Below, piece after piece: positions 1-64,000 of a DNA stretch of 64,000 nucleotides. Within the stretch, counting starts at the first letter, position 1. Each line of letters begins with the position of its first letter. The translations under genes were made by a program, and so were the position numbers. The DNA lies in the NCBI GenBank assembly GCA_037134695.1, contig JBAXLU010000001.1, positions 11,551 through 75,550 on the forward strand, written 5' to 3'. Under the pieces are notes generated by a model. That model had not been told where the DNA came from, did no database searches, and saw only the letters and a list, made by a program, of their open reading frames with translations. This stretch comes from Candidatus Nomurabacteria bacterium. Lineage in GTDB: Bacteria > Patescibacteriota > Minisyncoccia > Phycocordibacterales > UBA5272.

Positions 1-184
1 TTTTTCCTGTGTCCCTTCGTAGCATAATCGCGAAGTGGGATCTGTAACAATTTTTTCTGTTTTATAATTCTCGTACTAATCTCAATTTTATTCTAATCGA
101 ACCAACCCAGATACATTTTACCAGCTTCGGGTTATAATTTCTCTAACTCCTAATTTATCCCGCCAAGGCGGTGACTCCTAACTC

Positions 185-1144
185 CTAAATTATTTCCCTA
201 ATCCCTTCTTCTAATGTAACAATTGGATTCCACCCAAGAGCATTTTTTATTTTTGTATTATCACCGACAAATCTTCTGGGTTCTATTCTTGGTGCAATAT
301 GAATTATTTCTGCATTTGCATTATTTTTTTCTCTTATAATATTTGCCACCAAATTAGCAATATCAATAACTTTGCTTTCAATACCAGAGCAAACATTAAA
401 TACTTCGCCTCGCACCTTTTCCTTATCAATATTTTCTAAGATTTTTGTATTCGCTTTTACAACATCATAAACATGTATGAAGTCTCTGGTCTGCTCACCA
501 TCACCACAAATTGGCATCGGGCTATTATTTTTTGCTTCTTTTATAAATCTTCCTATGGCTGGCGCATAACTGCCACTGTCATGTTGATCAGGACCCCAGA
601 CATTTGAATATCTCACACAAGTTACATTTATTTTATATAAATCATTATAAAGTTTACCAAGTTGTTCGTCTATAAATTTGCTTAATCCATAAGGGTTTTC
701 TGGGTGAGTCGCATCATTTTCATTTTTTAAGCCATCTATACTTCCATAAACTGCTCCTGAACTTGTTAAGATAACATTATTACAGCCATTATTTCTTGCA
801 GATTCTAAAACATGTAAAGTTCCTTTGATATTAGTATCAAAAGCTTTTAATGGGTTATTTATACTGTTTGGTGAACTTATAAAAGCTGCCAGATGAATTA
901 CTCCGTAAGCATTATTAAAAATAGGGGATATTTTTTCATAATCCAAAATATCTATTTTATGAATATTATTTTTAATAAAATTATCATCAAAATACTTTAA
1001 TAAAATATCGTTCGATATTTTCTCACCAGTAAATTCATCCATCAAAAAATCAATCACATGCACTTCATAATTTTTCTCTAAAAGAGATTTAGCTAAATGT
1101 CTCCCAATAAATCCTGCACCACCAGTAACTATGATTTTTTGCAT
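185..1144 (-). CDS. NAD-dependent epimerase/dehydratase (UDP-sugar 4-epimerase-like, SDR fold)
   Basis: 319-aa ORF; N-terminal Rossmann motif VTGGAGFIGRHL; lies in a glycosyl-transfer cluster. Confidence 0.75.
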   Translation of the reverse strand: MQKIIVTGGAGFIGRHLAKSLLEKNYEVHVIDFLMDEFTGEKISNDILLKYFDDNFIKNNIHKIDILDYEKISPIFNNAYGVIHLAAFISSPNSINNPLKAFDTNIKGTLHVLESARNNGCNNVILTSSGAVYGSIDGLKNENDATHPENPYGLSKFIDEQLGKLYNDLYKINVTCVRYSNVWGPDQHDSGSYAPAIGRFIKEAKNNSPMPICGDGEQTRDFIHVYDVVKANTKILENIDKEKVRGEVFNVCSGIESKVIDIANLVANIIREKNNANAEIIHIAPRIEPRRFVGDNTKIKNALGWNPIVTLEEGIREII

Positions 1145-1147
1145 AGT

Positions 1148-2473
1148 TTAAATCCCACTTTTACTTAAAAGTACTTTAAAAGTTTTAAGAATTATTGCGA
1201 TGTCTAACATTAGATTACTGTGTTCAAGATAATACATATCATAAGCAAGCTTTGTTGACGTTTGTTTAATGTCTATACCAAACTTCGGTGCCTCATGTTG
1301 TTGTACTTGTGCCCAACCAGAAAGTCCAGGACGAACCATATGTCTTATATTATAAAATGGAATAGTTTTGTTATATTCCTCTACAAGATTTGGTGATTCA
1401 GGGCGGGGGCCAATTAGTGATACATCACCATGTATCACATTCCAAAGTTGTGGTAATTCATCTAGTCTTGTCTTTCTTAAGAAACCCCCAACTTTACTTA
1501 TTTTTTTTGTTTCATTTAATTCGTTAGCTTTTTTATCTTCCATTGATCTAAATTTATATATCGGAATTAATTTACCGTGTTTACCTACACGATTATGAAT
1601 AAAGAAAATATTTCCACCATCATTTATTTTTATAGCTAAAATTACAAATGGATAAACAATAAGAGAAACTATAAAAGCCGGAATAGATAAAATTAAATCA
1701 ATAAATCTTTTTGCGCTGTCATATCTTTGAGAATTACTAATATAACGGAATACCCATTCTTGATTTATCAAATTAAGAGGGACCATGTCAAAGACGTCCT
1801 CATAAACGTCTACTATATCTAGCACAGCTTGACCTTCCTGTATCTCATTATAAAGATCTCCGAAATATGGCTTGATTCTATCATCACGCATATCGACAAT
1901 TACTGAGTTTGGTTTTGTTGTTCGAAGTACCGTACCCAAGCTTTCCATATTATATGTATCAACATCAATTGTTGCTATTAAGGTAATCCCAGTGTGGGGG
2001 TTTCTTGTTAGTTCTTCGACAAGATTTTTAAAAGCATCACCACTACCAACTAATATACTTTTTTGTTTTTTATAACGTAGAACTATAGAAAATGCGAAAT
2101 TTCTCCAAATACTTATTAGAATAGAAGAAATTATTATGTACAGAAGAAGAATTGTTTTAGGTGCAATTCCGAGCGTTGGAAGTGAATAGAAAATAATGAC
2201 AGCGCCAAGAGCTGAAAGTATTTGACTTGTTAATATTCTCTTACTTAGCTCCCTTATAATCCTTAATGTCGGTTTATCATATAGTCCATAACTATAAAAT
2301 ATCGCGACGCTTACAGCAATTACAAGAGAAAAAGATGGAATAAAGCTAATAAAATCAAGGAAATTAGGTATTTCTCTAGTACGTAAAAAAAGTGCCCCGT
2401 ATAAAGATAAAAATAAAACGCTACAATCCACAATAAAAAGTAAAAGTCGTCCAGGTGTATGTCTTATTATCAT
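1148..2473 (-). CDS. polyprenyl-phosphate sugar phosphotransferase (bacterial sugar transferase, WbaP/EpsL-like)
   Basis: 441-aa ORF with N-terminal TM helices and a C-terminal bacterial sugar-transferase block (KFRSM...DELPQLWNV..GD.SLIGPRPE). Confidence 0.8.
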   Translation of the reverse strand: MIIRHTPGRLLLFIVDCSVLFLSLYGALFLRTREIPNFLDFISFIPSFSLVIAVSVAIFYSYGLYDKPTLRIIRELSKRILTSQILSALGAVIIFYSLPTLGIAPKTILLLYIIISSILISIWRNFAFSIVLRYKKQKSILVGSGDAFKNLVEELTRNPHTGITLIATIDVDTYNMESLGTVLRTTKPNSVIVDMRDDRIKPYFGDLYNEIQEGQAVLDIVDVYEDVFDMVPLNLINQEWVFRYISNSQRYDSAKRFIDLILSIPAFIVSLIVYPFVILAIKINDGGNIFFIHNRVGKHGKLIPIYKFRSMEDKKANELNETKKISKVGGFLRKTRLDELPQLWNVIHGDVSLIGPRPESPNLVEEYNKTIPFYNIRHMVRPGLSGWAQVQQHEAPKFGIDIKQTSTKLAYDMYYLEHSNLMLDIAIILKTFKVLLSKSGI

Positions 2474-2507
2474 ATATGTTAATATTACTTATATTACTAC
2501 TGTTAGC

Positions 2508-3611
2508 ATGAAAATACTATATCTCATAACAAAGTCGAATTGGGGAGGTGCACAAAGATATGTTTATGATTTGGCTGTAGCCTTTAAGTCTAAAGGATGT
2601 AATCCAATTGTGGCTTTTGGTGGACACGGACTTTTGGAAGAGAATTTAAATAAGGCTAATATTAAAACTGTATCTTTGAATAGTTTAATTCGTGATATAT
2701 CTTTAACAAAAGAAATTTTTGTAGTTAAAGAAATATATTCACTCATTAAAAAAGAGAAGCCAGATATTGTTCATCTTAATAGTTCTAAAGCGTCTGGCGT
2801 GGGGGCACTGATAGCTAGAATTTTAGGAGTTAAGAATATTATTGTAACCATTCACGGTGCACCATTTCGGGAAGATAGAAATATTATTTTAAAGAAAATT
2901 ATTTATTTTCTTACTTGGGTTACCTGTCTTTTGTCACATACAGTCATAACTGTCAGTAAACAAGATGAAGCTGATATAGGTACAATGTTTTTTATAAAGA
3001 AAAAATTAAAAACAATTTATCTTGGTCTCACTTATGACCCACCGCTAACTCGTATTACTCCAAAGTCTAAGGTCGTAAGAATAATTACTGTTGGGGATCT
3101 TACAAAAAATAAAGGCCATTTGTTTGCTTTACATGCTATTGAAAAATTAAGAGATAATAATGTTCCTTTTCATTACACAATTGTTGGAGAAGGGGAGGAA
3201 AGAAAAAGTTTAGAAGAATTTATTGCTTTTAAAAATTTAGGGGAATTTGTTGACCTGTTAGGCTATCAAGACGCTCGCTCTATTTTACATGAGTATGATT
3301 TATATTTACTTTCTTCTGTAAAAGAAGGATTGCCTTATATTTTACTTGAGGCTGGAAAGGCAATGCTTCCCGTAGTTGCCACAATAACAGGAGGTGTTCC
3401 TGAAATTATAAGACATGAAGAAACTGGTCTATTGGTTCAACCAAAAGATGTTGATTCTTTGACAAAAGAATTAAAGAGGCTTATTTCCGATAGGAAAATT
3501 GGCAAAAAGCTTGGACAGGGTTTACATGCTCATATTGTTCAGAATTTTTCACACAGTAAGATGTTGGTAGAAACTGCAAAGGTTTATGGCTTGATAAAAT
3601 CTAAAAAATAG
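2508..3611 (+). CDS. GT4-family glycosyltransferase
   Basis: 367-aa ORF; C-terminal EGLPYILLEAGKAMLPVVATITGGVPEII matches the GT-B/GT4 E-x7-E region. Confidence 0.8.
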   Translation: MKILYLITKSNWGGAQRYVYDLAVAFKSKGCNPIVAFGGHGLLEENLNKANIKTVSLNSLIRDISLTKEIFVVKEIYSLIKKEKPDIVHLNSSKASGVGALIARILGVKNIIVTIHGAPFREDRNIILKKIIYFLTWVTCLLSHTVITVSKQDEADIGTMFFIKKKLKTIYLGLTYDPPLTRITPKSKVVRIITVGDLTKNKGHLFALHAIEKLRDNNVPFHYTIVGEGEERKSLEEFIAFKNLGEFVDLLGYQDARSILHEYDLYLLSSVKEGLPYILLEAGKAMLPVVATITGGVPEIIRHEETGLLVQPKDVDSLTKELKRLISDRKIGKKLGQGLHAHIVQNFSHSKMLVETAKVYGLIKSKK

Positions 3612-4267
3612 TGTATAATTCCACAACTATGATGCAAATCACCACAGCGCCACGCGCACCAAAAGAAACAAAGAAAGATGGTTTTATTCCAGCTGTATAT
3701 TACGGCGCACAACAGGCCTCAACTCCTATTTTTATAGATTTTATTGAATTTAAGAAGGTTTTAGCAGACGCTGGTGAATCAAGTTCAATTACTCTTATTA
3801 CAGAGCATGGTAACGAAGTTGCTATGATTCAAGATGTTCAGCTTGATCCAGTAAAGGGTAACGCTGTGCATGCAGACTTTTACATTCTTAAAAAGGGACA
3901 AAAAGTACACGTTAAAACCCCAATTATTTTTGTTGGAGAGTCACAAGCTGTTAAAGAAGGTGGTGTGCTTGTAAAAGTAATGTATGAACTTTCTGTTGAA
4001 GGAGATCCAACTAAACTTCCTCATGAGTTCTCTGTAGATATTTCTGCTCTTGTTAATAAAGATAGTGTTATTCATGTAAAGGATTTGATTCTTCCAGCAG
4101 GTGTTGAGCTTTATCATGTAGATCCTCTAGATGCTGTTGTTTCTATTTCAGTTGCTCAGGAAGAAATTGCGATAGATGCTCCAGTTGCTGATTTATCAAC
4201 TATTGAAGTTGAAGCTAAAGGTAAGAAAGAAGGCGACGCGGAAGAAGGTGGAACAGACGCAGAATAA
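3611..4267 (+). CDS. rplY: 50S ribosomal protein L25 / general stress protein Ctc (long form)
   Basis: 218-aa ORF; N-terminus APRAPKETKKDGFIPAVYYG is typical L25/Ctc; acidic tail partly encoded by an ACGCAGAA/ACGCGGAAG repeat unit (4236-4275). Confidence 0.8.
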   Translation: MYNSTTMMQITTAPRAPKETKKDGFIPAVYYGAQQASTPIFIDFIEFKKVLADAGESSSITLITEHGNEVAMIQDVQLDPVKGNAVHADFYILKKGQKVHVKTPIIFVGESQAVKEGGVLVKVMYELSVEGDPTKLPHEFSVDISALVNKDSVIHVKDLILPAGVELYHVDPLDAVVSISVAQEEIAIDAPVADLSTIEVEAKGKKEGDAEEGGTDAE

Positions 4268-4293
4268 CGCGGAAAAATTCAAAAAAATACTAA

Positions 4294-4325
4294 AAGCGCG
4301 ACCTTCGGTCGCGTTTTTGTATTTT
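4294..4325 (+). terminator. intrinsic terminator after rplY
   Basis: hairpin GCGCGACC-TTCG-GGTCGCG followed by TTTTTGTATTTT. Confidence 0.55.
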
Positions 4326-4413
4326 AATTGAAAATTGGAAATCAAAAACCTGCCTCGCCGGCAAGGCGGGTTAAAAATTCCCCCGCCTCAAGCAGGGATG
4401 CTATACTATATGT

Positions 4414-5766
4414 ATGAGAAATCGTTTCGCTATTTTTGTTTTTGCTATTTTATTTGCACTTGTACCTATACAAGGAAATATACATGTTTTTGCTCAAACA
4501 CGAGCAGAGCTTGAAAATGATTTGGCAAATTTGGAAGCTCAAATAAAAGCCTTAACAAACAGTATTACGGAAACAAAACAACAAGGAGTATCACTTAAAA
4601 ATGATATTTCTGTTTTAGCTAAAAAAATTGAACAAAGTAAATTAAAAATAAAAGCTCAAGATGCAGCCATTGCAAGACTTACTCAAAATATTTCAGAAAA
4701 AGATAGGACATTGAATTCTCTTAATGACAAAATGGATAGAGAGAAGGACTCTCTTGCCCAGATTATGAGGAAGACAAGATATTTAGAACAATATTCTTTG
4801 CTTGATTTTGGTCTTCAGTCAGATAGTTTGTCTACTTTCTTTTCTGATGCAGATTCCTTCTCCACTCTTAATCGTGCTTTAACTAAAAGTTTTGAAGATA
4901 TTCGTAATACAGAAGATGAGATAAACCAAGTTAAAATTCAGCTTGAAGATTCAAAAGATGAAGAAACTCAAAAGAAATTAGCCCAACAAGCTGTAAAAAA
5001 ACAAGTTGAATTAAATCAAAAAGAAAAAAATAGTTTACTTACTATTACAAAAAATCAAGAAGCGCAATATAAAAAAGTTTTAGCTGATCGTGAAAAAGAA
5101 GCAGCCACAATACGAGGAAGATTATTCGAACTTCGTGACGCTGGAAGTATTTCTTTTGGACAAGCTTATGATTTTGCTCTAGTTGCTAGTAAATCAACAG
5201 GCGTTCGCCCGGCACTTATCCTTGCAATTCTAATGCAAGAGTCTTCTTTGGGTATTAATGTTGGGGCATGCTATCTTCGTGATTATTCTACTGGTGACGG
5301 TGTTGGTATAAAAACTGGTGATATAAAAAGACGTGTAATGCATCCAACTCGTGATGTTCCAGTGTTTACGTCATTCCTTGGTAAACTTGGACGTGACCCA
5401 CAACAAACACCGGTCTCTTGCTGGATACCAATGTACAGTAAAGGAAGTCCAAGTGGATGGGGTGGAGCAATGGGTCCGTCACAGTTTATTCCGTCCACAT
5501 GGCAGCTTTTTGAAAATAGAATTGAGACTATAACAGGAGCCTCTGTTGCTGATCCTTGGAAACCATATCATGCAATTACCGCCACTTCTCTTTATTTGGC
5601 TGATTTAGGTGCAGTTACAGGTAATGAAGTGTCTGAAAGAAATGCTGCATGTAAATATTATTCTGGGAGGTCTTGTTCATCCTCATCTGCCGGTGCTGGT
5701 TATGGAAATTCCGTTATGAAAAAACTTTATAGTATGCAGGCAGATATCGACAAGCTACAAAGATAG
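4414..5766 (+). CDS. secreted coiled-coil protein with C-terminal lytic-transglycosylase-like (SLT) domain
   Basis: 450-aa ORF; signal peptide MRNRFAIFVFAILFALVPIQG; long heptad-like region; C-terminal ILMQESS...GAMGPSQFIPSTW resembles SLT catalytic and substrate motifs. Confidence 0.55.
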   Translation: MRNRFAIFVFAILFALVPIQGNIHVFAQTRAELENDLANLEAQIKALTNSITETKQQGVSLKNDISVLAKKIEQSKLKIKAQDAAIARLTQNISEKDRTLNSLNDKMDREKDSLAQIMRKTRYLEQYSLLDFGLQSDSLSTFFSDADSFSTLNRALTKSFEDIRNTEDEINQVKIQLEDSKDEETQKKLAQQAVKKQVELNQKEKNSLLTITKNQEAQYKKVLADREKEAATIRGRLFELRDAGSISFGQAYDFALVASKSTGVRPALILAILMQESSLGINVGACYLRDYSTGDGVGIKTGDIKRRVMHPTRDVPVFTSFLGKLGRDPQQTPVSCWIPMYSKGSPSGWGGAMGPSQFIPSTWQLFENRIETITGASVADPWKPYHAITATSLYLADLGAVTGNEVSERNAACKYYSGRSCSSSSAGAGYGNSVMKKLYSMQADIDKLQR

Positions 5767-5879
5767 TCTATAAAGTTGAAAGTCTATAAAGTGGTTGCGA
5801 AATTCCTTTTAACCTTAAGGACTTTATATACTTTTGACTGGTTGCAGGATGCAACTAAATATGTTATTATAGGCCGACT

Positions 5880-6086
5880 ATGAAAGCAGATATTCACCCA
5901 ACATATTATACAAACGCTACAGCAACTTGTGCTTGTGGTGCCACTTATAGTGTTGGTTCAACACAAGAAAAAATAGAAGTTGAAATCTGTCAGGCTTGCC
6001 ATCCATTCTATACAGGACAGGATAAAGTACTTGACTCTACCGGCCGCGTTGATAAGTTTAAGAAGAGAATGGCTGCTAAAAAGTAG
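5880..6086 (+). CDS. rpmE: 50S ribosomal protein L31
   Basis: 68-aa ORF MKADIHPTYY...C..C....CHPFYTG, canonical L31. Confidence 0.9.
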   Translation: MKADIHPTYYTNATATCACGATYSVGSTQEKIEVEICQACHPFYTGQDKVLDSTGRVDKFKKRMAAKK

Positions 6087-6257
6087 TCCATCTACTTTGT
6101 TGTGGAGCCTCTTTCGCTCGTCATCGTACTATTAAGTACGTCTCCTCGCTCACTTCTCCACGCCTCGTATCTGAACCATTTTTAGCAGCCATTATGGCTT
6201 GCTTTTTGGTATACTACAAAGCATCTAACTTTCAACTTTACGAACTTTATAAACTTT

Positions 6258-7226
6258 ATGGACTTATCTGACTTCAAATTAAATCCTCGCACAACATATC
6301 TCGCACAAGAATACGAGAGACTTTTAAATGCAAAAGAAGAAGCCGAAACTTTACTCGCCGACGATTCAATGAAAGAATTAGCTGAATCAGAAATCGCTAC
6401 TCTTACTCCACAATTAGAATCACTTTGGAAACAAATGGAAGAGACGGCAGAAGTTGCAAAAGAAGTAGAGGCTGCACCCAAGGCAATGATATTAGAAATT
6501 CAGGGTGGGGCAGGGGGTGATGAATCATCACTCTTTGCGGCTGAGCTTGCTTTAATGTATCAAAATTATGCAGAACAGCGTGGTTGGGGATGGAATAAAT
6601 TAGATGAATCTGTATCGGACGTTGGTGGATACAAAGATGTATCTTTTGAAGTAAAAGGAAAAGGTTGTTATGAAGCGTTAAAATTTGAAACTGGAGTGCA
6701 TCGTGTTCAGCGTATTCCAGAAACAGAAAAGAATGGTCGTGTACACACTTCAACAGTTACAGTTTCTGTAATGCCAATTCGTGCTACAACAAAAGTAAAT
6801 ATTCCAGCTAGTGATTTGGAATTCGAAACATCTCGCTCAGGTGGTGCCGGCGGACAGAATGTTAACAAAGTTGAAACTGCTGTGCGTATTATTCACAAGC
6901 CGACAGGTATTGCTATTCGCTGTACGATTGAGCGTTCTCAGTTAAAAAATCGCGAGCGTGCACTAGAAATGCTTCAAGCAAAATTAGATCAGCTTGCCCA
7001 AGAAGAAGATGATAAGAAACATTCAGATGAGAAACGTTCTCAAGTAGGAACGGGGGATAGAAGTGAAAAGATTCGTACATATAATTTTCCACAAGATAGA
7101 ATTACCGATCACCGTATTCGTCAGTCATGGCACGGGCTTCCAAAGATAATGGAAGGTCAAATGGGTCCTATAGTTGAGGCACTACAGAATTTTACCGGTG
7201 AGTTCGGAACAGACGAGGAGGAATAA
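6258..7226 (+). CDS. prfA: peptide chain release factor 1
   Basis: 322-aa ORF with GGQ motif (SGGAGGQNVNK) and an RF1-type tripeptide region (RIPETEKNGRVHTS, PxT-like, not the SPF of RF2). Confidence 0.8.
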   Translation: MDLSDFKLNPRTTYLAQEYERLLNAKEEAETLLADDSMKELAESEIATLTPQLESLWKQMEETAEVAKEVEAAPKAMILEIQGGAGGDESSLFAAELALMYQNYAEQRGWGWNKLDESVSDVGGYKDVSFEVKGKGCYEALKFETGVHRVQRIPETEKNGRVHTSTVTVSVMPIRATTKVNIPASDLEFETSRSGGAGGQNVNKVETAVRIIHKPTGIAIRCTIERSQLKNRERALEMLQAKLDQLAQEEDDKKHSDEKRSQVGTGDRSEKIRTYNFPQDRITDHRIRQSWHGLPKIMEGQMGPIVEALQNFTGEFGTDEEE

Positions 7227-7276
7227 TGTAAAGCAAAATATGGTATTATTATATATATAAATAATAATTTTTAACC

Positions 7277-8026
7277 ATGTACTATATCATTCTTGTCGTC
7301 ATTGTTCTCCTCGGGCTTTCCCTCCGTGTTGTTAAAGAATATGATAGAGGGGTCATTTTCTTTTTAGGTAAATGTACTGGCGTGAGAGGTCCTGGACTTA
7401 TTATTCTTATTCCTATTTTTGAACAAATGACAAAGGTTGCACTTCGTACCATTACGATGAATATACCTTCTCAAAAAATTATTACACGCGATAATGTGTC
7501 TATAGATATTGCTGCAGTTGCTTATTATCATGTTGTTGATCCACAAAAGTCAGTTGTTGCAATTGAGAATGTGTATGATGCAGTAAATCAGATTAGTCAG
7601 ACAACAGTGAGAAATATTGTTGGACAATTTCAACTTGATCAACTTCTTTCACAAACAGTAGATATCAATCAACAAATTAAATCAGTCATCGATGCACACA
7701 CAGAACCATGGGGAGTAGAAGTGACGGCTGTTGAAATTAAAGACATTACATTACCTGATAATATGCAACGTGCGATGGCAAAGGAAGCAGAAGCAGAAAG
7801 AGAGAGACGAGCAAAGATAGTAGCAGCACAAGGGGAATTTGAGGCCGCGGTGAAGCTCGGAGAAGCGGCAGATATCATTTCTCTTCATCCTGTAGCACTT
7901 CAACTGCGCACACTACAAACTATGGCAGAAATTAGTGTAGAAAAGAATTCAACAATTATTTTCCCAGCACAGTTTATGACGACCGTTAATGAAGCAATTT
8001 CTATGATACGAGGAGATGTGAAGTAA
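7277..8026 (+). CDS. SPFH/band-7 (stomatin/prohibitin-like) membrane protein
   Basis: 249-aa ORF, N-terminal TM helix, SPFH core, C-terminal [22 protein letters not shown] coiled coil. Confidence 0.75.
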
Positions 8027-8033
8027 TAAAAAT

Positions 8034-8462
8034 ATGAATTATATTATAAGTATTTTACAATATTTTCGATTGATAATTATTGTATTATTGTTTTGCAGTC
8101 TTATAATCAGTTTTGTAACAAATATGTCTTTTCTCGTAAAGATAGGTTTATTGAGAAGTAAACTAAATGAATTATTTCCTGGAAAATTTGATTTTACTTA
8201 TTCTAATCTTTCATTTAGTGAAAGGTTCTTTAAGGAGATTAAGGATAATCCATCAAGTAAATTAAATAATAATTTTTTCTTTTGGAATAAAGTAGAAAGT
8301 TGGTATTTCCCTGGAGTTGATATGTCTAGTATTAATGATACTGAAGCACAAGAAAAATATATTAGTTTAAAAAATAGCTATAAACTTACAAAGTTCTTTC
8401 ATCTTTTATCAATAATTTTATTTATATTAAATTTTATCAGTATTTTATTTTTACTAAATTAG
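8034..8462 (+). CDS. hypothetical membrane protein
   Basis: 142-aa ORF with hydrophobic N- and C-termini; no recognisable motif. Confidence 0.3.
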   Translation: MNYIISILQYFRLIIIVLLFCSLIISFVTNMSFLVKIGLLRSKLNELFPGKFDFTYSNLSFSERFFKEIKDNPSSKLNNNFFFWNKVESWYFPGVDMSSINDTEAQEKYISLKNSYKLTKFFHLLSIILFILNFISILFLLN

Positions 8463-8660
8463 TTTTTTAAGTTTAAATACAACAGATTGTAATCACTTCC
8501 CAAATAAGTGAAAATGTGCTATATTAAACCCGATTCATCCAATCGGGCAAATCAGGATTTGGACACCTGAGCATAACTTTCGAGCATCACTGACGCGTAC
8601 AAAACCTTGTACTTATGAGAAAGAGGAATAGATTTATTTTGCGAATTAGTTATTTGTATT

Positions 8661-8696
8661 TACTAATAACTAATAACCAATAACTAAAAACTACCC
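8661..8696 (+). promoter_or_regulatory. conserved AACTAnTAACCAnTAACTA...AACTACCC leader motif upstream of rpsB
   Basis: TACTAATAACTAATAACCAATAACTAAAAACTACCC; near-identical motifs precede tsf, typA and the 22371 gene. Confidence 0.4.
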
Positions 8697-8742
8697 TAAT
8701 GTGGCACGAGTAAATGTTTTTTATTAGTTTACTTAATTAAAT

Positions 8743-9420
8743 ATGTCAAAAATAACAAAAGAAGCTTTAGCTTCTGCTGGTTTACAATACGGCTACTCAC
8801 GTACTCGTCGTCACCCATCAGTAAAGCCATTTATAGAAGGTAATCACAATGGTGTTGATTTTATTAACCTTGATTCAACAGCCCAGCAATTAAACGATGC
8901 TATTACTTTCCTTAAGTCTGTACAAGGCGCAGGTAAGACTATTCTTTTCGTTGGAGTAAAGCCAGAAATTCGCCAAATGATAAAAGAAGTTGCTCTATCA
9001 TTAAATGCTCCTTATGTAGCAGAAAGATTTATCGGTGGTACTCTTACTAATTTTCCACAAATCAAGAAGCGTATTGAAAAACTTCATGACCTATTGAAGA
9101 AAAAAGAAACAGGGGAGCTTGCTGTTTATACAAAGAAAGAACAGCTTTTGATTCAGCGTGATATCGATCGTTTGGACCGTGACTTCGGAGGTATTTCTTC
9201 ATTAACAAATATACCTGCAGCAATTGTAATGATTGACTCTCGCCATGAAGATATGTGTGTTAAGGAAGCTAAAATTCTCCACATTCCTGTGGTTGCGCTT
9301 TGTAATACTGACTGTACAATAGAAGGTATCGAATACCCAATACTCGGAAATGATGGATCAGTAAGTTCTGTTCGATTTGTTCTTGAATCAATCAAGAACG
9401 CTCTTCAAATAGAAGCGTAA
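8743..9420 (+). CDS. rpsB: 30S ribosomal protein S2
   Basis: 225-aa ORF, GLQYGYSRTRRHPSVKPFI...GVDFINLDST is canonical S2. Confidence 0.9.
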   Translation: MSKITKEALASAGLQYGYSRTRRHPSVKPFIEGNHNGVDFINLDSTAQQLNDAITFLKSVQGAGKTILFVGVKPEIRQMIKEVALSLNAPYVAERFIGGTLTNFPQIKKRIEKLHDLLKKKETGELAVYTKKEQLLIQRDIDRLDRDFGGISSLTNIPAAIVMIDSRHEDMCVKEAKILHIPVVALCNTDCTIEGIEYPILGNDGSVSSVRFVLESIKNALQIEA

Positions 9421-9445
9421 GCATCGCATTAGTATTGTATTTGCA

Positions 9446-9483
9446 TTTACTATCAACTATTAACCAGTAACTATCAACTACCC
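9446..9483 (+). promoter_or_regulatory. conserved leader motif upstream of tsf
   Basis: TTTACTATCAACTATTAACCAGTAACTATCAACTACCC ends 2 nt before the ATG; no GGAGG Shine-Dalgarno. Confidence 0.4.
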
Positions 9484-9485
9484 AT

Positions 9486-9953
9486 ATGGATACTATAAAA
9501 GAACTTCGTGAGGAAACAGGATTATCATTTGCACAAATTAAGAAAGCTCTTGATGAAGCAAATGGAGACAAAGAAAAGGCACGTGCTGTCCTTTCAGAAT
9601 ACTCTGCAGCTCAAGCAGAAAAGAAGGCTGACCGTGAAGTGGCAGCTGGCGTTGTCTCAGCTTATATTCATGGAAATGCTACAATTGGTGTTCTATTAGA
9701 GCTTGGTTGTGAAACTGACTTCGTTGCAAAGAATGAAGAGTTCGTAGCTCTTGCAAAAGATTTAGCTATGCATGTATGTGCTATGTCACCAACTTCAATT
9801 GATAATGAAGATGGTTTAGGAGAAGAAACAGCTTTACTTAAGCAAGCCTTCATTAAAGATCCTTCTATGACTGTAGAGCAAAAAATTCAAGCTGCCGTAC
9901 AAAAGTTTGGAGAGAACACAAAAGTGATTAAATTCACACGCTACGCCATCTAA
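9486..9953 (+). CDS. tsf: elongation factor Ts (short form)
   Basis: 155-aa ORF; N-terminal UBA-like TIKELREETGLSFAQIKKAL; gene order rpsB-tsf conserved. Confidence 0.8.
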   Translation: MDTIKELREETGLSFAQIKKALDEANGDKEKARAVLSEYSAAQAEKKADREVAAGVVSAYIHGNATIGVLLELGCETDFVAKNEEFVALAKDLAMHVCAMSPTSIDNEDGLGEETALLKQAFIKDPSMTVEQKIQAAVQKFGENTKVIKFTRYAI

Positions 9954-9969
9954 GGCTTAGCAAAAAACC

Positions 9970-10362
9970 ATGCTTATCTATATTTTATTTATAAGTGGAC
10001 TAGTATCAGCTCTTGGGGCTGTTTCTATTGTTCTACTTCAATTTTATAAGATTAAGAGTGGACAAATAGTCGTCGATGAAAGTTTTGATGGACCAAAGCA
10101 AGTATATGCAACTTTAATTGTTATACTTAGATATTTTTTGCGCCGCACAGTTTACTTTCGTAAATTTGTTATGCAATATGCACTACATATAATCGTTAGA
10201 GGTATGTTTTATTTAGATAAAGGTTTTTCAAAACTTTACGCTGTATCTCGCGATATGTTTGTAAAAAATGCAGTTAGAAACAGAGGCACTGTCCCACATT
10301 TTTGGAATCACTTGAAGGTTTATAAGCAGGAGATGGATAAGGAAAAAGAGAATAAAGACTAG
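9970..10362 (+). CDS. hypothetical protein
   Basis: 130-aa ORF, one N-terminal TM helix, no motif recognised. Confidence 0.3.
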   Translation: MLIYILFISGLVSALGAVSIVLLQFYKIKSGQIVVDESFDGPKQVYATLIVILRYFLRRTVYFRKFVMQYALHIIVRGMFYLDKGFSKLYAVSRDMFVKNAVRNRGTVPHFWNHLKVYKQEMDKEKENKD

Positions 10363-10489
10363 AATATATTATATAATATTTAGTCCAAAAAAGATGACAA
10401 ATAACCTATTTTATGATAGGATATTGTAACGTTATTCTAGATATTTGACTGTTGTCTTATATCTGTTATCTAACGTATTTTTCTTTTTT

Positions 10490-10565
10490 GCCGCTTTAGC
10501 TCAGTTGGTAGAGCAACGGTTTTGTAAACCGTAGGTCCTCAGTTCGAATCTGAGAAGCGGCTCCA
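10490..10565 (+). tRNA. tRNA-Thr (anticodon UGU), CCA encoded
   Basis: hand-folded cloverleaf: acceptor GCCGCTT/AAGCGGC, D-arm GCTC-AGTTGGTA-GAGC, anticodon arm ACGGT-TTTGTAA-ACCGT, T-arm CTCAG-TTCGAAT-CTGAG, then TCCA. Confidence 0.85.
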
Positions 10566-10604
10566 TAAATAATGGTGGTAGCCTTATTTATTGCCGATTC
10601 AACA

Positions 10605-10744
10605 AATCAGCCTGCGCTGATTTGTGGCAGATTCGAATGGGCGCAGTGATGTTTCGCTAGCAAGCGAAACCACGAGCGGCGGGCTGCGAGTCTTGTGAGC
10701 GACGGCGAACAAGAACTTGTAGCCGAATCTGAGAAGCGGCTCCA
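10605..10744 (+). repeat. tRNA-adjacent structured element, copy A (ends with a 21-nt exact copy of the tRNA-Thr 3' end)
   Basis: ~80% identical to 53211-53342; hairpin AATCAGC-CTGC-GCTGATT, conserved core GGCAGATTCGAATGGGC..CTAGCAAG..AAACCACGAGCGGCGGGCTGCGAGT, second hairpin TCTTGT..ACAAGA, then CTTGTAGCC + CGAATCTGAGAAGCGGCTCCA (= 10545-10565). Confidence 0.55.
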
Positions 10745-10752
10745 ATACAGAT

Positions 10753-11499
10753 ATGATTGATACTAAAAAATACATTTTTACATTCGCTATAACATCTGCG
10801 ATCTTTGCGACCGCATTTTTTACATCAACCTTTTTTTCCAATAAAAGAATCGAGAGTGTTAAGTCTATTCAAGATAATATTGCTATAGATATTCTTTCTA
10901 GTGAAACACAGTTCTCTCTTCTTGGAGAAGTTCCTTGTTCAAATGTGGGTGAGGGCAGTCTATCACCAGAACTATCTACTCTTGGAGATAAACTTTCTCG
11001 TACAGAGGCTGATCGTGGTACAAAAGATAAAGATGTTATTTATTTAAAAAAATATTATTCGCTTCTTCAGATAAAGGATTATCTATTGTCAAAAAAGTTA
11101 GCTAATAAATGTGGAGTTACAAAAAAACCAATTTTTATAATTTATTTTTATTCTAATCAAGGTGACTGTGTTGATTGTGAAAAGGAAGGTTATGTACTTA
11201 CTCGTTTAAGAGAGATACATCCAGATTTACGTATATATTCATTTGATTACAATTTGGATCTTACAGCAATAGATTCTATGAAAACTATATATCGCGTTAA
11301 GTCTTCGTTGCCGGCTCTTGTTATTGAAGACAAAACTTATGTTGGATTTAAAACCGTTGAAGAACTTGAAAAACTCCTCCCTGACACACTTAAAGTAGCA
11401 ACTACTACTCCTAAAAAGGTTACTGTAAAATATAATCCACCTAAGGTTATAGTAAGTGGTACCACTACAGTAGCGACTACAACAAAAGTTGTAAATTAA
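10753..11499 (+). CDS. hypothetical membrane-anchored protein with CxxC (thioredoxin-like?) motif
   Basis: 248-aa ORF; N-terminal TM; YFYSNQGDCVDCEKEGY; Thr-rich C-terminus. Confidence 0.4.
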   Translation: MIDTKKYIFTFAITSAIFATAFFTSTFFSNKRIESVKSIQDNIAIDILSSETQFSLLGEVPCSNVGEGSLSPELSTLGDKLSRTEADRGTKDKDVIYLKKYYSLLQIKDYLLSKKLANKCGVTKKPIFIIYFYSNQGDCVDCEKEGYVLTRLREIHPDLRIYSFDYNLDLTAIDSMKTIYRVKSSLPALVIEDKTYVGFKTVEELEKLLPDTLKVATTTPKKVTVKYNPPKVIVSGTTTVATTTKVVN

Positions 11500-11503
11500 T
11501 TTT

Positions 11504-12766
11504 ATGATATATTCCATATTATATGGGCTCATGTATCCATTTCTATTTTTATCAATATATTTTCAAGTACTACTTTTAACTTCATTTTTTGAGAATAAAA
11601 AAAAGATTAAAAAGGAGGAAAAACATGAGATAAAAAATTATCCAACAGTAACTATTGTTGTTCCGTGTTGGAATGAAGAAAAAACACTTGCGTCTACTCT
11701 TGATTCACTGCTTGCACTTGATTATCCAAAAGATAAACTTTCAGTAATTGTTGTTGATGATGGAAGTAAAGATAGAACTCTTGCTATCGCTGAGATATAT
11801 GCATACAACAACTCAGAACAGATAAGAGTACTTTCAAAAGAAAATGGTGGTAAACATACCGCTGTTAATCTTGCTTTAGAAAATTCAAAATCAGATTTAT
11901 TTGGCTGTTTAGATGCAGACTCTTCAGTTGAAGTTAATACACTTAAAATAATGGTGTCATATTTTGATGCTGATAAAAGTGTTATGTCTGTAACTCCGTG
12001 TATACACATTCGTAACCCACGTACACTTATTCAACGATTACAAGCTACGGAATATTTAATAAATATATTTGTGCGTAAGGCATATGGACAGCTTGATTCT
12101 ATATTAGTGGCTCCAGGATCATTTTCTATATTCCGTAAAGAAGTATTTGAGATAGTTGGTAATTATAGCAAAGCTCATAATACAGAAGATTTCGAAATTA
12201 CTTTACGTATGCATAAAGCACATTTGAAGGTTATGAATTCACATAAAGCACTCGTGTATACAGTTGGTCCCGCAACAGCAAAAGGATTTTTTTATCAACA
12301 TTTACGTTGGGCTAGGGGATTTCTTGAAAACTCTATTAATTATCGCGAGTTATTTTTTAAAAAAGAATATGGTAATTTCGGTATGTTTACATTGCCTGTA
12401 GCTTTTATTTTTATATTTTATGGTTTGTATGCCACCATTTTTGCTGTTTATAGTATCTCGTCACAATTAATTATTTCTATTAACAGATGGGTTACGGTTG
12501 GTTTTCATCCACAAATGCCAATATTTGATCTTTTTTATTTTAATACCACAGTAATGTCGTTTATAGTAATGGTTATGTTTTCTATGCTTCTGTTAGTTCT
12601 TTATATCGGTAATACTCTTTCAGATGACAAACAACAGTTTTATATTAACTTTCCTATTTTTTTTGTTTTATACCCCATATTCGCTCCATTATTTTTTGGA
12701 CGTGCAGTTTTTGACACTTTCTTTAAAAGAAGAAATGAATGGGTGCTTCAGGATACGAAGAAGTAG
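11504..12766 (+). CDS. GT2-family processive membrane glycosyltransferase (cellulose/chitin/PNAG-synthase-like)
   Basis: 420-aa ORF; GT-A DxD (VVDDGSKDRT; LDADS), QxxRW motif (QHLRWARG), multiple TM helices. Confidence 0.8.
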   Translation: MIYSILYGLMYPFLFLSIYFQVLLLTSFFENKKKIKKEEKHEIKNYPTVTIVVPCWNEEKTLASTLDSLLALDYPKDKLSVIVVDDGSKDRTLAIAEIYAYNNSEQIRVLSKENGGKHTAVNLALENSKSDLFGCLDADSSVEVNTLKIMVSYFDADKSVMSVTPCIHIRNPRTLIQRLQATEYLINIFVRKAYGQLDSILVAPGSFSIFRKEVFEIVGNYSKAHNTEDFEITLRMHKAHLKVMNSHKALVYTVGPATAKGFFYQHLRWARGFLENSINYRELFFKKEYGNFGMFTLPVAFIFIFYGLYATIFAVYSISSQLIISINRWVTVGFHPQMPIFDLFYFNTTVMSFIVMVMFSMLLLVLYIGNTLSDDKQQFYINFPIFFVLYPIFAPLFFGRAVFDTFFKRRNEWVLQDTKK

Positions 12767-12810
12767 TCTATAAAGTTCATAAAGTTGAAAGTTTATAAAG
12801 TGGGTCCGAT

Positions 12811-12853
12811 GCGAGCGACCCCCAAGTGGTCGCTCGCGTCGTATTTTGGTTTA
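12811..12853 (+). terminator. intrinsic terminator after the GT2 gene, embedded in an AT-motif palindromic element
   Basis: GCGAGCGACC-CCCAAGT-GGTCGCTCGC then GTCGTATTTTGGTTT; flanked by inverted TTTATAAAGTTGAAAGT-type motifs (12767-12895). Confidence 0.6.
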
Positions 12854-12890
12854 CTTTCAACTTTATGAACTTTAAAAACTTTCAACTAAG

Positions 12891-13754
12891 ATGGCCGTTC
12901 ATAAATTTCATTTTTATGATAAAATGAAATTTATGAACGGCCATCTCCACCCCATTACTCTCGCAGTTGCACGTATTTCCGACATCTTTTCCAAGATGGG
13001 TTTTGATACAGTTGATGGTCCAGAGCTAGAAGATGAATGGCACAATTTTGATGCACTAAACGTTCCAGCTGATCACCCAGCGAGAGATATGCAGGATACC
13101 TTCTTCATCAGAATGGGTACTGATGAAGCGCAGACTAACGCAGAACGGACGCAGAAGGTCGCAGAAGGAATACAAAGGACAGGCATTAATAAATTCGGTG
13201 AACCCATGGGCTATGTTCTTCGTACACATACTAGTAACATGCAGATCCGCACTATGGAAAAATATACAGCGGAAGGTAAAGAATTGCCTATTGCTATTTG
13301 TTGCCCGGGAAAAGTTTTTCGCAATGAAGCAACAGACGCAACCCACGAAGCACAATTTCATCAAATAGAAATGTTATATGTTGCAAAAGATGCATCACTA
13401 GCTATGATGATAGGTGTAATTGAAAAGTTTTTCTCAGAATTTTTTGGAACAGATTTAGTGATTAGACTTCGTTCAAGTTATTTTCCATTCGTTGAGCCGG
13501 GCAATGAAGTGGATATGCAATGTTTTAAGTGTAAAGGTAGTGGTTGTAATATTTGTAAACAAACTGGTTGGATAGAAATAGGTGGTGCTGGAATGGTGCA
13601 TCCAAAAGTATTAGAAGCAGGAGGAATTAATCCAGCTGATTATCGTGGTTTTGCTTTTGGTTGTGGTATAGACAGAATGGTAATGCTTAAATATGGAATT
13701 GAAGATGTTCGTCTTTTGTATAATGGAGATTTAAGAGTGGTCAATCAATTTTAA
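12891..13754 (+). CDS. pheS: phenylalanine--tRNA ligase alpha subunit
   Basis: 287-aa ORF; class II motifs (LRTHTS, FRNEATDATHEAQFHQIEM, GAGMVHPKVL, GFAFGCGIDRM); alternative start at 12927; carries an in-frame short-repeat insertion at 13127-13185. Confidence 0.85.
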   Translation: MAVHKFHFYDKMKFMNGHLHPITLAVARISDIFSKMGFDTVDGPELEDEWHNFDALNVPADHPARDMQDTFFIRMGTDEAQTNAERTQKVAEGIQRTGINKFGEPMGYVLRTHTSNMQIRTMEKYTAEGKELPIAICCPGKVFRNEATDATHEAQFHQIEMLYVAKDASLAMMIGVIEKFFSEFFGTDLVIRLRSSYFPFVEPGNEVDMQCFKCKGSGCNICKQTGWIEIGGAGMVHPKVLEAGGINPADYRGFAFGCGIDRMVMLKYGIEDVRLLYNGDLRVVNQF

Positions 13755-13756
13755 TT

Positions 13757-15721
13757 ATGAAATTTTCTAAAGCGTGGTTACAAGATTATATTGTCGAGAC
13801 ACTTCCAGAAGATGGTGTGATTTCAGAGGCTTTTAATAAAAAATCTTTTGAAGTTGAAGAAACGCGGACTATCGCGGAACAAACGCAGAATGACGCGGAA
13901 GGAATACAAACTGACGATTATAAGGATACGGTTTTTGATATTAAAGTTTTACCAAATAGAGCCCACGATGCATTAGGCCACAGGGGTATGGCCCGTGAAC
14001 TTTGTGCAGATTTTGGTTTTACATTTAAGGAAGATGAGAGAATAAATAAAAACGAATCTTTTTTTGACTCAACTATTCCGGCTCCAGCAGTTTCAATAGA
14101 AAATGGTGAAAAATGTACTCGTTTTATGGGAATAAGAATAGATGGTGTAATGGTCACAGAAAGCCCAAAATGGCTCAGAGAAAGGCTTGAATCTATAGGA
14201 CAGCGAAGTATTAACAATATTGTTGATATCACTAACTATGTGCAGTTTTCGCTCAATAAGCCTATGCATGCTTATGACACAAGGAGTATTAAGGGTATTT
14301 TGGGTGCGCGCGTAGCGCGCACTGGTGAGATGCTAGTTACTTTGGATGAAAAGTCACTTAATCTTGATACTCAAACTCTTGTAATTGTAGATGATGAAAA
14401 AGTTCTAGGGCTAGCTGGAATAAAAGGAGGAAAATTTAGTGGTATACAATCTGATACAACAAGTGTTATTTTAGAGAGTGCAAATTTCGAACCAACCCTT
14501 ATCCGCAAGACTTCACAGAAATATGATTTAAGAACAGATGCTTCAAAACGTTTTGAAAATGGAATTGCAAACTCTTTAATTGAAGAAGGTTTATATATGA
14601 CCGCAAATCTAATTAAAGAATTATGTGCTGATGCGAAGGTTTCACTTGTAACAGATATTTATCCAAAGGTAGATGAGATATTTTCATTATCTGTTTCACT
14701 TGATGAAATTAATGCAATATTAGGTACAAAATATTCTAGGGAAGAAGTAGAAGAAACATTTAAAAAACTTTTATTTAAATTTACGACAAAAGGAAATGTT
14801 TATACAGTTGAAGTTCCATCTGAAAGACTAGATATACGAATTAAAGAAGATGTCACAGAAGAAGTGGGACGTATTATTGGATATGACAAACTTATACCAA
14901 CTCTTCCTGTTTTAAATCGCGTAGGTCTTCCTCATAAGAGAATGTTTTATGAAAATAAAATAAGAGAAATTTTAGTGAGAAATGGTTTCTCTGAAGTCAT
15001 GACTTATACTTTTGGTGATCAGGGTGAGGTGGAACTTGTAAAAGGATTGGCTCTAGATAAAGAAAAACTTCGTGACAGTTTAGGTAATGGTATATTAAAT
15101 TCTCTATCATTAAATCTTTACAACGCACCACTTCTCGGTGAAAAAACAATTAAGATTTTTGAAATTGGGAATGTTTTTGGAAAAGATACAGAGACAAGAC
15201 ATTTATCTCTTGCAATTGATGACGGTGCGAAGAAAAGTAATTTCACAGATGGAGTCGATATGATATTAGTTGAAATTAAACGCACTTTAGAATTGCCATC
15301 ACTTGAATGTACAACAGTTTCAACTAAACCTTATGTTATTGAAATTGATTTTGATACAATGATTGCATCACTTCCGGAGCCTACAAATTATGAAGCGCCT
15401 ACATTCACGTCTTTACCTTTCGTTAATTACAAATCAGTCTCGTCTTATCCGTTTATTGCCCGTGATATTGCTATGTGGGTACCTGCTGTTACAACATGGG
15501 AGAGTATCAATAATCTTTGTGCTGAAGTACGGAATACTCTTGTTACTCGTGTTGATCTTTTTGATACTTTCACGAAAGAAATAGAGGGCATAAGAAAAAC
15601 TTCTTTCGCATTTCGCTTAGTTTTTCAAAGTTATGAAAAGACATTAACAGATGAAGAGGTGAATGAAATGATGGAAGCTTATTATAAAGTTTTTAAGGAA
15701 AAAGGTTACGAGATTCGCTAA
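13757..15721 (+). CDS. pheT: phenylalanine--tRNA ligase beta subunit (short form lacking N-terminal OB domain)
   Basis: 654-aa ORF directly after pheS; B3/B4 and B5 and C-terminal anticodon-binding-like regions recognisable; in-frame short-repeat insertion at 13866-13912. Confidence 0.8.
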   Translation: MKFSKAWLQDYIVETLPEDGVISEAFNKKSFEVEETRTIAEQTQNDAEGIQTDDYKDTVFDIKVLPNRAHDALGHRGMARELCADFGFTFKEDERINKNESFFDSTIPAPAVSIENGEKCTRFMGIRIDGVMVTESPKWLRERLESIGQRSINNIVDITNYVQFSLNKPMHAYDTRSIKGILGARVARTGEMLVTLDEKSLNLDTQTLVIVDDEKVLGLAGIKGGKFSGIQSDTTSVILESANFEPTLIRKTSQKYDLRTDASKRFENGIANSLIEEGLYMTANLIKELCADAKVSLVTDIYPKVDEIFSLSVSLDEINAILGTKYSREEVEETFKKLLFKFTTKGNVYTVEVPSERLDIRIKEDVTEEVGRIIGYDKLIPTLPVLNRVGLPHKRMFYENKIREILVRNGFSEVMTYTFGDQGEVELVKGLALDKEKLRDSLGNGILNSLSLNLYNAPLLGEKTIKIFEIGNVFGKDTETRHLSLAIDDGAKKSNFTDGVDMILVEIKRTLELPSLECTTVSTKPYVIEIDFDTMIASLPEPTNYEAPTFTSLPFVNYKSVSSYPFIARDIAMWVPAVTTWESINNLCAEVRNTLVTRVDLFDTFTKEIEGIRKTSFAFRLVFQSYEKTLTDEEVNEMMEAYYKVFKEKGYEIR

Positions 15722-15722
15722 T

Positions 15723-17006
15723 ATGAAATTAACAGATTATAAAAATATACACTGCATCGGAATTGGAGGCATTGGACTTTCAGCTCTTGCTAGATATTGT
15801 CATGCAAATGGCTCAAGTGTTAGTGGTTCGGATGGGGTAACATCTGATATTATTGAAAAATTAAAACAGGAGGGATTAGATATTTTTATTGGACAATCTG
15901 CCTCTAATATTAAAGATAATATTGATTTAGTTATTTATACTATTGCAATTAGTGATGATAATGCTGAATTAGTTGAAGCAAGAAATAGGGGAATAAAGTG
16001 TATGACATATCCTGAAGCTCTTGGACTTTTAACAAAAGAATATACAACTATTTCTGTGTGTGGAACTCACGGCAAGACAACTACAACTGCTATGACTTAT
16101 TACGCGCTAAAAGCATGTGGTATTAATCCAACAATTATTATTGGTAGTTTATTATCAGATGGTGGAACAAATTTTATTGCAGGGGATAGCAAGTATTTGG
16201 TTGTTGAATCTTGTGAATATCGAAGATCATTTCTTAATTTAAACCCTCGTCATATTATTGTTACAAATATTGATGCTGATCATTTGGATTATTATAAAGA
16301 CATTGAAGATATACACGAAGCTTTTCAATCATTTGCATATAAATTAGATGAAGAAGGTTTTTTGGTAACACATAGTAATGTTTCTTTAAATACAAAAGCA
16401 AAAAAAATAGACGCGGATTGTATTGATAGAAAAAGTATTGAGTTAAGTGTCTTAGGTGAACACAATCAATCAAATGCACAGTTAGTTTGTGCTCTTCTAG
16501 AAGAACTCGGATTAGATGAAGAAAAAATACGTGAAGGCTTGAAGAATTTTCCAGGCACATGGCGTAGATTAGAATACAAAGGTAAAACAGAAAATGGTGT
16601 TGTAGTTTATGATGACTATGGTCATCATCCGAATGAAATCAAAGCGACACTGGAAGCTATTAGAGAAAAGTATTCAAAAGAAGATTATAAACTTCATGTA
16701 TTTTTCCAGCCACATCTTCACTCTCGCACTAAAGCTTTCTTTGAAGAATTTGGTGATGTTTTAAAAGAAGCAGATTTTGTTTCCTTGATGCCAATTTATA
16801 AAGCAAGACTAGAGACTGATTTGTCAGTTTCTTCAGAAGATTTGAGAGATTCAATTATTAAAAAAGGAGGACATGCAGAAACTCTTGTTTCTGTAACTGA
16901 TTTACCTGAATCTGTTATGTCTATTGTCGATTCTAATACTATTGTACTTAACATTGGAGCAGGGGACGCATTTGCAGAACTTAATAAAATTCCTCTTAAA
17001 AAATAA
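15723..17006 (+). CDS. murC: UDP-N-acetylmuramate--L-alanine ligase (Mur ligase family)
   Basis: 427-aa ORF; N-terminal IHCIGIGGIGLSALA and P-loop VCGTHGKTTTTAM typical of MurC. Confidence 0.7.
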   Translation: MKLTDYKNIHCIGIGGIGLSALARYCHANGSSVSGSDGVTSDIIEKLKQEGLDIFIGQSASNIKDNIDLVIYTIAISDDNAELVEARNRGIKCMTYPEALGLLTKEYTTISVCGTHGKTTTTAMTYYALKACGINPTIIIGSLLSDGGTNFIAGDSKYLVVESCEYRRSFLNLNPRHIIVTNIDADHLDYYKDIEDIHEAFQSFAYKLDEEGFLVTHSNVSLNTKAKKIDADCIDRKSIELSVLGEHNQSNAQLVCALLEELGLDEEKIREGLKNFPGTWRRLEYKGKTENGVVVYDDYGHHPNEIKATLEAIREKYSKEDYKLHVFFQPHLHSRTKAFFEEFGDVLKEADFVSLMPIYKARLETDLSVSSEDLRDSIIKKGGHAETLVSVTDLPESVMSIVDSNTIVLNIGAGDAFAELNKIPLKK

Positions 17007-17008
17007 AT

Positions 17009-18463
17009 ATGAAAAAAGAAATTTATTTGCCATATTTTGAAAATAAGAAAGTAACAGTAATGGGACTTGGTTTACTTGGTCGTGGATTAGGAGATACAGA
17101 ATTTCTTGCAAAAAATGGAGCAGAGTTAATTGTTACAGATAAAAAAACAGAGGCAGAATTAATTAATTCTGTGTCGATACTTTCAAAATATGAAAATATA
17201 ATTTATCATCTCGGTGAGCATAAAGTAGAAGATTTTGAAAACAGAGATTTTATTTTAAAAGCAGCAGGAGTTGCATTAGATAATCAATACATTGCTAGCG
17301 CGCGTGAAAAAGACATTCCTATTTATATGTCAGCATCACTTCTTTCTGATATCGTGATGAAGAATTTACCGAATGTAAAAATAATCGGTGTTACAGGTAC
17401 TCGTGGTAAGAGTACAACTACACAGTTAATTGCCCATATTTTAAAATCTGCGGGCATGAAGGTTCATCTTGGTGGGAATATTCGTGGAGTGGCTAATCTT
17501 CCATTGTTAGATGAAATAGAAGATGGAGATTATTTGGTTTTGGAATTAGATTCGTGGCAGTTGCAAGGATTTGGAGATATGAAAATTAGTCCTCATATTG
17601 CAGTCTTTACATCTTTCTTGGACGATCACATGAATTATTATAAGAATGATAAGGAATTATATTTTAATGATAAGGCAAATATTTATCGTAATCAAAAAGA
17701 ATTGGATATTTTAATAGTTAGCCCTGAAGCAGAAGAAGAAATAAAAAAAAGAGATCCTAATCAAGAGATGGTTATCGCTGTTAATAGCCATATTGAAACT
17801 AGTTTAATTGGTGAACATAATCAGATAGCCGCTAAATTAGCTTATGAAGTAGCTTCTCAATGTGGATTAGACGATACGACTATTCGTGAAGCCATAGCTA
17901 GTTTTAAGGCGGTGGAGGGGAGATTGGAGGATATGGGGTTCTATAAAACAAATCTTATTAATTTGGATGAAATTCAAGGAAAAGACAATGTTTCGAGTGA
18001 GGTGTACAAATCGTACAGTGAACGAGAAACAGAAGTTTTTGACGAAGAAGTTCGCCAAATTAATAAGATTTGTAAAGGAATAAGAGTATTTAATGACAAC
18101 AATGGCACAACTGGAGATGCAACCATAAAAGCATTGGAATCAATCAAGACAACTTTTAACATAAAACCTATCTTAATCGTTGGTGGTAAGGATAAAGGTT
18201 TACCAATAGAGAATCTTGAAAAATCAATTAAAGAAAATACTAAAGCCGTAATTTATTTATCAGGTACCGGAACCGACAGATTGAATCTTCTAAAAGAATA
18301 TGAGTTTGAAAAATTATCTGATTGTGTAGACAAAGCTTTTGCTCTAGCAGATGAGGGGGATATTATTTTATTTTCTCCAGCATTTGCATCTTTTTCAAAG
18401 TATTTTAATAATGAATATGAAAAGAATGATGAGTTTGTGAGAGCGGTAGTGAAATATAAATAG
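17009..18463 (+). CDS. murD: UDP-N-acetylmuramoylalanine--D-glutamate ligase (Mur ligase family)
   Basis: 484-aa ORF; N-terminal Rossmann VTVMGLGLLGRGLG...VTD and P-loop IGVTGTRGKSTTT. Confidence 0.65.
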   Translation: MKKEIYLPYFENKKVTVMGLGLLGRGLGDTEFLAKNGAELIVTDKKTEAELINSVSILSKYENIIYHLGEHKVEDFENRDFILKAAGVALDNQYIASAREKDIPIYMSASLLSDIVMKNLPNVKIIGVTGTRGKSTTTQLIAHILKSAGMKVHLGGNIRGVANLPLLDEIEDGDYLVLELDSWQLQGFGDMKISPHIAVFTSFLDDHMNYYKNDKELYFNDKANIYRNQKELDILIVSPEAEEEIKKRDPNQEMVIAVNSHIETSLIGEHNQIAAKLAYEVASQCGLDDTTIREAIASFKAVEGRLEDMGFYKTNLINLDEIQGKDNVSSEVYKSYSERETEVFDEEVRQINKICKGIRVFNDNNGTTGDATIKALESIKTTFNIKPILIVGGKDKGLPIENLEKSIKENTKAVIYLSGTGTDRLNLLKEYEFEKLSDCVDKAFALADEGDIILFSPAFASFSKYFNNEYEKNDEFVRAVVKYK

Positions 18464-18503
18464 CTTAATTGACAAAACTATACCATAATATATACTTTGG
18501 TAT

Positions 18504-18779
18504 ATGAATACAACAATGTTAATAAAAACAAATAAAGAACTTAAGAATGAAGCCTCACGCATTGCGAAAGAAATGGGAGTGCCTTTAACCACCGTGGTAA
18601 ATGCTTTTCTTGCACAATTCGTACGTGATAAGAGATTAAGTATTTCTATCGAACCAATGCCAAACAAAGCAAAACTTGCGCTATGGGAATCAATTAGTAA
18701 GGAATCTGATAAGGACATGAAGAACACAAAGAGTTATACGAACGCTGACGAATTGATTGCAGATTTAAAATTGATATGA
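18504..18779 (+). CDS. DinJ/RelB-family antitoxin
   Basis: 91-aa ORF; ribbon-helix-helix-like N-terminus (KELKNEASRIAKEMGVPLTTVVNAFL); 4-nt overlap with the downstream toxin gene. Confidence 0.6.
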   Translation: MNTTMLIKTNKELKNEASRIAKEMGVPLTTVVNAFLAQFVRDKRLSISIEPMPNKAKLALWESISKESDKDMKNTKSYTNADELIADLKLI

Positions 18780-19033
18780 TCGTAATTCGCACGAAGCACT
18801 TTTCGAAGGCTGTAACAAAGTTGCCAGCTACCGTAAAACGCGCACTAGCGGAGAGACTTAAGCTTTTTATGGAGGATCCATTTAATCGACTACTTAACAA
18901 TCACGCACTCAACGGTAATATGCAGACTTATCGAAGTATTAATATTACAGGAGATTACCGCCTTATTTATGAATTGTATGACACAGACATGGCACGTTTA
19001 ATCGACATTGATACACATAGTAATTTGTATTAG
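18776..19033 (+). CDS. YafQ/RelE-family mRNA-interferase toxin
   Basis: 85-aa ORF; LNNHALNGNMQTYRSINITGDYRLIYELYDTDMARLIDIDTHSNLY resembles YafQ/RelE. Confidence 0.65.
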   Translation: MIVIRTKHFSKAVTKLPATVKRALAERLKLFMEDPFNRLLNNHALNGNMQTYRSINITGDYRLIYELYDTDMARLIDIDTHSNLY

Positions 19034-19074
19034 ATATAAAACTTTAATTAAAGTAACCGGTATACTGTTTAGAT

Positions 19075-19485
19075 ATGGAAAACATAACACAAAGCTCAGC
19101 GGAGACTAATTTAATAAAAGAAGAGTATAAGTTTCCTAAGTTTTTAAAATATTTTTATTCTATTACAACATTATCGTTATTGATTATTTCTGTATTTGGT
19201 TTCCTTTTTCCAGTTTTTATACTTCACTCCGAACTTTGTTGGATAGTTCCTTTTGAGTATCCATACATCTTGGTTTTTTCTTATTTGTTTTTGTGCTGTT
19301 CGTTTTTTATTTTATTTTATGGAATTTTTCAATCTATTAAAAATAAAAAAGCATCTATATTTTTTATTATTTTAGTTTTATTTTGTATACAGTTTATTTT
19401 AGTAACTTTTACAAATGCTTATTGCGAGAATTTAGTATGGTCTAATGCCACATATCCTCTACCACCATCTCCTGTAGCATGGTAA
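19075..19485 (+). CDS. hypothetical multi-pass membrane protein
   Basis: 136-aa ORF, three or four hydrophobic segments. Confidence 0.3.
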   Translation: MENITQSSAETNLIKEEYKFPKFLKYFYSITTLSLLIISVFGFLFPVFILHSELCWIVPFEYPYILVFSYLFLCCSFFILFYGIFQSIKNKKASIFFIILVLFCIQFILVTFTNAYCENLVWSNATYPLPPSPVAW

Positions 19486-19580
19486 TTATTTTTTTATTAA
19501 AAACACTTAAAAATCCTTATAAATTAAGGTGAAAATAGTCACTTTATTGTCGCATTTTATAGGACGGTTATGCGACGTGA

Positions 19581-21752
<2,172 letters not shown>

Positions 21753-21756
21753 AAAT

Positions 21757-21790
21757 AAAAATCACCGCATATGCGGTGATTTTTGTTTTT
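21757..21790. terminator. bidirectional terminator between gyrB and a hemerythrin gene
   Basis: perfect palindrome AAAATCACCGCAT|ATGCGGTGATTTT flanked by A/T runs; a near-copy sits at 22885-22921. Confidence 0.6.
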
Positions 21791-22214
21791 ACTTCAAGCC
21801 GTGCTCATTAAAAAATAGAGAGTACTTTTTATCCATTGAAAGAATATGTTCAAATAGCCAGTTTCCAGCAAATAAACCACTTTCTTTTAGTGTGTCTTTT
21901 AAATCATAATTTCTATTACTTACCTTAGAAATTAATTCAGCAGATTTTACTCTAAAGTGATCATGTGATTTTATATGATCTTCCATATGTGGAACATTGT
22001 ATTTTTCAAAATACTCTTCTTCTGTACCTAAATGATACTTCGCATAATCACCCAATCTATTGATGGCGAGTACCGCTTCTGCTTGTGTAAATTTTATTTT
22101 TCCTTCAGATAATTCTAATAAATTGTTACATAAATTAAAAAACTCTTTATGTTGATTGTCTATTATTTCAATTCCAACAGAGTATTCTTCTGTCCAAATA
22201 AGTTCTTCGTACAT
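21789..22214 (-). CDS. bacteriohemerythrin-like protein, paralog 1
   Basis: 141-aa ORF; WTEEYSVGIEIIDNQHKEFF plus downstream H..E, HF, H..D metal ligands; ~85% identical to 22921-23346. Confidence 0.7.
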   Translation of the reverse strand: MYEELIWTEEYSVGIEIIDNQHKEFFNLCNNLLELSEGKIKFTQAEAVLAINRLGDYAKYHLGTEEEYFEKYNVPHMEDHIKSHDHFRVKSAELISKVSNRNYDLKDTLKESGLFAGNWLFEHILSMDKKYSLFFNEHGLK

Positions 22215-22316
22215 TTTAAAAAGTATAAATTAATATGATTATCAGTATAGCACCGGGTTTAATTTATAAATAGGGCTCAGTTATTAGAGATTTGTTTAAA
22301 TATGAAAAATAAACTT

Positions 22317-22370
22317 TTTGTATTAAACTATAATCTATTAACCAGTAACTACTAACTGGTAACTATTCTC
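22317..22370 (+). promoter_or_regulatory. conserved leader motif upstream of the SLOG-like gene
   Basis: TTTGTATTAAACTATAATCTATTAACCAGTAACTACTAACTGGTAACTATTCTC directly before the ATG; same motif as the rpsB, tsf and typA leaders. Confidence 0.4.
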
Positions 22371-22880
22371 ATGAAATGGATCATTTTTACTGGGACTTGG
22401 AAAAATACAAATGAAGAAGTAGAGCATGATGTTCGCGAGTCTGTTCGTGAAGTTTTGTCACGTGGGGACGGCGTCATTACTGGAGGAGCACTTGGGGTAG
22501 ATTTATTTTGTATGGATGAAGTTTTGAAAATAAATCCAGAGTGTACACATCTGAGAGTTATCCTTCCTTCTAAATTAGATATTTATATAAAACATTTTTA
22601 TACAAGACTTGTTGACAATGTTATAACAAAAAAGCAATTTGAATTTTTGGAGACAACTCTAAAAAACATTCAAAGAGTAAATCCATCAGCAATTTTAGAA
22701 ATGCATTTTAAAACAATAGAACAGAATGAATACAATGAACGTGATGCTGAAGAAGTTAAATATGGTGATGCACTACACGCCTTCCAGGTAAATAATTCAT
22801 CCGGTACACAACATACCATAGACGCTGGGATCATAAAAGGAATACCAATTTCATTACATAAGAAATATACAATAAATTAG
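22371..22880 (+). CDS. SLOG-superfamily (DprA/LOG-like Rossmann) protein, function unknown
   Basis: 169-aa ORF; ITGGALGVDLFCMDEVL resembles the DprA G-x-A-x-G-(I/V)-D nucleotide-binding loop; no other domain. Confidence 0.4.
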   Translation: MKWIIFTGTWKNTNEEVEHDVRESVREVLSRGDGVITGGALGVDLFCMDEVLKINPECTHLRVILPSKLDIYIKHFYTRLVDNVITKKQFEFLETTLKNIQRVNPSAILEMHFKTIEQNEYNERDAEEVKYGDALHAFQVNNSSGTQHTIDAGIIKGIPISLHKKYTIN

Positions 22881-22884
22881 AAAA

Positions 22885-22921
22885 AATAAAAATCACCGCA
22901 TATACGGTGATTTTTATTTTT
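22885..22921. terminator. bidirectional terminator (near-copy of 21757-21790)
   Basis: AAAAATCACCG-CATATA-CGGTGATTTTTATTTTTT. Confidence 0.5.
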
Positions 22922-23346
22922 TACTTCAAACCTTGTTCATTAAAAAACGGAGAGTATTTTTTATCCATAGACATAATATGTTCAAATAGCCAGTTTCCAG
23001 CAAATAAACCACTTTCCTTGAGTGTATCTTTTAAATCGTAATCTTTATTACTTACTTTAGCAATTAATTCAGAAGATTTTATTTTAAAATGATTATGTGC
23101 TTTTATATGATCTTCCATATTTTGTACATTATATTTTTCAAAATATTCCTCTTCTGTTCCTAAATGATATTTTGCGTAATCACCTAATCTGTTAATAGCA
23201 AGGACAGCTTCTGCTTGTGTAAATTTTGTTTTTCCTTCAGCTAATTCTAATAAATTGTTACATAAATTAAAAAACTCTTTATGTTGATTATCTATTATTT
23301 CAATACCAACAGAATATTCTTCTGTCCAAATAAGTTCATCGTACAT
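22921..23346 (-). CDS. bacteriohemerythrin-like protein, paralog 2
   Basis: 141-aa ORF, same motifs as paralog 1; part of a ~520-bp direct duplication. Confidence 0.7.
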   Translation of the reverse strand: MYDELIWTEEYSVGIEIIDNQHKEFFNLCNNLLELAEGKTKFTQAEAVLAINRLGDYAKYHLGTEEEYFEKYNVQNMEDHIKAHNHFKIKSSELIAKVSNKDYDLKDTLKESGLFAGNWLFEHIMSMDKKYSPFFNEQGLK

Positions 23347-23497
23347 TTTTAAAAAGTATAAATTAATATGATAAATAGTATAGCATTGGTATTTGCTTAA
23401 AAATAATTTAGTGTATGTTATATGTAGTAATTAAAGTTAATTTGACTTTATTTTAAATTATTGTTAGATTAGAGTCCTTGTTTTAAGGAGATATAAG

Positions 23498-23620
23498 ATG
23501 CCACAAAATCAAACATCGGCAGCTGTAACGATTCCGGTTTATACACAACCACAGCAGCAGCCAGACCGTTACAGTCAGGAGCAACAACAGCAACAGCAAC
23601 AGCAACAACAGCAGATGTGA
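23498..23620 (+). CDS. possible 40-aa Gln-rich small protein
   Basis: strong SD (TAAGGAG, 7-nt spacer) before ATG; MPQNQTSAAVTIPVYTQPQQQPDRYSQEQQQQQQQQQQQM; followed by hairpin AACCCGCGACA-GTTAA-TGTCGCGGGTT + T-run (23653-23696); not in the ORF track (<60 aa). Confidence 0.3.
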   Translation: MPQNQTSAAVTIPVYTQPQQQPDRYSQEQQQQQQQQQQQM

Positions 23621-23708
23621 TCGCCTTCGGTCAATTGCATCGCAACCACAGGAACCCGCGACAGTTAATGTCGCGGGTTAATTATTTCTTGTTTTCCATA
23701 AGAAAGAG

Positions 23709-25469
23709 TTATTTTTTACCCTTAATTTCCTCTGATAATTTTATAATTAAATCCTCAATTTTCATTTCTCCAATTTTACCATCCACTCTGTGTTCAAGTG
23801 TGACTGTACCATTTGTAATTTCGGCATCTCCAATAACTGCCCAATATGGAGTCTTCATTTCACGAGTATTACGAATCTTCTTTCCAAGTCCTTCACGAGA
23901 ATTATCAATTTTTACACGAATGTCAGAATTTTGTAATTTTTCAAAAACAGTATTTGCATATTCAGCGTGTTTATCAGCAATCGGAAGAATTGTAATTTGA
24001 TTTGGTGAAAGCCAAAGAGGGAAGTTGCCTGCGAAGTGTTCTATCATTACACCCATAAATCTTTCTATTGATCCAGAAATGGCTCGGTGTATAACAACTG
24101 GTCTTTCTTTCTTACCTTCAGCATTTATGAAATTCAAATCAAATCTTTCTGGTAAATTGAAATCACATTGAATTGTAGCTAGTTGCCACTCACGACCAAT
24201 TGCATCTTTAAACATAAAGTCTAACTTTGGTCCATAAAAAGCAGCTTCACCTTCGACTCTTCTATAATTTAGTCCATTAGCTTTTGCTGCTTCTTCAAGT
24301 GAACTTTCAGCCAAATCCCAAACCTCATCTGTTCCAAGATATTTACTTTTATCAGTCCCCCGAACTGACCATGATACCCAATAGCCGTCCATCATTCCCA
24401 TCGTTGTATAAAATTCTTTTATAATACCAACAATAGTTGAAACTTCTTGTTTAACTTGGTCTTGTGTACAGAAAAGGTGACCATCGTCTTGTGTAATAGC
24501 ACGCACACGAAGTAATCCACCTAATTGGCCAGACTTTTCATCTCTATAAACTGTAGCTGGCTCGAAATATCGTACAGGCATATCACGATAAGAGAATTGA
24601 TTATCTGCAAAGATTTGCATATGATGTGGGCAATTCATTGGCTTCATAATAAATTTATCTTCTTTTCCTTGTACACGGAAAAGTTCATCACCAAATTTTG
24701 CCGCATGACCAGAGGTTACATATAGAGCTTCTTTTGCAATATGTGGAGTCCAAACACGTGAATAACCTTTCTTAGAATGTAGTGACCATAAATAATCTTC
24801 AATTTCTTTTCTAATTATCATTCCGTTTGGTTGCATGAGTGGAAGACCTGCACCAATAAGAGGGGACACAGTGAAAAGTTTTAATTGAGCACCGATAATT
24901 CTGTGATCTCTTTTCTTAGCTTCCTCTTGTTGTAAAATATAGGCATCCAATTCTTCTTTTGTTTCAAAAGCTAGACCATATATACGTGTGAGCATTGGCT
25001 TTGTTTCATCTCCTCGCCAATAAGCACCAGCCAAATGACTAAGTATAAAACAATTAGTAGGAATTTCTTTCGTATTTTCTACATGTGGACCTTCACATAA
25101 ATCATAAAAATCCTCTCCCGTATGATAAAGAGTCACGTCCTGGCCTTCTTTTTCAATACCATCGATTAATTCTAATTTGAATGGATTAACTGCAAAAAGT
25201 GTACGAGCTTGGTCTGTAGAAACAGTTTCAACTTTGAAGTCTAAATTACGTTTTAGAATTTCACGCATTGTATCTTCTACTTTTTTTAAATCATCTACCC
25301 CAATTTTTACCCCTGGAGCAAAGTCGAGGTCATAGTAAAAACCAGTATCAGTTACAGGACCAATTGTAGGTAAAGCATGAGGAAAATTATGTTTAATGGC
25401 CATTAAAAGCACATGGGCAAGTGAATGGCGAACTTTAAATAATTGGTTTGGAGCTTCTTTTTGTGACAT
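23709..25469 (-). CDS. thrS: threonine--tRNA ligase (lacking N-terminal TGS domain)
   Basis: 586-aa ORF; editing-domain HSLAHVL motif, class II catalytic core, C-terminal anticodon-binding domain. Confidence 0.85.
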   Translation of the reverse strand: MSQKEAPNQLFKVRHSLAHVLLMAIKHNFPHALPTIGPVTDTGFYYDLDFAPGVKIGVDDLKKVEDTMREILKRNLDFKVETVSTDQARTLFAVNPFKLELIDGIEKEGQDVTLYHTGEDFYDLCEGPHVENTKEIPTNCFILSHLAGAYWRGDETKPMLTRIYGLAFETKEELDAYILQQEEAKKRDHRIIGAQLKLFTVSPLIGAGLPLMQPNGMIIRKEIEDYLWSLHSKKGYSRVWTPHIAKEALYVTSGHAAKFGDELFRVQGKEDKFIMKPMNCPHHMQIFADNQFSYRDMPVRYFEPATVYRDEKSGQLGGLLRVRAITQDDGHLFCTQDQVKQEVSTIVGIIKEFYTTMGMMDGYWVSWSVRGTDKSKYLGTDEVWDLAESSLEEAAKANGLNYRRVEGEAAFYGPKLDFMFKDAIGREWQLATIQCDFNLPERFDLNFINAEGKKERPVVIHRAISGSIERFMGVMIEHFAGNFPLWLSPNQITILPIADKHAEYANTVFEKLQNSDIRVKIDNSREGLGKKIRNTREMKTPYWAVIGDAEITNGTVTLEHRVDGKIGEMKIEDLIIKLSEEIKGKK

Positions 25470-25748
25470 ATGTCTATTTATAGTATCAGAAAAATGAAAG
25501 AGTCGAAAGTTTTAATTAGTTAAAAGTCCATAAAGTAGAAAGTTTATAAAGTTGATACGGGTCCGTATTTCCTTTTAGCTTTAAAGACTTTATAGACTTT
25601 TTACTGGATGTGTACTCACGTCCGTCCTTGACTTAACCCCCAGGTTTTGTACTATAAAGTAACTTGCAGGGCTTGGTATAATAAGAACACGAAATTAAAA
25701 ATAAGCAAGTATGCTTTCGGATTTATTATTGCAAGCGCCTAATACATT

Positions 25749-26678
25749 ATGTCTCCTGCTTATACACAACAATCCTCAAATATAAGAACCACATGGATTA
25801 TGATGACAGTTTTTTTCTTACTAGTTATTGTTTTTGGTTTTGTCTTGTCATTAATGTATGGTAATCCTTCTATTCTATATTATGCTGTTTTCTTTAGTCT
25901 AATAATGAATGTCGGTTCTTATTGGTTTTCGGATAAATTAGTTTTGTCTATGGCGGGAGCTACAAAAATAGAATCTAAAGATCAATATCCTGAGCTTTGG
26001 AATAGTATAGAAAATCTTTGTATTACAGCAGGGCTCCCAATGCCAGTGCTATATATTATTGATGATCCAGCACCGAATGCTTTTGCCACAGGAAGAAACA
26101 AGGAACATTCTGTGATTGCTGTTACAACTGGAATATTGCCACTACTTACAAAATCAGAGCTTGAAGGGGTGCTTGCTCACGAACTTTCACATATTGGAAA
26201 CAGGGACATGTTAGTTAGTACTGTTGTTGTAGTATTTGCAGGTGTTATATCTTTGGTTGCAGATATGGCATTAAGGGCTTCATTCTTTGGTTCCGGAAGT
26301 GATGAGAAGAAAAATCCTATTTTTTTCATTTTAGGAATCGTTGCAATTATTTTAGCTCCTATCGCTGCAACTATTATTCGTTTAGCTATTTCTCGAGAAA
26401 GAGAATTTTTAGCTGACAGTACTTCCGTTTCTATTACTCACTATCCCGAAGGGCTATCTCTAGCTCTTCAGAAAATTAGTAATTTTCATCAACCAATGAA
26501 GATACAACGTGCAGCTATTGCTCATCTTTTTATCTCTGATCCAACAGGAGTAAATGATGAATCTGAACTTCGTAATGATGAAAAAATTTCTTTTGTGGCT
26601 AAACTTTTTATGACACACCCGCCAATCTCTGAGAGAATTAGTCGTTTAACAAAAACAACAACAAACACATTAGAATAG
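25749..26678 (+). CDS. htpX: M48-family zinc metalloprotease HtpX
   Basis: 309-aa ORF, TM helices, HELSHIGNRD (HExxH) and downstream E ligand. Confidence 0.8.
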   Translation: MSPAYTQQSSNIRTTWIMMTVFFLLVIVFGFVLSLMYGNPSILYYAVFFSLIMNVGSYWFSDKLVLSMAGATKIESKDQYPELWNSIENLCITAGLPMPVLYIIDDPAPNAFATGRNKEHSVIAVTTGILPLLTKSELEGVLAHELSHIGNRDMLVSTVVVVFAGVISLVADMALRASFFGSGSDEKKNPIFFILGIVAIILAPIAATIIRLAISREREFLADSTSVSITHYPEGLSLALQKISNFHQPMKIQRAAIAHLFISDPTGVNDESELRNDEKISFVAKLFMTHPPISERISRLTKTTTNTLE

Positions 26679-26697
26679 CTGTATAGCAACTATATCT

Positions 26698-27282
26698 TTG
26701 TTTTGTTATAATTTAATATATATGAAAAATAAAATAATTATAGGTGTTGTAGTGGTTGCTATTCTTTTTGGTTTTTGGATAATGTCTTCATATAATAGTA
26801 TGGTAAAGGCTAATCTTGCAGTTGATACACAATGGGCCCAAGTTGAAACTCAATATCAAAGACGTTTTGATCTTATTCCAAATTTAGTTGAATCAGTTAA
26901 GGGTATGATGACTCAAGAGAAGGATATTTTTATATCTATTGCAAAGGCGCGCCAAGGATATGCGGGGGCAAAGACAGTTGATGAAAAAGCAGCGGCTGCA
27001 GGTCAACTAGAAAGCTCACTTGGAAGACTTCTTATGATTGTAGAGAGTTATCCACAACTCGCGTCCGGTGAGACTGTAAAAAATCTTATGACTCAACTTG
27101 AGGGTACAGAGAATCGTGTTTCTGTAGAGAGAACACGCTTCAATGACACTGTTGGATTATTCAATACTCATCTTGTTACTTTCCCGTCTAATCTCGTTGC
27201 TTCAATGTTTGGTTTTCAGAAGCGTGCCTTCTTTAAGGCTGATGAAGCAGCTGCAAAAGCACCAGCAGTTAAGTTAAATTAG
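26698..27282 (+). CDS. lemA: LemA-family protein
   Basis: 194-aa ORF; N-terminal TM then YNSMVKANLAVDTQWAQVETQYQRRFDLIPNLVESVKG, typical LemA. Confidence 0.8.
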   Translation: MFCYNLIYMKNKIIIGVVVVAILFGFWIMSSYNSMVKANLAVDTQWAQVETQYQRRFDLIPNLVESVKGMMTQEKDIFISIAKARQGYAGAKTVDEKAAAAGQLESSLGRLLMIVESYPQLASGETVKNLMTQLEGTENRVSVERTRFNDTVGLFNTHLVTFPSNLVASMFGFQKRAFFKADEAAAKAPAVKLN

Positions 27283-27287
27283 TAAAT

Positions 27288-28175
27288 ATGAAAAAGATAG
27301 CTGTTACGTTCGCTGTATTATTTTCCACAGCTTTATTTTCTTATGCTTTTACTATTCCTGATAAACCTGTCGGGTATGTAAATGATTATGCAAATATTCT
27401 ATCTGTTGATGCGAAACAAAATTTAGAAAATGAATTAAAAAATTTTACAGCAAGTAGTAGTAATGAAATAGCAGTTGTAACTATTCCTGATTTAGGAGGA
27501 GATGCTGTAGAAAATTATGCATCAAAACTTTTTTCAAGTTGGAAAATAGGAGATGCAAAAAATGATAATGGTATCTTACTTTTAATTTCTCGTGATGACC
27601 ATAAGCTTCGTATAGAAGTTGGTTACGGTTTAGAGGGTGCACTTCCTGATATTACAGCAAAAGATATTATTGATAATAAGATTACTCCATCATTTAAACA
27701 GGGGAATTATGACGAGGGTATTATACAAGGTGTAAAGGCTATAGAGGAGGTAACAAGAGGTGAATATAAGGCAACAGGTAAAAAATCTAGTTCTTCAATA
27801 AATGGAAATATGATTGAGTTTATTATTGTCTTTATTATTATTGGTTTACAATTTCTTGCTTCAATTCTTGGTAGAAGTAAATCGTGGTGGGCAGGAGGTC
27901 TTATTGGTGGAATAGGCGGAGTAGCTATAACATTTTTTGGTATTTTGGGAATTACTTTAATCTGGGGTTCCATTCTGACTGTTATATTTATCTTATTTGG
28001 TCTTTTATTTGATTATTTTGTTTCTAATGCTTATAAAAATGCAGTAAGTGGTGGATCATCAATTCCTTGGTGGATTGGAGGAAACAGAGGAGGTGGCTCA
28101 TTTGGTGGAGGCTCATCATTTGGTGGGTTTAGTGGTGGTTCTTCAGGCGGGGGAGGAGCATCCGGTAGTTGGTAA
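27288..28175 (+). CDS. TPM-domain protein (YgcG-like) with C-terminal TM and Gly-rich tail
   Basis: 295-aa ORF; signal peptide; AVVTIPDLGGDAVENYASKLFSSWKIGD...ILLLISRDDHKLRIEVGYGLEG matches the TPM fold; lemA-TPM pairing is common. Confidence 0.75.
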   Translation: MKKIAVTFAVLFSTALFSYAFTIPDKPVGYVNDYANILSVDAKQNLENELKNFTASSSNEIAVVTIPDLGGDAVENYASKLFSSWKIGDAKNDNGILLLISRDDHKLRIEVGYGLEGALPDITAKDIIDNKITPSFKQGNYDEGIIQGVKAIEEVTRGEYKATGKKSSSSINGNMIEFIIVFIIIGLQFLASILGRSKSWWAGGLIGGIGGVAITFFGILGITLIWGSILTVIFILFGLLFDYFVSNAYKNAVSGGSSIPWWIGGNRGGGSFGGGSSFGGFSGGSSGGGGASGSW

Positions 28176-28410
28176 AAATGCTAGAAAAAATGTGTGTGGT
28201 ACAATATAGCGCGAGCCTACCGGCTCGCGCTTGGTTTATGTTAAATATTGGAGAGCTGGCAGAGCGGTCTAATGCATTACATTGCTCCCGATTTCTTAGA
28301 TTGCTCCCGACTTTTTAATTTGTAACCAAATTGTTAAAGTCGCAGTCCTGGTGAGGGTACTCAGTCTGTTGAAATCGCAGTCCAGAACAAAACAGGTTTT
28401 GTATTTATAT

Positions 28411-28503
28411 GGCGGAGGCGTCGGATAGTGGTTTATTCCACCACCTTGGAAAGGTGGCAACCGGGTAACTGGTTCGAGAGTTCAAATCTCTCCGCCTCCG
28501 CCA
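28411..28503 (+). tRNA. tRNA-Ser (anticodon GGA), type II with long variable arm
   Basis: acceptor GGCGGAG/CTCCGCC, anticodon arm CCACC-TTGGAAA-GGTGG, variable hairpin ACCGG-GTAA-CTGGT, T-arm GAGAG-TTCAAAT-CTCTC; a 2-3 nt irregularity between T-stem and acceptor, so exact ends uncertain. Confidence 0.6.
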
Positions 28504-28700
28504 TGTAAATAGTTAGTTGTTTTGTTTCGGCGATTAGTAAATCGAACCGAGAGGAAGAAAGGTGGTAAGGTGAAAGCCTTCACGGGTTCGAATTCCATAC
28601 CATCTACTTTACGCGGGAGAAAATTGTTGTATCGTATGTAAGCTATAGGAAGGTAACTTTTATCTGTATTTATTTGCTTCTTTGCCTCTAATAGCATAGT

Positions 28701-29423
28701 ATGAGGTATATGAAAAATTTTCAATCCAGAGATAATAAAAGTGGTGGTTACCGTGGAGAAAGAAGCGGAGGCAGAGATGAAGGTAGAAGTCGACCATCAT
28801 ATGGTGATAAAAGAGGGGGAGATAGAGGTGGTGACAGAGAAGCTACAATGTTTCAAGCTACTTGTAGTGAATGTAAAAAGAATTGTGATGTGCCTTTCCG
28901 TCCAGCAAGTGATAAGCCGGTATATTGTAGTTCTTGTTTCAGCGCTAAAAGAGAGCGTGAAGATAAGGAATATAAATCTGGATCTTTTAATCGTGAACCA
29001 AAAAGATTTTCAAATGATAGACCAACACCTACGACTTCATTTGTTCGTCCAGAAGTTAAATCAATTGGAGCTGATGACTCTACAAAGAAGCAATTAGCAG
29101 ATATTAGTTTCAAATTAGATAAACTTATAAATGTTATTGAAAAAATGACAGCAGTAAAGAATGAAACCCCAGTTCATGTTGTTGTTCCAGCTAAGGCACA
29201 GGTTAAAGTTGCACCAGTAGTAATTGCAAAAGCAAAAGTTGTTGCTCAACCACACGTTGTGAGCACTCTTCGCGGGGCAAAGAAAGTAGTATCTAAGGTT
29301 GTAGAGGTGAAGAAATCTGCACCTAAAGTTGCGGAAGTAAAGAAGGTTGTCGCAAAAAAGGTTGTGGCAAAGGCTGTGGTAAAGACAGTAGCTAAGAAAG
29401 TTGCTGTAAAGAAAACAAAGTAG
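28701..29423 (+). CDS. zinc-ribbon protein with Lys/Ala-rich histone-H1-like C-terminal tail
   Basis: 240-aa ORF; Arg/Gly-rich N-terminus, CSECKKNC...CSSC four-Cys ribbon, C-terminus AKAKVVAQ...VAKKVVAKAVVKTVAKKVAVKKTK. Confidence 0.5.
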   Translation: MRYMKNFQSRDNKSGGYRGERSGGRDEGRSRPSYGDKRGGDRGGDREATMFQATCSECKKNCDVPFRPASDKPVYCSSCFSAKREREDKEYKSGSFNREPKRFSNDRPTPTTSFVRPEVKSIGADDSTKKQLADISFKLDKLINVIEKMTAVKNETPVHVVVPAKAQVKVAPVVIAKAKVVAQPHVVSTLRGAKKVVSKVVEVKKSAPKVAEVKKVVAKKVVAKAVVKTVAKKVAVKKTK

Positions 29424-29505
29424 TCTTTAAAGTATATATTTATACAGAAAAATCCCAAGGTTAATCCTTGGGATTTTTCTATGTTAAATATGTTAATATT
29501 AAAAA

Positions 29506-29976
29506 ATGAAAATTGTAGTAATAGATAATCTTCGCTCGGTATATAATGTTGGGTCTATTTTTCGCACTGCAAATGCAGTAGGAATTGATAAGATTATACT
29601 TTGTGGCACAACACCAACACCGCTTGATAAATGGGGTGATAAAAGAAGCGACTTTGCAAAAGTGGCACTTGGTGCAGAAGATGTAGTGGCTTGGGAATAT
29701 GAATCTTCAATTACTGAAGCACTAAAAAAACTTAAAGAAGAAGGTTGTTACATAATTGCTATTGAGCAAGATGAAAAATCAGTGGATTATAAAACTATAG
29801 AACTAGGAAAGCAAAACAGTGTAGCTTTTGTTATTGGTTCAGAAGTTGACGGAATGTCAAAGGAAAATCTAGAAATTTGTGATGTCATAGCAGAAATCCC
29901 TATGCTTGGCACAAAAGAATCTTTGAATGTAACTATAGCATTTGGAATTGCAGTTTATCGTATACTAGGAGTATGA
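29506..29976 (+). CDS. SPOUT-superfamily RNA methyltransferase (TrmH/SpoU-like)
   Basis: 156-aa ORF; RSVYNVGSIFRTANAVGIDKIILCG and C-terminal LNVTIAFGIAVYRIL knot motifs. Confidence 0.7.
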   Translation: MKIVVIDNLRSVYNVGSIFRTANAVGIDKIILCGTTPTPLDKWGDKRSDFAKVALGAEDVVAWEYESSITEALKKLKEEGCYIIAIEQDEKSVDYKTIELGKQNSVAFVIGSEVDGMSKENLEICDVIAEIPMLGTKESLNVTIAFGIAVYRILGV

Positions 29977-30611
29977 AAATTACAAAATTTGGACATTGTT
30001 GTCTTTTGATAGAGGAAAAAGAAATTCGCATATTAACTGACCCAGGAAGTTGGAACGATACACCGGATGCCAAAAATATTGATGTTATTTTAATTAGTCA
30101 TGAACATGCAGATCATATTCATATTGAAAGTCTGAAGACAATATTAAAATCAAATGAAAAAGCTGTGATTTATACCCATGAGGGAGTGAAGAAATTATTA
30201 GATAAAGAAAATATTTCTTGTGTGCTTATTGGAGATGGAGAAGAAATAAATATTAAAGGGGTAAGCATTATCAGTTTCGGTACTGACCATGCTTGTATTC
30301 ATCATGATATTTCTATTGTGCAAAATACTGGTTTTTATATTGCGAATAAGTTCTTTTATCCAGGGGATTCATTTCATAATCCAAATAAAGATATTGAGAT
30401 ATTAGCACTTCCGGTGGTTGCACCATGGATGAAAATTGAAGAAGCTATTGAATATGCAAAAGCTATAAAACCAAAAATAGTTTTTCCTGTTCATGATGGA
30501 ATGCTAAGGGAAGATAGGAGATTGTTTACTAGAATGATTCCAAAAAATTTACTTGAGAAAGATGGGATGCAATTTGTTGATCTTAAGGAAGGGGTAATGA
30601 CGGAATTTTAA
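29973..30611 (+). CDS. metallo-beta-lactamase-fold hydrolase
   Basis: 212-aa ORF with HEHADHIH (HxHxDH) motif. Confidence 0.7.
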   Translation: MKITKFGHCCLLIEEKEIRILTDPGSWNDTPDAKNIDVILISHEHADHIHIESLKTILKSNEKAVIYTHEGVKKLLDKENISCVLIGDGEEINIKGVSIISFGTDHACIHHDISIVQNTGFYIANKFFYPGDSFHNPNKDIEILALPVVAPWMKIEEAIEYAKAIKPKIVFPVHDGMLREDRRLFTRMIPKNLLEKDGMQFVDLKEGVMTEF

Positions 30612-30616
30612 AATTT

Positions 30617-30952
30617 ATGTATAAAGGTACTATTGTTGCAGAAAGTTTAAAAGATATAGAAATTCTTAATAATATAAAGGTTATAAGTCTTAAGGAGACT
30701 GATGATGAAAATGTTGCTGACAGGTGGCATATTTATTCTGTGCTTGTAACAGATGAAGAAATAGACATTTTAGAAAAACAGCTTAAAGAATCTTGGTATA
30801 CACATTTTTGGAATGAGACTAAACTTATTATTTTATTTTCTAATAAAAAATTTATTTGTGATATAAATGATAAAACATCATGGCAACCAGCAGTTGATTT
30901 CGGCCTATCTATAGGTATTCCAAAAGAGCAATTGGATTTCTTGATGGACTAA
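30617..30952 (+). CDS. hypothetical protein
   Basis: 111-aa ORF, no motif recognised. Confidence 0.3.
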   Translation: MYKGTIVAESLKDIEILNNIKVISLKETDDENVADRWHIYSVLVTDEEIDILEKQLKESWYTHFWNETKLIILFSNKKFICDINDKTSWQPAVDFGLSIGIPKEQLDFLMD

Positions 30953-30953
30953 T

Positions 30954-31604
30954 ATGAAATTAAATCATCCATATTGTGATTATGTTTCCAAATTAAATGA
31001 CGAAAATGATGTTGATAAAATTTATCACGATAATCATTATGGTGTGAGAATAGAAGATGACAATGAATTATTTGGACGTTTGATTATGGAAATAAACCAA
31101 GCGGGACTTTCTTGGAGAACTATTTTAATGAAAGAGAGTGGGTTTAGAAAAGCTTATAATAATTTTAATATTAAAAAAGTTGCAAAATATAGTGAAAAAG
31201 ATTTTCTAAGGTTAATGAATGATGAAAAAATAATTCGTAATAAATTAAAAATAAATGCAGCAATATATAATGCACAAGAAATAATAAAAATTCAAAAAGA
31301 ATTTGGAAGTTTTAGAAAATGGTTGGATATAAAGGATAAGGAGATTCAGTCTAGTATTTGTGTCATTCCCACGAAGGTGGGAATCCAGTTTCGCACTCTT
31401 GCATTTAGAATACTGGATCCCCGCATTCGCGAGGATGACAATACAAAAGATAATAGAGATGAAATTAAAAACATGTGGTTAAAACTTTTTAAAAAACATT
31501 TTAAATTTGTTGGTGGAGAAATAGTTGGAGAGTTTTTATTAAGTCTTGATATATTATCTGGCAATCACGACAAGAATTGCATAGTGAAAAAGAAAAACAA
31601 ATAA
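30954..31604 (+). CDS. tag: DNA-3-methyladenine glycosylase I with in-frame palindromic-repeat insertion
   Basis: 216-aa ORF; HDNHYGVRIEDDNELFGRLIMEINQAGLSWRTIL and KFVGGEIVGEFL match Tag; ~25 extra residues (ICVIPTKVGIQFRTLAF...) encoded by palindromic repeat copy C1 at 31360-31389. Confidence 0.75.
   Translation: MKLNHPYCDYVSKLNDENDVDKIYHDNHYGVRIEDDNELFGRLIMEINQAGLSWRTILMKESGFRKAYNNFNIKKVAKYSEKDFLRLMNDEKIIRNKLKINAAIYNAQEIIKIQKEFGSFRKWLDIKDKEIQSSICVIPTKVGIQFRTLAFRILDPRIREDDNTKDNRDEIKNMWLKLFKKHFKFVGGEIVGEFLLSLDILSGNHDKNCIVKKKNK
31360..31389. repeat. GTGTCATTCCCnCGAAGGnGGGAATCCAGT palindromic repeat, copy C1 (inside tag)
   Basis: hairpin ATTCCCAC-GAAG-GTGGGAAT; related copies at 36602-36635, 62602-62635, 62986-63016 and 63022-63055. 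Confidence 0.6.
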
Positions 31605-31831
31605 AACTTTTAGCATAAAAATTGCAGCTTTTGACCTGTATTTTGTATCGCTAAAGGCTACAAGCTACAGGCTGCTAACTACCCCAGCACTTCAACCCAC
31701 CTATAGATTTTGTAAAGATTTTTCTAGAATCGGGCATATTTTTCAAGACCTTTTATGTCCCCAGTTTTGTGGTTGCAGATAAGGTGAAGTGGGGCAATAA
31801 TAAGGTACCGGGGGACACATATTTATTTTGG

Positions 31832-31893
31832 CTAACGAGGAGCTAAATAGAAAAGTAATCTTTTATATTTAGTCCGAGTGACGACATAAAAAG
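31832..31893. repeat. left copy of 62-bp inverted repeat bracketing the nrdDG-iscSU block
   Basis: CTAACGAGGAGCTAAATAGAAAAGTAATCTTTTATATTTAGTCCGAGTGACGACATAAAAAG; reverse complement of 37699-37760 with 2 mismatches. Confidence 0.7.
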
Positions 31894-32003
31894 TTTCAAC
31901 ATGACGTAGATTGCTATACGCCATTATGAACAAAGTAGTTTCCTAAAAAATAACTCGTCAGCTTGCTGCGAGGAAACTTTATTAACGTTATTCTTGTACA
32001 ATT

Positions 32004-34169
32004 ATGCTTAAAACAATTATTAAAAGAACAGGTGAAAGAAAGGCTTTCGAAAAAAATAAAATTACTAAGGCTCTTACAAAGGCAGGTCTTGCCACAAAAG
32101 AGTTTGATGAAAATGAAGCAAATATTCTTACTGATAAAGTAATTTCTTTTTTGGAAACAAAAGCAGAAGATGGAGTTATTTTAATTGAGCAAGTACAAGA
32201 TGAAGTTGAACATGTCCTCATGACATCTCGTTTTAAGGTTACAGCAAAAGCATATATTCTCTACCGAGAGCAACATGCTGAGATGCGATCTTTTGCGACG
32301 ATGTCATCTCTTGGTTTGGTTGATAATTATTTAGGTAAATTAGATTGGCAAGTGAAAGAAAATAGTAATATGGGTTATTCACTTCAAGGGTTGAATAATT
32401 ATATTTTTTCTGAAGTTAGTAAAACATATTGGTTAAATAAAATTTACCCACAGGAAATTCGTACATCATATGAAAATGGTGATCTTCATATTCATGATTT
32501 AGGTACACTCGCTATTTATTGTGTAGGTTGGGATTTGATGGATTTATTGAAAGAAGGATTCCGTGGGGTTCCGGATAAAGTTGAATCAGGTGCACCAAAA
32601 CATTTTCGTACTGCATTAGGTCAGATTGTTAACTTTATGTATACGATGCAAGGTGAGGCTGCGGGAGCTATCGCATTTTCAAATTTTGATACACTACTCG
32701 CACCGTTTATTCGTTATGATAAATTGACTCAAAAAGAAGTTAAGCAATCAATTCAAGAATTCGTATTTAATATGAATGTACCAACACGTGTTGGTTTCCA
32801 GACACCATTTTCAAATATTACTCTTGATTTAAACCCTTCAGTTAACTTTAAAGATATGCCAATAATTATTGGTGGCAAAGAGCAATCAGAAAAGTATGGA
32901 GAATTTCAAACAGAGATGGATATGTTAAATGAAGCTTTCTTTGAGGTTATGGGAGAAGGGGATAAAGCAGGAAGAGTGTTTTCATTCCCAATTCCAACAG
33001 TGAATATTACAAAAGATTTTAACTGGGAGAATCAAAAATTAAAAGGTCTTTGGGAAATTACTGCAAAATATGGTATTCCATATTTCAGTAATTTTGTTAA
33101 TTCAAGCATGAAGCCAGAAGATACACGCTCTATGTGTTGTCGTCTTCGTCTTGATCTAGAAGAGTTGGATCGTCGTGGTGGTGGTCTTTTTGGAGCAAAT
33201 GCTCTTACTGGTTCAGTTGGTGTTGTTACAATCAATCTTCCACGTATTGCTTATCTTTCTAAATTAAAGAATAAGGATTCATTAGAAAAAGCAAAAGCTG
33301 AATTTTATGAAAGATTAGATACACAAATGGATATCGCAAAGGAAAGTTTGGAAATAAAGAGAAAGTTGCTTGAGAAATTAACTGATGCCAACCTGTATCC
33401 TTATACAAAGTTTTATCTAAGAAATATTAAAAGTGGATTTGGTGAATATTGGAAAAATCATTTTTCAACAATTGGTCTTATTGGTATGAATGAAGTAACT
33501 ATGAATCTTTTTGGTGAAAATCTTGGTTCAGTAAATGGAAGAGCTTTTGGAGGTGAAGTACTTGACCATATGCGTCATCGATTAATTAATTATCAGCAAG
33601 AGACGGGTAATCTTTACAATCTAGAAGCAACACCAGCTGAAGGTGTGACTTACAGATTCGCTGCTCGTGATAGAAAGATGTATCCAGATATTATTGTTGC
33701 TAATGAAGCAGAGTCTAAAAAAGGAGCACAACCTTTCTATACAAACTCGTCACACTTGCCGGTTAATTTCTCAAATGACATTGTTGAAACACTTGATATT
33801 CAAGATGAGCTTCAAACCAAATATACAGGGGGAACCGTTATACATCTTTTCTTAGGTGAACGTGTTGCTGATTATCGCTCTGTACCAAATTTGGTTAAGA
33901 AAATTTGTGAAAATTATAAGTTACCATATTTCACCATTACCCCAACATTTTCTGTTTGTGGAAATCATGGTTATGTTACGGGTGAGCACTTTTCTTGCCC
34001 AACTTGTAGTTCAGCATGTGAAGTTTATTCACGTGTTGTTGGATACTTGCGACCAGTGAGTCAGTGGAATGATGCAAAGCAGGCAGAATTTGATTTACGA
34101 GAAATGTATATACCGGAATGTGCGCCAGCTAATGTCGAAGCACTCGGAGTAGCACAGACCGTAAGTTAA
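32004..34169 (+). CDS. nrdD: anaerobic ribonucleoside-triphosphate reductase (class III RNR)
   Basis: 721-aa ORF; N-terminal ATP-cone, C-terminal Zn ribbon CPTC..C and glycyl-radical motif SRVVGYLRP. Confidence 0.9.
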   Translation: MLKTIIKRTGERKAFEKNKITKALTKAGLATKEFDENEANILTDKVISFLETKAEDGVILIEQVQDEVEHVLMTSRFKVTAKAYILYREQHAEMRSFATMSSLGLVDNYLGKLDWQVKENSNMGYSLQGLNNYIFSEVSKTYWLNKIYPQEIRTSYENGDLHIHDLGTLAIYCVGWDLMDLLKEGFRGVPDKVESGAPKHFRTALGQIVNFMYTMQGEAAGAIAFSNFDTLLAPFIRYDKLTQKEVKQSIQEFVFNMNVPTRVGFQTPFSNITLDLNPSVNFKDMPIIIGGKEQSEKYGEFQTEMDMLNEAFFEVMGEGDKAGRVFSFPIPTVNITKDFNWENQKLKGLWEITAKYGIPYFSNFVNSSMKPEDTRSMCCRLRLDLEELDRRGGGLFGANALTGSVGVVTINLPRIAYLSKLKNKDSLEKAKAEFYERLDTQMDIAKESLEIKRKLLEKLTDANLYPYTKFYLRNIKSGFGEYWKNHFSTIGLIGMNEVTMNLFGENLGSVNGRAFGGEVLDHMRHRLINYQQETGNLYNLEATPAEGVTYRFAARDRKMYPDIIVANEAESKKGAQPFYTNSSHLPVNFSNDIVETLDIQDELQTKYTGGTVIHLFLGERVADYRSVPNLVKKICENYKLPYFTITPTFSVCGNHGYVTGEHFSCPTCSSACEVYSRVVGYLRPVSQWNDAKQAEFDLREMYIPECAPANVEALGVAQTVS

Positions 34170-34170
34170 G

Positions 34171-34860
34171 ATGCAATTCGGAGGATTTGAAAAGTTTACC
34201 CTAATAGACTATCCAACAAAGGTAGCATGTATGGTCTATACGATAGGCTGTAATTTTCGTTGCCCATATTGTCATAATCCAGAATTAGTTGATGAGACAG
34301 TTGAGACAAAAATTGATGAAAAAGAAATATTAGATTTCTTAAAAGGAAGAACCGGAATGTTAGATGGAATTGTTATAACAGGAGGGGAACCGACCATGCA
34401 TGGGGATGATTTACTTTCATTTATGCGTGAAGTAAAGAAACTTGGTTTTCTGGTCAAGCTTGATTCTAATGGTACAGATCCTGTAGTATTAAAGCGTGCA
34501 ATTGATGAAAAGTTAGTTGATTATATTGCAATGGATATTAAGTCTCCACTTTCTAAATATACAGAAACAGTCGGCCGACCTGTAAACGTCGATAACATAA
34601 AGAAAAGTATAGAAATAATTAAAGAAAGTGGTTTACCTTATGAATTTCGTACGACTATTGTAAAGTCGATGATCACATTTGAAGATATAGAACAAATTGG
34701 CAAAGAGATAAAAGGTGCCGAAAATTATTATCTTCAAAAATTTATTCCAACAAAAACAGTTAATCCACAATTTCTAAAAAAAGTTACTTACAGTGATGAA
34801 GAATTTGCTGCCTTAAAAAATATTATGGAAAAATATGTTTCCTTCTGTGGTATTAGATAA
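34171..34860 (+). CDS. nrdG: anaerobic RNR activating enzyme (radical SAM)
   Basis: 229-aa ORF with CNFRCPYCHN radical-SAM cluster motif and ITGGEPT glycine-rich region; adjacent to nrdD. Confidence 0.85.
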   Translation: MQFGGFEKFTLIDYPTKVACMVYTIGCNFRCPYCHNPELVDETVETKIDEKEILDFLKGRTGMLDGIVITGGEPTMHGDDLLSFMREVKKLGFLVKLDSNGTDPVVLKRAIDEKLVDYIAMDIKSPLSKYTETVGRPVNVDNIKKSIEIIKESGLPYEFRTTIVKSMITFEDIEQIGKEIKGAENYYLQKFIPTKTVNPQFLKKVTYSDEEFAALKNIMEKYVSFCGIR

Positions 34861-34865
34861 TATGT

Positions 34866-36056
34866 ATGAAAACTCCAATCAAAATTTACATGGATCACGC
34901 AGCTACGACACCCACACGAGCAGATGTGCTTAATGTGATGTTACCGTATTTTAATGAGGAATATGGAAATCCTTCTTCACTTTATTTTTCTGGTAGAAAA
35001 TCTAATTCTGTAATAGAAAAATCGCGACATAATATTGCAAATATTTTAGGTGTTGAAAAGGATGAGATAATTTTTACAGCGAGTGGAACTGAGTCAGATA
35101 ATATGGCTATTTTAGGAATAGCAAGAGCAAATCGTGAATATGGTAATCATATTTTAATTTCTGCAATTGAACACAAAGCGATTATTGAATCTGCTAAGCA
35201 GTTGGAAAAAGAAGGTTTTATTGTTGAATATATTCCAGTAGATAAGTTTGGAATGATTGATATACAAGATGTTATATCTCGCATTACAGATAAAACTATT
35301 TTAATTTCTGTAATGTATGCAAATAATGAAATCGGCACAATACAACCAATCAAGGAATTGGGGGATGCCATAAAAAGCTACAAGCTACAGGCTAATGGCT
35401 ACCTGCTGTTCCATACCGATGCCTGCCAAGCGGCTGGCTGTCTATCGCTTAACATAAATGATCTCGGGGTGGATATGATGACTCTTAATGGTTCAAAAAT
35501 TTATGGTCCAAAAGGTATTGGTATTTTGTATAAAAATAAAAATGTAAAAATAGAGCCGATTATTTCAGGTGGTGGACAAGAGCGGGGACTGCGAAGTGGA
35601 ACACAAAATCTTCCAGCTATTGTAGGATTTGATTTTGCACTCACGCATGTTGAAGAAAGAAGAGAAAAAGAATCTCAGAGGCTTACAGAAATTCGTGATT
35701 ATTTTATCAAAGGATTGAGTACCTCAATTCCAGATTTGGTTTTAAACGGTCACCGAATATCTCGATTGCCAAATAATATTCATATTTCTATACCTGCTGT
35801 AGAAGGGGAATCAATGCTTTTAATGTTAGATGAGATGGGAATACAGGCTTCTACTGGTTCAGCGTGTTCTGCGTCAGATTTGCAGGTCTCACATGTGCTT
35901 TTAGCCATTAAACAAGATGTGTCACTTATGCATGGAAGCTTAAGGTTTACTATAGGTGAAAAGACAAGCAAAGAGGATTGTGATTATGTTATTTCTTCAT
36001 TAATTGATATTGTAAATAAACTAAAAAAGATTTCTCCGATAAAAAACCATGAATAA
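34866..36056 (+). CDS. iscS: cysteine desulfurase (class V aminotransferase, IscS/NifS-like)
   Basis: 396-aa ORF; PLP-lysine region LNGSKIYGPKGIGILY, active-site Cys loop STGSACSA; a 31-nt repeat copy lies in frame at 35371-35401. Confidence 0.85.
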   Translation: MKTPIKIYMDHAATTPTRADVLNVMLPYFNEEYGNPSSLYFSGRKSNSVIEKSRHNIANILGVEKDEIIFTASGTESDNMAILGIARANREYGNHILISAIEHKAIIESAKQLEKEGFIVEYIPVDKFGMIDIQDVISRITDKTILISVMYANNEIGTIQPIKELGDAIKSYKLQANGYLLFHTDACQAAGCLSLNINDLGVDMMTLNGSKIYGPKGIGILYKNKNVKIEPIISGGGQERGLRSGTQNLPAIVGFDFALTHVEERREKESQRLTEIRDYFIKGLSTSIPDLVLNGHRISRLPNNIHISIPAVEGESMLLMLDEMGIQASTGSACSASDLQVSHVLLAIKQDVSLMHGSLRFTIGEKTSKEDCDYVISSLIDIVNKLKKISPIKNHE

Positions 36057-36486
36057 AATTACTCCTACAACATGTGATGTAACAGATTGGCTCTACAGTG
36101 ATATTGTAAAAGATCATTTTTTCAATCCGAGAAATATTTTACTTGATGATAAAGATTATGTAGCTGACGGTTGTGGGGTTGCTGGTAGCCCACTTTGTGG
36201 GGACATGATGGTTGTTTGGGTAAATGTGAATAAAGAAACAAATAAAATTACAGAATGTAAGTGGCGTACATTTGGTTGTGCTTCTGCTATTGCTTCCACT
36301 TCTATGATGTCAGTTATAGCAACAGAAAATGGTGGTATGACAATTGCTACTGCTAAACGTATGACACCAGAGTCAATCATAGATAGATTGGGTGGGCTTC
36401 CTGATAGGAAATATCACTGTTCTGTTTTGGGACATGAGGCTCTACGTAAAGCAGTTGAAGACTACGAAGGAACATTACATACTTGA
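36049..36486 (+). CDS. iscU: Fe-S cluster assembly scaffold (IscU/NifU N-terminal domain)
   Basis: 145-aa ORF with the three scaffold cysteines (GSPLCGDMM; FGCASAIASTSM; HCSVLGHEAL). Confidence 0.8.
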   Translation: MNKITPTTCDVTDWLYSDIVKDHFFNPRNILLDDKDYVADGCGVAGSPLCGDMMVVWVNVNKETNKITECKWRTFGCASAIASTSMMSVIATENGGMTIATAKRMTPESIIDRLGGLPDRKYHCSVLGHEALRKAVEDYEGTLHT

Positions 36487-36590
36487 CGACCTTCTTCGTT
36501 AAAGTGAATATTTTTTCGTCACTGTACTATTAAGTACACCTCCTCAAAAATCTTCACTTTGCCTCGAATCTCATTCAAGTCTGTAAGTTC
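36487..36590. repeat. 3'-UTR repeat family E, copy after iscU
   Basis: conserved CGTCACTGTACTATTAAGTACACCTCCTC and CCTCGAATCTCATTC blocks inside an AAAGTGAA/TTCACTTT inverted repeat; relatives at 6070-6192, 42617-42735, 47095-47215, 49032-49172, 60495-60625. Confidence 0.55.
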
Positions 36591-36649
36591 CGAAGACCCA
36601 GGTGTCATTCCCGCGAAGGCGGGAATCCAGTGTTGGCATTAAATAAATC

Positions 36650-37348
36650 ATGGAAAATAACATTACATACACAATAAAAGAAGTTAAAAAAGAAACAGAA
36701 AATGTTTTTACTTTAACCTTGGCTTATGACGGCGTAATAAAAACATTTAGAGCAGGACAATATATTACAGTATTTTTCCCAGAAACTGGTCACGTTGAGG
36801 GCAAGTCATATAGTATTTCAAATATTATTTCAGCCAACTCTTTTACTATTACAGTAAAAGGCATAGGAATATTTTCAAATAAAATAATTGAATTAAAGGC
36901 AGGGGATAAATTATCTGCATCTATGCCATATGGATATTTTTATACAGAATCCGAAACGAGTCCACTTGTTTTAATTGCAGGTGGTATTGGTGTTGCTCCT
37001 TTTAAAGCAATAATAGAAGAATCAGTGTTAAAGACTCCTAATCGTAAAATAATGCTTTTTTATTCAAACAAAATGGTTGATGATATTATTTTTAAAAATG
37101 AATTAGATGAATTGGTTGAAAAATATCCAAATACTTTAAATGTAAATTATTATATTACTCAAGAAAATGTAGAAGGTGTGATGAAAAATGGACGTATTCC
37201 GGTTGCAGATATAATTGAACAATCAAAAAATCTTTCTGACCCAGAATTCTTCCTTTGTGGATCCATTGCTTTCGTTCGTGACTATTGGCGAGGATTAAAA
37301 GATGGGGGTGTACCAGAGATTTCTATTTACACAGAGGCATTTTTTTAA
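36650..37348 (+). CDS. FAD/NAD(P)-binding oxidoreductase (ferredoxin-reductase-like)
   Basis: 232-aa ORF; FAD motifs RAGQYITVFF and GKSYSISN, NAD(P) motif IAGGIGVAPFKAI. Confidence 0.6.
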   Translation: MENNITYTIKEVKKETENVFTLTLAYDGVIKTFRAGQYITVFFPETGHVEGKSYSISNIISANSFTITVKGIGIFSNKIIELKAGDKLSASMPYGYFYTESETSPLVLIAGGIGVAPFKAIIEESVLKTPNRKIMLFYSNKMVDDIIFKNELDELVEKYPNTLNVNYYITQENVEGVMKNGRIPVADIIEQSKNLSDPEFFLCGSIAFVRDYWRGLKDGGVPEISIYTEAFF

Positions 37349-37468
37349 GCTCTCTTTTATGCTAGAATAATAAAGTGGGTGGAAACATCCGCACGCAAAT
37401 TTAAGTAACAAACATAGGAGATGCCTATGGTTAAATGAAACCATATGTGAATTACAAGTTTGCACTTA

Positions 37469-37503
37469 CCCCGAGCATGAGCTCGGGGTTTCCTTTTTTT
37501 TTA
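37469..37503 (+). terminator. intrinsic terminator after the flavoreductase gene
   Basis: CCCCGAGC-ATGA-GCTCGGGG followed by TTTCCTTTTTTTTT. Confidence 0.7.
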
Positions 37504-37698
37504 TTAATTGTATTGGAATATATACTTGTATTTAAACAAACCCCATCTTTCTTTTTAAAAAGCGCATCGGAGGGCGGGTAGCCGAGATAGAGTGCCTTTT
37601 CTAGCAAGAAAAGGACACGGCTTTTTAAAATGAAAGATAAAACAAGAAAAGAAATTTGAATAAAGGTTTCTCGTAGTAATCTACGAGGCATTTAAACC

Positions 37699-37760
37699 TT
37701 TTTATGTCGTCACTCGGACTAAATATAAAAGATTACTTTTCTATTTAGGTCCTCGCTAGA
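37699..37760. repeat. right (inverted) copy of the 62-bp repeat bracketing the nrdDG-iscSU block
   Basis: reverse complement matches 31832-31893 at 60/62 positions. Confidence 0.7.
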
Positions 37761-37784
37761 CAAAATAAAATAAAGTATTAATTT

Positions 37785-39800
37785 ATGTTAGAATATAGAA
37801 CTATGAAAACAATTCCTTATACAGCAAAATATTTTACTTGGGTGAAAATGACCCCTTCACTTATGAAGAAGCAGGCTGATCTTTATATTCTTAATAAGAA
37901 AAAAGTCTATGGAGATATAAAGAAAATTCTTCCTGAGAATAGAACATTTTTAAATACACTTTATGCGTTAGAAAGATGCGATGATTCTTTTGAAAGCTTT
38001 TTCAATAAGATGGGATTGCTCTCTGAGATTTCACCAAAAAAAGAAGTTCGTGATGCTGCACACGCTGTTGCAACAGAAATGTCACAGAAACTCGTCGATA
38101 TAGAATATGATAGAGATTTATTTATTGCACTCTGTGAATACTATGAAGGAAATTTTGAATATGAGAAGAAGAAACTTCGCAAGGAAGATATAAAACTTCT
38201 TGAAGAGACACTTCGTGAATATCGTCGCATGGGATTTGACTTGCCCGAGGCCGTGCAAAAGAAATTGAAAGTTTTAATGAAAAAAGTCGGTAAATTATCT
38301 ATTGCTTTCAGACAGAATATTAATGATTATCAAGATTATATTTTGTGTACAAAAGAAGAGCTTGCTGGATTATCCGAGAGATTTATTTCTACACTTCCAA
38401 AGCACCCTAATGGTAAATATATTGTTTCACTTCAATATCCTCACATTGGTCCTTTTATGTCAGAGGCCGAGAATAGAAAAAAGCGTGAAGAGTTAGCTCT
38501 TAAAAATTTGAAAAAGGGAGGAATGAAGAATCTTAAAATTATTGAGGAGTTAGTAAAACTTCGTCAAGAAATTGCACATATTTTAGGATATAAACATCAC
38601 GCTGATTTCAGACTTGAAACTCGTATGGTAAAGACGGCTAAAACGGCTGAGGATTTTCAAAATTCGCTTTTAAAAACTCTTGCCCCACTCGCCAAAAAAG
38701 AAAGTGTGGATATAAGTGCTCATGCTAAGACGCTTGGAATTAAGAAGGTTGAACATTATGATATTGGCTATGTTTCTACAAATTTAAAAAAGAAACTTTA
38801 TGACCTTGATCCAGAAACAGTGAGAAGCTATTTTCCACTTGAACATGTAAAGCGAGAACTATTTAATCTTTGTGAAAATTTATTTGGAATTGTGATTGCA
38901 GAGTATCATATGACGCTTTGGCATAAAGATGTGAAGATGTATCAAATAAATAATGGTGACGGCACACTTATTGGATATTTTTCAATGGATTTGTTTCCAC
39001 GAGAAGGGAAGTATAGTCACGCGGCGATGTTTGATGTAGTTGTTTCTCATGAACATGGCTATGGAACCGAAGAATATGTCGCACCATATTCTAGTATGGT
39101 TTGTAATTTCCCAGCACCAAATAAAAAAGTTCCATCATTGTTATCACTTGTTGAAGTAGAAACACTTTTCCATGAATTTGGTCACCTTCTTCATATGACT
39201 CTCACTCGCGCAAGACTAGAGTCACAAGCCGGTGCGAATGTCGCGTGGGATTTCGTTGAAGCACCATCTCAGATTATGGAAAACTGGGTATGGGATAAAG
39301 AGGTTATGGAAAAATTATCGAAGCATTATGAAACAGGGAAGCGTTTACCAACTGATATGATAGACAGAATTATAAAAGGAAAGATTTTTCAAAATGCTTA
39401 CTTTTACACACGACAGCTTATTCAAGGAAAACTAGATCTTGAACTACACACTGGAAAAGTAAAAGATGCACGCACAGCCTATCGTAAGATGAATAAAATG
39501 TATTTCAATATTGACCTTCCAGAAAAGGAAACATTATTCCCAGCAGGCTTTGGTCACTTAGTTGGATATGATGCAGGATATTATTCTTATCTTTGGGCAC
39601 TTGTTTATGCATGTGATGCATTCGAATCATTTAAGACAAAAGGAAATAAAAATGTAATGACAAATACTGAAGTCGGTATGAAGTGGCGTCGCGAAGTATT
39701 AGAAAAGGGGAGTAGTGAAGATGAAATGAAACTTGTTAAAAATTTCCTAGGACGTGTACCGAATCAGAAAGCATTTTTGAAGGAAATAGGGATAAAATAG
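37785..39800 (+). CDS. M3-family zinc oligopeptidase (thimet oligopeptidase / Dcp-like)
   Basis: 671-aa ORF with HEFGHLLH (HExxH) and downstream E ligand in an M3-like context. Confidence 0.75.
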   Translation: MLEYRTMKTIPYTAKYFTWVKMTPSLMKKQADLYILNKKKVYGDIKKILPENRTFLNTLYALERCDDSFESFFNKMGLLSEISPKKEVRDAAHAVATEMSQKLVDIEYDRDLFIALCEYYEGNFEYEKKKLRKEDIKLLEETLREYRRMGFDLPEAVQKKLKVLMKKVGKLSIAFRQNINDYQDYILCTKEELAGLSERFISTLPKHPNGKYIVSLQYPHIGPFMSEAENRKKREELALKNLKKGGMKNLKIIEELVKLRQEIAHILGYKHHADFRLETRMVKTAKTAEDFQNSLLKTLAPLAKKESVDISAHAKTLGIKKVEHYDIGYVSTNLKKKLYDLDPETVRSYFPLEHVKRELFNLCENLFGIVIAEYHMTLWHKDVKMYQINNGDGTLIGYFSMDLFPREGKYSHAAMFDVVVSHEHGYGTEEYVAPYSSMVCNFPAPNKKVPSLLSLVEVETLFHEFGHLLHMTLTRARLESQAGANVAWDFVEAPSQIMENWVWDKEVMEKLSKHYETGKRLPTDMIDRIIKGKIFQNAYFYTRQLIQGKLDLELHTGKVKDARTAYRKMNKMYFNIDLPEKETLFPAGFGHLVGYDAGYYSYLWALVYACDAFESFKTKGNKNVMTNTEVGMKWRREVLEKGSSEDEMKLVKNFLGRVPNQKAFLKEIGIK

Positions 39801-40110
39801 TTTATATAAAAAGTAAAATCCCTGCAGCGCGTTGCTACAGAGATAGTGATCAGCGTTTTTCAGCTGCTTATCGGTATAATGTGACTCACAAATACATTAT
39901 GACCGGTGTGACATGTTGTCACGAAGATATTCCGAGGACTTTCATCAACTCAAGAAACATCTTAAAAACTCAAACTCAAACCATAAAATCCAAATAAAGA
40001 ACTCACTCGATATCATTTGTCATAATTGCACAAACGACGACTAACTAAAACAAAAAGAAACTAACTATCTGTCTAACAACTAACTTTCCTAGAAACTAAG
40101 TCATCCGATT

Positions 40111-40572
40111 TCAGAAAGGACGAACCGAGATTCCCGAGCCACCCATATCTTTCGTCGTATAAACGAACCATGGACGCTCTCTTCCTGCTGGAACAATTGT
40201 AAATTCGTGTGTCACTGGCCGACTAGGCTTTGTGAGAAACAAATTCACCAGTATGTATTCCCGACCATCAGCCAATTTCTTGACGACGAGTTCGAGTTCA
40301 CATACAGCTGGCATTCCAGATTTTGCTAAACCTTCAATGGTTTTGCGATTACCGTAGACCTGTACGTTCACCGGATTCGACCTTGGCATGAGTTTATGTC
40401 CGTAGTGGGCATATTCACACCTCAGGAATTCCGAAACGCACCACCGAAAGTCCCACTCGCCAACGCGAGGCAGGGACAGAGAAATGACAATTGGCTTTTG
40501 GTATGGAAAACAATTGCTGGGATTGCGCCCAAGAATTGTTTCATAAACAGCCGGCTTATGTTGCTTGTCCAT
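40111..40572 (-). CDS. hypothetical protein with locally elevated GC
   Basis: 153-aa ORF; Cys/His/Trp-rich, no motif recognised; GC visibly higher (~45-48%) than its neighbours. Confidence 0.35.
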   Translation of the reverse strand: MDKQHKPAVYETILGRNPSNCFPYQKPIVISLSLPRVGEWDFRWCVSEFLRCEYAHYGHKLMPRSNPVNVQVYGNRKTIEGLAKSGMPAVCELELVVKKLADGREYILVNLFLTKPSRPVTHEFTIVPAGRERPWFVYTTKDMGGSGISVRPF

Positions 40573-40779
40573 TTTCTGGACCTTTCATTACAAAGAAGTT
40601 AACCCTCTTTACACCCGCAAAGAGGTATGACAATTATAGCATATTTAATGCTAAATGTCAATAGTAATTTCGTCCATACCCATAAAGCACTAGCGTATTT
40701 GGTAAAAATGTGTTATCATAGCTGACATTGGTAAAAGCGGTGCAACCGCAGGTTGCGTCGCTTTTACATTCATAATTAT

Positions 40780-40828
40780 CTGTATTTAAACTATTAACCA
40801 GTAGCTAGTAACTACCAACCATTCAACC
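40780..40828 (+). promoter_or_regulatory. conserved leader motif upstream of typA
   Basis: CTGTATTTAAACTATTAACCAGTAGCTAGTAACTACCAACCATTCAACC immediately before the ATG. Confidence 0.4.
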
Positions 40829-42616
40829 ATGCAACAAGAAATTCGTAACATCGCCATTATCGCTCACGTTGACCACGGCAAGACCACTCTTACAGATGGG
40901 CTTATGAAGCAGTGTGGTGTTGGTGTTGAAGGCCAAACAATGGACTCTAATCCAATGGAAAAAGAGCGCGGTATTACGATTACTGCGAAGAATACTTCTG
41001 TTCCATATAAAGGTGTAAAGATAAATATTTTGGATACTCCAGGTCACGCGGATTTCGGTTCTGAGGTTGAACGTGTTCTTCGCTCTATTGACTGTGTGTT
41101 GCTTGTCGTAGATGCCCAGGAAGGCCCTATGCCTCAGACACGTTTCGTATTAAAGAAGTCTCTTGAACTTGGTATTAAGCCAATTGTTGTTATAAATAAA
41201 ATTGATAAGCCAGCAGCTGACCCAAAGAAAGTTCACGATGAAGTTTTTGAATTATTTATGGAGCTCGGTGCTAACGATGAACAATTAGATTTTACAACCG
41301 TATATGCTATTGGTCGCCAAGGTATTGCAATGAGAAGTATGGATGATGAAAAGAAAGATTTAACACCATTACTTGATGTGATTCTTGAAAAAGTTCCAAA
41401 GGCAACAGGAAATATAAATAATCCATTTAAGGCGCAGGTGTTTAATCTCGCTTATGATAATTTCCTTGGACGTATGGCTGTAGCTAGAATTTATGATGGT
41501 ATAGCAAAAGTTGGTGAAGAAATTATTGTAAAGAAGGCAACTGGCGAAACAAGAAAAGGTAAAATTACAAAAATTTATACTTTTAATGGTATTGAAAGAG
41601 TGGATGCACAAACTGCTGAGGCGGGGGATATTGCTATGATCGCAGGATTTTCTGATATTTTTATTGGTGAAACTTTTATAAAAAATGCTGATCAGGAACC
41701 GATGGAGGCCATTCATATTGATGAGCCAACTATTGCTCTTCACTTCTTGGTTAATGATTCACCATTTGCTGGTAAGGAAGGAAAATTCGTAACAGGTCGT
41801 CAGATTCGTGATCGTCTTGAGAAAGAACTTGAAATAAACGTCGGTCTTCGTGTTGATTTTGATATGGATAAATATTTAGTTTATGGTCGTGGTGAACTTC
41901 ACATTGGTGTTTTGCTTGAGACAATGCGTCGTGAAGGTTATGAACTTCAAGTTTCACAGCCACAAGTTATTTTCCATGAAAAAGATGGAGTTAAGGAAGA
42001 GCCATATGAAGAACTTGTTATTGATGTACCAGTAGAATCATCTGGTATCGTTATGGAAAAGTTGGGACGCCGTAAAGCGATGATTACTGATATGTCAGAA
42101 AAGCATGGAGTGAATCGTATTAAGGCTGAGATTCCTACTCGTGGATTACTTGGATATCGTGGAGAGTTTGTTATTGATACAAAAGGTCTTGGTATTTTAT
42201 CAGCACGTTATTTAAAGTTTGCCTCATACGCTGGAGAAATTACTCGTCGCCTTGTTGGTTCTATGACTTCAATGGCGAATGGTAAGTCACTAGCTTTCTC
42301 TCTTTGGAATCTTCAAGATAGAGGAGTTATTTATATTCTACCTAACACTGAAGTTTATGAAGGTATGGTTATTGGTAATACTTCAAAAGGTGAAGAGATG
42401 ATGGTGAATCCAACAAAAGGCAAACAACTTTCAAACATGCGTTCTTCTGGTACTGATGAAGCCGTAACTCTTGTTCCAGCTTGGGAAATTACAATTGAAC
42501 GTGGTCTTGAAATTATGAATGCTGATGAATATTTGGAAGTTACACCAAAGTCAGTACGTTTGAGAAAGCAGCTTCTTACCGAGTCCGACCGCGCCAAAGC
42601 TGGAAGAAAGTCATAA
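40829..42616 (+). CDS. typA: translational GTPase TypA/BipA
   Basis: 595-aa ORF; G1 AHVDHGKTTL, G3 DTPGHADF, G4 NKID, EF-G-like domains. Confidence 0.9.
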   Translation: MQQEIRNIAIIAHVDHGKTTLTDGLMKQCGVGVEGQTMDSNPMEKERGITITAKNTSVPYKGVKINILDTPGHADFGSEVERVLRSIDCVLLVVDAQEGPMPQTRFVLKKSLELGIKPIVVINKIDKPAADPKKVHDEVFELFMELGANDEQLDFTTVYAIGRQGIAMRSMDDEKKDLTPLLDVILEKVPKATGNINNPFKAQVFNLAYDNFLGRMAVARIYDGIAKVGEEIIVKKATGETRKGKITKIYTFNGIERVDAQTAEAGDIAMIAGFSDIFIGETFIKNADQEPMEAIHIDEPTIALHFLVNDSPFAGKEGKFVTGRQIRDRLEKELEINVGLRVDFDMDKYLVYGRGELHIGVLLETMRREGYELQVSQPQVIFHEKDGVKEEPYEELVIDVPVESSGIVMEKLGRRKAMITDMSEKHGVNRIKAEIPTRGLLGYRGEFVIDTKGLGILSARYLKFASYAGEITRRLVGSMTSMANGKSLAFSLWNLQDRGVIYILPNTEVYEGMVIGNTSKGEEMMVNPTKGKQLSNMRSSGTDEAVTLVPAWEITIERGLEIMNADEYLEVTPKSVRLRKQLLTESDRAKAGRKS

Positions 42617-42735
42617 ATTATCCATCTACTTTGTCGCTACGAAATTTTTCTTCGTCAACGTAGACCTACTACGTCTCCTAGAAAAATTCCTAAGCTTCGC
42701 GTAGCTGGAGCAATTTCTGACTTTCTTTATAGATA
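42617..42735. repeat. 3'-UTR repeat family E, copy after typA
   Basis: CCATCTACTTTGTCGCTACGAAATTTTTCTTCGTCAACGTAGACCTACTACGTCTCCTAG; its reverse complement is found at 47095-47215. Confidence 0.55.
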
Positions 42736-42766
42736 TTTTTTGAAAATTTTTTGTTATACTTATTAA

Positions 42767-43504
42767 ATGAACAATGGATTTGCAAATACTGGTCCTACAT
42801 CTACTGAATTAAGTCTAGGAAATAATGAAACTTCTCTAGAAAAAAAACAACAAAAGTGGGATGAGAAAATGGCTGAAATGGTGAAACCAGACACATATGG
42901 ATATGTTTTAGATGAAGGAATAAGAGAGACTGTTGTTGCACTGCAATTACTAGGATTTAATACAACTCAATCAGATCAAGGTAATTATGGTAATTCACCA
43001 TGGGTAGAAGTTAAAGGAGTAACACCGGAATATTTTTATAAAGGAGAGAAAGAATTAAGAGTTAGTACTATGTTGCAATTAGGGATTTCACCTGATGAAG
43101 TTGATGAACGTTCTCAATTTTTCAATAAAGAAAAACAGGTTGATCTTGAAGAAGGCGTAAGAAAAAAACTTATGAATGATAATGCTCCATACACTGAGGA
43201 GTATAAAAAGTGGAGAGAAGAAACTCTTATACTTGCTGAGAGGTTAGAAAAAATCATTAAAGAATTTTATTTATCACCACAAAAATCTACAGAACCCTCT
43301 AATCTACATGTTTATGTGCAGTTTCCTTACCGTACTCATAATCATCCTCCATATATACAAGATACTCCGTTTCTTAAAGTAAAAACAAGTTCAAATGAAA
43401 ATCTTTCTGAAGAAGAAAGAAAACAGCTAGTAGCACAAGCTAAAAATGAAATGATACAATTTACGGAATTCCTAAAGGATAGGTATTTTACTGATAATAT
43501 TTAA
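42767..43504 (+). CDS. hypothetical protein
   Basis: 245-aa ORF, hydrophilic, no motif recognised. Confidence 0.3.
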   Translation: MNNGFANTGPTSTELSLGNNETSLEKKQQKWDEKMAEMVKPDTYGYVLDEGIRETVVALQLLGFNTTQSDQGNYGNSPWVEVKGVTPEYFYKGEKELRVSTMLQLGISPDEVDERSQFFNKEKQVDLEEGVRKKLMNDNAPYTEEYKKWREETLILAERLEKIIKEFYLSPQKSTEPSNLHVYVQFPYRTHNHPPYIQDTPFLKVKTSSNENLSEEERKQLVAQAKNEMIQFTEFLKDRYFTDNI

Positions 43505-43559
43505 AATATTATGAAATTGCTGTAAATATAGACAAATTAAAATATGTTAAACTTAAGTC

Positions 43560-44702
43560 ATGCTTCCGAAATCCTTAGAAGGTGATGAAAATAGACAAGA
43601 GGAAATTCCTCCTGAATCTTTTTCTCAATTACTTGCTTTTATAAATAATCTTGAGGTAATTTGTAGACCTCCACCAGAGGTTATTTTTGAAGAAGTTTAT
43701 AATTTAGTTAATAGCGTAATGCCTTATGATCTTAATGCTGCTGAAAAATATGAGAATAGTGTTCTTTTGGAAAGTGGTTTAGATGGATATAACCAAACTA
43801 GAAAAGTATCTTTAACAAACTATTTTAAACTTAATCGCTATGATGAATCTAAGGCAGTGTGCAAACATCAAGCCCTTTTAGTTTCAGTTTTAATTGAAAA
43901 ACTTGTTGAAAATCAAATACTCCCCAACGGGACAAGGGTCACTCGTGGTAGTAATATTGCTTATCTAAAAGAAGATGCCGATGGTCACGCTTGGACTGAT
44001 ATTTTCTTACCAAGGAATGTTGGTGAAAAAGAAAGAGTTTTTATTATTGATGTGGCTCAACATATTGTTGGTGAATTAGTAAATCTTAAAACAGGAAGTT
44101 ATATTAATGGTAAACAATGTAATTTGGGTGGGGAAAATGATGTTTGGTCAGATTCTAAGTTATGGCCGTATCAAAGATTTAATGATGGCGCATCCCCAAA
44201 ACACTTACAAGGAGCATATAGTTTAGTGCTTGAAAATAGACAGCCAGATTTTTTAAAAACAGAACAGCAAAGACATCTCATAACAAGAAATACGAGTGTT
44301 GATAAAGGATATGAATGGGCAGGAGTTGGTGATGCAGCCGTTGTTGTTGATTGGAATAAATATTACACTTCTGGATATAGTGAACTTGAAAAAAGACTTA
44401 CTTTTTCAATATATAAAAGAGTAAAAGAAGGTGATATCGTTATTAAAAAATATTTCTATAATGACTCTTCAGCGGAATCTCCAGAAATTAAAATACAAAC
44501 TGCTCAATCTTTTTCTGCTTTATATTTTTTTATAAATGAATTAGGCACTATACGTGGGAGTCGCCTTACCTATACACCAGAACAGCTTATAGATTTGATA
44601 GACAGGGTTAGAATTGGGAAATTACATTTAGATGTTATAACTTCATCTTTTGGAATACGTGATAAAGTTGAAGAATTACTTGGACAATTTGTAAAACCTT
44701 AA
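43560..44702 (+). CDS. hypothetical protein with transglutaminase-like Cys-His-Asp core
   Basis: 380-aa ORF; AVCKHQALLVSVL ... DGHAWTDIF resembles the papain/transglutaminase-like catalytic arrangement. Confidence 0.4.
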   Translation: MLPKSLEGDENRQEEIPPESFSQLLAFINNLEVICRPPPEVIFEEVYNLVNSVMPYDLNAAEKYENSVLLESGLDGYNQTRKVSLTNYFKLNRYDESKAVCKHQALLVSVLIEKLVENQILPNGTRVTRGSNIAYLKEDADGHAWTDIFLPRNVGEKERVFIIDVAQHIVGELVNLKTGSYINGKQCNLGGENDVWSDSKLWPYQRFNDGASPKHLQGAYSLVLENRQPDFLKTEQQRHLITRNTSVDKGYEWAGVGDAAVVVDWNKYYTSGYSELEKRLTFSIYKRVKEGDIVIKKYFYNDSSAESPEIKIQTAQSFSALYFFINELGTIRGSRLTYTPEQLIDLIDRVRIGKLHLDVITSSFGIRDKVEELLGQFVKP

Positions 44703-44731
44703 TTTAAGAAATAATAGGTTATACTATCTTA

Positions 44732-45238
44732 ATGTATAAACACAAATTAACTAGTAAAGAAAAAAGGGGAGCTATTTATTTTTTACTAGTAATAGGTTTA
44801 TGTTTCATATCTTTATATGGATACAAATGTGTTTCTACAAAAGTTTGTCGGCCATCATTTTTAGAAAATATAGTTCGTAGAAATGTAGAGATTACTTTTT
44901 CGGGCGGAAAAATAAATGCAGTGGTTGCCGACACAAAAGAATCTCGTGAAGAGGGGCTTTCTGGAAAAATTAGTTTAGATGATGGAAAGGGGATGCTTTT
45001 TGATTTTGGTATTCCTGGAAAGTTTGGTTTTTGGATGAAAGACATGCTTTTCCCAATTGATATTATTTGGATTAATAGTAATGGCATTATTGTTGATATT
45101 GTGGAGAATGCATCACCAGAAGATTATCCTACGACTTATATAAATAAAGCGCCAGCGTCTTATGTTCTTGAAATTGGTGCAAATAAAGCAAGAGAATACG
45201 GTTTATTTTTAGGTAGTAAAGTAAATATTGGGAAATAA
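44732..45238 (+). CDS. DUF192-family protein
   Basis: 168-aa ORF; N-terminal TM; GLSGKISLDDGKGMLFDFG...FWMKDMLFPIDIIWINSNGIIVDI matches DUF192. Confidence 0.6.
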   Translation: MYKHKLTSKEKRGAIYFLLVIGLCFISLYGYKCVSTKVCRPSFLENIVRRNVEITFSGGKINAVVADTKESREEGLSGKISLDDGKGMLFDFGIPGKFGFWMKDMLFPIDIIWINSNGIIVDIVENASPEDYPTTYINKAPASYVLEIGANKAREYGLFLGSKVNIGK

Positions 45239-45384
45239 TCTAAACTGGATAATCTGTAAAAGAAAATGCCACCCGTTAGGGTGGCATTCTCATGTGTTCT
45301 TCATCTATAAGCCGAGTTCTGTATTTGTATAGACATTTATCTTGTCTCTACATTGCTGTAAAGATCTAGCGACACTCTCCCAAC

Positions 45385-45515
45385 GCTCCGCATTGGGCGC
45401 AGAAGTACGCAGACTTAACGCTGACTGACGCAGAAGAATGCAATTTGTATTTTTCTGCGACCTTCTGCGTTCGTTCAGCGATGTTCTGCGCTTAATGCGA
45501 AGCATTAAGAGCACG
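45385..45515. repeat. imperfect ~110-bp palindrome built from ACGCAGAAG/ACGCGGAAG units (family D)
   Basis: left arm GCGCAGAAGTACGCAGACTTAACGCTGACTGACGCAGAAGAATGC, right arm is its near reverse complement; same units occur in frame in rplY, pheS, pheT and gyrB; ORFs 45305-45592(-) and 45438-45698(+) here are probably not genes. Confidence 0.6.
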
Positions 45516-45762
45516 GTCTTGCACACACGTATGTATTTAGCCGTTTCAGCCGGACTAAACCGGATCGTTTCTGTTCGCAACACAATGGTCACCCATGATG
45601 GGAATTACCCACTACGCTTGTTATGTAAACATAACTATGTGCTCGGACTTTCCTCACGATATTACTATCGCGCGTCTACCCAACAAAGAACTTTATAACG
45701 ATACTACATTTTTACTAGTATGTCAAAGTTTTTATTTAGTATATGTTATAATATATATTAAT

Positions 45763-47037
45763 ATGATTTTCAAGAACTCAGTATTGCTCGCCATATTTTC
45801 AATGCTTTCGGTATTGCTTGGTATTGTTCGCGACAGACTTTTATCTACCCACGTTGGCGTTGGTCCAATTCTCGATATTTACAATGCATCCTTTAGACTT
45901 CCTGATTTTCTTTATGCAATGTCTTTAGCTTTTGTAACAGCAGGAACTGTTGTTCCTTTTTTAACTATTGAAAATAAATCAGGAAATGTTATTGATTCAC
46001 GTCACAGACTTTCATCCATCTCACTTTTCTTTGCAGGGGTCGCATCGCTTGTTGGTTTATTTATAGTGGTGACAATACCATTTTATGCACATTTAATCGT
46101 CCCTGGATTTACAGCGGAACAGACTGTAACATTTATTAATGTTACAAGAATATTAATGATACAACCGATTTTGCTCGGTATCACATCTTTGATTTCATGT
46201 TTCGCACAAATGAAGAATCACTTTGTTCTTTACGGTATTGCGCCACTTGGTTATTCTCTCGGAATCATCGGTGGCATTATTTATCTTTATCCTATTTATG
46301 GAGTGCACGGATTAATTTATGGAGTAATTATTGGCGCTATTATTTCTTTTTGTATTCAGTTGTATTCATTACGAGGAACAAAATTTATTGAAGTACTTCC
46401 ATATTTTTCTTTCAAACATATTAAAGAACTTTTCAGACTTTCATTTCCACGTACTGGTGTAAATGTTTTGACACAATTAAGAACTATTTTCTTCACAGCT
46501 TTTGCAACGACATTAGGACCGGGAGCTCTTTCTAGTTATTTATTTGCACAAAGAATTACTGATGCTGTGACACAAATTATTCAACAAAGTATTACAACCG
46601 CAAGTTTGCCAGTTCTCTCAAAAGAGTTTGTGGAAAATAGAATACATGAATATAGACGTGTTGTGAAGCAGTATGTTATTATTCTCGGTGCTATTGGATT
46701 TTTTGCATCGGTTACAATTTATTCTTTGCAAGATATTTTTATCACAATTTTATATGGGAATACTCCCGCACATGATTTGATTGCTTTCTTTTTGGTTGGA
46801 TTTTTGATTGCATTACCACTTCAGATGATGATTGGCTATTATTCTATTTCACTTTATTCTGCCAAAGACACAAAAAGTGTTTTTTATTCAAACTTTATTT
46901 CTACATTAGTTGCAGTTTTTGCTTGTTATTCAACACAACAATTAGGTAATATAAGTCTGGTTTATGGAGTCATTGCCATGACCGTTTCTAATTTTGTAGT
47001 TATTTCTCTTTTGTATACCAAGAAAAGACTACTTTAA
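45763..47037 (+). CDS. murJ: lipid II flippase MurJ (MOP superfamily)
   Basis: N-terminus from 45763 (MIFKNSVLLAIFSMLSVLLGIVRDRLLSTHVGVGPILDIYNASFRLPDFL) matches MurJ; multi-pass membrane protein; the ORF-track start 45595 is probably a 5' over-extension into the repeat region. Confidence 0.7.
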   Translation: MIFKNSVLLAIFSMLSVLLGIVRDRLLSTHVGVGPILDIYNASFRLPDFLYAMSLAFVTAGTVVPFLTIENKSGNVIDSRHRLSSISLFFAGVASLVGLFIVVTIPFYAHLIVPGFTAEQTVTFINVTRILMIQPILLGITSLISCFAQMKNHFVLYGIAPLGYSLGIIGGIIYLYPIYGVHGLIYGVIIGAIISFCIQLYSLRGTKFIEVLPYFSFKHIKELFRLSFPRTGVNVLTQLRTIFFTAFATTLGPGALSSYLFAQRITDAVTQIIQQSITTASLPVLSKEFVENRIHEYRRVVKQYVIILGAIGFFASVTIYSLQDIFITILYGNTPAHDLIAFFLVGFLIALPLQMMIGYYSISLYSAKDTKSVFYSNFISTLVAVFACYSTQQLGNISLVYGVIAMTVSNFVVISLLYTKKRLL

Positions 47038-47094
47038 AAAAGAAGCCCATATAAAGAATTTTCCTTTATAATTTCTCTGTTTTCGTGTAGTATG

Positions 47095-47215
47095 TATTGT
47101 ATTAGAAACGTAGTTGTTTGGATGTAATACGCGAAGCACGGAGTTTTTGGAAGAAGACGTAGTAGACCTACGGCGACTGACAAAAACTCCGTGCGACAAA
47201 GTAGGACGCCAAACA
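47095..47215. repeat. 3'-UTR repeat family E, inverted copy upstream of lepA
   Basis: GAAGAAGACGTAGTAGACCTACGGCGACTGACAAAAACTCC is the reverse complement of the core in the 42617 and 60495 copies. Confidence 0.5.
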
Positions 47216-47229
47216 GGTACGTTTACCTT

Positions 47230-49032
47230 ATGGAGATTAGAAACTTTTCAATCATTGCGCATATCGATCACGGAAAATCTACCCTAGCGGATAGGTTACT
47301 TGAAGTTACCTCAACTGTAGACAAGCGTCACATGAAAGAGCAAGTTTTAGACTCAATGGAACTTGAACGTGAGCGTGGTATTACAATTAAAATGACACCC
47401 GTTCGTATGAATTGGAAAGGGCATGACGGCAAGGATTATATTTTGAACTTGATCGACACTCCAGGACATATTGATTTTTCCTATGAAGTATCACGTGCTC
47501 TTCAAGCTGTTGAAGGAACTTTACTTTTGGTTGATTCGACACAGGGCATACAAGCACAAACTCTTACAACTCTTGAGATGGCGAGAAATTCTGGATTAAC
47601 AATTATTCCAGTTATCACAAAAATAGATAGTCCAATTGCGAGACCGGACGACGTGAAAGAAGAAATAATGGAATTACTTAATTGTGAGGAATCTGAGATT
47701 TTAGCGGTATCTGGAAAAACAGGTGAAGGTGTAAAAGAATTGATTGAAGAAATCATTAAAAAAGTACCAGCTCCAAAAAGTGAATTCGTTGACGCTAATG
47801 GTAAAGAAACTCGTGCACTTATTTTTGACTTTGAATATAGTAATCACATGGGTGTTATTTTGTATGTGCGAGTACTTGATGGAAACATAAAAGCAGGCGA
47901 CACACTTTTATTTATTCAATCAAAAGCAAAATTTATTATTCGTGAAGTTGGTACATTTTCTCCAGAGAAGCGTGAGACTGGAGTTGTACAAGCAGGTGAG
48001 ATTGGTTATATAGTCACTGGAATTAAAGAGCCAGGTATCGCTCGTGTTGGAGATACTGTTACAACATTTTCAAAACCGCTTCCTGCTTTTCCTGGTTATG
48101 CTGAACCGGTACCAATTGTTTTTGCATCTATTTATCCTGAGTCACAAGATGAATTTAATGATTTAAGATCTTCACTTTCAAAATTAAAATTATCTGACTC
48201 ATCTCTTACTTTTGAAGAAGAATCTTCCGGCGCGCTTGGTCGTGGTTTTAGATGTGGCTTTCTTGGAATGCTTCACTTGGAAATTATTACAGAGAGACTA
48301 AGACGCGAATTTGATCAAGAGCTTGTAGTGACTACACCATCTATTACTTATGAAGTGACATTAAAAAATGGTGAGGTAGAAATGGTTTATACGCCTATAC
48401 ATTTTCCTGATCATGGTATGTATACATCAGTTCGTGAACCATGGATTATTTTGACCATTATCACCCCACATGATTATGTAAGCCCACTTATGCAACTCTT
48501 TCCACCACATGAGGCTACAGTGTCAGATTTAGCCGATTGGGGGCATGATAGAGTCAAGATAACCTTAAATATGCCTCTTCGTGAGCTTATGCGAAATTTC
48601 TTTAATGAAGTAAAATCTGCCTCAAGTGGCTATGCTTCTTTGGTTTATGAAAAAGGGGAAATGCGACCAGCTGATGTTACAAGATTAGACGTTTATGTAG
48701 CAGAAGAAAGAGTGGCTGCTTTTTCTCGTGTGATACCAGAATACAGAGCGCGTGAGGAAAGTGAGGAAGTTGTAGAGAAACTTGAAAAGATTTTACCAAC
48801 AGAAATGTTCCGTGTAAAAATACAAGCTTACGTTCATGGAAAAATTGTTTCTTCTCGTTCTATTGCGCCAATGAAAAAAGATGTGACTGGGTATATGTAT
48901 GGAGGAGATATTACTCGAAAGATGAAATTACGTGAAAAGCAAAAAAGAGGGAAGGATAGAATGGAGAGAGAGGGGAAGGTACACATATCTCATGATACAT
49001 TCCTCTCCATGATGAAACCAGGAGAGAAGTAG
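47230..49032 (+). CDS. lepA: elongation factor 4
   Basis: ORF 47191-49032; conserved start MEIRNFSIIAHIDHGKSTL at 47230; DTPGH, NKID, LepA-specific C-terminal domain. Confidence 0.9.
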   Translation: MEIRNFSIIAHIDHGKSTLADRLLEVTSTVDKRHMKEQVLDSMELERERGITIKMTPVRMNWKGHDGKDYILNLIDTPGHIDFSYEVSRALQAVEGTLLLVDSTQGIQAQTLTTLEMARNSGLTIIPVITKIDSPIARPDDVKEEIMELLNCEESEILAVSGKTGEGVKELIEEIIKKVPAPKSEFVDANGKETRALIFDFEYSNHMGVILYVRVLDGNIKAGDTLLFIQSKAKFIIREVGTFSPEKRETGVVQAGEIGYIVTGIKEPGIARVGDTVTTFSKPLPAFPGYAEPVPIVFASIYPESQDEFNDLRSSLSKLKLSDSSLTFEEESSGALGRGFRCGFLGMLHLEIITERLRREFDQELVVTTPSITYEVTLKNGEVEMVYTPIHFPDHGMYTSVREPWIILTIITPHDYVSPLMQLFPPHEATVSDLADWGHDRVKITLNMPLRELMRNFFNEVKSASSGYASLVYEKGEMRPADVTRLDVYVAEERVAAFSRVIPEYRAREESEEVVEKLEKILPTEMFRVKIQAYVHGKIVSSRSIAPMKKDVTGYMYGGDITRKMKLREKQKRGKDRMEREGKVHISHDTFLSMMKPGEK

Positions 49033-49172
49033 TTCCAAAAATGCTTCATCTACTTTGTTACGGGTCCCTGCTCGCTCGTCAATGTACTATTAAGTACTTC
49101 TTCTTTCAAAATTAACTTCGTCCAAGACGTGAACCTACTGGTTCAGCCTCGTATCTAAAGCATTTTTGGAAC
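49032..49172. repeat. 3'-UTR repeat family E, copy after lepA, bounded by 15-bp inverted repeats
   Basis: GTTCCAAAAATGCTT...CATCTACTTTGTT...CTCGCTCGTCAATGTACTATTAAGTAC...CCTCGTATCTAAAGCATTTTTGGAAC. Confidence 0.6.
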
Positions 49173-49283
49173 TACTTAAGTTCGAGATCTGAATAATATT
49201 AAAGCTATTATTATTCACCTAATATCTGAATCATTTTTAGTCCGATGGTAAGCCTAAAATATTTAGTGATATACTTTTAATAT

Positions 49284-49874
49284 ATGAAAACAATAAAGAC
49301 ATTAACACTGGTTTCTGTTCTTGTATTTGGAATGACTACCTCAGCTTTCGCATCATGGTGGAATCCATTTAGTTGGGGTTGGTTTAAAAAGAATTCTCCA
49401 AAAGTGCAAGTTGTTTAAACTGAAGTGGTAAGTTCAACTGAAAAAGTTAGTAATGATTTAACGACAGGAAATGCAACAGAAGAAATGAAGGGGTGGAAGA
49501 CTTATACAAATTCTCAGTATGGATTTGAGATTAAATTACCTTCTAGATGGGTAAATGTTCAAGATAAAGAGATTGTCGTTAATGATAAACATAAATATAT
49601 TAATTTTAATCTTAAAACAAAATCAGGAGGAATCGGTGCTGTTTTTTCAATAGACGTGTTTGCGGAGCAAGAGTGGGATAAATCAGTGAAAGAAGATCCT
49701 CTGTTTGGAGTGATAAAGATTGCAGAAAAAAATGGATATGTATTTGGATATACCAAAGGTCAAGACGATGGGGGTTATTTAGGCTTCCCAGAAGTTATAC
49801 CCAATGAAGCCTACAAGGGGCCTTATTATGATGTTAGTAATTTAATTATTCCAACATTTAAATTTATTAAATAA
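49284..49874 (+). pseudogene. secreted-protein gene interrupted by a single in-frame TAA (or sequencing error)
   Basis: 49284-49415 encodes a signal peptide MKTIKTLTLVSVLVFGMTTSAFA...; TAA at 49416-49418; the same frame continues as the annotated 49425-49874 ORF (GTG start). Confidence 0.4.
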
Positions 49875-49878
49875 AAAT

Positions 49879-50280
49879 ATGGTGTATTATGGACGAATTC
49901 CTTTTAGAAGACCAAAAAGCATTTCGACAGGACAGCTTGTTTTGTTGATGACAGCTTTTCCTTTTATTCTTGCTGTTTTATTTGTAGTCGCACGTGCTCT
50001 TACAAAATATGTAGTATGTCCAGCATTAATCAACACCAGTTCTCTTTGTGGAGGGTATTACAATGTAGGAATGTTACTGATTATATTTTTTACTTTTCTT
50101 ATAATTTCCTTCCTTATTTTTATAATTATAGTTGTAAAGAGATTTTCTAGTAGAAATAATCTTAAAAATCTTTCTCAATTTCAAGAGTCAAAAAATAAGA
50201 TTTTACAAATGGTAAAAGATTCTAATCCAAATATTACTGATGAAGAATTAGATAGAATAATGAAACAAGCAGGTGTTTAA
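49879..50280 (+). CDS. hypothetical membrane protein
   Basis: 133-aa ORF with two hydrophobic segments. Confidence 0.3.
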   Translation: MVYYGRIPFRRPKSISTGQLVLLMTAFPFILAVLFVVARALTKYVVCPALINTSSLCGGYYNVGMLLIIFFTFLIISFLIFIIIVVKRFSSRNNLKNLSQFQESKNKILQMVKDSNPNITDEELDRIMKQAGV

Positions 50281-50521
50281 AAATGCAGAACTAACGCGGA
50301 ATAATACAAAAAATAAAGGGTGACTCCTACGAAGCCACCCTGTATTTTCCATAAACTAGTAACCAATAACTATTTAATTAAGGCGATTAGTGAAAAACCA
50401 ACCATACCAACAATAGCTAGTATTGAAATTATGGCCCAGATCTTATGAAGAAGTTTTCTATTTTTTGATGTGAAAAGCATATATGTTTTTTTTGATATGT
50501 TAGAATAATACTAACAATAAT

Positions 50522-50914
50522 ATGAAAGAATATCAACAGAAGTATATATTGCGCACAGTCATCTATTCTAGAGTGACTATGGTTATTCTTTTTATTGTAT
50601 TGATTTTATTCATTAGGACTATAGTGGAATTAAATGACAAGAGGATAAGTGCTTCTAATTTAAGAGAGGAATCAAGTATTGATCGTAAGGATTTAGAGGG
50701 GAAAGTTACTAAAGCCACAGAAAAAGAAGATTCAATAAAAACAGATCGTGGTTTTGAAACATATGTACGTACAACTTACCCCATAGTCGGAAATGGGGAG
50801 GGTGTTGTAGTTATTTATGATGTACCGACTAGTCCAGTAACTCCAGTGCGTGAGGATATGACAGTTTGGGAGAGATTGCTAGTTTTGTGGCACCGTCTTG
50901 TGCCAACTAAGTAA
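50522..50914 (+). CDS. hypothetical protein
   Basis: 130-aa ORF with N-terminal TM helix. Confidence 0.3.
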   Translation: MKEYQQKYILRTVIYSRVTMVILFIVLILFIRTIVELNDKRISASNLREESSIDRKDLEGKVTKATEKEDSIKTDRGFETYVRTTYPIVGNGEGVVVIYDVPTSPVTPVREDMTVWERLLVLWHRLVPTK

Positions 50915-50937
50915 GACCTACAAAATTAGAAAATTTC

Positions 50938-51312
50938 TTTGTGCGGGATAGGAGACGTTATACTATCGAAAACAAAATGATTACATTTTGTTTTAGAAAC
51001 CCACGGTTTCTAACGTTCATGAGCACACTCACTGTTTCCCGACCCATTCCCAGTTCGATTTTCACGTAAAGTGGTTTAGACCACTTTACTCTATCCCACA
51101 CAAAAAAACTCACTTTGTCCTTGTTTTGTTGTGCGGGATAGGAGACGCTTCGCTATCGAACACAAAATGATTACATTTTGTTTTAGAAACCCACGGTTTC
51201 TAACGTTCGTGATTACACTCACTGTTTTCCTCCACGGGAAACTCACGTTTCCCGACCCCTTCCTAGTTCGATTCTCCTATCCCGCACGTTCAAATAAGCT
51301 AAAGCTTTTTTG
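50938..51312. repeat. two tandem ~185-bp units each beginning with a copy of the tRNA-Gly 3' end
   Basis: TGTGCGGGATAGGAGA at 50941, 51131 and inside the tRNA at 51311; units share AACAAAATGATTACATTTTGTTTTAGAAACCCACGGTTTCTAACGTT; unit 2 ends in a 20-bp perfect inverted repeat with the tRNA 3' end (51268-51287 vs 51312-51331). Confidence 0.6.
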
Positions 51313-51383
51313 TGCGGGATAGGAGAATCGAACTCCTGTCTCAACCTTGGGAAGGTCGCATTCTACCACTAAACCAATCCCGC
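51313..51383 (-). tRNA. tRNA-Gly (anticodon CCC), no CCA encoded
   Basis: minus-strand cloverleaf GCGGGAT-TG-GTTT-AGTGGTA-GAAT-G-CGACC-TTCCCAA-GGTTG-AGAC-AGGAG-TTCGATT-CTCCT-ATCCCGC-A. Confidence 0.8.
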
Positions 51384-51473
51384 ATTTAATTTGTATCTTA
51401 TAGGATATCATATTTTAATTAAATTTCATTTTAATTTGCGGAAAGTTAGCATGCTAAGGTATAATACATTTCT

Positions 51474-51740
51474 ATGGATACAAATAACACAAACACAACG
51501 GGGGCTAAGGTAGATATTTATAGTACAAACTCATGTCATTTTTGTCATATGGCAAAGGAATGGCTTACAGAGAAAAATATTCCATATAATGATTTTAATG
51601 TTGGAATGGATCAAGTGAAAAGAAAAGAAATGGTAGAGATAACAGGTCAGCTAGGTGTACCAGTTATAAAAATTGGAGATGATGTAATGATTGGATTTAA
51701 TCCAGAGAAGATGGCGAGTTTATTAGGGATTGCAGTTTAA
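51474..51740 (+). CDS. glutaredoxin-like small redox protein
   Basis: 88-aa ORF; CHFC active-site-like motif after a beta strand (VDIYSTNSCHFCHMAKEWL), glutaredoxin/NrdH-like length and GVPVIKIGD motif. Confidence 0.6.
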   Translation: MDTNNTNTTGAKVDIYSTNSCHFCHMAKEWLTEKNIPYNDFNVGMDQVKRKEMVEITGQLGVPVIKIGDDVMIGFNPEKMASLLGIAV

Positions 51741-51841
51741 GATAAGTATAGAATACAAAAAGCAACATCATATGATGTTGCTTTTTGTATTCTGTTGATA
51801 TGTATATATACTTAATCCTAAGATATGGTATATATACATAT

Positions 51842-52477
51842 ATGGGAAAACCAAAAATAAAAGAAGATATTTTATATAAATTAAAATTACTGAGAGAGTC
51901 AGGTAAATCTATTGCGGAAATAGTTAATGAATTAGGTTTGGGTAAGGGAACAGTTGGCAAATATTGTAGAGATATAAAATTAAATAAAAAAGCAAAACAA
52001 GTTTTAGAGACAAAAAGGTATCCATCAAGAAGAGTTTCATTAGAACAAAAATTAGAATCTAGAGAACATGCATCTAAAATTATTAAATCGTTAAACGATA
52101 GAGATATGTTTCTTATTTTTAGTGCTTTATATTGGGGCGAGGGAACCAAGAGTGAGCTTAATATAATCAATGGTGACCATAGATTAATAGATTTTTTCGT
52201 TAAAGGTCTAATATCTTTAGGGATTGAAAAGAAACGTATTAAAATCTCTATTCGTTTTTATTCAGGTCAGAATAAAAAAGAGCTTATTTCATTTTGGTTA
52301 AAATTACTTGCTTTAGATGAGTCAAATATAGTAGGCTTTGAAAAGGTGGAAGGAAATGGGAAAACAAATAAACTAATACATGGCATGTGTAGGGTAAGAG
52401 TACAAAAAAGTTCTTATTATCACAAACTAGTTACTAGTGCTATAGAAATAATATCCTCCGGTAGTTCAAATGGATAG
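51842..52477 (+). CDS. hypothetical HTH-domain protein (possibly mobile-element related)
   Basis: likely start MGKPKIKE at 51842 (ORF track starts 51785); N-terminal HTH (SGKSIAEIVNELGLGKGTVGKY); 3' end overlaps a tRNA-like structure; sits between tRNA-Gly repeats and a putative tRNA-Arg. Confidence 0.35.
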   Translation: MGKPKIKEDILYKLKLLRESGKSIAEIVNELGLGKGTVGKYCRDIKLNKKAKQVLETKRYPSRRVSLEQKLESREHASKIIKSLNDRDMFLIFSALYWGEGTKSELNIINGDHRLIDFFVKGLISLGIEKKRIKISIRFYSGQNKKELISFWLKLLALDESNIVGFEKVEGNGKTNKLIHGMCRVRVQKSSYYHKLVTSAIEIISSGSSNG

Positions 52478-52525
52478 AACAGAAGCGTCCTAAGCTTTTA
52501 ATGTGGGTTCAATTCCTGCCCGGGG
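52453..52525 (+). tRNA. putative tRNA-Arg (anticodon CCU), low quality
   Basis: acceptor CCTCCGG/CCGGGGG (one G-U), D-arm GTTC-AAATGGATA-GAAC, anticodon arm GAAGC-GTCCTAA-GCTTT, T-arm GTGGG-TTCAATT-CCTGC (two G-U); G32 is atypical. Confidence 0.4.
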
Positions 52526-52550
52526 GACAATGTGGTGATATACTAAATAT

Positions 52551-52889
52551 ATGAAAGTATCAGATTTAACCAATCAAGAAAAATTAGAGGAGATTTTTGA
52601 AATGACGAAAGAGAATCATGATGTTCTTATTGGCATAAGACGCCAGCAGTATGTCGCTAATGCTTTTCGTTTATTAACATGGGTAGTTGTCTTTGCTTCT
52701 TTGGGCGGTGCTTATTATTATGTAAAACCAGTAGTGGACAGTTTCAATCAAAATAAATCAAAGATTGATGACACTATAAAACAATTCAATGATTTGCGTT
52801 CTCAGTTACCAGAAACTAAATTACTTGATCAAGTATTACAGGGCATAAAAAAAGCTACTGGTAATACAGCGACTACTACGAATCAATAA
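52551..52889 (+). CDS. hypothetical membrane protein
   Basis: 112-aa ORF, one TM helix. Confidence 0.3.
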   Translation: MKVSDLTNQEKLEEIFEMTKENHDVLIGIRRQQYVANAFRLLTWVVVFASLGGAYYYVKPVVDSFNQNKSKIDDTIKQFNDLRSQLPETKLLDQVLQGIKKATGNTATTTNQ

Positions 52890-53084
52890 AATATATCTTT
52901 TGTTTTAGCTGTTTTTATGATAGGATATTAAGACCTTTTAAATAGTTAAGAGGGAAGAGTTTAGAGAAATAAAGTAGATAAAACATGCTGGGATAGCTCA
53001 GTTGGCAAAAGAATTATTTGACATTTGCCGGCAAATGCTAAATTGGCATAAAGATAAAAACGTTTAGTGAGAAAAAGAATATTT

Positions 53085-53157
53085 GCTGGGATAGCTCAGT
53101 TGGTAGAGCATTTGCCTGAAGAGCAAGGGGTCGGCAGTTCGAGCCTGCCTCCCAGCA
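53085..53157 (+). tRNA. tRNA-Phe (anticodon GAA)
   Basis: GCTGGGA-TA-GCTC-AGTTGGTA-GAGC-A-TTTGC-CTGAAGA-GCAAG-GGGTC-GGCAG-TTCGAGC-CTGCC-TCCCAGC-A. Confidence 0.85.
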
Positions 53158-53164
53158 CAAAAAA

Positions 53165-53199
53165 CAAAAACGAAGTCACATGACTTCGTTTTTGTATTT
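53165..53199 (+). terminator. intrinsic terminator after tRNA-Phe
   Basis: AAAAACGAAGTC-ACAT-GACTTCGTTTTT then GTATTTT. Confidence 0.7.
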
Positions 53200-53210
53200 T
53201 GTGCTGGGAG

Positions 53211-53342
53211 AGTACGACGCCTGCGCGTCGTACGTGTAGGTTCGAATGGGCCTAAGTGTGCTTTCACTAGCAAGAAAAACCACGAGCGGCGGGCTGCGAG
53301 TTCGTCGAGTGGCGACGAGATGAAACTTGTAGCCGAGCCTGA
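53211..53342 (+). repeat. tRNA-adjacent structured element, copy B
   Basis: hairpin GTACGACGC-CTGC-GCGTCGTAC, core GTAGGTTCGAATGGGCC..CTAGCAAG..AAACCACGAGCGGCGGGCTGCGAGT, hairpin TCGTCG-AGTGG-CGACGA, then AACTTGTAGCCGAGCCTGA; ~80% identical to copy A with compensatory changes in both hairpins. Confidence 0.55.
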
Positions 53343-53471
53343 TTAGTATTGTTTCGACTTTTCTTCACCTTTTCCTATTTTTGTGGTATTGTAATAATGC
53401 GTACAGTTCAATAGAGTAAATAGTCTTAAAATGACTTAATTTATCAGTCGTTTTCAGCATAGATATTCTAT

Positions 53472-53750
53472 GTGGGATACATGACTGATAGCTTTGACTA
53501 TTGGACTGTACGCATCCACTGGGGTGCCTATTTTGTTTTTATACTAAAAATTAAATTCATGAAAATTAAAATTGAGAGTATTGTTGAGGATTTAGATTAT
53601 GGCTTTAAAAGAGCCTTAGAGGAATCGGTCATTGAGATTTTACCATCTATTTCAGTTGACCGAAATATTTTATTTAAAGCTTTTATTAGATCTGTTGGTC
53701 GTAAGTTTAATACATGGGAAGAAGTTAGAGATGATTATATTCAAAAATAA
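53472..53750 (+). CDS. hypothetical protein
   Basis: 92-aa ORF, no motif. Confidence 0.3.
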   Translation: MGYMTDSFDYWTVRIHWGAYFVFILKIKFMKIKIESIVEDLDYGFKRALEESVIEILPSISVDRNILFKAFIRSVGRKFNTWEEVRDDYIQK

Positions 53751-53976
53751 TTTTTAATTTTATGCTTACACTAGGACTTATATTAATCGTATTATTTTTT
53801 ATAATAGTAACGATTACAAATATTTTTAAAATAGAACCGGTTGATGTTATTTCAGGTATTACAGTTTTAATATTTGTGCTATTGGTTATTTTTGGGTTTT
53901 TTATCTTTACTCAACTTTAAAATATGGAAACATCAAATAACTTGGTGATAAAATTTACAATAAATAAATTGAAAAC

Positions 53977-54771
53977 ATGAAAAAATTTTGTAATCAATGC
54001 GGTTCTGATATAGAACATGAAAGTAAGTTCTGTTCCTCTTGTGGTATTAAGGTTAAGAAGGTTGAAGAAGAGATATCTGTAGAAAGAGTAGTAGAGAAAA
54101 CTAATAGACACTTTAAAGATATTGGTGGATGGTTATGGCTACCCATTATTGGACTTTGGGCTTATCTTATTATCAGTTTTATAGATTTGTTCATTGCTCT
54201 AAAATCTTTGGATCCTTTTGATTTTATTTTTACATTAGTAAATTTGTGTGCATTAGCCTATTTACTTTTGCTTGTAAAAAATAGAGATCATAGATTCCCG
54301 AAGTATTTTATTTATTATAGCGTTGCATCTATTTTGATCAATGCACTTGCTGTATTGATCATCTACAATACTGGAGGTTCTTCAAAAATTGAGACATGGT
54401 ATTTTCAGACAACCGATATTTATCGGGAGCTTACTAGAAGTGTTATTTTTGGGGTTATTTGGACTTGGTATTTTAGTGCATCTGAGAGAGTGAGTTTAAC
54501 ATTTGTTAATGGTTCTGATGGAAAATTTTCAAAAATACCTAAGTTATATTTTTTTTGTAAAAATTGTAATGTTCACTATTTCTCTGAAAAGGAGGTATGT
54601 CCAGAGTGTAATAATATCTCTAATAGAGATTTTGAATCGAAAAATACATCAAATAAAGAATATGAAAAAGAAATAGAAAACTCTATTTCTTTTGCTAATG
54701 GATCCATTATGGATATTATGTTTTTTAGTTTTATTATTTTTTTGATCGCTGCTATTATTTTTAGATTTTAA
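53977..54771 (+). CDS. membrane protein with N- and C-terminal zinc ribbons
   Basis: 264-aa ORF; CNQCGS...CSSCG at N-terminus, CKNCN...CPECN near C-terminus, four or five TM helices. Confidence 0.4.
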   Translation: MKKFCNQCGSDIEHESKFCSSCGIKVKKVEEEISVERVVEKTNRHFKDIGGWLWLPIIGLWAYLIISFIDLFIALKSLDPFDFIFTLVNLCALAYLLLLVKNRDHRFPKYFIYYSVASILINALAVLIIYNTGGSSKIETWYFQTTDIYRELTRSVIFGVIWTWYFSASERVSLTFVNGSDGKFSKIPKLYFFCKNCNVHYFSEKEVCPECNNISNRDFESKNTSNKEYEKEIENSISFANGSIMDIMFFSFIIFLIAAIIFRF

Positions 54772-54787
54772 TAAATACTAGTTAATA

Positions 54788-55330
54788 ATGTTTATCCACC
54801 ACAGTATGGAAAATAAAATTGAACCAAGTCTTGAAAATATATCAGGATATATAAAATACACTATTCAAATAAGAGAGAAATTAACTGATAATTATTTGAA
54901 GGAAATGAATCAAATCTTTCAGTATATTCAGTCTTTGATGGGTACTCTTGGAATTATAGCGGGGTTTGGGTTTACAGCTTTTCAGTTCATTGAAAGTAAA
55001 TGTTTATTTTTTATAGGTGAATTTTTAGTTGTTGGTTCAATAGTATTTTTGATATATAAACTAAAAATATATGTAGCAGGACAACCAATGAATACAGAAC
55101 AGCAAATAAATAATTATTCAGAAGAAGCAAGAAAAGTTAAGGGGGCAATTTTAAACAATGATGAATTAGAGCTTAAAAATTTTGTGGATGGATTTAGTAA
55201 AAAAGTAAATGATGTTTCTATTATATTACCACTTAAGATGGCGAAGATAATAAATGAATCTTTGGAAAAGGCATTTTTATGTAGTGTTTTTGGAATTATT
55301 TTAATTTTTCTTTCATTTTGGCATTTTTAA
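54788..55330 (+). CDS. hypothetical membrane protein
   Basis: 180-aa ORF, hydrophobic segments. Confidence 0.3.
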   Translation: MFIHHSMENKIEPSLENISGYIKYTIQIREKLTDNYLKEMNQIFQYIQSLMGTLGIIAGFGFTAFQFIESKCLFFIGEFLVVGSIVFLIYKLKIYVAGQPMNTEQQINNYSEEARKVKGAILNNDELELKNFVDGFSKKVNDVSIILPLKMAKIINESLEKAFLCSVFGIILIFLSFWHF

Positions 55331-55351
55331 AAAAAGGATTAAACTCATTTT

Positions 55352-56101
55352 ATGACCCTAAAAAATCTTAAAAATAAATTTCTCTCAAAACTATCAACCT
55401 ACAACAGTAGGAATATAGTATTTAGAATATTTCTTATTATTTTTAGTATTGCTTTATTAAGTATTTTTCTTAATTTCCAAAATAAGAGAAATGAAGATTT
55501 ATATAAAAATTATATAAAAATTGCTGAACAGCAAATATCTGATGGTAAAAATAAGGAAGCTATTGAAACTCTTAACGGTGCTATAAAATTAAAACCAAAA
55601 GAACAAGTGGGTTATGTCATGAGAGCTTTTTCTCTTGGGCATGAAGGAAGATACAATGAAGCATTACAAGATACTGATTCAGCAGTTTCTATTAATGGTA
55701 TTAAGTCTGCAGAGTTTTATAATTTGAGAGGTATTTTATTAAGAAATGATAAAAGGCTAGAAGAATCTTTAGATTCATACAGTAAGGCATACGAATTAGA
55801 ACCTTTGAATAGAGATATTGTACATAGTTATTTAGGAGGATTGATTTATTTTGATAAAGACAAAGATGCTTATCCTGTAATTATGAATTATATAAATAAT
55901 ACTAATAAAGATGATTATTGGAATGATGTAGATATATGGGTAGATAAAGCTACTATTGAATTAGCTATAAAAAAGTGTAGTGATGCTGGAGCTAGTGCAT
56001 GGCATGTGCTTATGAGATCTGAGGAAGGTAGTGATACTAACAAAGTGGCAGGGGCAATAATGAAGCTATCTTTAGAAAAAAGTAATTGTTCAGATAAATA
56101 A
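55352..56101 (+). CDS. TPR-repeat protein with N-terminal TM anchor
   Basis: 249-aa ORF with TPR-like 34-residue repeats. Confidence 0.5.
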   Translation: MTLKNLKNKFLSKLSTYNSRNIVFRIFLIIFSIALLSIFLNFQNKRNEDLYKNYIKIAEQQISDGKNKEAIETLNGAIKLKPKEQVGYVMRAFSLGHEGRYNEALQDTDSAVSINGIKSAEFYNLRGILLRNDKRLEESLDSYSKAYELEPLNRDIVHSYLGGLIYFDKDKDAYPVIMNYINNTNKDDYWNDVDIWVDKATIELAIKKCSDAGASAWHVLMRSEEGSDTNKVAGAIMKLSLEKSNCSDK

Positions 56102-56141
56102 TTTGAAATGGTTTAGAGTTTTCTATCGAATACACAAATAC

Positions 56142-56176
56142 AAAAAACCAGTCGTAAGACTGGTTTTTTGTATTTC
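56142..56176 (+). terminator. intrinsic terminator after the TPR gene
   Basis: AACCAGTC-GTAA-GACTGGTT followed by TTTTGTATTT. Confidence 0.7.
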
Positions 56177-56303
56177 CGTATTATATAAGTCAGAAATTAT
56201 TTTAGATACAAGGCACGGAGAAACATTTTTAGGAGACGTACGAGGGAGTACGTTGAGTAAAAATGAGAGGCTCCGTAACGCAGTAGATGAAACAATTTAT
56301 GAC

Positions 56304-56861
56304 TTATATACTTTTAACTTTAAGTTTGGTTTGTCTCGCCTTATCAACTTTCGGTAATCTGATAATGAGTAATCCATGCTTTTCAACAGCTTCAGCTTCT
56401 TCAATTTCAACTTCATGTGGAAGTAAAATTGAACGAGTGAAACTTCCCCAGTAGAGCTCTTTGTAGAAATAGTCATCATGAGTAACTTGGGTGTTTCCAT
56501 CACGACGTCCTTTGATAGTAACCATATCACGAGTGATAGATAGGTGAAGGTCTTCTGGTTTTACACCTGCAACCATAGCCTCGATAATTATCTCTGTATT
56601 AGTTTGGTAGACATCAACAGATAGTTCTCCTTCTTCCATATCAGCTTCTTCTTCATCGTCATAAGTTATATGGGTAGCTGTCTTTGGTATAGACATAGCA
56701 CTGCTTTTAGCTTTGGCAGGGACATGTTTTATTGGAAGCTCTTCCTCTTCTCCACCCTCTTGTTCAAATGGCATGATTGGTTCATCCTCATCGTCAACAC
56801 TAATTGAACCTGCAAGTCTTTCAAAAAATGATTTTTTTTCTTTAAGCATAATAATTACCAA
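56304..56861 (-). CDS. Hsp20/alpha-crystallin small heat-shock protein
   Basis: 185-aa ORF; acidic N-terminal extension; alpha-crystallin domain; C-terminal LLIIRLPKV. Confidence 0.75.
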   Translation of the reverse strand: MVIIMLKEKKSFFERLAGSISVDDEDEPIMPFEQEGGEEEELPIKHVPAKAKSSAMSIPKTATHITYDDEEEADMEEGELSVDVYQTNTEIIIEAMVAGVKPEDLHLSITRDMVTIKGRRDGNTQVTHDDYFYKELYWGSFTRSILLPHEVEIEEAEAVEKHGLLIIRLPKVDKARQTKLKVKSI

Positions 56862-56995
56862 GTTAGATGTGTATGAATATAGTATACAACTAGTAATGTT
56901 AATAAATATGAAAAGTTATACACAGTACGACGAGCGAAGGCGAGGAAGTCACTGAGCATAGCAATGTGAAGTGTCGGGCAGATGTTTAGAAATAA

Positions 56996-57133
56996 TCGAA
57001 AGTTCATCAAGTTTGAAGTCGAAAGTTTATAAAGTTAGTAAAGTTGAAAGTCATACAAAATACATTGGCGACACCTTCGGTGTCGCCAATGTATTTACTT
57101 TATGAACTTTAAAACTTTATAAACTTTCAACTA
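56996..57133. repeat. AT-motif palindromic element (family B) around a bidirectional terminator
   Basis: GAAAGTTTATAAAGTTAGTAAAGTTGAAAGT ... ATTGGCGACACC-TTCG-GTGTCGCCAAT ... ACTTTATGAACTTTAAAACTTTATAAACTTTCAAC. Confidence 0.55.
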
Positions 57134-57136
57134 GAT

Positions 57137-59272
57137 CTACCATTTAGTTACAATCAATAAATCATCCTCCTCCGTCTTTACATACTTCCATAATTCTTCA
57201 GAAATGAAAGGCATGAATGGGTGAATAACTATAAGTTGTTCACGAAGCAATTTTAATAATAAAGCTTGAGCACTGGCCTTATCTTTATCCTCTAATATTC
57301 TAGTCTTTCTTGTTTCTATAATGTCATCACAAAAGACTTTCCAGAAATAGTCATATATTTTCTCTGATGCAATATGCAATTTAAAGTCCTCAATATCTTT
57401 TGTTATGGCATCTTTTTTCTCACACCATGCATCATACACTGCTTGGTCCTCATCATTTAATTCCGCACCGCCTTCATAGTCAGTAGTCCTTTCAAGTACG
57501 AATCGTGATGCATTCCAAATTTTATTTGCAAACTTTTTATAAGCCTCAACTTTTTTTGGATCAAGATTCATATCAACTCCAGGAGCATTGTTTACAATTA
57601 ATCCCATGCGAAGAGCGTCCGTCCCATATTGATTTGATATATCAAGAGGGGAAATAACATTCCCTTTACTCTTACTCATTTTCTTTCCTTTTGCATCACG
57701 CACTAGCCCGTGAAGATAAACATGACTAAATGGAGTTTTGCCAGTTACATATATTCCAAGCATCATCATACGCACAACCCAGAATAGTAGTATGTCGAAA
57801 CCCGTCTCCATAACTTGCGTCGGATAATATTTTTCAAAATCCCCAGGCTTGGTATTTTGTAATGTCGCAAATGGCCACTGACCAGATGAGAACCATGTAT
57901 CGAATGAATCAGGGTCTTGCATTAGCTCGCCATTACATTTTTCACACACAGTTAATTTATTATCTAGGTCTACATATCCAGCATCACAGTTGTGACACAG
58001 TTTTGCAGGAATTGGTATCCCCCAGACAATTTGTCTTGAAATATTCCAGTCTTGAATATTTTCCATCCAATGATAAAAGATTTTTTCATGTTGCTCAGTT
58101 AAGATTTTTGTCTCACCATTTTTCACGGCTTCGATTGCTTTTTCAGCCAACGGTTTCATTTTTATAAACCACTGTGGTTTAACTTGTGGTTCAAGTTCGC
58201 GTTCACATTTATAACAAACAGAAACATCGTGAGAGTATTCATTATCTATTTTTACAAGTAATCCTTTTGCATCTAATTTCTCTACAATTTTCTCGCGCGC
58301 ATCTTTTATACTCATTCCAGAGAATTCTCCTGCGATAGGTAGCAACTTTCCTCTCTCGTCGATTATTTGTTCAAAATCTAAATCATATTTTTTTGCGATA
58401 TCGAAGTCAACTCCCGAATGCCACGGAGTAATAGTCATCGCACCGCTACCAAATTCTGGATCACTTGCCTCATCTTTGATAATTGTTGCTTCTATTGGTC
58501 CATTGATCCACTCAACCGTTAATTTGTCACCGTGTTTGTATTCCTTATAACGCTCATCATCCGGATGCATTACAACATACTTGTCTCCGAACTTTGTTTC
58601 AGGACGAACAGTTCCAATAGTAAAAGGTCCATATTTAAAATAATAGAATGGGTCTTTTCTTGTTACGTGTTCAGTTTCCAAATTAGAAAGTGAAGTTTGA
58701 TGTTTTGTACACCAATTAACTATTCTTTTTCCACGATAAAGAAGTTTGTCATCGTCTAGTTTCTTAAAAGTATTGTAAACAGTTTTTATTATTCCATCGT
58801 CTAGTGTAAAGACTTCACGTGACCAATCACAACTAGCACCTAGCTGGCGGATTTGTCCTTCCATAAATGATTTATTAAAAAGAGTAAAGTCCATAATCTC
58901 TTTATATAAATCTTCACGCTTCATATCAAATCGTGAGCGTCCTTCTTTCTCTAATTTTTTTTCATAAACAGTCTGTGTCTCAAATCCAGCATGGTCAGCA
59001 CCAGGAAGCCATAGTGTGCGCTTGCCATTCATACGATTGAAACGAATCAAAATATCTTCTACTGTTACGAAAAGTGCATGCCCTGCGTGTAGTGAGCCGT
59101 TAGCATTAGGAGGCGGCATTATTATGGTGTAAGTTTCTTTTCTCTCACCTTTTAAATTGTCAGGATTAAAGTATCCTCCTTTTTCCCACATTTCATATAA
59201 AGAAGGCTCAACCATTTTTGCATCAAATGGTTTCATTAATTGTTCTAAGTTTTTTTCGGGTGATTGCTTCAT
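57137..59272 (-). CDS. valS: valine--tRNA ligase (short form without C-terminal coiled coil)
   Basis: 711-aa ORF; HIGH-region PPPNANGSLHAGHAL, KMSKSKGNVISPLD and GTDALR tRNA-contact motif favour ValRS over IleRS or LeuRS. Confidence 0.7.
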   Translation of the reverse strand: MKQSPEKNLEQLMKPFDAKMVEPSLYEMWEKGGYFNPDNLKGERKETYTIIMPPPNANGSLHAGHALFVTVEDILIRFNRMNGKRTLWLPGADHAGFETQTVYEKKLEKEGRSRFDMKREDLYKEIMDFTLFNKSFMEGQIRQLGASCDWSREVFTLDDGIIKTVYNTFKKLDDDKLLYRGKRIVNWCTKHQTSLSNLETEHVTRKDPFYYFKYGPFTIGTVRPETKFGDKYVVMHPDDERYKEYKHGDKLTVEWINGPIEATIIKDEASDPEFGSGAMTITPWHSGVDFDIAKKYDLDFEQIIDERGKLLPIAGEFSGMSIKDAREKIVEKLDAKGLLVKIDNEYSHDVSVCYKCERELEPQVKPQWFIKMKPLAEKAIEAVKNGETKILTEQHEKIFYHWMENIQDWNISRQIVWGIPIPAKLCHNCDAGYVDLDNKLTVCEKCNGELMQDPDSFDTWFSSGQWPFATLQNTKPGDFEKYYPTQVMETGFDILLFWVVRMMMLGIYVTGKTPFSHVYLHGLVRDAKGKKMSKSKGNVISPLDISNQYGTDALRMGLIVNNAPGVDMNLDPKKVEAYKKFANKIWNASRFVLERTTDYEGGAELNDEDQAVYDAWCEKKDAITKDIEDFKLHIASEKIYDYFWKVFCDDIIETRKTRILEDKDKASAQALLLKLLREQLIVIHPFMPFISEELWKYVKTEEDDLLIVTKW

Positions 59273-59330
59273 ATATATAGTATGTGATAATCTTATACTT
59301 TCTTATTTATATAGTAATCCTACCACAAAC

Positions 59331-59828
59331 ATGTTCAAAAAACAGTCTAAAGTTCTAAAACAAGGCTCAAAGACCTTGGCACAAAAAATTAGTAAAATTT
59401 CTCCAAATAAAAAACAGCTTCCAGATCATCATTTCAAGATTGTTAAGGTTAAGCGTGGATTAGATGGAATGGGATTATTTGCTGGAGAAGATATTAAAAA
59501 AGGGGAGATGATAATTGAATATATTGGTAATATCATAACCACAAAAGAGGCTAATGATATGACAGAGAATCAGTATCTTTTTGAAATAAATACGAGAAAG
59601 ACAATTGATGGATCACCAAAATGGAATATCGCACGTTATTGTAACCATGCATGTGGAGATGATGCAAATGCCGAGAGTGATATAAAGAAGGGAAGAGTTT
59701 TTGTAATCGCTACTAAAGAAATAAAAAAAGGAGAAGAAATTGTTTATGATTATGGAGAAGAATTTGTTAAAGAACACATCGCACCGAGTGGATGTAGATG
59801 TAGAGCAATTAAACATCATTATGTTTAA
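59331..59828 (+). CDS. SET-domain protein (putative protein-lysine methyltransferase)
   Basis: likely start MFKKQSK at 59331 (ORF-track start 59157 overlaps valS); GMGLFAGEDIKKGEMIIEYIG, ARYCNHACGDDANAE (NHxC), EEIVYDYG, Cys-rich post-SET GCRCRAIKHH. Confidence 0.6.
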   Translation: MFKKQSKVLKQGSKTLAQKISKISPNKKQLPDHHFKIVKVKRGLDGMGLFAGEDIKKGEMIIEYIGNIITTKEANDMTENQYLFEINTRKTIDGSPKWNIARYCNHACGDDANAESDIKKGRVFVIATKEIKKGEEIVYDYGEEFVKEHIAPSGCRCRAIKHHYV

Positions 59829-59898
59829 TTGCAGACAGTAGATTTTAGAAATCACCGCTGAGTGGGATAAATTAGATTTTAGATTAGATACAAATACA

Positions 59899-59936
59899 AC
59901 AAGAGTGGCACCTACGGTGCCACTCTTGTTGTATTT
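59899..59936 (+). terminator. intrinsic terminator after the SET gene
   Basis: ACAAGAGTGGCACC-TAC-GGTGCCACTCTTGT then TGTATTT. Confidence 0.7.
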
Positions 59937-60185
59937 AAAGTCTTTTTTAGTGTTTAATCTAACATCTAAAATCTAATGTCTAAAGTCTGTTCTTGCCAAT
60001 GCTTCGCATTTGCATTTAGTAGAAAAATAAAAATTTTAAAATAAAAAAGTTATCCACAAGTAAAAAATATTTTTTGCTTGTATGTATATGTATGAGTGTC
60101 ATACTTAGTGTATCGAGAGTAATGATCGCGGTCGTGATCAAAAAAATTACAAGTACTCTCTGATTTGTATAATAAAAATATTTTT

Positions 60186-60287
60186 ATGGCAGCAAAAAAG
60201 AAAGCGGTAAAGAAGGTAGCCAAGAAGGCAGTAAAGAAGGCAGCCCCAAAGAAGAAAGCCGCAAAGAAGTCAGCAAAGCGCGCATAG
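60186..60287 (+). CDS. possible 33-aa Lys/Ala-rich basic protein (histone-H1-like)
   Basis: MAAKKKAVKKVAKKAVKKAAPKKKAAKKSAKRA; followed by terminator AAAGCATCCA-CTCCCA-TGGATGCTTT + T9 (60308-60348); not in ORF track (<60 aa). Confidence 0.4.
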   Translation: MAAKKKAVKKVAKKAVKKAAPKKKAAKKSAKRA

Positions 60288-60643
60288 TCGCATTTGTGAA
60301 CTTAGAGAAAGCATCCACTCCCATGGATGCTTTTTCTTTTTTTTTATTCCAAAACTATTTCATTTACTGCGTTAGGAAAAGTTTTTACTCCTGGTTGTAC
60401 GTCTTGTACATCTTAGTCGTAAAAACTTTCTCTGCCTTGTATCTAAAACAGTTTTGGAACAAAAATATTGATTAAAAAACTATTCCATCCCAGCCAGAGG
60501 CTGGTCAGCCTCTGGCTGATACTTTTTGTCGTTACGAAATTTTTGTCAGTCAATGTAGGTCTACTACATCTCCATCTAAAAATTTCTAGACTCCTCGTAT
60601 CTGAAACAATTTTTTGCCAAAGAGGCTTCTTCACCAAAGATGA

Positions 60644-61249
60644 CTACCTCTCTATTTTTTCTATTATAGTATTTAGATCTTCGTCCTTTTCAAAATCTAA
60701 ATTTTCTCTTTCTACTATTATTAATTTAACAGAAGGTGATGCAAGATTAATAATTTCTTCATATTTTTTCTGCAATGGCGCAATCTGTGACTCATAAAAT
60801 CCTTCAGCTTTATCAAAATCTCTGTCATCAATTTCTAAAAATTTCTTAGTTCCTTCTTCTGTGTTTTTTAAATAAATTATAATATCTGGCCAAATGTTGT
60901 TTTTACGGTCTATTCTGGTTAAATCATTTATAACTTCTTTATCGTCTCCATCAAGCAACATGTCGACATACATTTGATAGTCTATCCAAAAAGTATCAAG
61001 CACAGAGCCTTTGCCTTGTTTTTTTAAATCTAAAGCATTTAAAAAATTATTAAGTTGTTTATTTCTAAACCATATAGTTCGACGTAAACCATTTGTATTA
61101 TTTTTTATATCTTCTTTGATAAAAGTTGGGAAGTCACCATTTTCTCCCTCAAGAAGAGTTTCATAGTTTAATTTTTTAGCGAGTTTCTTAACAAGAAAAC
61201 TTTTCCCACTTCTTTGTGCACCTATTATGGCTATAATTTTTGGTTCCAT
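60644..61249 (-). CDS. P-loop kinase, deoxynucleoside-kinase-like
   Basis: 201-aa ORF; Walker A IIGAQRSGKSFL; lid-like DRKNNIWPD; overall dNK/dCK-like layout. Confidence 0.45.
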   Translation of the reverse strand: MEPKIIAIIGAQRSGKSFLVKKLAKKLNYETLLEGENGDFPTFIKEDIKNNTNGLRRTIWFRNKQLNNFLNALDLKKQGKGSVLDTFWIDYQMYVDMLLDGDDKEVINDLTRIDRKNNIWPDIIIYLKNTEEGTKKFLEIDDRDFDKAEGFYESQIAPLQKKYEEIINLASPSVKLIIVERENLDFEKDEDLNTIIEKIER

Positions 61250-61251
61250 GT

Positions 61252-62208
61252 TTATTTCTTCTCTCTTAATTCTTTACTTAATGATTTCAAATCAAAGAGG
61301 CCATTTAAATCTCTTACAACATAATCAGGTAAATACATACTTAAACGCTCTTGTTCTATTTGTCCACGAGCAATAGCTATAGTTTTTACTCCCTCTACTT
61401 TTTGGGCGTCTTTAATATCACTTGGTAAATCTCCAATCATAATAGTTCTCCCTTGGTCTCCTTCATCAGCAATTAACTGTATCATTTTTGTTTTACCGTG
61501 AGATTCTGCATGTATATTTTTTTCATCAAAATATTCAGTAAGGCCGTATTTAATTAGATTCTCTTTTACTTGTTCTGGTGAACTAGCAGAGACTATATGT
61601 AATTTTAGTTTTGGATTATCTATTTTTGCTGCTCTTAATCTATCTAATACTTCTTTAACTTCTGGATAAAAATTTGCCTGAGTATGATGTTCTTTATCTA
61701 TCTTTGCTTGAAGATCCCTAAAGTCTTTTTTGAAAGTTTCTTCTCCTTTGTGTTCCATGGCCAAACCTAGTTTTTTATTATGATCTGGTATTATACCGAA
61801 TCTCTTGTAATAATCTTGGTAAGGTGCTTGATATGCATTGGCTATTTCTTCAATTGTCTGCGGTACAGAGACTCCTTTCTCGGCTTCTTTTTCGATAGTC
61901 AGTTTGACTGCCGTATATATAGAATGAGTGGTGTCATACAGAACACCATCAAAATCAAAGATTATATTATCGAAAAGAGTAGTTATTGGTCCTTCAGGAG
62001 ATTCTCCTTTAATAAAAGAATCTATTCTTTCTTTATAAAGCTTTGCATCATTTAAATCTACGGGTTGAATAGTTCCGTGTATTCCACCCTGTCCTTCCAT
62101 TATAGAAAGTAGATATTTAAAATCTTCACGGTCTTCTAAATCTTGTTCTGTTAATTTTGCCACTTCAGGAGTTGGCATTTGTGGTGCTCCAGGTTGTTTC
62201 ATTTGCAT
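61252..62208 (-). CDS. HAD-superfamily hydrolase with N-terminal extension
   Basis: 318-aa ORF; motif I IIFDFDGVLYDT, motif IV MIGDLPSDIKDA. Confidence 0.65.
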   Translation of the reverse strand: MQMKQPGAPQMPTPEVAKLTEQDLEDREDFKYLLSIMEGQGGIHGTIQPVDLNDAKLYKERIDSFIKGESPEGPITTLFDNIIFDFDGVLYDTTHSIYTAVKLTIEKEAEKGVSVPQTIEEIANAYQAPYQDYYKRFGIIPDHNKKLGLAMEHKGEETFKKDFRDLQAKIDKEHHTQANFYPEVKEVLDRLRAAKIDNPKLKLHIVSASSPEQVKENLIKYGLTEYFDEKNIHAESHGKTKMIQLIADEGDQGRTIMIGDLPSDIKDAQKVEGVKTIAIARGQIEQERLSMYLPDYVVRDLNGLFDLKSLSKELREKK

Positions 62209-62317
62209 AATGTGAGTATATCAATCATTTGTTTTTAATAGAAACAGGGGATAGAAGCAATTGACATTATACCCCTAGGGGGTATAATGGATACATTAAT
62301 AAATTAAATGCAATCCA

Positions 62318-62575
62318 ATGATGTATTATTATAACGATTTCACACCTTATCATATGTTTGGTTTTGGTTCTATAGTTATGGTTTTATTTTGGTGTTTCTG
62401 TTTATGGGCTTTATTTTCATTTTTTAGACATGGAAAATGTGCGGGTGGACATTGCGGGCGACATAATTCTATGGATAGTAAGCAAGGAGATGCAATAAAT
62501 TTTCTTAAAGAACGTTATGCAAGAGGAGAAATTACAAAAGCAGAGTTTACTTCAATGAAGAAAGATCTGGAATAG
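62318..62575 (+). CDS. SHOCT-domain small membrane protein
   Basis: 85-aa ORF; TM helix then C-terminal KERYARGEITKAEFTSMKKDLE typical of SHOCT. Confidence 0.5.
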   Translation: MMYYYNDFTPYHMFGFGSIVMVLFWCFCLWALFSFFRHGKCAGGHCGRHNSMDSKQGDAINFLKERYARGEITKAEFTSMKKDLE

Positions 62576-62703
62576 ACATTAGATTTCAGATTACACAACT
62601 ACAACACTGGATTCCAACTTTCGTTGGAATGACACGTATCTTCTGGAAACTTAATTTTTTTACTCCTAACCTCTAACTCCTAACCCCTAACTAATTTAAA
62701 AAC

Positions 62704-62967
62704 ATGAAACCATTAAATACAAAATTACTCCGTCGACTTAAAATTATAGAAGGCCAAGTGCGTGGATTACAAGAAATGGTGACTAATGATGTTTATTGCA
62801 TTGATATCATTACTCAAACCTCAGCTGTTAAACAAGCACTTTCTGGTGTAGAAGATGCTCTTATGGAAAGTCATTTAGGAACTTGCCTTGTTCATCAAAT
62901 TAAAAAAGGAAAAGAAAGTAAGGCAGTAGAGGAAATGTTGAAAGTCTACAGATTGAAAAGACGATAA
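62704..62967 (+). CDS. csoR: CsoR/RcnR-family metal-sensing transcriptional repressor
   Basis: 87-aa ORF; LLRRLKIIEGQVRGLQEMV, conserved C (YCID) and H/C (HLGTCLVHQ) ligand positions. Confidence 0.7.
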   Translation: MKPLNTKLLRRLKIIEGQVRGLQEMVTNDVYCIDIITQTSAVKQALSGVEDALMESHLGTCLVHQIKKGKESKAVEEMLKVYRLKRR

Positions 62968-63125
62968 TAATTGTTTTAGTATTTTGTGTCATTCCAAACT
63001 TGATTTGGGATCCAGGTTTAAGACACTGGATTCCCATTTTCATGGGAATGACAATACGGGAGAAGAATTACATTAAGTGTTGTATTAAATAAAAACTATA
63101 AAATATAAAAATTAATTTTAAATAT

Positions 63126-63686
63126 ATGACAAAAATTTCAATTTATTTAGCAAGTGCTTTAATTATAATCACAGGAATTATGGGTATTGCTGTCGGTTAT
63201 ATTCTTACACCATCATATTCTTTAAATATGTATGACAAAAATGTTATGGATTTAGGTCGTGCTGATAAATGGATAGATTTAAGATATGTAAATGCCATGA
63301 TATCTCATCATAGAGGAGCAATGTTGCTTGCAGAACAAGCACAAAAAAGTGAGCGTGTAGAAGTGCAGAATCTTGCAAAAGATATATTAAAAAATGAACC
63401 AGCTGCAATTGCTGAATTATACGCTTCCAAAAAAGCTTGGTATAACGATACAAAAAATGTTGCTGATCCAATAGGACCGAAGCTTGGTGTTTATGATGAA
63501 AAACTTGACCTTCGTTTTCTAAATGCATTAATTGCTCATCATCAAAATGGAATTATTATGACTAAAGATATTAGAACAAAATCTAGTCGATTAGAAGTTT
63601 TGAATAATGCAGATGCAGTGGAGGCATTTCTTAATGGGGGTATAAATATGTTATCTGAATGGAGAAAGAATTGGTATAACATTTAA
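63126..63686 (+). CDS. DUF305-family (ferritin-like, copper-associated) protein
   Basis: 186-aa ORF; TM anchor then duplicated FLN(A)MISHHRGAMLLAEQ / FLNALIAHHQNGIIMTKD halves. Confidence 0.6.
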   Translation: MTKISIYLASALIIITGIMGIAVGYILTPSYSLNMYDKNVMDLGRADKWIDLRYVNAMISHHRGAMLLAEQAQKSERVEVQNLAKDILKNEPAAIAELYASKKAWYNDTKNVADPIGPKLGVYDEKLDLRFLNALIAHHQNGIIMTKDIRTKSSRLEVLNNADAVEAFLNGGINMLSEWRKNWYNI

Positions 63687-63690
63687 AAAC

Positions 63691-64000
63691 ATGACTACAA
63701 AAACTTTTACTGTTAACGGAATGCACTGTGCGAGCTGTTCCGCGATTATTACAAAAAAACTTTCTAAATTAGACGGTGTTGATAATATATCTGTTAATTT
63801 TGCAACTGAAAAGGCAAATGTTAGTTTTGATTCTGGAAAAGTAAATTTAGAGACAATGAATAATGAAATAGGTAAGCTTGGTTATAATTTATCTTCCTCT
63901 TATGAAATGATGGATCCTAATATGAAAATGGAAGGTATGGATCATAGTGAACATTTAGGATTATTAGTATCTAAAGATACAAAAGAAAGAGAATTAGAAG
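63691..64000 (+). CDS. copA: copper-translocating P-type ATPase, N-terminal HMA domain (partial, runs off window)
   Basis: MTTKTFTVNGMHCASCSAIITKKLSKLDGV heavy-metal-associated GMxCxxC domain; downstream of csoR. Confidence 0.7.
   Translation, partial: MTTKTFTVNGMHCASCSAIITKKLSKLDGVDNISVNFATEKANVSFDSGKVNLETMNNEIGKLGYNLSSSYEMMDPNMKMEGMDHSEHLGLLVSKDTKERELE

What the first reader, a model, noticed from the sequence alone, without database searches (positions are those of the whole stretch)
45385..45515. Intergenic ~110-bp imperfect palindrome assembled from the same units; overlapping ORFs are probably spurious
The two arms are near reverse complements of each other around 45437-45455. They are built from GCGCAGAAG / ACGCAGAC / GACGCAGAAGAATGC units. 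This could be the 'source' or a hotspot form of the element family, or a protein-binding site. The ORF-track entries 45305-45592(-), 45438-45698(+) and the 5' extension of 45595-47037 all run through it and are best explained as repeat-induced open frames. The real murJ start is most likely at 45763.
Basis: seen in the sequence. Interest (0 to 1): 0.5.

Follow-up and report, generated by a model that had tools for sequence, protein, structure and literature searches.

The report
Foldback repeat inserted in RNase P RNA
The "intergenic palindrome" is a 131-base foldback repeat inserted into the gene for RNase P RNA of a tiny candidate-phyla-radiation (CPR) bacterium, and it belongs to a widespread, apparently undescribed repeat family that also sits inside ribosomal RNAs and, in frame, inside essential protein genes.

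Summary
The palindrome is real but it is not intergenic. Rfam places a full-length bacterial type A RNase P RNA gene (rnpB) on the minus strand at 45292-45691, and the palindrome (45379-45509) lies inside it.

- **Insertion:** About ten close relatives carry only a short P16 hairpin at this position (18 nt in the closest). The palindrome is therefore a lineage-specific insertion or replacement.
- **Anatomy:** an 8-bp/triloop hairpin, four CGCNGAM boxes spaced 10-11-10 nt, a loop, four inverted boxes, and a second hairpin.
- **Same family elsewhere:** It occurs at other hairpin tips of rnpB in other CPR genomes (J5/7, P9, P12, P15-17). It also occurs in 16S and 23S rRNA, and in frame in protein genes, including this window's pheS and pheT (weaker traces in gyrB and bL25). 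A metagenome scan found at least 120 loci.
- **ORFs and murJ:** The three overlapping ORFs are spurious because they overlie an RNA gene. murJ starts at 45763.
- **Most likely reading:** a non-autonomous foldback element, comparable to Rickettsia palindromic elements and to rRNA intervening sequences. It is transcribed within RNase P RNA as a tolerated peripheral rod.
- **Unknown:** how it moves, and whether the RNA keeps it or has it cut out.
- **Literature:** my searches found no description of this family.

The parts
45292..45691 (-). rnpB, the RNase P RNA gene (bacterial type A, reduced form: P13/P14 absent, an extra hairpin in J5/7)
   Evidence: Rfam RF00010: 104.1 bits, E 9.6e-31, full model 1-367. 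The ortholog in L001 without the insert scores 117.6 bits.
45379..45509 (-). Inserted foldback element (131 nt) that takes the place of the short P16 hairpin distal to P15
   Evidence: blastn against L001 breaks exactly at window 45378|45510. L001 has 18 nt there. Alignment A1 shows the element missing in L001, L002, L003, L004 and L007. Palindrome arms.
45491..45509 (-). 5' terminal hairpin of the element in RNA sense (CUUAAUGC-UUC-GCAUUAAG)
   Evidence: Inverted repeat I5. The same hairpin (UUUAAUGCUUCGCAUUAAG) starts the L010 copy at a different rnpB site. Homologous GYCARTGC-NNN-GCAYTGRC hairpins occur in other copies.
45453..45490 (-). 5' arm: four boxes, CGCAGAA-CAU-CGCUGAA-CGAA-CGCAGAA-GGU-CGCAGAA
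   Evidence: nhmmer with the arm profile gives E 4e-6.
45436..45452 (-). Apical loop region (AAAUACAAAUUGCAUUC). The AAUACAAA tail is shared with the pheS and pheT copies.
   Evidence: Register alignment of the copies; fold.
45398..45435 (+). 3' arm of the element. The boxes read CGCAGAA-GTA-CGCAGAC-TTAA-CGCTGAC-TGA-CGCAGAA on the + strand.
   Evidence: nhmmer E 2.3e-10.
45379..45397 (-). 3' terminal hairpin of the element in RNA sense (CCCAAUGC-GGA-GCGUUGGG)
   Evidence: Seen in the sequence. Homologous GCCAATGC-NNN-GCATTGGC hairpins occur in L183, L104, L093, L123 and L199. The triloops of the two terminal hairpins covary.
45698..45726 (-). Promoter-like site for rnpB (TTGACA-17 nt-TATCGT)
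   Evidence: 10 of 12 consensus matches. It places +1 at about 45691, the Rfam 5' end. This is a consensus match only.
45262..45291 (.). G+C-rich hairpin directly after the rnpB 3' end and after the DUF192 stop codon; probably a bidirectional terminator
   Evidence: Inverted repeat I4, 13-nt arms, 92% complementary. A T-run follows on the minus strand in the sequence. The strict terminator scan did not call it.
45763..47037 (+). murJ (lipid II flippase), true start
   Evidence: Pfam MurJ 6.8e-31. Conserved N-terminus and upstream stops in relatives.
13129..13176 (+). Solo arm plus loop tail of the same family, in frame in pheS (a 20-aa insert)
   Evidence: PheS homologs of 253 aa lack the insert.
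13863..13910 (+). Solo arm plus loop tail, in an open frame within pheT
4235..4274 (+). Degenerate copy across the 3' end and stop codon of the bL25/TL5 gene
   Evidence: E 0.009.
21427..21464 (+). Degenerate copy in frame in gyrB (acidic linker before the C-terminal domain)
   Evidence: Weak profile match, E 0.47.

Best explanation
The palindrome is a full-length copy of a non-autonomous foldback repeat that has landed inside rnpB, the gene for the catalytic RNA of RNase P. It replaces the short hairpin (P16) at the outer end of the P15 arm.

Shown:
- The element lies in rnpB.
- It is absent from the nearest relatives.
- It has a fixed architecture: terminal hairpin, four phased CGCNGAM boxes, loop, four inverted boxes, terminal hairpin.
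- Related copies sit at the tips of other peripheral helices of rnpB, in 16S and 23S rRNA, and in frame in essential protein genes in many CPR/Patescibacteria genomes.

Inferred:
- The element spreads by copy-and-paste within and between genomes, by an unknown trans-acting activity.
- It survives only where the host molecule tolerates an extra protruding arm (a helix tip or a surface loop).
- In this gene it is transcribed with the ribozyme and folds on itself into a rod of about 60 bp with bead-like internal loops. The rod points away from the catalytic core, so RNase P stays functional.

It is unknown whether the rod is kept or cut out by RNase III, as happens with rRNA intervening sequences. 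The overlapping ORFs are by-products of an RNA gene.
For: - rnpB call, full length, E 9.6e-31. A promoter-like site places +1 at the Rfam 5' end.
- Absence in relatives. Alignment A1 shows L001, L002, L003, L004 and L007 with a short hairpin that carries compensatory changes. blastn breakpoints: 45379-45509 in the window against 18 nt in L001, at about 90% flanking identity. nhmmer finds the 5' and 3' halves of rnpB adjacent to each other in about 10 relatives.
- The same element, with the same terminal hairpins, sits at a different rnpB site (J5/7) in L010.
- L055 has two copies that are 97% identical, at J5/7 and P15-17 of one rnpB.
- P12 is occupied in L104 and L149. P9 is occupied in L123 and L093.
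- Copies lie in 16S and 23S rRNA.
- A full palindrome lies in frame in lepA of L021.
- The window's pheS insert is absent from the 253-aa homologs.
- About 15 full elements and 53 solo arms lie in long open frames.
- Folding z-scores are -7.1 and -6.9.
- Eight RNA-gene copies share a consensus rod with 12 compensatory pairs. They fold 15 kcal/mol better on the host-sense strand.
Against: - No mobility machinery was found, and no target-site duplication (flanks read). Transposition is therefore inferred from distribution only.
- The element replaces the native hairpin rather than simply interrupting it. A plain cut-and-paste insertion does not explain this.
- The two arms of one element are no more alike than arms of unrelated elements: box identity 0.835 against 0.85, spacers 0.36 against 0.46. 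The conserved feature is therefore the phased boxes, not the hairpin. That hints at a recognising protein and possibly at a function.
- The sense-strand polarity in RNA genes could mean RNA-level function rather than mere tolerance.
- No transcript data exist to show that the ribozyme is active or that the rod is retained.
Confidence: 0.8

Rival explanations
1. The element is a functional RNA module, not a passenger. The phased CGCNGAM boxes would form a binding platform for a CPR-specific protein, recruited to RNase P RNA and rRNAs for assembly, stabilisation or localisation. K-turn/L7Ae modules shared by archaeal rRNA, RNase P RNA and sRNAs are the comparison.
For: - Boxes are conserved at about one helical turn while spacers and arm-to-arm complementarity are not.
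- In the 7 RNA-gene copies of this subfamily whose terminal hairpins could be typed, the polarity follows the host transcript. Those copies are the window, L010, L093, L104, L123, L183 and L199.
- G.U pairs fall on the sense strand: consensus energy -55.3 against -40.7 kcal/mol.
- rnpB is occupied repeatedly, in 8 genes including the window's.
Against: - The element is absent from the nearest relatives, whose rnpB is otherwise about 97% identical.
- Only about 3 of roughly 55 rnpB genes linked to lepA in relatives carry it.
- It sits at four different rnpB positions, which is hard to reconcile with one structural role.
- Single arms and full copies lie in frame in unrelated proteins.
Confidence: 0.12
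2. The element behaves as an intervening sequence. After transcription, RNase III cleaves the rod out. The mature RNase P RNA would then be two pieces held together by P15 and tertiary contacts, as in fragmented 23S rRNAs.
For: - It replaces a hairpin tip exactly as rRNA intervening sequences do, and the family occupies 16S and 23S helices.
- It forms a long double-stranded rod with an 18-bp outer stem.
- A survey of CPR rRNA insertions notes many short non-intron insertions at the classical RNase III intervening-sequence sites (PMC11270868).
Against: - No transcript data are available.
- The rod is interrupted every 6-7 bp by 3x3 or 4x4 internal loops, which makes it a poor RNase III substrate apart from the outer stem.
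- I know of no precedent for a fragmented bacterial RNase P RNA (own knowledge).
- This is a sub-case of the best explanation, not an alternative origin.
Confidence: 0.2
3. One reading: an intergenic DNA palindrome that acts as a protein-binding site or cruciform, or is the source copy or a generation hotspot of the repeat family.
For: - The phased boxes are compatible with protein binding on one face of duplex DNA.
- The DNA hairpin is more stable than shuffles, z -5.0.
Against: - The site is inside rnpB.
- The element is derived and absent in relatives.
- The family is present in many unrelated CPR genomes and genes.
- The 17-nt centre and the mismatched spacers disfavour cruciform extrusion (inference).
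Confidence: 0.03
4. Assembly artefact: a foldback chimera in the metagenome-assembled contig.
For: - Repeats of this family do break assemblies. The L055 contig ends inside a copy.
Against: - The arms are only 72% complementary, whereas a foldback artefact would be a perfect inverted repeat.
- Homologous elements with the same mismatch pattern occur in independent assemblies.
- The junctions with rnpB are clean on both sides.
Confidence: 0.02

Closest known systems
Rickettsia palindromic elements (RPEs; Ogata et al. 2000 Science 290:347; Ogata et al. 2002 Genome Res 12:808; both cited through PMC6649704)
   Same: - Palindromic repeats of about 100-150 nt, dispersed in a small reduced genome.
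- Inserted in frame in essential protein genes without destroying them.
- Also present in non-protein-coding DNA.
- Copies decay over time.
- No known transposase.
   Different: - The host phylum is unrelated (Patescibacteria).
- The internal architecture differs: 4+4 boxes of 7 nt phased at 10/11 nt, plus two terminal triloop hairpins.
- The arms are not true complements of each other.
- Structured RNAs (rRNAs and RNase P RNA) are heavily used as hosts.
- Sequence homology to RPE consensus sequences could not be tested here.
Intervening sequences (IVS) of bacterial 23S/16S rRNA, excised by RNase III
   Same: - Extended hairpins of 100-200 nt that replace the tip of a peripheral helix.
- Sporadic among close relatives.
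- Tolerated because the host RNA core is untouched.
- CPR rRNAs carry many short non-intron insertions at IVS sites (PMC11270868).
   Different: - Here the host is RNase P RNA.
- The same sequence family also lies in protein genes.
- Excision is untested.
STRR repeats inside helix P12 of RNase P RNA in heterocyst-forming cyanobacteria (Vioque 1997 NAR 25:3471; title seen in the reference list of PMC2858038)
   Same: - A genome-wide short tandem repeat family found inside rnpB.
- It lengthens a peripheral helix without abolishing function. The functional claim is from my own knowledge of that paper.
   Different: - STRRs are heptamer tandem repeats in P12. They have no inverted-array or terminal-hairpin architecture.
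- Here the units are 10/11 nt, inverted, and in this window lie at P15-17. P12 is used in L104 and L149.
MITEs and foldback transposons (inverted arrays of short tandem repeats); IS200/IS605-derived palindrome-associated elements
   Same: - Small and non-coding.
- Imperfect terminal inverted repeats.
- Subterminal hairpins.
- Inverted arrays of short tandem units.
- Strand polarity.
   Different: - No target-site duplication.
- No conserved target tetranucleotide.
- No cognate transposase seen.
- The element replaces the native hairpin rather than simply inserting.
Diverged CPR RNase P RNAs (Lui, Nielsen and Arkin 2021, PMC8172020)
   Same: - That paper reports CPR rnpB genes with 'large extensions of helices' (for example an extended P15), missing P13/P14/P16/P17, and frequent loss of the UGG motif. 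This matches the host gene here.
   Different: - That paper does not attribute the extensions to a repeat family. The word stem 'palindrom' has 0 occurrences in it.

Membership tests
Bacterial RNase P RNA, type A (RF00010); applies to the host gene | Covariance-model score above the curated gathering threshold, over the full model | tested here: met
   104.1 bits against a gathering score of 100, model positions 1-367, E 9.6e-31.
Bacterial RNase P RNA, type A (RF00010); applies to the host gene | Conserved P4 core strands (GAGGAAAGUCCG ... ACAGAAnUCGGCUUA) and P1-P3, P5-P12, P15 and P18 | tested here: met
   The alignment shows both P4 strands with posterior probabilities of 9 or *. P13/P14 are absent, which is known for many CPR (PMC8172020).
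Bacterial RNase P RNA, type A (RF00010); applies to the host gene | Catalytic activity on pre-tRNA | not testable with these tools
   Needs a biochemical assay.
Rickettsia palindromic elements (RPE) | Palindromic repeat of about 100-150 nt in many copies per genome | tested here: met
   The element is 131 nt. The 64-kb window holds 4 strong and 3 weak arms. At least 120 metagenome loci carry the module.
Rickettsia palindromic elements (RPE) | In-frame insertion in functional protein-coding genes | tested here: met
   pheS, lepA of L021, and about 15 full elements in long open frames.
Rickettsia palindromic elements (RPE) | Sequence homology to the RPE-1..8 consensus sequences; Rickettsia host | not tested
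   No RPE consensus was available in the tools. The host is Patescibacteria, so membership in the family proper is unlikely. The comparison is an analogy only.
MITE (transposase-mobilised miniature inverted-repeat element) | Terminal inverted repeats | tested here: met
   The two 19-nt ends are imperfect inverted repeats (14 of 19 positions in L183 by my own count). Their triloops covary.
MITE (transposase-mobilised miniature inverted-repeat element) | Target-site duplication flanking the element | tested here: not met
   Flanks in the window (GUGCU|...|AGAGUG), L010, L183, L104, L093 and L123 show no direct repeat. The native hairpin is replaced.
MITE (transposase-mobilised miniature inverted-repeat element) | Related autonomous element or transposase | tested here: inconclusive
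   No pair of inverted arrays encloses an ORF of more than 1 kb in the 200 loci. There is no match in the phage or plasmid collections. Whole genomes were not searched.
rRNA-type intervening sequence (IVS) | Extended hairpin that replaces the tip of a peripheral helix of a stable RNA and is sporadic among relatives | tested here: met
rRNA-type intervening sequence (IVS) | Excision from the transcript by RNase III | not testable with these tools
   Needs transcript end mapping.
Any Rfam family; applies to the element itself | Covariance-model match | tested here: not met
   No match at E <= 1 for 45371-45517. The element regions of the related loci scanned gave no hit other than the host RNA genes.

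The most novel reading that the evidence does not exclude
CPR/Patescibacteria carry a previously undescribed class of foldback mobile element: 4+4 boxes phased one helical turn apart, between two triloop hairpins. It colonises the tips of helices in essential structured RNAs (RNase P RNA, 16S, 23S) and surface loops of essential proteins. Its polarity follows the host transcript, which points to a single-strand (RNA or ssDNA) mechanism and an unknown box-binding protein. This would be a second, independent invention of 'coding palindromes' after Rickettsia. It would also explain part of the odd helix extensions and protein insertions of CPR.
Probability: 0.45. Interest if true: 0.75.

Novelty: new variant of a known kind. 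Interest (0 to 1): 0.65.

Why it matters
- **Annotation:** three ORF calls and a long murJ extension should be replaced by an rnpB gene. Gene finders and Rfam thresholds nearly miss it (104 against 100 bits) because of the insert. Copies in L010 (72.7 bits), L123 (84.8) and L093 (32.2) fall below threshold for the same reason. This adds to the reported 'missing' RNase P RNAs in CPR genomes.
- **Biology:** a single repeat family appears to account for extra arms in RNase P RNA and rRNAs, and for inserted peptides in aminoacyl-tRNA synthetases, LepA, GatB and others, in very small genomes where selfish DNA is thought to be rare.
- **Natural experiments:** the family marks where essential RNAs and proteins tolerate insertions.
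- **Assembly:** the repeats break metagenome assemblies.
- **Open question:** which activity moves the element, and what reads the phased boxes.

Tried and rejected
- **Real small proteins.** ORFs 45305-45592(-), 45438-45698(+) and the extension 45595-45762 have no Pfam hit and overlie rnpB. Rejected.
- **Known RNA family for the element itself.** No Rfam match at E <= 1.
- **Phage or plasmid origin.** No blastn match in either collection. Only 2 matches in viral contigs, both high-GC TGCTGAC/TGCGGAC repeats that look unrelated.
- **Classical MITE.** No target-site duplication and no conserved target tetranucleotide in eight flanks. The bases next to the element tend to be T at the 5' side and A(A/G) at the 3' side, which may simply extend the rod.
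- **A once-perfect palindrome that later diverged.** The arms of one element are not more alike than arms of different elements. Rejected.
- **TIGR arrays** (turned up in literature). Their spacers, about 9-10 nt from my own knowledge of that work, do not fit the 3-4-nt spacers here. Rejected.
- **Local slippage as the sole origin.** It cannot give the same hairpin-array-loop-array-hairpin layout at unrelated sites. Rejected, although arrays do vary in unit number (L101, L106).
- **Sense/antisense bias of solo arms in ORFs (39:14).** Stop codons in the three frames already predict about 2:1, so I do not count this as evidence.
- **Failed or unattempted steps.** One Rfam call on 20 loci failed internally. 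The first version of the wobble-count script was misregistered and I replaced it with RNAalifold on both strands. A covariance model of the whole rnpB was not attempted because the length limit would refuse it.
- **Literature.** Six full-text searches and seven look-ups by id, two of which were for papers not held, found no description of this repeat family. That is absence of evidence only.

Full report
**Observation.**
With a 6-nt seed, the repeat finder reports inverted arms 45377-45443 and 45445-45511, each 67 nt and 72% complementary. The arms hold eight copies of a 7-nt box, CGCNGAM. Four lie on the + strand and four on the - strand, and the spacing is 10-11-10 nt in each arm. CGCAGAAG occurs 5 times in the window against 0.71 expected, and 0 of 100 shuffles reach 5. 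Six of the 18 CGCAGA sites in 64 kb lie in this 93-nt stretch. The region folds much better than shuffled controls: z is -7.1 for RNA of the minus strand, -6.8 for RNA of the plus strand and -5.0 for DNA. It is nevertheless a loose palindrome in which only the boxes pair. A stricter repeat search (seed 8, minimum 24 nt) does not list it.

**The region is not intergenic.**
Rfam finds a full-length bacterial type A RNase P RNA on the minus strand at 45691..45292. The score is 104.1 bits against a gathering score of 100, E 9.6e-31, over model positions 1-367. Both P4 core strands are present. The 43 model positions that I take to be P13/P14 are reduced to 2 nt. About 110 nt are scored as an insertion in the P15-P17 arm, and that insertion is the palindrome. 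A promoter-like site (TTGACA-17 nt-TATCGT, 10 of 12 matches) on the minus strand at 45726-45698 places +1 at the Rfam 5' end. A G+C-rich hairpin at 45262-45291 follows the 3' end.

The organism belongs to the Patescibacteria (CPR). The relatives found through LepA are MAGs labelled Candidatus Nomurabacteria or Paceibacterota. Published work on CPR RNase P RNAs describes the same kind of reduced gene, with missing P13/P14/P16/P17 and 'large extensions of helices', but does not link the extensions to repeats (PMC8172020).

**The palindrome is an insertion.**
- In the closest relative, L001 (99% LepA identity, about 90% nucleotide identity), the blastn alignment breaks exactly at window 45378|45510. 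The window has 131 nt where L001 has 18 nt.
- L001, L002, L003, L004, L007 and L010 all carry a short hairpin there with compensatory changes: ACAAUG/CAUUGU, CUAAUG/CAUUAG, CCCGUA/UACGGG and CUUGUA/UACAAG.
- nhmmer finds the two halves of rnpB adjacent to each other in about ten relatives.
- Without the insert, L001's rnpB scores 117.6 bits.

The short hairpin is therefore ancestral, and the 131-nt element took its place in the window's lineage.

**Anatomy of the element.**
In RNA sense it reads as follows:
- 5' hairpin CUUAAUGC-UUC-GCAUUAAG (45509-45491);
- four boxes (45490-45453);
- loop AAAUACAAAUUGCAUUC (45452-45436);
- four inverted boxes (45435-45398);
- 3' hairpin CCCAAUGC-GGA-GCGUUGGG (45397-45379).

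The minimum-free-energy fold is one long rod. The two terminal segments pair with each other (18 bp), and the boxes form 6-7-bp helices separated by 3x3 or 4x4 internal loops.

**The family.**
In the same window, single arms with the same loop tail (GGAATACAAA) lie in open frames within pheS (13129) and pheT (13863). Weaker, degenerate matches lie in gyrB (21427) and at the 3' end of the bL25 gene (4235).
- PheS homologs of the basic 253-aa length lack the 20-aa insert. Several relatives carry unit-derived peptides at the same site.
- Among the relatives, L021 has a full palindrome in frame in lepA.
- L010 has the same element, with the same terminal hairpins, in rnpB but at the J5/7 hairpin.
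- L055 has two copies that are 97% identical, at J5/7 and at P15-17 of one rnpB. Its contig ends inside one of them.
Viral contigs gave 2 hits that look unrelated.

Rfam scans of some of these loci place copies in several stable RNAs:
- rnpB P12 in L104 and L149;
- rnpB P9 in L123 and L093;
- 16S rRNA in L122, L164 and L183, where L183's flanks match helix 6 by eye;
- 23S rRNA or its leader in L084, L162, L167, L198 and L199.

Of 152 arms, 53 solo arms and about 15 full elements lie in long open frames. By eye these include IleRS, CysRS, GatB and TrmD.

**Structure tests.**
- The two arms of one element are not more alike than arms of unrelated elements. Box identity is 0.835 against 0.85, spacer identity 0.36 against 0.46, and the variable box position 0.21 against 0.37. 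What is conserved is the phased box array, not a perfect hairpin.
- Eight copies from RNA genes, oriented with their host transcripts, align end to end. They give a consensus rod of 45 pairs, 12 of which show compensatory changes, including the triloops of the two terminal hairpins.
- The reverse strands give 39 pairs and 15 kcal/mol less (-40.7 against -55.3), because wobble pairs sit on the host-sense strand.
- In the 7 RNA-gene copies of this subfamily whose terminal hairpins could be typed, the GTCARTGC/UUAAUGC-type hairpin is 5' in the transcript.

The sample is small. It suggests either selection at the RNA level or a single-strand mechanism. For the window's own copy the strand difference is small (-69.0 against -65.5 kcal/mol).

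**The ORFs and murJ.**
ORFs 45305-45592(-), 45438-45698(+) and the 5' extension of 45595-47037 have no Pfam match and overlie rnpB. From 45763 the protein is MurJ (6.8e-31). Its N-terminus MIFKNSVLL is identical in L001, L002 and L010. In-frame stops lie 15 codons upstream in L001 and 1 codon upstream in L010.

**Mechanism.**
My best reading, at 0.8 confidence for the package, is a non-autonomous foldback element. It is copied into new sites by an unknown activity. It persists only at helix tips and surface loops. Here it is transcribed within RNase P RNA as a peripheral rod beyond P15. From general knowledge of bacterial RNase P structure, and because the relatives' P15 arm ends in a simple hairpin there, I infer that this position faces away from the catalytic core.

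Steps that are shown:
- location in rnpB;
- derived state;
- family membership;
- recurrent use of hairpin tips;
- in-frame copies in protein genes.

Steps that are inferred:
- mobility;
- neutrality;
- retention in the mature RNA.

**Comparison with what is known.**
The closest analogues are:
- Rickettsia palindromic elements, which are in-frame coding palindromes (cited via PMC6649704);
- rRNA intervening sequences (PMC11270868);
- STRR repeats in P12 of cyanobacterial RNase P RNA (Vioque 1997, cited in PMC2858038);
- foldback and MITE-type elements.

The element fails the MITE criterion of a target-site duplication and has no Rfam match. Its box architecture differs from all of these. My full-text searches found no description of it.

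**Limits.**
No transcript, activity or population data are available. The metagenome scan was truncated. The strict search pattern fixes the 10-11-10 spacing, although a looser pattern gave the same spacing for most copies. The taxonomy of the metagenome loci was not determined.

Noticed in passing
window 12889-12946: A perfect 26-nt-arm palindrome with a 6-nt loop. Its right arm contains the annotated PheS start (ATGAACGGCCAT at 12933, MNGHLHP as in P0001). The ORF listing start at 12891 is 14 codons too long. It could be a terminator of the upstream gene or a hairpin that sequesters the pheS start.
   Followed up: no
window 42598-44701: About 2.1 kb holding two ORFs without Pfam hits (42767-43504, 43560-44702). 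It is absent from the closest relative L001, where the same flanks are about 125 nt apart. This is a strain-variable island next to the rnpB locus.
   Followed up: partly
L003 7675-7965 (rnpB, minus strand): An unrelated structured insertion of about 100 nt, not built of CGCNGAM boxes, sits in the J5/7 hairpin of rnpB. This is the same site the foldback element uses in L010 and L055.
   Followed up: no
L093 4844-5149: A very short RNase P RNA-like gene (306 nt, 32 bits). It has P1-P4 and P8, then the foldback element, then directly the 3' P4 strand, with most of the specificity domain missing. It may be a minimal ribozyme, a deletion between ACAGAA repeats, or a misassembly.
   Followed up: no
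L104 6048-6619: This rnpB is 572 nt long. Besides the foldback element in P12 it carries a second, A+U-rich insertion of about 150 nt in the P15-17 arm.
   Followed up: no
PheS homologs P0005, P0017, P0019, P0025, P0038, P0067, P0079, P0112 (alignment A2, columns 236-275): A second, different recurrent insertion (GLIATGDSVATPDQ...LGVGC, 19-39 aa) lies between the zinc-binding cysteine pairs of PheS in many relatives. It may be another in-frame repeat family.
   Followed up: no
L025 10001-12472: The lepA match spans 2472 nt instead of about 1800, which implies an insertion of about 670 nt in the gene. Intein, intron or another element was not examined.
   Followed up: no
window 53149-53210: Inverted repeat with 30-nt arms, 97% complementary. 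It starts within the 3' end of tRNA-Phe (53085-53158), so the tRNA acceptor 3' strand is part of a long hairpin.
   Followed up: no
window 45292-45691 and relatives: This lineage's rnpB lacks P13/P14. It has an extra hairpin (GUUAUG-UUUA-CAUAAC) in J5/7 whose apex, AUGUUUACAU, is the same as that of the ancestral P16 hairpin in L001. The 3' side of the L15 loop in relatives (AAGAGU) lacks the GGU that pairs with tRNA CCA. L010 retains P13/P14.
   Followed up: partly
window 50285-50303: A two-unit fragment of the box array (GCAGAACTAACGCGGAATA) lies just after the stop codon of ORF 49879-50280. The profile match is weak, E 0.2.
   Followed up: no

What the first reader, a model, noticed from the sequence alone, without database searches (positions are those of the whole stretch)
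52987..53342. tRNA-Phe locus: 20-nt copy of the tRNA 5' end 80 nt upstream, plus element copy B downstream
Seen directly: TGCTGGGATAGCTCAGTTGG (52986-53005) duplicates the first 19-20 nt of tRNA-Phe (53085-53157). A palindrome (GCATTTGCCGGCAAATGC) lies in between. Downstream of the tRNA and its terminator is element copy B (53211-53342). Its last nucleotides (CCGAGCCTG) again mimic the tRNA's T-loop (TTCGAGCCTG). The tRNA therefore has fragment duplications on both sides. This mirrors the tRNA-Thr, tRNA-Gly and tRNA-Ser loci in this window. It suggests repeated recombination or integration events at tRNA genes, or a tRNA-anchored functional module.
Basis: seen in the sequence. Interest (0 to 1): 0.6.

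Follow-up and report, generated by a model that had tools for sequence, protein, structure and literature searches.

The report
tRNA-anchored structured RNA cassette locus
The tRNA-Phe gene of this tiny-genome (CPR/Nomurabacteria) bacterium has a dead duplicate of its own start upstream and, downstream, one copy of a previously undescribed folded RNA cassette that sits behind many tRNA genes and is built from copies of the neighbouring tRNA's 3' end.

Summary
The 20-mer TGCTGGGATAGCTCAGTTGG occurs exactly twice (52986-53005 and 53084-103; 0 expected). Element B is a true relative of the element behind tRNA-Thr.

Downstream part: element B (53198-53352) belongs to a ~150-nt structured family found only in Paceibacteria/Nomurabacteria.
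- Of 22 copies, 21 lie on the tRNA strand just 3' of a tRNA gene or of another copy, behind at least 9 tRNA identities.
- 96.8% of base-pair cells are paired and 30 of 45 pairs covary. G.U outnumbers A.C 46 to 4. There is no Rfam match.
- Each copy starts with the reverse complement of its own tRNA's 3' end and ends with a direct copy of it.
- At least five unrelated cargo sequences use this scaffold, and occupancy differs between related genomes. It behaves as a mobile cassette. No integrase, transposase or reverse transcriptase was found.

Upstream part: the 20-mer is the remnant of an old ~100-bp tandem duplication of leader plus tRNA 5' half. The anticodon arm of the dead copy became a 16-bp palindrome inside a conserved promoter-like block. 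The same architecture occurs at a tRNA-Cys elsewhere, and one relative lacks it.

The function of the cassette RNA is unknown. This is probably a new variant of tRNA-gene-targeted elements or tRNA mimics.

The parts
52914..52929 (+). Extended -10-type promoter motif TTTATGATAGGATATT ('P_up').
   Evidence: There are exactly two perfect copies in the window: 80 nt 5' of tRNA-Thr and 73 nt 5' of the Phe 5' fragment. The 30-nt block around it is 93% invariant in 4 orthologues. It is also present in L020, L021 and L022. Promoter function is inferred.
52941..52985 (+). Leader of the dead upstream repeat unit (copy 1).
   Evidence: It aligns with the leader directly 5' of the tRNA (53040-53084) in the window, L013, L014 and L016. 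Only 32% of its columns are invariant.
52986..53005 (+). 5' fragment: T plus tRNA-Phe positions 1-19. It is the remnant of the upstream repeat unit.
   Evidence: Identity to the tRNA is 20/20. It has decayed by 5 substitutions in L014/L016 and by 2 in L022, while the tRNA itself stays invariant.
53006..53021 (+). A 16-nt segment that replaces tRNA positions 20-24 in the dead copy. TTGACA lies at 53018-53023.
   Evidence: Read from the sequence and the alignment. The analogous 28-nt replacement occurs at L010 tRNA-Cys.
53022..53039 (+). 16-nt perfect palindrome CATTTGCC|GGCAAATG plus CT. It equals tRNA positions 25-32 followed by the reverse complement of positions 23-32, that is, a collapsed anticodon arm.
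   Evidence: The block is 88% invariant in 4 orthologues and identical in L021 and L022. TGCTAAATT (53036-53044) resembles an extended -10 element.
53040..53084 (+). Leader of the live repeat unit (copy 2).
53085..53157 (+). tRNA-Phe(GAA) gene. CCA is not encoded.
   Evidence: It is 100% invariant in the 4 close orthologues (window, L013, L014, L016); the more distant relatives L020, L021 and L022 differ in sequence.
53149..53210 (+). Long inverted repeat with 31-nt arms and one mismatch: tRNA 3' end plus trailer, then its reverse complement. The core 53164-53195 is an intrinsic-terminator-like hairpin.
   Evidence: The arms change together and stay perfect in L013 and L014. This hairpin explains the spurious miRNA-model hits.
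53200..53211 (+). X': reverse complement of the tRNA-Phe acceptor 3' strand plus discriminator and trailer. It marks the 5' end of the cassette.
   Evidence: X' is present only where a cassette is present; it is absent at the empty sites of L022 and L013.
53212..53233 (+). P1 hairpin of the scaffold: GTACGACG-CCTGCG-CGTCGTAC.
   Evidence: 8 of its 9 pairs show compensatory changes across 19 copies.
53237..53244 (+). PT stem, 5' strand (TAGGTTCG). It is the reverse complement of the tRNA T-stem 3' strand plus T-loop, and pairs with 53334-53341.
   Evidence: 5 of the 7 pairs covary with the T-stem of the local tRNA.
53245..53333 (+). Family-1 cargo: a three-way junction with P2-P3 (loop AGCA), P4 (CUGCGAGU/ACUUGUAG with two invariant G.U pairs) and conserved joining strands.
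   Evidence: Covariance-model hit of 140.9 bits, E 7e-34. Covariation. No Rfam match.
53334..53341 (+). PT stem, 3' strand, also X_dup: a direct copy of the tRNA-Phe T-loop/T-stem (CGAGCCTG). The acceptor part is lost in this lineage.
10589..10742 (+). Sister family-1 cassette behind tRNA-Thr. It ends in a 21-nt exact copy of the tRNA-Thr 3' end, including CCA.
50938..51288 (-). Two tandem family-2 cassettes behind tRNA-Gly(CCC). They use the same scaffold with a different cargo.
   Evidence: The orthologous site is empty in L013, carries family 3 in L014/L016 and family 1 twice in L002.

Best explanation
The locus is the tRNA-Phe transcription unit of a Candidatus Nomurabacteria (Paceibacteria, CPR) chromosome. 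It carries two independent products of rearrangement templated by the tRNA.

(1) Downstream cassette.
- Shown: element B is one copy of a mobile, ~150-nt structured cassette that is read on the tRNA strand.
- Shown: the cassette has a scaffold and a cargo. The scaffold is made from the neighbouring tRNA's own 3' end. Its order is an inverted copy (X'), a small hairpin (P1), the inverted T-stem/T-loop, the cargo, and finally a direct copy of the T-loop-to-3'-end segment (X_dup).
- Shown: X' pairs either with the tRNA's real 3' end, which extends the terminator into a ~30-bp hairpin, or with X_dup. The second pairing closes the cassette in an acceptor/T-stem-like helix, a mimic of the tRNA 'top half'.
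- Shown: at least five unrelated cargoes use this slot. Cassettes are gained, lost, swapped and tandemly amplified by crossover between the X repeats.
- Inferred: cassettes enter by recombination in the T-loop/3'-end region, which regenerates the tRNA.
- Inferred: X' is kept matched to the local tRNA by hairpin-templated correction.
- Inferred: the RNA arises by read-through from the tRNA promoter and is released or stabilised by tRNA-processing enzymes (RNase P and the 3' end machinery) or by RNase III acting on the long hairpin.
- Unknown: what the cargo does. Its conserved unpaired nucleotides suggest a protein- or ligand-binding core or a catalytic core.

(2) Upstream fragment.
- Shown: the 20-nt fragment is the start of a dead copy left by an old ~100-bp tandem duplication of leader plus tRNA positions 1 to about 43.
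- Shown: the anticodon arm of the dead copy collapsed into a loopless palindrome that extends outward.
- Inferred: this is the signature of hairpin (quasipalindrome) template switching.
- Inferred: the palindrome now lies within a conserved, promoter-like block that probably drives or regulates the live tRNA.
For: Family and structure:
- 22 covariance-model hits in held loci.
- 96.8% of cells are paired, against 38-44% in slid controls. 30 of 45 pairs are compensatory. The covariation score is 0.569 against at most 0.10 in controls.
- G.U 46 against A.C 4.
- No Rfam family matches. No phage, plasmid or viral-contig match.

Anchoring to tRNA genes:
- 21 of 22 hits have a same-strand tRNA 17-47 nt upstream, or follow another copy.
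- The tRNAs include Thr, Phe, Ser (several anticodons), Gly (two), Ile, Pro, Lys, Arg and Leu.

Mimicry of the tRNA end:
- Inverted and direct copies of each local tRNA's 3' end flank each cassette.
- The PT stem covaries with the local T-stem.

Modularity and turnover:
- Five cargo families share one scaffold.
- tRNA-Gly(CCC) site: empty in L013, family 2 twice in the window, family 3 in L014/L016, family 1 twice in L002.
- tRNA-Phe site: family 1 in the window, L013, L014, L016 and L021; family 2 in L020; empty in L022.
- Two identical 232-nt units sit behind L006 tRNA-Ser(GCU).

Constraint in place:
- Phe orthologues keep the helices through compensatory changes while the flanks are only 11-32% invariant.

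Upstream side:
- The repeat units align over leader plus tRNA 5' part in 4 genomes, and at L010 tRNA-Cys.
- The promoter motif lies at a tRNA-like distance from the fragment.
- The fragment decays while the palindrome block stays 88% invariant.
- L020 lacks the duplication.
Against: - No expression data exist. The hairpin between tRNA and cassette looks like a terminator, so transcription of the cassette is unproven.
- The Phe copy lacks the acceptor 3' strand, so it cannot itself close a tRNA-like acceptor stem.
- Many X_dup copies are decayed, which argues against strict selection for the mimic.
- No enzyme that could move cassettes was identified.
- G.T wobble is also tolerated in single-stranded DNA, so the folded molecule could be DNA.
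- The proposed promoter has a 15-nt spacer and was not called by the consensus scan.
- Sampling is small: about 20 loci from a few metagenomes.
Confidence: 0.55

Rival explanations
1. These are scars (attL/attR) of classical integrase-mediated integration of phages, plasmids or islands into the tRNA T-loop. The interior was later deleted, leaving non-autonomous, CIME-like mini-elements that a distant integrase can still recombine and stack.
For: - Direct repeats of the tRNA T-loop-to-3'-end segment flank the insert: 21 nt at Thr and 17-22 nt at Ile and Gly.
- The tRNA is regenerated.
- There are tandem arrays and empty sites.
- From my own knowledge, the T-loop is a known crossover sublocation for tyrosine integrases.
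Against: - The units are only 130-230 nt and carry a strongly covarying, strand-specific fold with conserved loops. Att scars would not have this.
- An inverted copy of the tRNA end (X') matched to each local tRNA is not a feature of att sites.
- No integrase was found among about 50 window proteins or in the annotated flanks of 10 loci.
- There is no match in viral contigs, phages or plasmids.
Confidence: 0.15
2. The cassettes are purely selfish DNA palindromic repeats, of the REP/REPIN, Rickettsia RPE or mitochondrial GC-cluster type. They fold as single-stranded DNA for a trans-acting transposase and have no RNA role. The GC-rich hairpins simply accumulate in the safe haven behind tRNA genes.
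For: - The elements are GC-rich (about 54%) in a 33% GC genome.
- There are many copies, arrays, decayed copies and differing occupancy between relatives.
- They have hairpin architecture with inverted termini.
Against: - Orthologous copies at the Phe locus keep all helices through compensatory changes over substantial divergence, while neighbouring spacer DNA is scrambled.
- Orientation is strictly the same as the tRNA in 21 of 22 copies.
- Two G.U pairs are invariant.
- No RAYT/Y1-like transposase was seen in the window.
Confidence: 0.2
3. The cassettes are ordinary host non-coding RNA genes or cis-acting tRNA 3'-processing or termination signals. They are not mobile. Their similarity to the tRNA end comes from local duplication and concerted evolution.
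For: - Structure is conserved in vertically inherited orthologues.
- The long hairpin that includes the tRNA 3' end changes together on both arms and stays perfect.
- Long palindromic terminators are common across this genome.
Against: - The same cargo, and even the same P1, occurs behind unrelated tRNAs in different genomes. Different cargoes occupy the same orthologous site, and some sites are empty.
- Tandem arrays and truncated copies are frequent.
Confidence: 0.12
4. The 5' fragment and the 3' identity are chance similarities or an assembly artefact.
For: None beyond the short length of the 3' match in the window (8 nt).
Against: - The 5' fragment matches 20/20 with 0 expected.
- The locus is identical in an independent assembly.
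- The architecture is conserved in six other genomes.
- A tRNA-Cys locus shows the same 5' architecture.
Confidence: 0.01

Closest known systems
tRNA-gene-targeted integrative elements and their non-autonomous derivatives (CIMEs; tandem 'accretion' at tRNA 3' ends). Cited from my own knowledge.
   Same: - Insertion is at the 3' part of a tRNA gene with the breakpoint in the T-loop.
- The tRNA is regenerated.
- The displaced 3' end is left as a direct repeat.
- Tandem stacking occurs and occupancy differs between relatives.
   Different: - The units are 130-230 nt, with no integrase anywhere near.
- They carry an inverted copy of the tRNA end and a conserved, covarying, strand-specific fold.
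- Several unrelated cargoes share one scaffold.
tRNA mimics and tRNA-linked non-coding RNAs: viral 3' tRNA-like structures, MALAT1 mascRNA, bacterial YrlA, tRNA-snoRNA or tRNA-miRNA dicistrons, and engineered tRNA scaffolds. Cited from my own knowledge and the titles listed.
   Same: - In copies with an intact X_dup, an acceptor/T-stem-like closing helix flanks a foreign RNA domain.
- The element lies directly behind a tRNA on the same strand.
- This would allow release by tRNA-processing enzymes.
   Different: - The mimic copies the neighbouring tRNA, whichever it is.
- The insertion is in the T-loop position, not the anticodon arm.
- The tRNA covariance model does not detect it.
- The Phe copy has lost the acceptor strand.
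- Processing and aminoacylation are untested.
Palindromic mobile repeats of small AT-rich genomes: REP/REPIN, Rickettsia palindromic elements and mitochondrial GC clusters. Cited from my own knowledge.
   Same: They are GC-rich hairpin elements in an AT-rich reduced genome, with many copies and evidence of insertion and decay.
   Different: - They are strictly anchored to tRNA 3' ends in one orientation.
- Their termini are templated by the target tRNA.
- The fold is a complex three-way junction with invariant G.U pairs.
Quasipalindrome (hairpin) template-switch mutagenesis and duplication (Ripley model). Cited from my own knowledge. This applies to the 5' fragment.
   Same: - A natural stem-loop, the anticodon arm, was converted to a perfect palindrome that extends outward.
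- It sits at the junction of a tandem duplication.
- The same pattern occurs at tRNA-Phe and at tRNA-Cys.
   Different: The product has been retained for a long time, and its palindrome lies in a conserved promoter-like block, which suggests it was co-opted.

Membership tests
Integrase-type integrative element at a tRNA gene | A direct repeat of the tRNA 3' segment flanks the insert, and the tRNA is intact. | tested here: met
   Thr 21 nt; Gly 19-22 nt; Ile 17-18 nt; Phe 8-12 nt.
Integrase-type integrative element at a tRNA gene | A tyrosine or serine recombinase is encoded in or next to the element. | tested here: not met
   The units are 130-230 nt. No recombinase domain was found in about 50 window proteins or in the Pfam-annotated flanks of the loci.
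Integrase-type integrative element at a tRNA gene | An empty site exists in relatives. | tested here: met
   The Phe 3' site is empty in L022. The Gly(CCC) site is empty in L013. The four closest genomes show no empty site for Phe.
Integrase-type integrative element at a tRNA gene | Excision and circular forms exist. | not testable with these tools
   This needs read-level data.
tRNA-like structure / tRNA mimic RNA | An acceptor-like stem is stacked on a T-stem-like helix. | tested here: inconclusive
   The PT stem covaries in 5 of 7 pairs. Acceptor pairing between X' and X_dup is present in the Thr, Gly, Ile and family-2 copies. It is absent in the Phe copy, where X_dup is truncated.
tRNA-like structure / tRNA mimic RNA | Recognised by tRNA models. 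| tested here: not met
   ARAGORN and Rfam RF00005 hit only the true tRNAs.
tRNA-like structure / tRNA mimic RNA | Processed by RNase P or the CCA-adding enzyme, or aminoacylated. | not testable with these tools
   This needs biochemistry or RNA-seq.
Any curated RNA family (Rfam 15) | Scores against a family covariance model. | tested here: not met
   Nothing passes at gathering threshold over the window. Nothing relevant appears at E<=10 over 52900-53500 or at E<=0.1 over five loci carrying cargo families 1-5.
REP/REPIN- or MITE-like palindromic repeat | Multiple dispersed copies with inverted termini. | tested here: met
   Two family-1 copies lie in the window and 22 in held loci. X' and X_dup are inverted termini.
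REP/REPIN- or MITE-like palindromic repeat | A cognate transposase (RAYT or DDE type) is present in the genome. | tested here: inconclusive
   None was found in the 64-kb window. The whole genome was not available.
Tandem duplication with hairpin template switch (5' fragment) | The repeat includes flanking leader sequence, not only the tRNA. | tested here: met
   Local alignments of unit 1 against unit 2 in the window, L013, L014, L016 and L010 tRNA-Cys.
Tandem duplication with hairpin template switch (5' fragment) | An inverted segment derived from a natural stem-loop lies at the junction. | tested here: met
   Phe: positions 25-32 plus the reverse complement of 23-32. Cys: positions 24-34 plus the reverse complement of 21-34, with the anticodon GCA deleted.
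Intrinsic terminator (spacer hairpin) | A GC-containing stem-loop is followed by a T-run. | tested here: met
   53164-53195 with tail ATTTTGTG. Similar long palindromic terminators occur across the genome.

The most novel reading that the evidence does not exclude
CPR bacteria may harbour a previously unrecognised cassette system. In it, diverse small structured RNAs (at least five families) are carried on a scaffold that mimics the tRNA 'top half' and is templated from whichever tRNA gene they land behind. This would give them tRNA-style processing, stability or replication, as a natural 'tRNA scaffold' or 'genomic tag'. The cassettes would move between tRNA loci by an RNA- or hairpin-templated mechanism that needs no element-encoded recombinase. 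The family-1 cargo could be a new ribozyme or protein-binding RNA class.
Probability: 0.25. Interest if true: 0.85.

Novelty: new variant of a known kind. Interest (0 to 1): 0.62.

Why it matters
If the cassettes are expressed, they add several new structured RNA classes to organisms whose RNA biology is almost unexplored. They would also show a natural way of expressing or mobilising RNAs by borrowing the ends of a neighbouring tRNA. If they are selfish, they are a new kind of tRNA-targeted mini-element whose ends are copied from the target, and this points to an unknown insertion mechanism.

Either way they explain several observations:
- why tRNA loci in these genomes are hot spots of rearrangement, for example the strand flips of tRNA-Arg and the different cassettes at one site;
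- why tRNA fragments are scattered through the window.

For annotation, these elements account for GC-rich 'orphan' intergenic blocks and for spurious miRNA-like hits.

Tried and rejected
- Rfam gave only tRNAs, RNase P and spurious miRNA hits on the long hairpin. Searches were at gathering threshold over the window, at E<=10 over the locus and at E<=0.1 over five loci.
- Phage and plasmid BLAST gave only tRNA matches or none.
- Viral-contig pattern scans for families 1 and 3 found nothing real. The single family-3 hit, L018, lies inside a 1188-aa ORF and is a chance match.
- Literature searches found no description of such elements. The searches covered Patescibacteria/Parcubacteria with tRNA, tRNA-like, structured RNA and covariation. 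The library is limited, so absence is not proof.
- tmRNA or a split tmRNA was rejected: ARAGORN and Rfam are negative, and there are different acceptor stems and several copies.
- A hammerhead or other small self-cleaving ribozyme was considered. There is no Rfam hit and the junction sequences do not fit by eye. A new class cannot be excluded.
- A riboswitch for the downstream gene was rejected, because the downstream genes and distances are inconsistent.
- A D-armless mini-tRNA with a T-loop intron was rejected, because the P1 loops are 4-6 nt and not anticodon-like.
- A pseudoknot between the P1 loop and the cargo was rejected, because there is no compensating change in L004/L011.
- A search for 'cargo-less' scaffolds, meaning loopless palindromes centred on TTCGAA, found none.
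Full report
**Observation**

tRNA-Phe(GAA) lies at 53085-53157. The 20-mer TGCTGGGATAGCTCAGTTGG occurs exactly at 52986-53005 and 53084-53103. There is no further match at up to 3 mismatches and none in 100 shuffles. Between the two copies lies a 16-nt perfect palindrome, CATTTGCCGGCAAATG (53022-53037). Behind the tRNA come a terminator-like hairpin (53164-53195) and a GC-rich block. That block shares 76% identity and an identical 21-mer with a block behind tRNA-Thr. It ends in CGAGCCTG, the T-loop/T-stem of tRNA-Phe. The locus is identical in an independent assembly (L012).

**Context**

The window is a bacterial chromosome of about 33% GC carrying housekeeping genes: pheS/T, gyrB, nrdD, typA, lepA, thrS, mur genes, rpsB, tsf and RNase P RNA. 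The flanking protein is annotated in a Candidatus Nomurabacteria MAG. No integrase, transposase or reverse transcriptase domain was found in about 50 proteins.

**The downstream element is a structured family anchored to tRNA genes**

The 21-mer and a three-part pattern retrieved copies only from Paceibacterota/Nomurabacteria MAGs and a few metagenome contigs. None came from viral contigs. An alignment of 15 copies gave a consensus fold with these parts:
- the P1 hairpin;
- the 'PT' stem;
- a three-way junction with arms P2-P3 and P4.

In that alignment 26 of 45 pairs were compensatory.

A covariance model then found 22 copies in the held loci, two of them in the window. On 19 copies the numbers are as follows:
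- 96.8% of cells are paired, against 38-44% when partners are slid;
- 30 of 45 pairs have double changes;
- the covariation score is 0.569, against at most 0.10 in controls.

G.U cells outnumber A.C cells 46 to 4, and two G.U pairs are invariant. The strand that folds is therefore the tRNA-sense strand. Nothing in Rfam 15 matches.

Of the 22 copies, 21 have a tRNA gene on the same strand 17-47 nt upstream, or lie later in an array. The tRNAs are of many identities: Thr, Phe, Ser, Gly, Ile, Pro, Lys, Arg and Leu.

**Ends templated by the local tRNA**

- Every first-in-array copy begins with the reverse complement of its own tRNA's 3' end (X'). This often includes the discriminator and the locus-specific trailer.
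- Together with the spacer, X' forms an inverted repeat with arms up to 34 nt.
- After X' come P1 and then the reverse complement of the T-stem 3' strand plus T-loop. For tRNA-Gly this reads AATCGAA rather than TTCGATT, which shows it is an inverted copy.
- The cargo follows, and then a direct copy of the tRNA from about position 56-58 to the 3' end (X_dup). This copy is 21 nt at Thr and 17-22 nt at Ile and Gly, and is often decayed.
- X' is seen only where a cassette is present. The empty sites L022-Phe and L013-Gly have none.

In the window's Phe copy, X' is 53200-53211, P1 is 53212-53233, the PT stem pairs 53237-53244 with 53334-53341, and the cargo is 53245-53333. The acceptor part of X_dup is missing in the window, L013, L014 and L016; L021 keeps a longer X_dup (GAGCCTGGGTCCAAG) with an older acceptor allele.

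**Modularity and turnover**

At least five unrelated cargoes sit in the same scaffold slot:
- family 1;
- family 2 (window tRNA-Gly twice, L009, L011, L020);
- family 3, about 190 nt (L014/L016 Gly, L006 Ser, L010 Leu);
- family 4 (L010 Leu);
- family 5 (L006, and a remnant behind the window's tRNA-Ser).

For family 2 the predicted closing helix is X' paired with X_dup.

Orthologous sites differ between related genomes:
- Gly(CCC) is empty in L013, has family 2 twice in the window, family 3 in L014/L016 and family 1 twice in L002.
- Phe has family 1 in the window, L013, L014, L016 and L021 (L021 also has a family-3 remnant), family 2 in L020 and nothing in L022.
- Arg(CCT) has remnants in L013 and L021 and none in the window.

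Two identical 232-nt units behind L006 tRNA-Ser(GCU) show that arrays grow by crossover between the X repeats.

At the Phe locus the four closest genomes keep the cassette with compensatory changes in P1 and P4. On the two arms of the spacer hairpin, mirrored substitutions and indels occur. Meanwhile neighbouring spacer DNA is only 11-32% invariant. The element therefore both turns over and is constrained in place.

**The upstream fragment**

Local alignment shows that the 20-mer is part of a larger direct repeat. The repeat spans about 45-55 nt of leader plus the tRNA 5' part, in the window, L013, L014 and L016. In the dead upstream unit:
- positions 20-24 are replaced by 16 nt;
- the anticodon arm is collapsed to a loopless palindrome that continues outward as the reverse complement of positions 23-26.

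The same architecture occurs at tRNA-Cys of an unrelated contig. There it consists of a copy of positions 1-20, a 28-nt replacement, and CTACGGTTT|AAACCGTAGCGTTA with the anticodon GCA deleted. I read this as hairpin (quasipalindrome) template switching at the junction of a tandem duplication. That reading is an inference from established knowledge.

Supporting observations:
- An extended -10-type motif, TTTATGATAGGATATT, lies 80 nt before tRNA-Thr and 73 nt before the fragment. The fragment therefore marks the ancestral tRNA start.
- The fragment decays (5 substitutions in L014/L016 and 2 in L022), while the palindrome block is 88% invariant and P_up is 93% invariant.
- TTGACA, a 15-nt spacer and TGCTAAATT suggest a second promoter or an operator. 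This was not called by the consensus scan and is inferred.
- L020 lacks the duplication altogether, with P_up only 22 nt from the tRNA.

**Interpretation**

The best-supported reading has two parts:
- a downstream mobile structured cassette whose scaffold is copied from the target tRNA's 3' end and which is probably read as RNA on the tRNA strand;
- an independent, old tandem duplication upstream, whose palindrome has been co-opted.

How cassettes move, whether they are transcribed through the terminator-like hairpin, and what the cargoes do are not shown.

The rival explanations (see Rival explanations) each account for part of the data:
- Classical att scars do not explain the fold and the inverted copy.
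- Purely selfish DNA palindromes do not explain the constraint in place.
- Fixed host RNA genes do not explain the turnover.

**Comparison and novelty**

The closest known systems are:
- tRNA-targeted integrative elements and CIMEs, which share the target and the direct repeats but are not this small, do not lack an integrase, and have no such fold;
- tRNA mimics and tRNA-linked non-coding RNAs, which share the closing helix and position, but membership is untested or not met;
- palindromic repeats of reduced genomes.

I found no description in Rfam or in the papers searched. I rate this a new variant of known kinds. There is a one-in-four chance that it is a genuinely new cassette system based on tRNA top-half mimicry.

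Noticed in passing
window 45292-45691 (-); also 4229-4287, 13121-13179, 13855-13913, 21440-21477: The RNase P RNA (class A, 104 bits) carries an insertion of about 100 nt in the P12 region. The insertion is made of short ACGCAGAA-type repeats. The same repeat family occurs at four other places, some inside ORFs (families D5/D6).
   Followed up: no
window 28251-28400 and 28520-28620: Upstream of tRNA-Ser(GGA) lies an orphan 5' fragment of a different class II tRNA (GGAGAGCTGGCAGAGCGGTCTAATGCA), followed by short direct repeats (ATTGCTCCCGA twice, TCGCAGTCC twice). Downstream is a remnant of cargo family 5 (GGCGATTAGTAAATCG..CCGAGAGG), which ends in a T-arm-like GGGTTCGAATTCC.
   Followed up: partly
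window 52455-52528 versus L013-L017, L019, L020, L022 (tRNA-Arg CCT): The neighbouring tRNA-Arg(CCT) is on the + strand in the window and L021 but on the - strand in the other relatives. Family-1 remnants lie next to it in L013 and L021 but not in the window. tRNA loci seem to be rearrangement hot spots.
   Followed up: partly
window 21757-21784, 51750-51793, 56136-56175, 57058-57096, 59892-59936 and many loci: Terminators across this genome are unusually long perfect palindromes with arms of 14-22 nt. Many have the frame AATACAAAAAG...CTTTTTGTATT.
   Followed up: partly
window 21780-22079 and 22912-23211: A tandem duplication with a period of about 1.13 kb and 86% identity contains two hemerythrin-domain genes (21789-22214 and 22921-23346, - strand).
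   Followed up: no
window 8662-8692, 9449-9479, 22327-22357, 40783-40813, 50348-50378: A repeated motif ACTATTAACCAGTAACTA lies 40-170 nt upstream of gene starts (rpsB, tsf, typA and others). It may be a shared leader or promoter element.
   Followed up: no
window 6079-6183, 36516-36545, 49037-49238, 60426-60613; also L006 upstream of tRNA-Ser(CGA): Another intergenic repeat family is present (TCGTCA.TGTACTATTAAGTAC..., CCTCGTATCTGAAAC.TTTTT). It was not characterised.
   Followed up: no
L003 11300-11560: This is the only family-1 copy without a detectable tRNA upstream. A tRNA 3' end remnant (..ACGGCGCACCA) is present, but the rest is not recognisable. It may be a disrupted or intron-containing tRNA.
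   Followed up: partly
L011 3575-7299 (-): Here tRNA-Ile directly follows a 16S rRNA gene and is followed by a family-1 and then a family-2 cassette. Cassettes therefore also sit inside rRNA-tRNA transcription units.
   Followed up: no

Follow-up and report, generated by a model that had tools for sequence, protein, structure and literature searches.

The SET-domain gene and its predicted product

Candidatus Nomurabacteria, the source of the DNA, is a groundwater bacterium with a tiny genome. The window analysed here, i.e. the whole stretch of 64,000 nucleotides, encodes an intact minimal SET-domain protein at positions 59331–59828, and the gene lies back to back with the gene of valyl-tRNA synthetase, valS:

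57137–59272, minus strand: valS, 711 aa, divergent from the SET gene with a 58-bp spacer; part of the block HSP20-valS/SET-KA
59331–59828, plus strand: SET-domain protein lysine methyltransferase gene (putative activity), 165 aa, assigned with Pfam, the PDB, AF2 and Foldseek

The SET reading frame opens with ATG at 59331 and closes with TAA at 59826–59828. A longer version starting with TTG at 59157 was rejected, as it would overrun the divergent valS start and is given no support by the homologues. The predicted protein comprises a Lys-rich N-terminal tail (residues 1–30), the SET-N/SET core (approximately residues 31–150) and a post-SET-like element, C155-x-C157-x4-H162. It is identical to the NCBI entry MEI6810490.1, described there as a SET domain-containing protein of Ca. 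Nomurabacteria.

A preceding sequence-only reading of the window had placed a SET-domain protein at this position, and both the sequence and the structural comparisons confirm the assignment. The Pfam SET model (PF00856) matches the 165-aa protein over model positions 1–105 of 105 with 86.4 bits (E = 2.1e-24), the cut-off being 22.4 bits. The phmmer search matched it to the SET domain of KMT2D in the PDB (E = 5.8e-19), the KMT2D/KMT2C SET domains deposited there giving E-values from about 6e-19 to 2e-17. The AF2 model, built on an alignment of 109 sequences, has a pLDDT of 87.3 and a pTM of 0.83. An earlier model made from 25 close orthologues reached a pLDDT of 46, which is explained by the shallow alignment and not by a failure of the fold, since the value rose to 87 with 109 sequences. 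The top 50 Foldseek matches of the model in the PDB are all SET domains with a probability of 1.00, and include those of MLL1, G9a, GLP, NSD1 and MLL3/4 (TM 0.55–0.68).

The cofactor-binding and catalytic motifs are G46-M-G48, I62-E-Y-I-G66, A101-RYCNHACG-109 and E135-EIVYDYG-142, so that every motif quoted in the sequence-only reading (GxG...IEYIG, ARYCNHACG and EEIVYDYG) is present. Residue by residue (Y64-I-G66; R102-Y-C-N105-H106-A-C108; E136-I-V-Y139-D-Y141), they are either invariant or conserved in at least 90% of 109 family members; G48, E63, Y64, G66, N105, H106, E136, Y139, Y141, C155 and C157 are invariant, and the conservation of C108 is at least 90%. Because the SAM-binding and catalytic motifs are invariant, the protein is predicted to be an active S-adenosylmethionine-dependent protein-lysine N-methyltransferase. 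The Phe/Tyr-switch position is occupied by Tyr139, as it is by Tyr in MLL1, which suggests mono- or di-methylation as the product of the enzyme.

The description of the C-terminus as a Cys-rich post-SET tail was overstated, as the tail G154-C-R-C-R-A-I-K-H162-H contains two Cys and one His; nevertheless, none of C155, C157, H162 and the NHxC residue C108 varies among 25 orthologues, the invariance of H162 applying within the orthologous clade. The canonical zinc site consists of C-x-C-x4-C and the Cys of NHxC, whereas the pattern found here is C155-x-C157-x4-H162 and C108. More distant relatives from the CPR carry a C-x-C-x2-C pattern.

The best matches by both sequence and structure are the eukaryotic KMT2 (MLL/Trithorax), G9a/GLP and NSD enzymes, with 29–36% identity and TM values of 0.55–0.68. 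They have in common with the present protein the GxG, YxG, NHxC and ELxYDY motifs and a putative post-SET metal-site motif just past the core. Unlike them, it has only 165 aa, lacks accessory domains and WRAD-type partners, belongs to an organism without histones, and has His in place of Cys as the third putative post-SET ligand. Among solved structures, eukaryotic KMT2 enzymes match best, which would agree with a recent acquisition of the gene from a eukaryote by horizontal transfer, but few bacterial SET structures are present in the PDB, which biases the top matches towards eukaryotes. Moreover, the identity to eukaryotic SET proteins is about 30%, against 45–92% to thousands of bacterial relatives, the GC content is native, and the synteny is kept across a deep clade. 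Such a transfer is scarcely credible.

Distribution and inheritance of the SET family

The protein belongs to a very large and highly conserved family of Patescibacteria (CPR). With a related SET query, 4,075 clusters at 90% identity were found, all named matches being Patescibacteria, and relatives are encoded in at least 566 species-representative genomes. The statement of the sequence-only reading that SET proteins are rare in bacteria fails for this phylum. A search for publications on the SET domain in Patescibacteria, Parcubacteria or the candidate phyla radiation found no relevant literature.

Orthologues with 61–92% identity occur across many MAGs, the matches extend over the Patescibacteria, the valS–SET arrangement is kept, and the GC content of the gene is ordinary (32.1%, compared to 34.1% in the window). 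This indicates that the SET gene is endogenous and vertically inherited here, with no sign of recent horizontal transfer or of an effector role.

CPR bacteria are commonly host-associated, which counts in favour of another reading, raised by the sequence-only annotation, namely that SET is a secreted effector methylating host-cell proteins of an episymbiont-type bacterium, like NUE, LegAS4/RomA, BtSET and BaSET. Most of the bacterial SET proteins that have been characterised are effectors (PMC3980110), and an NCBIfam model of the Dot/Icm effector AnkI/LegAS4 weakly matches the SET part (E = 2e-13). However, that match (NF043024) reaches 49.9 bits, where the cut-off is 550, and is confined to the SET domain. 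LegAS4/RomA of Legionella, BtSET of Burkholderia and BaSET share the SET catalytic domain with the protein studied, which, unlike these secreted effectors, lacks ankyrin repeats, a secretion context and eukaryotic host chromatin as a target. Neither a hydrophobic nor a known secretion signal was found in the N-terminus, which is highly basic, and no secretion-system genes were found beside SET. Its neighbours are housekeeping genes, whose synteny is kept over deep divergence, and thousands of environmental CPR lineages possess members of the family. An effector role is thus improbable, and both this reading and the transfer from eukaryote to bacterium were rejected on the evidence given for each.

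Very probably, the gene encodes a working SET lysine methyltransferase whose targets are endogenous. Discussion of bacterial SET proteins usually centres on effectors that hijack eukaryotic chromatin; the case described here adds to the evidence for SET lysine methyltransferases being old enzymes of bacteria, inherited vertically and directed at bacterial targets. Even among the most reduced genomes, free-living or episymbiotic, the SET gene is common and strongly conserved.

The KA mini-gene and its upstream region

Downstream of SET, the following features were delineated, all on the same strand:

59892–59936, plus strand: intrinsic-terminator-like hairpin after SET, with a 21-bp perfect stem, an A-tract before it and a T-tract after it
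60050–60058, plus strand: perfect match to the DnaA-box consensus, TTATCCACA (with AGTTATCCACA invariant), lying some 136 nt ahead of the KA start
60078–60105, plus strand: putative upstream KA promoter, TTGTAT, 16 nt, TGtCATACT (extended -10-like), read from the sequence
60115–60160, plus strand: conserved hairpin within what is presumed to be the 5' leader of KA, with the outer stem GAGAGTA/TACTCTC, the inner stem TGATCGC/GTGATCA and an invariant GGTC loop
60146–60173, plus strand: proximal sigma-70-like KA promoter ATTACA-16-TATAAT, 10/12 consensus, with 12 nt between its end and the KA start codon
60186–60287, plus strand: KA mini-gene, encoding the 33-aa Lys/Ala-rich, H1-tail-like peptide MAAKKKAVKKVAKKAVKKAAPKKKAAKKSAKRA, a candidate SET substrate; evidence from gene callers, synteny and codons
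60304–60347, plus strand: intrinsic-terminator-like hairpin and T-run after KA

The KA reading frame begins 357 nt past the SET stop, in accordance with the distance of about 360 bp noted in the sequence-only reading. The peptide contains 15 Lys, 1 Arg, 12 Ala and 3 Val among its 33 residues and is built of an xKKx tetrad repeat. The reading frame is predicted by gene callers, and 18 contigs encode exactly this peptide. The differences between KA genes are distributed over the codon positions as 72/65/187, the third being the highest, and the eight nucleotide differences between the genes of loci L003 and L020 are all synonymous. For Lys, AAG and AAA are used in a ratio of 12:3, compared with 28% AAG genome-wide. 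The gene calls, the third-position variation and the AAG preference speak against an untranslated reading frame, and identify KA as a real gene with its own putative promoter and terminator. Neither Pfam nor NCBIfam contains a model that matches the 33-aa peptide, and exact KA peptides are absent from the clustered protein collection. As part of our proposal, the KA mini-proteins would represent a widespread, previously undescribed family that is easily missed by annotation.

One could also suppose that the K/A-rich reading frame is untranslated and that the conserved region 60000–60340 is a non-coding RNA or regulatory DNA, in which case SET would have no neighbouring substrate. About 190 nt upstream of KA are more conserved as DNA than the neighbouring proteins, the hairpin contained there shows some covariation, and no Shine-Dalgarno motif was found before the KA ATG. 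However, Shine-Dalgarno motifs are nearly absent genome-wide (3 of 59 genes). The reading frame stays open in every lineage despite a length that ranges from 18 to 73 codons, its MAAKKK start is invariant, and the same K/A sequence makes up N-terminal tails fused in frame to SWIB domains (L108, L130 and L148). Together with the excess of third-position substitutions, the all-synonymous pairs and the strong AAG preference, this makes the non-coding explanation very improbable.

The hairpin after SET is nested inside a larger imperfect palindrome (59833–59983), and at most orthologous loci a strong hairpin of different sequence is situated 10–60 nt past the SET stop. It seems that SET and KA are transcribed separately, a strong predicted terminator lying between them. 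In the putative upstream promoter of KA, TTGT, TG and CATACTTA show little or no variation in the alignment of the region (A4). The proximal promoter is conserved in relatives and corresponds to the habit of this genome of placing -10-like boxes close to start codons.

The DnaA box is invariant in the same alignment and is one of two perfect copies in the 64-kb window; at loci without SET, it is likewise found 116–233 nt upstream of KA-like reading frames. The box is a predicted binding site of DnaA. A replication origin at this place was considered and dropped, because there is a single perfect box and no clean switch appears in the GC skew.

The leader hairpin has an MFE of -18 kcal/mol (z = -2.27), and 83.7% of its cells are paired in the alignment, compared to 31–49% in slid controls. 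Double-sided changes number 10 versus 5.4±2.2 in shuffles. These values give modest support to a conserved leader hairpin. Rfam scans of the SET–KA intergenic region and the leader, made with both gathering and E-value thresholds, returned sub-threshold hairpin noise only and no family.

Candidate substrates of the SET protein

The block HSP20-valS/SET-KA(-secA) is conserved across the lineage. The gene valS is found upstream of SET at 32 of 39 orthologous loci, and this arrangement persists even where valS is just 41–57% identical. KA follows SET on the same strand at 30 of the 35 evaluable loci, the distance being no more than about 500 nt in 23 of these 30; no KA gene was found at the orthologous loci L026 and L031–L034. 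The pairing of SET and KA survives the absence of valS (L023 and L037) and the loss of the downstream secA (the window, L001, L002 and L081–88). In metagenomes, where KA-like loci were found by a degenerate DNA pattern search, SET is located upstream at all 14 evaluable loci with a KA peptide ending in ...KRA/KRG. KA-like mini-genes without SET nearby account for 26 of the 40 evaluable metagenome loci, several of which show the order KA-secA. In the larger and more distant CPR SET clade, no KA gene was present within 6 kb at any of 31 loci. As SET–KA adjacency is no better kept than valS–SET adjacency and KA-like genes are common without SET, the synteny is circumstantial evidence for an enzyme–substrate relation.

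Two further associations were considered. Genes of a PfkB protein and S-adenosylhomocysteine hydrolase, which would have linked the locus to the SAM cycle, follow KA in the sublineage of the nearest relatives only; the window lacks them, and they were therefore not taken as a general feature. The Lys-rich N-tail of SET shows no correlation with the presence of KA, with L037 and L039 having KA and no tail.

A different explanation accepts the SET enzyme as real, regards the adjacency of KA as inherited gene order and places the true substrates elsewhere, among SWIB proteins, HU-type nucleoid proteins or the translation machinery, the last by analogy with the eukaryotic SET-domain ribosomal-protein methyltransferases Rkm1-4. 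Besides the equal persistence of the two adjacencies and the absence of KA beside distant SET genes, it is favoured by the linkage of KA to secA at many SET-less loci, by the separate transcription of SET and KA, and by a SWIB-domain gene that adjoins SET in convergent orientation at 5 of the 31 distant CPR loci. On the other side, KA stays beside SET when the linkage to valS or secA is broken, K/A/R-rich C-tails of 60–150 aa are fused to the SET domain in 10 of 10 alphaproteobacterial homologues, and no other specific substrate has positive evidence. The explanation by gene order deserves serious attention, although we consider it rather doubtful.

The C-tails fused to SET, the SWIB neighbours, the KA-type N-tails of SWIB proteins and the DnaA box upstream of KA contain hints of nucleoid-type partners of SET, though the sole function of the tails fused to SET could be to guide the enzyme to DNA, without their being substrates.

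The sequence-only reading had named a second candidate substrate:

28701–29423, plus strand: zinc-finger protein, 240 aa, with an N-terminus rich in RGG, a treble-clef zinc finger of the form CxxC-x17-CxxC and a tail rich in V/A/K

Its zinc finger was verified (PF23477, E = 6.4e-15; TIGR04272, E = 1e-14), but the tail is rich in Val, Ala and Lys rather than in Ala and Lys. The gene is 30 kb away from SET, and no link between the two was found.

The resemblance to Chlamydia suggested in that reading holds in part. The chlamydial proteins cpnSET (C. pneumoniae) and NUE/CT737 (C. trachomatis) are also small SET enzymes of reduced genomes with Lys/Ala-rich H1-like proteins (Hc1/Hc2). The binding and methylation of Hc1 by cpnSET was reported by Murata 2007 (PMC3980110), but methylation of Hc1 was not seen for NUE by Pennini 2010 (PMC3980110, PMC6426960), and the precedent is therefore contested. 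SET and SWIB co-occur in Chlamydia (PMC6426960), and SWIB is likewise found beside SET in CPR relatives, with K/A tails fused to SWIB. The chlamydial SET proteins, however, are type-III-secreted and methylate host histones, while no sign of secretion was observed here. Hc1 has about 125 aa and a structured N-domain, whereas the candidate partner in the window is a predicted free-standing 33-aa peptide whose gene is adjacent to SET. BaSET of Bacillus anthracis targets the lysine-rich histone H1 (PMC3980110). For Go1-SET of Methanosarcina mazei, methylation of an endogenous DNA-binding protein, MC1-alpha, has been proposed (PMC3980110). Likened by description, both this enzyme and the one described here are minimal prokaryotic SET proteins with a proposed small basic endogenous target, but the former belongs to an archaeon, and MC1 is a folded protein of 93 aa methylated on a single lysine, as opposed to a low-complexity K/A peptide.

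In composition, the KA peptide shares the Lys/Ala(/Pro) tetrad repeat with Hc2, AlgP, Bordetella BpH and the tails of mycobacterial Hlp/HBHA. The K/A/P-rich tails of HBHA and Hlp carry methyl-lysines; the mycobacterial methyltransferase is not known to be a SET enzyme. The KA repeat number varies between lineages, as does that of Hc2 (PMC2848022). Unlike H1-like/AKP proteins, KA consists of the tail alone (18–73 aa), and no HMM of those families matches it.

Taken as a whole, the explanation we lean towards, at slightly less than an even chance, is a SET methyltransferase acting on endogenous Lys-rich nucleic-acid-binding proteins, with KA as the best candidate. The enzyme would work inside the bacterium, and the H1-tail-like KA mini-protein, made from its own promoter, would be its preferred target. 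That KA is the physiological substrate is a tentative suggestion, with the probability somewhat against it. Methylation of its lysines may tune the binding of this polycation to DNA or another polyanion or, alternatively, shield KA from proteolysis, and the Lys-rich N-tail of SET, or the fused C-tail of the alphaproteobacterial homologues, might bring the enzyme to the same polyanion. A more far-reaching version, unlikely in our estimation, is a minimal chromatin-like "writer plus tail" module of CPR, in which a SET protein of 130–190 aa would methylate a free-standing H1-tail-like polycation of 20–70 aa, and the DnaA-box promoter and structured leader would tie nucleoid compaction to replication control.

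If KA is the substrate, the enzyme–substrate pair is simple enough for reconstitution with a synthetic peptide, and could be used to test directly whether nucleoid polycations were methylated on lysine before eukaryotic chromatin arose. The KA family, with its conserved DnaA box and leader, is noteworthy in its own right. The N-terminus of SET also contains an invariant KKQSK peptide, which is predicted to dock as a short strand and might, in the more far-reaching version, be a pseudo-substrate or an automethylation site.

The SET protein and its family

The features considered are as follows (window positions).

59331-59828, + strand: SET, open reading frame of 165 aa, from the ATG at 59331 to the stop codon at 59826-59828
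59892-59936, 3' of SET: SET terminator hairpin with a 21-bp perfect stem
60115-60160: candidate structured hairpin in the 5' leader of KA, outer stem GAGAGTA/TACTCTC, inner hairpin with an invariant GGTC loop
60186-60287, + strand: KA, gene of a 33-aa Lys/Ala-rich mini-protein

The motifs GMG, IEYIG, ARYCNHACG and EEIVYDYG, noted in the earlier sequence-only reading, are all present in the 165-aa product of SET, which ends with GCRCRAIKHH. The Pfam SET model matched over its full length (86.4 bits, E=2.1e-24), and a phmmer search against the PDB matched the SET domains of KMT2D, KMT2C, KMT2A, EHMT and NSD (best E 5.8e-19). AlphaFold modelling with 25 near-identical orthologues reached a pLDDT of only 46; a deeper alignment of 109 sequences, pooled from two family searches, gave a pLDDT of 87.3 and a pTM of 0.83. 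The best Foldseek matches of the latter model in the PDB were SET domains only (probability 1.00), the closest structures being those of KMT2, G9a and NSD, and the fold prediction named in that reading as a check thus recovered the SET fold.

The SAM-binding and catalytic residues G48, E63/Y64/G66, N105/H106 and E136/Y139/Y141 are invariant in the 109 sequences, as are C155 and C157, and C108 is conserved in at least 90% of them. The post-SET pattern is C-x-C-x4-H versus the canonical C-x-C-x4-C, and the His (H162) is invariant within the orthologous clade. Except for this third post-SET Cys, every testable hallmark of the SET family was found. Tyr139 occupies the Phe/Tyr-switch position; by analogy with MLL1 Y3942 and G9a F1152, this suggests a mono- or di-methylating enzyme. 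The N-terminus (window 59331-59360, residues 1-10) has the consensus KQSKxLK, in which K4, S6, L9 and K10 vary little or not at all. In the model, these residues have a pLDDT of about 71, higher than the following linker (58-60), and a two-residue strand or bridge is predicted at residues 4-5. Judging by the model, this segment might bind to the SET domain and serve there as a pseudo-substrate or a site of automethylation.

The protein is identical to NCBI MEI6810490.1, 'SET domain-containing protein [Candidatus Nomurabacteria bacterium]'; it is already auto-annotated and belongs to the known SET family. Its search against a set of 5.8 billion proteins returned 494 relatives. The best 120 of these share 61-92% identity with it and span 160-210 aa; the named ones among them belong to Paceibacterota, Patescibacteria or Gracilibacteria. 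A more distant member from the candidate phyla radiation (CPR, Patescibacteria) used as a query yielded 4,075 clusters, with all named matches in Patescibacteria, and in a one-genome-per-species collection at least 566 genomes contain SET relatives (566 of the 600 pattern matches listed). The description of SET proteins as rare in bacteria therefore does not hold for this phylum, where they are common. No paper discussing the SET proteins of CPR bacteria was found in the literature searched.

The window is bacterial (class A RNase P, five tRNAs, 34% GC). A recent gain of SET from a eukaryote is unlikely; the GC content of the gene, 32.1%, is in line with the 34.1% of the window. The closest loci come from a MAG assigned to Nomurabacteria and from the bin of an uncultured bacterium, whose valS genes are 94-97% identical to that of the window; outside the phylum, Bradyrhizobium and other Alphaproteobacteria encode relatives with 46-53% identity. 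The protein lacks the hallmarks of the secreted-effector families, and a role as a secreted effector is unlikely.

The KA gene and its upstream region

KA begins 357 nt past the end of SET and has its own signals: a sigma-70-like promoter (ATTACA-16-TATAAT), with its end 12 nt ahead of the ATG, and a separate terminator. A Shine-Dalgarno-like motif precedes just 3 of the 59 genes of the window, and many have, 6-12 nt ahead of the start codon, a TATACT/TATAAT-like -10 box, which suggests that the mRNAs of this genome are as a rule leaderless or nearly so. The lack of a ribosome-binding site in KA is normal here because Shine-Dalgarno motifs are nearly absent genome-wide.

The alternative that the KA region is non-coding is unlikely. 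Gene callers predict KA, and 18 contigs encode exactly this peptide. Across lineages the frame stays open with a constant MAAKKK/MVAKKK start, and the length shifts by whole repeats. Differences between equal-length pairs number 72, 65 and 187 at codon positions 1, 2 and 3; the KA genes of two orthologous loci (L003 and L020) differ by 8 nt, all eight changes being synonymous. Lys codons are used at an AAG:AAA ratio of 12:3, while AAG makes up 28% genome-wide. From this third-position variation, AAG bias, gene calls and conserved frame it was concluded, on sequence grounds, that KA is translated, and the K/A-rich ORF proposed earlier stands as a real gene.

About 190 nt upstream of KA (59995-60185) are more conserved as DNA than the flanking proteins (alignment A4). 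This region contains an invariant AGTTATCCACA, a perfect DnaA-box consensus of which the window has just one further perfect copy, and a conserved promoter-like TTGTAT-16-TGtCATACT. In very divergent loci that lack SET (L090, L095, L102, L106, L121, L132, L147), the DnaA-box consensus likewise precedes KA-like genes by 116-233 nt. The putative leader hairpin has a fold z of -2.27; 83.7% of cells are paired (slid controls: 31-49%), and there are 10 double changes versus 5.4±2.2. Compensatory changes convert GATC/GATC to GACC/GGTC or GATCC/GGATC, and the covariation appears to lend the hairpin modest support; no Rfam family matched it. The conserved region supports the view that KA is important and probably under regulation, and is a hint that its role is connected to DNA. 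The region has no direct bearing on SET.

Relation between SET and KA

Four of the 39 orthologous loci end about 350 nt or less past SET. In the 35 evaluable loci, a same-strand KA ORF lies downstream of SET in 30 (within about 500 nt in 23, at 0.9-3.7 kb in 7) and is absent from 5. Among the 39, 32 have valS upstream of SET, and in 18 KA is followed by secA. KA remains beside SET in two loci where valS is absent (L023, L037), and also where secA no longer follows, in the window and the loci closest to it.

Reciprocally, 67 metagenome loci were retrieved with a degenerate DNA pattern encoding M[AV]AKKKA[AV]KKVAKK. In 40 of them the upstream sequence reaches 1.5 kb or more, and only 14 of these have SET. 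KA peptides ending in KRA/KRG are accompanied by SET in 14 of 14 evaluable cases; those with other endings, in only 2 of 48. Of these 48, 26 lack SET although their upstream sequence is ample. Several SET-less loci show the KA-secA pairing, and none of the 31 loci from the larger and more distant CPR clade of SET genes has a KA gene within 6 kb of SET. SET-KA adjacency is a robust trait of one deep clade, is not universal, and is no more persistent than that of valS and SET. By itself, it is weak support for an enzyme-substrate relation. The main rival explanation sees the adjacency as historical and another protein as the real substrate.

Other associations of the family are independent of this adjacency. 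All ten alphaproteobacterial homologues have a fused C-terminal H1-like tail, K/A/R-rich and 60-150 aa long. Five of the distant CPR loci have, convergent on SET, a gene with a SWIB/MDM2 domain (PF02201, E=2e-32), and in three metagenome loci (L108, L130, L148) the KA sequence forms the N-terminal tail of a SWIB/MDM2-domain protein. In Chlamydiae, SET and SWIB co-occur, along with H1-like Hc1/Hc2 (PMC6426960). Together, the fused tails, the SWIB links and the chlamydial parallel indicate that the SET family keeps company with lysine-rich, DNA-associated proteins.

It is very probable that the SET protein is a lysine methyltransferase acting on endogenous targets. It would be active and cytoplasmic and would modify lysine-rich nucleic-acid-binding proteins of the cell. 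The foremost candidate substrate is the mini-protein encoded next to it by KA, for which this role is possible rather than probable. The closest analogues of the pair are cpnSET with Hc1, whose methylation is contested, and Go1-SET with MC1-alpha. A second substrate proposed earlier, a 240-aa Zn-ribbon protein (28701-29423), has an N-terminus rich in RGG/RGD, a treble-clef zinc finger of the form CxxC-x17-CxxC (PF23477/TIGR04272) and a C-terminal tail rich in Val, Ala and Lys; no connection to SET was found. Apparently unreported are the possible pairing of SET with a free-standing H1-tail mini-protein and the mini-protein family, which seems undescribed and has no entry in the clustered protein collection.

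Further observations on the loci

Mini-ORFs of 18-73 codons starting with MAAKKKA[AV]KKVAKK are widespread in the metagenome loci (L089-L155), some on contigs of 60-76% GC. The KA-like gene is immediately upstream of secA in 17 of 67 loci, mostly SET-less, and in nine a HemK/PrmC-like methyltransferase gene, identified by eye, is convergent downstream. The closest relatives (L002, L081-L083, L150, L155) have PfkB-family kinase and S-adenosylhomocysteine hydrolase genes after KA; both are absent at 60288-60643 and throughout the 64-kb window.

The alphaproteobacterial tails (L061, L062, L068, L072-L075, L078-L080) are K/A/R/E-rich, some with (SKAKT)n repeats. Stand-alone SWIB genes adjoin SET in L046, L052, L064, L065 and L071. 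In 12 of 31 loci of the distant CPR clade (L040-L077), a divergent gene 3-168 nt upstream of the minimal SET gene encodes a conserved ~208-aa protein without a Pfam match (e.g., L045 80-706, minus strand).

Most orthologous loci have a strong hairpin 3' of SET, unrelated in sequence to that of the window, which sits inside a larger imperfect palindrome (59833-59983) composed of direct and inverted TAGATTTTAGA motifs. In the window, valS is divergent from SET across a 58-bp spacer, with an HSP20 gene on its far side. In the syntenic loci L001-L038, valS identity to the window is bimodal (41-58% versus 73-97%) and independent of SET/HSP20 identity (L003: SET 71%, valS 50%; L012: SET 61%, valS 85%), which suggests that two valS types may share one position upstream of SET.
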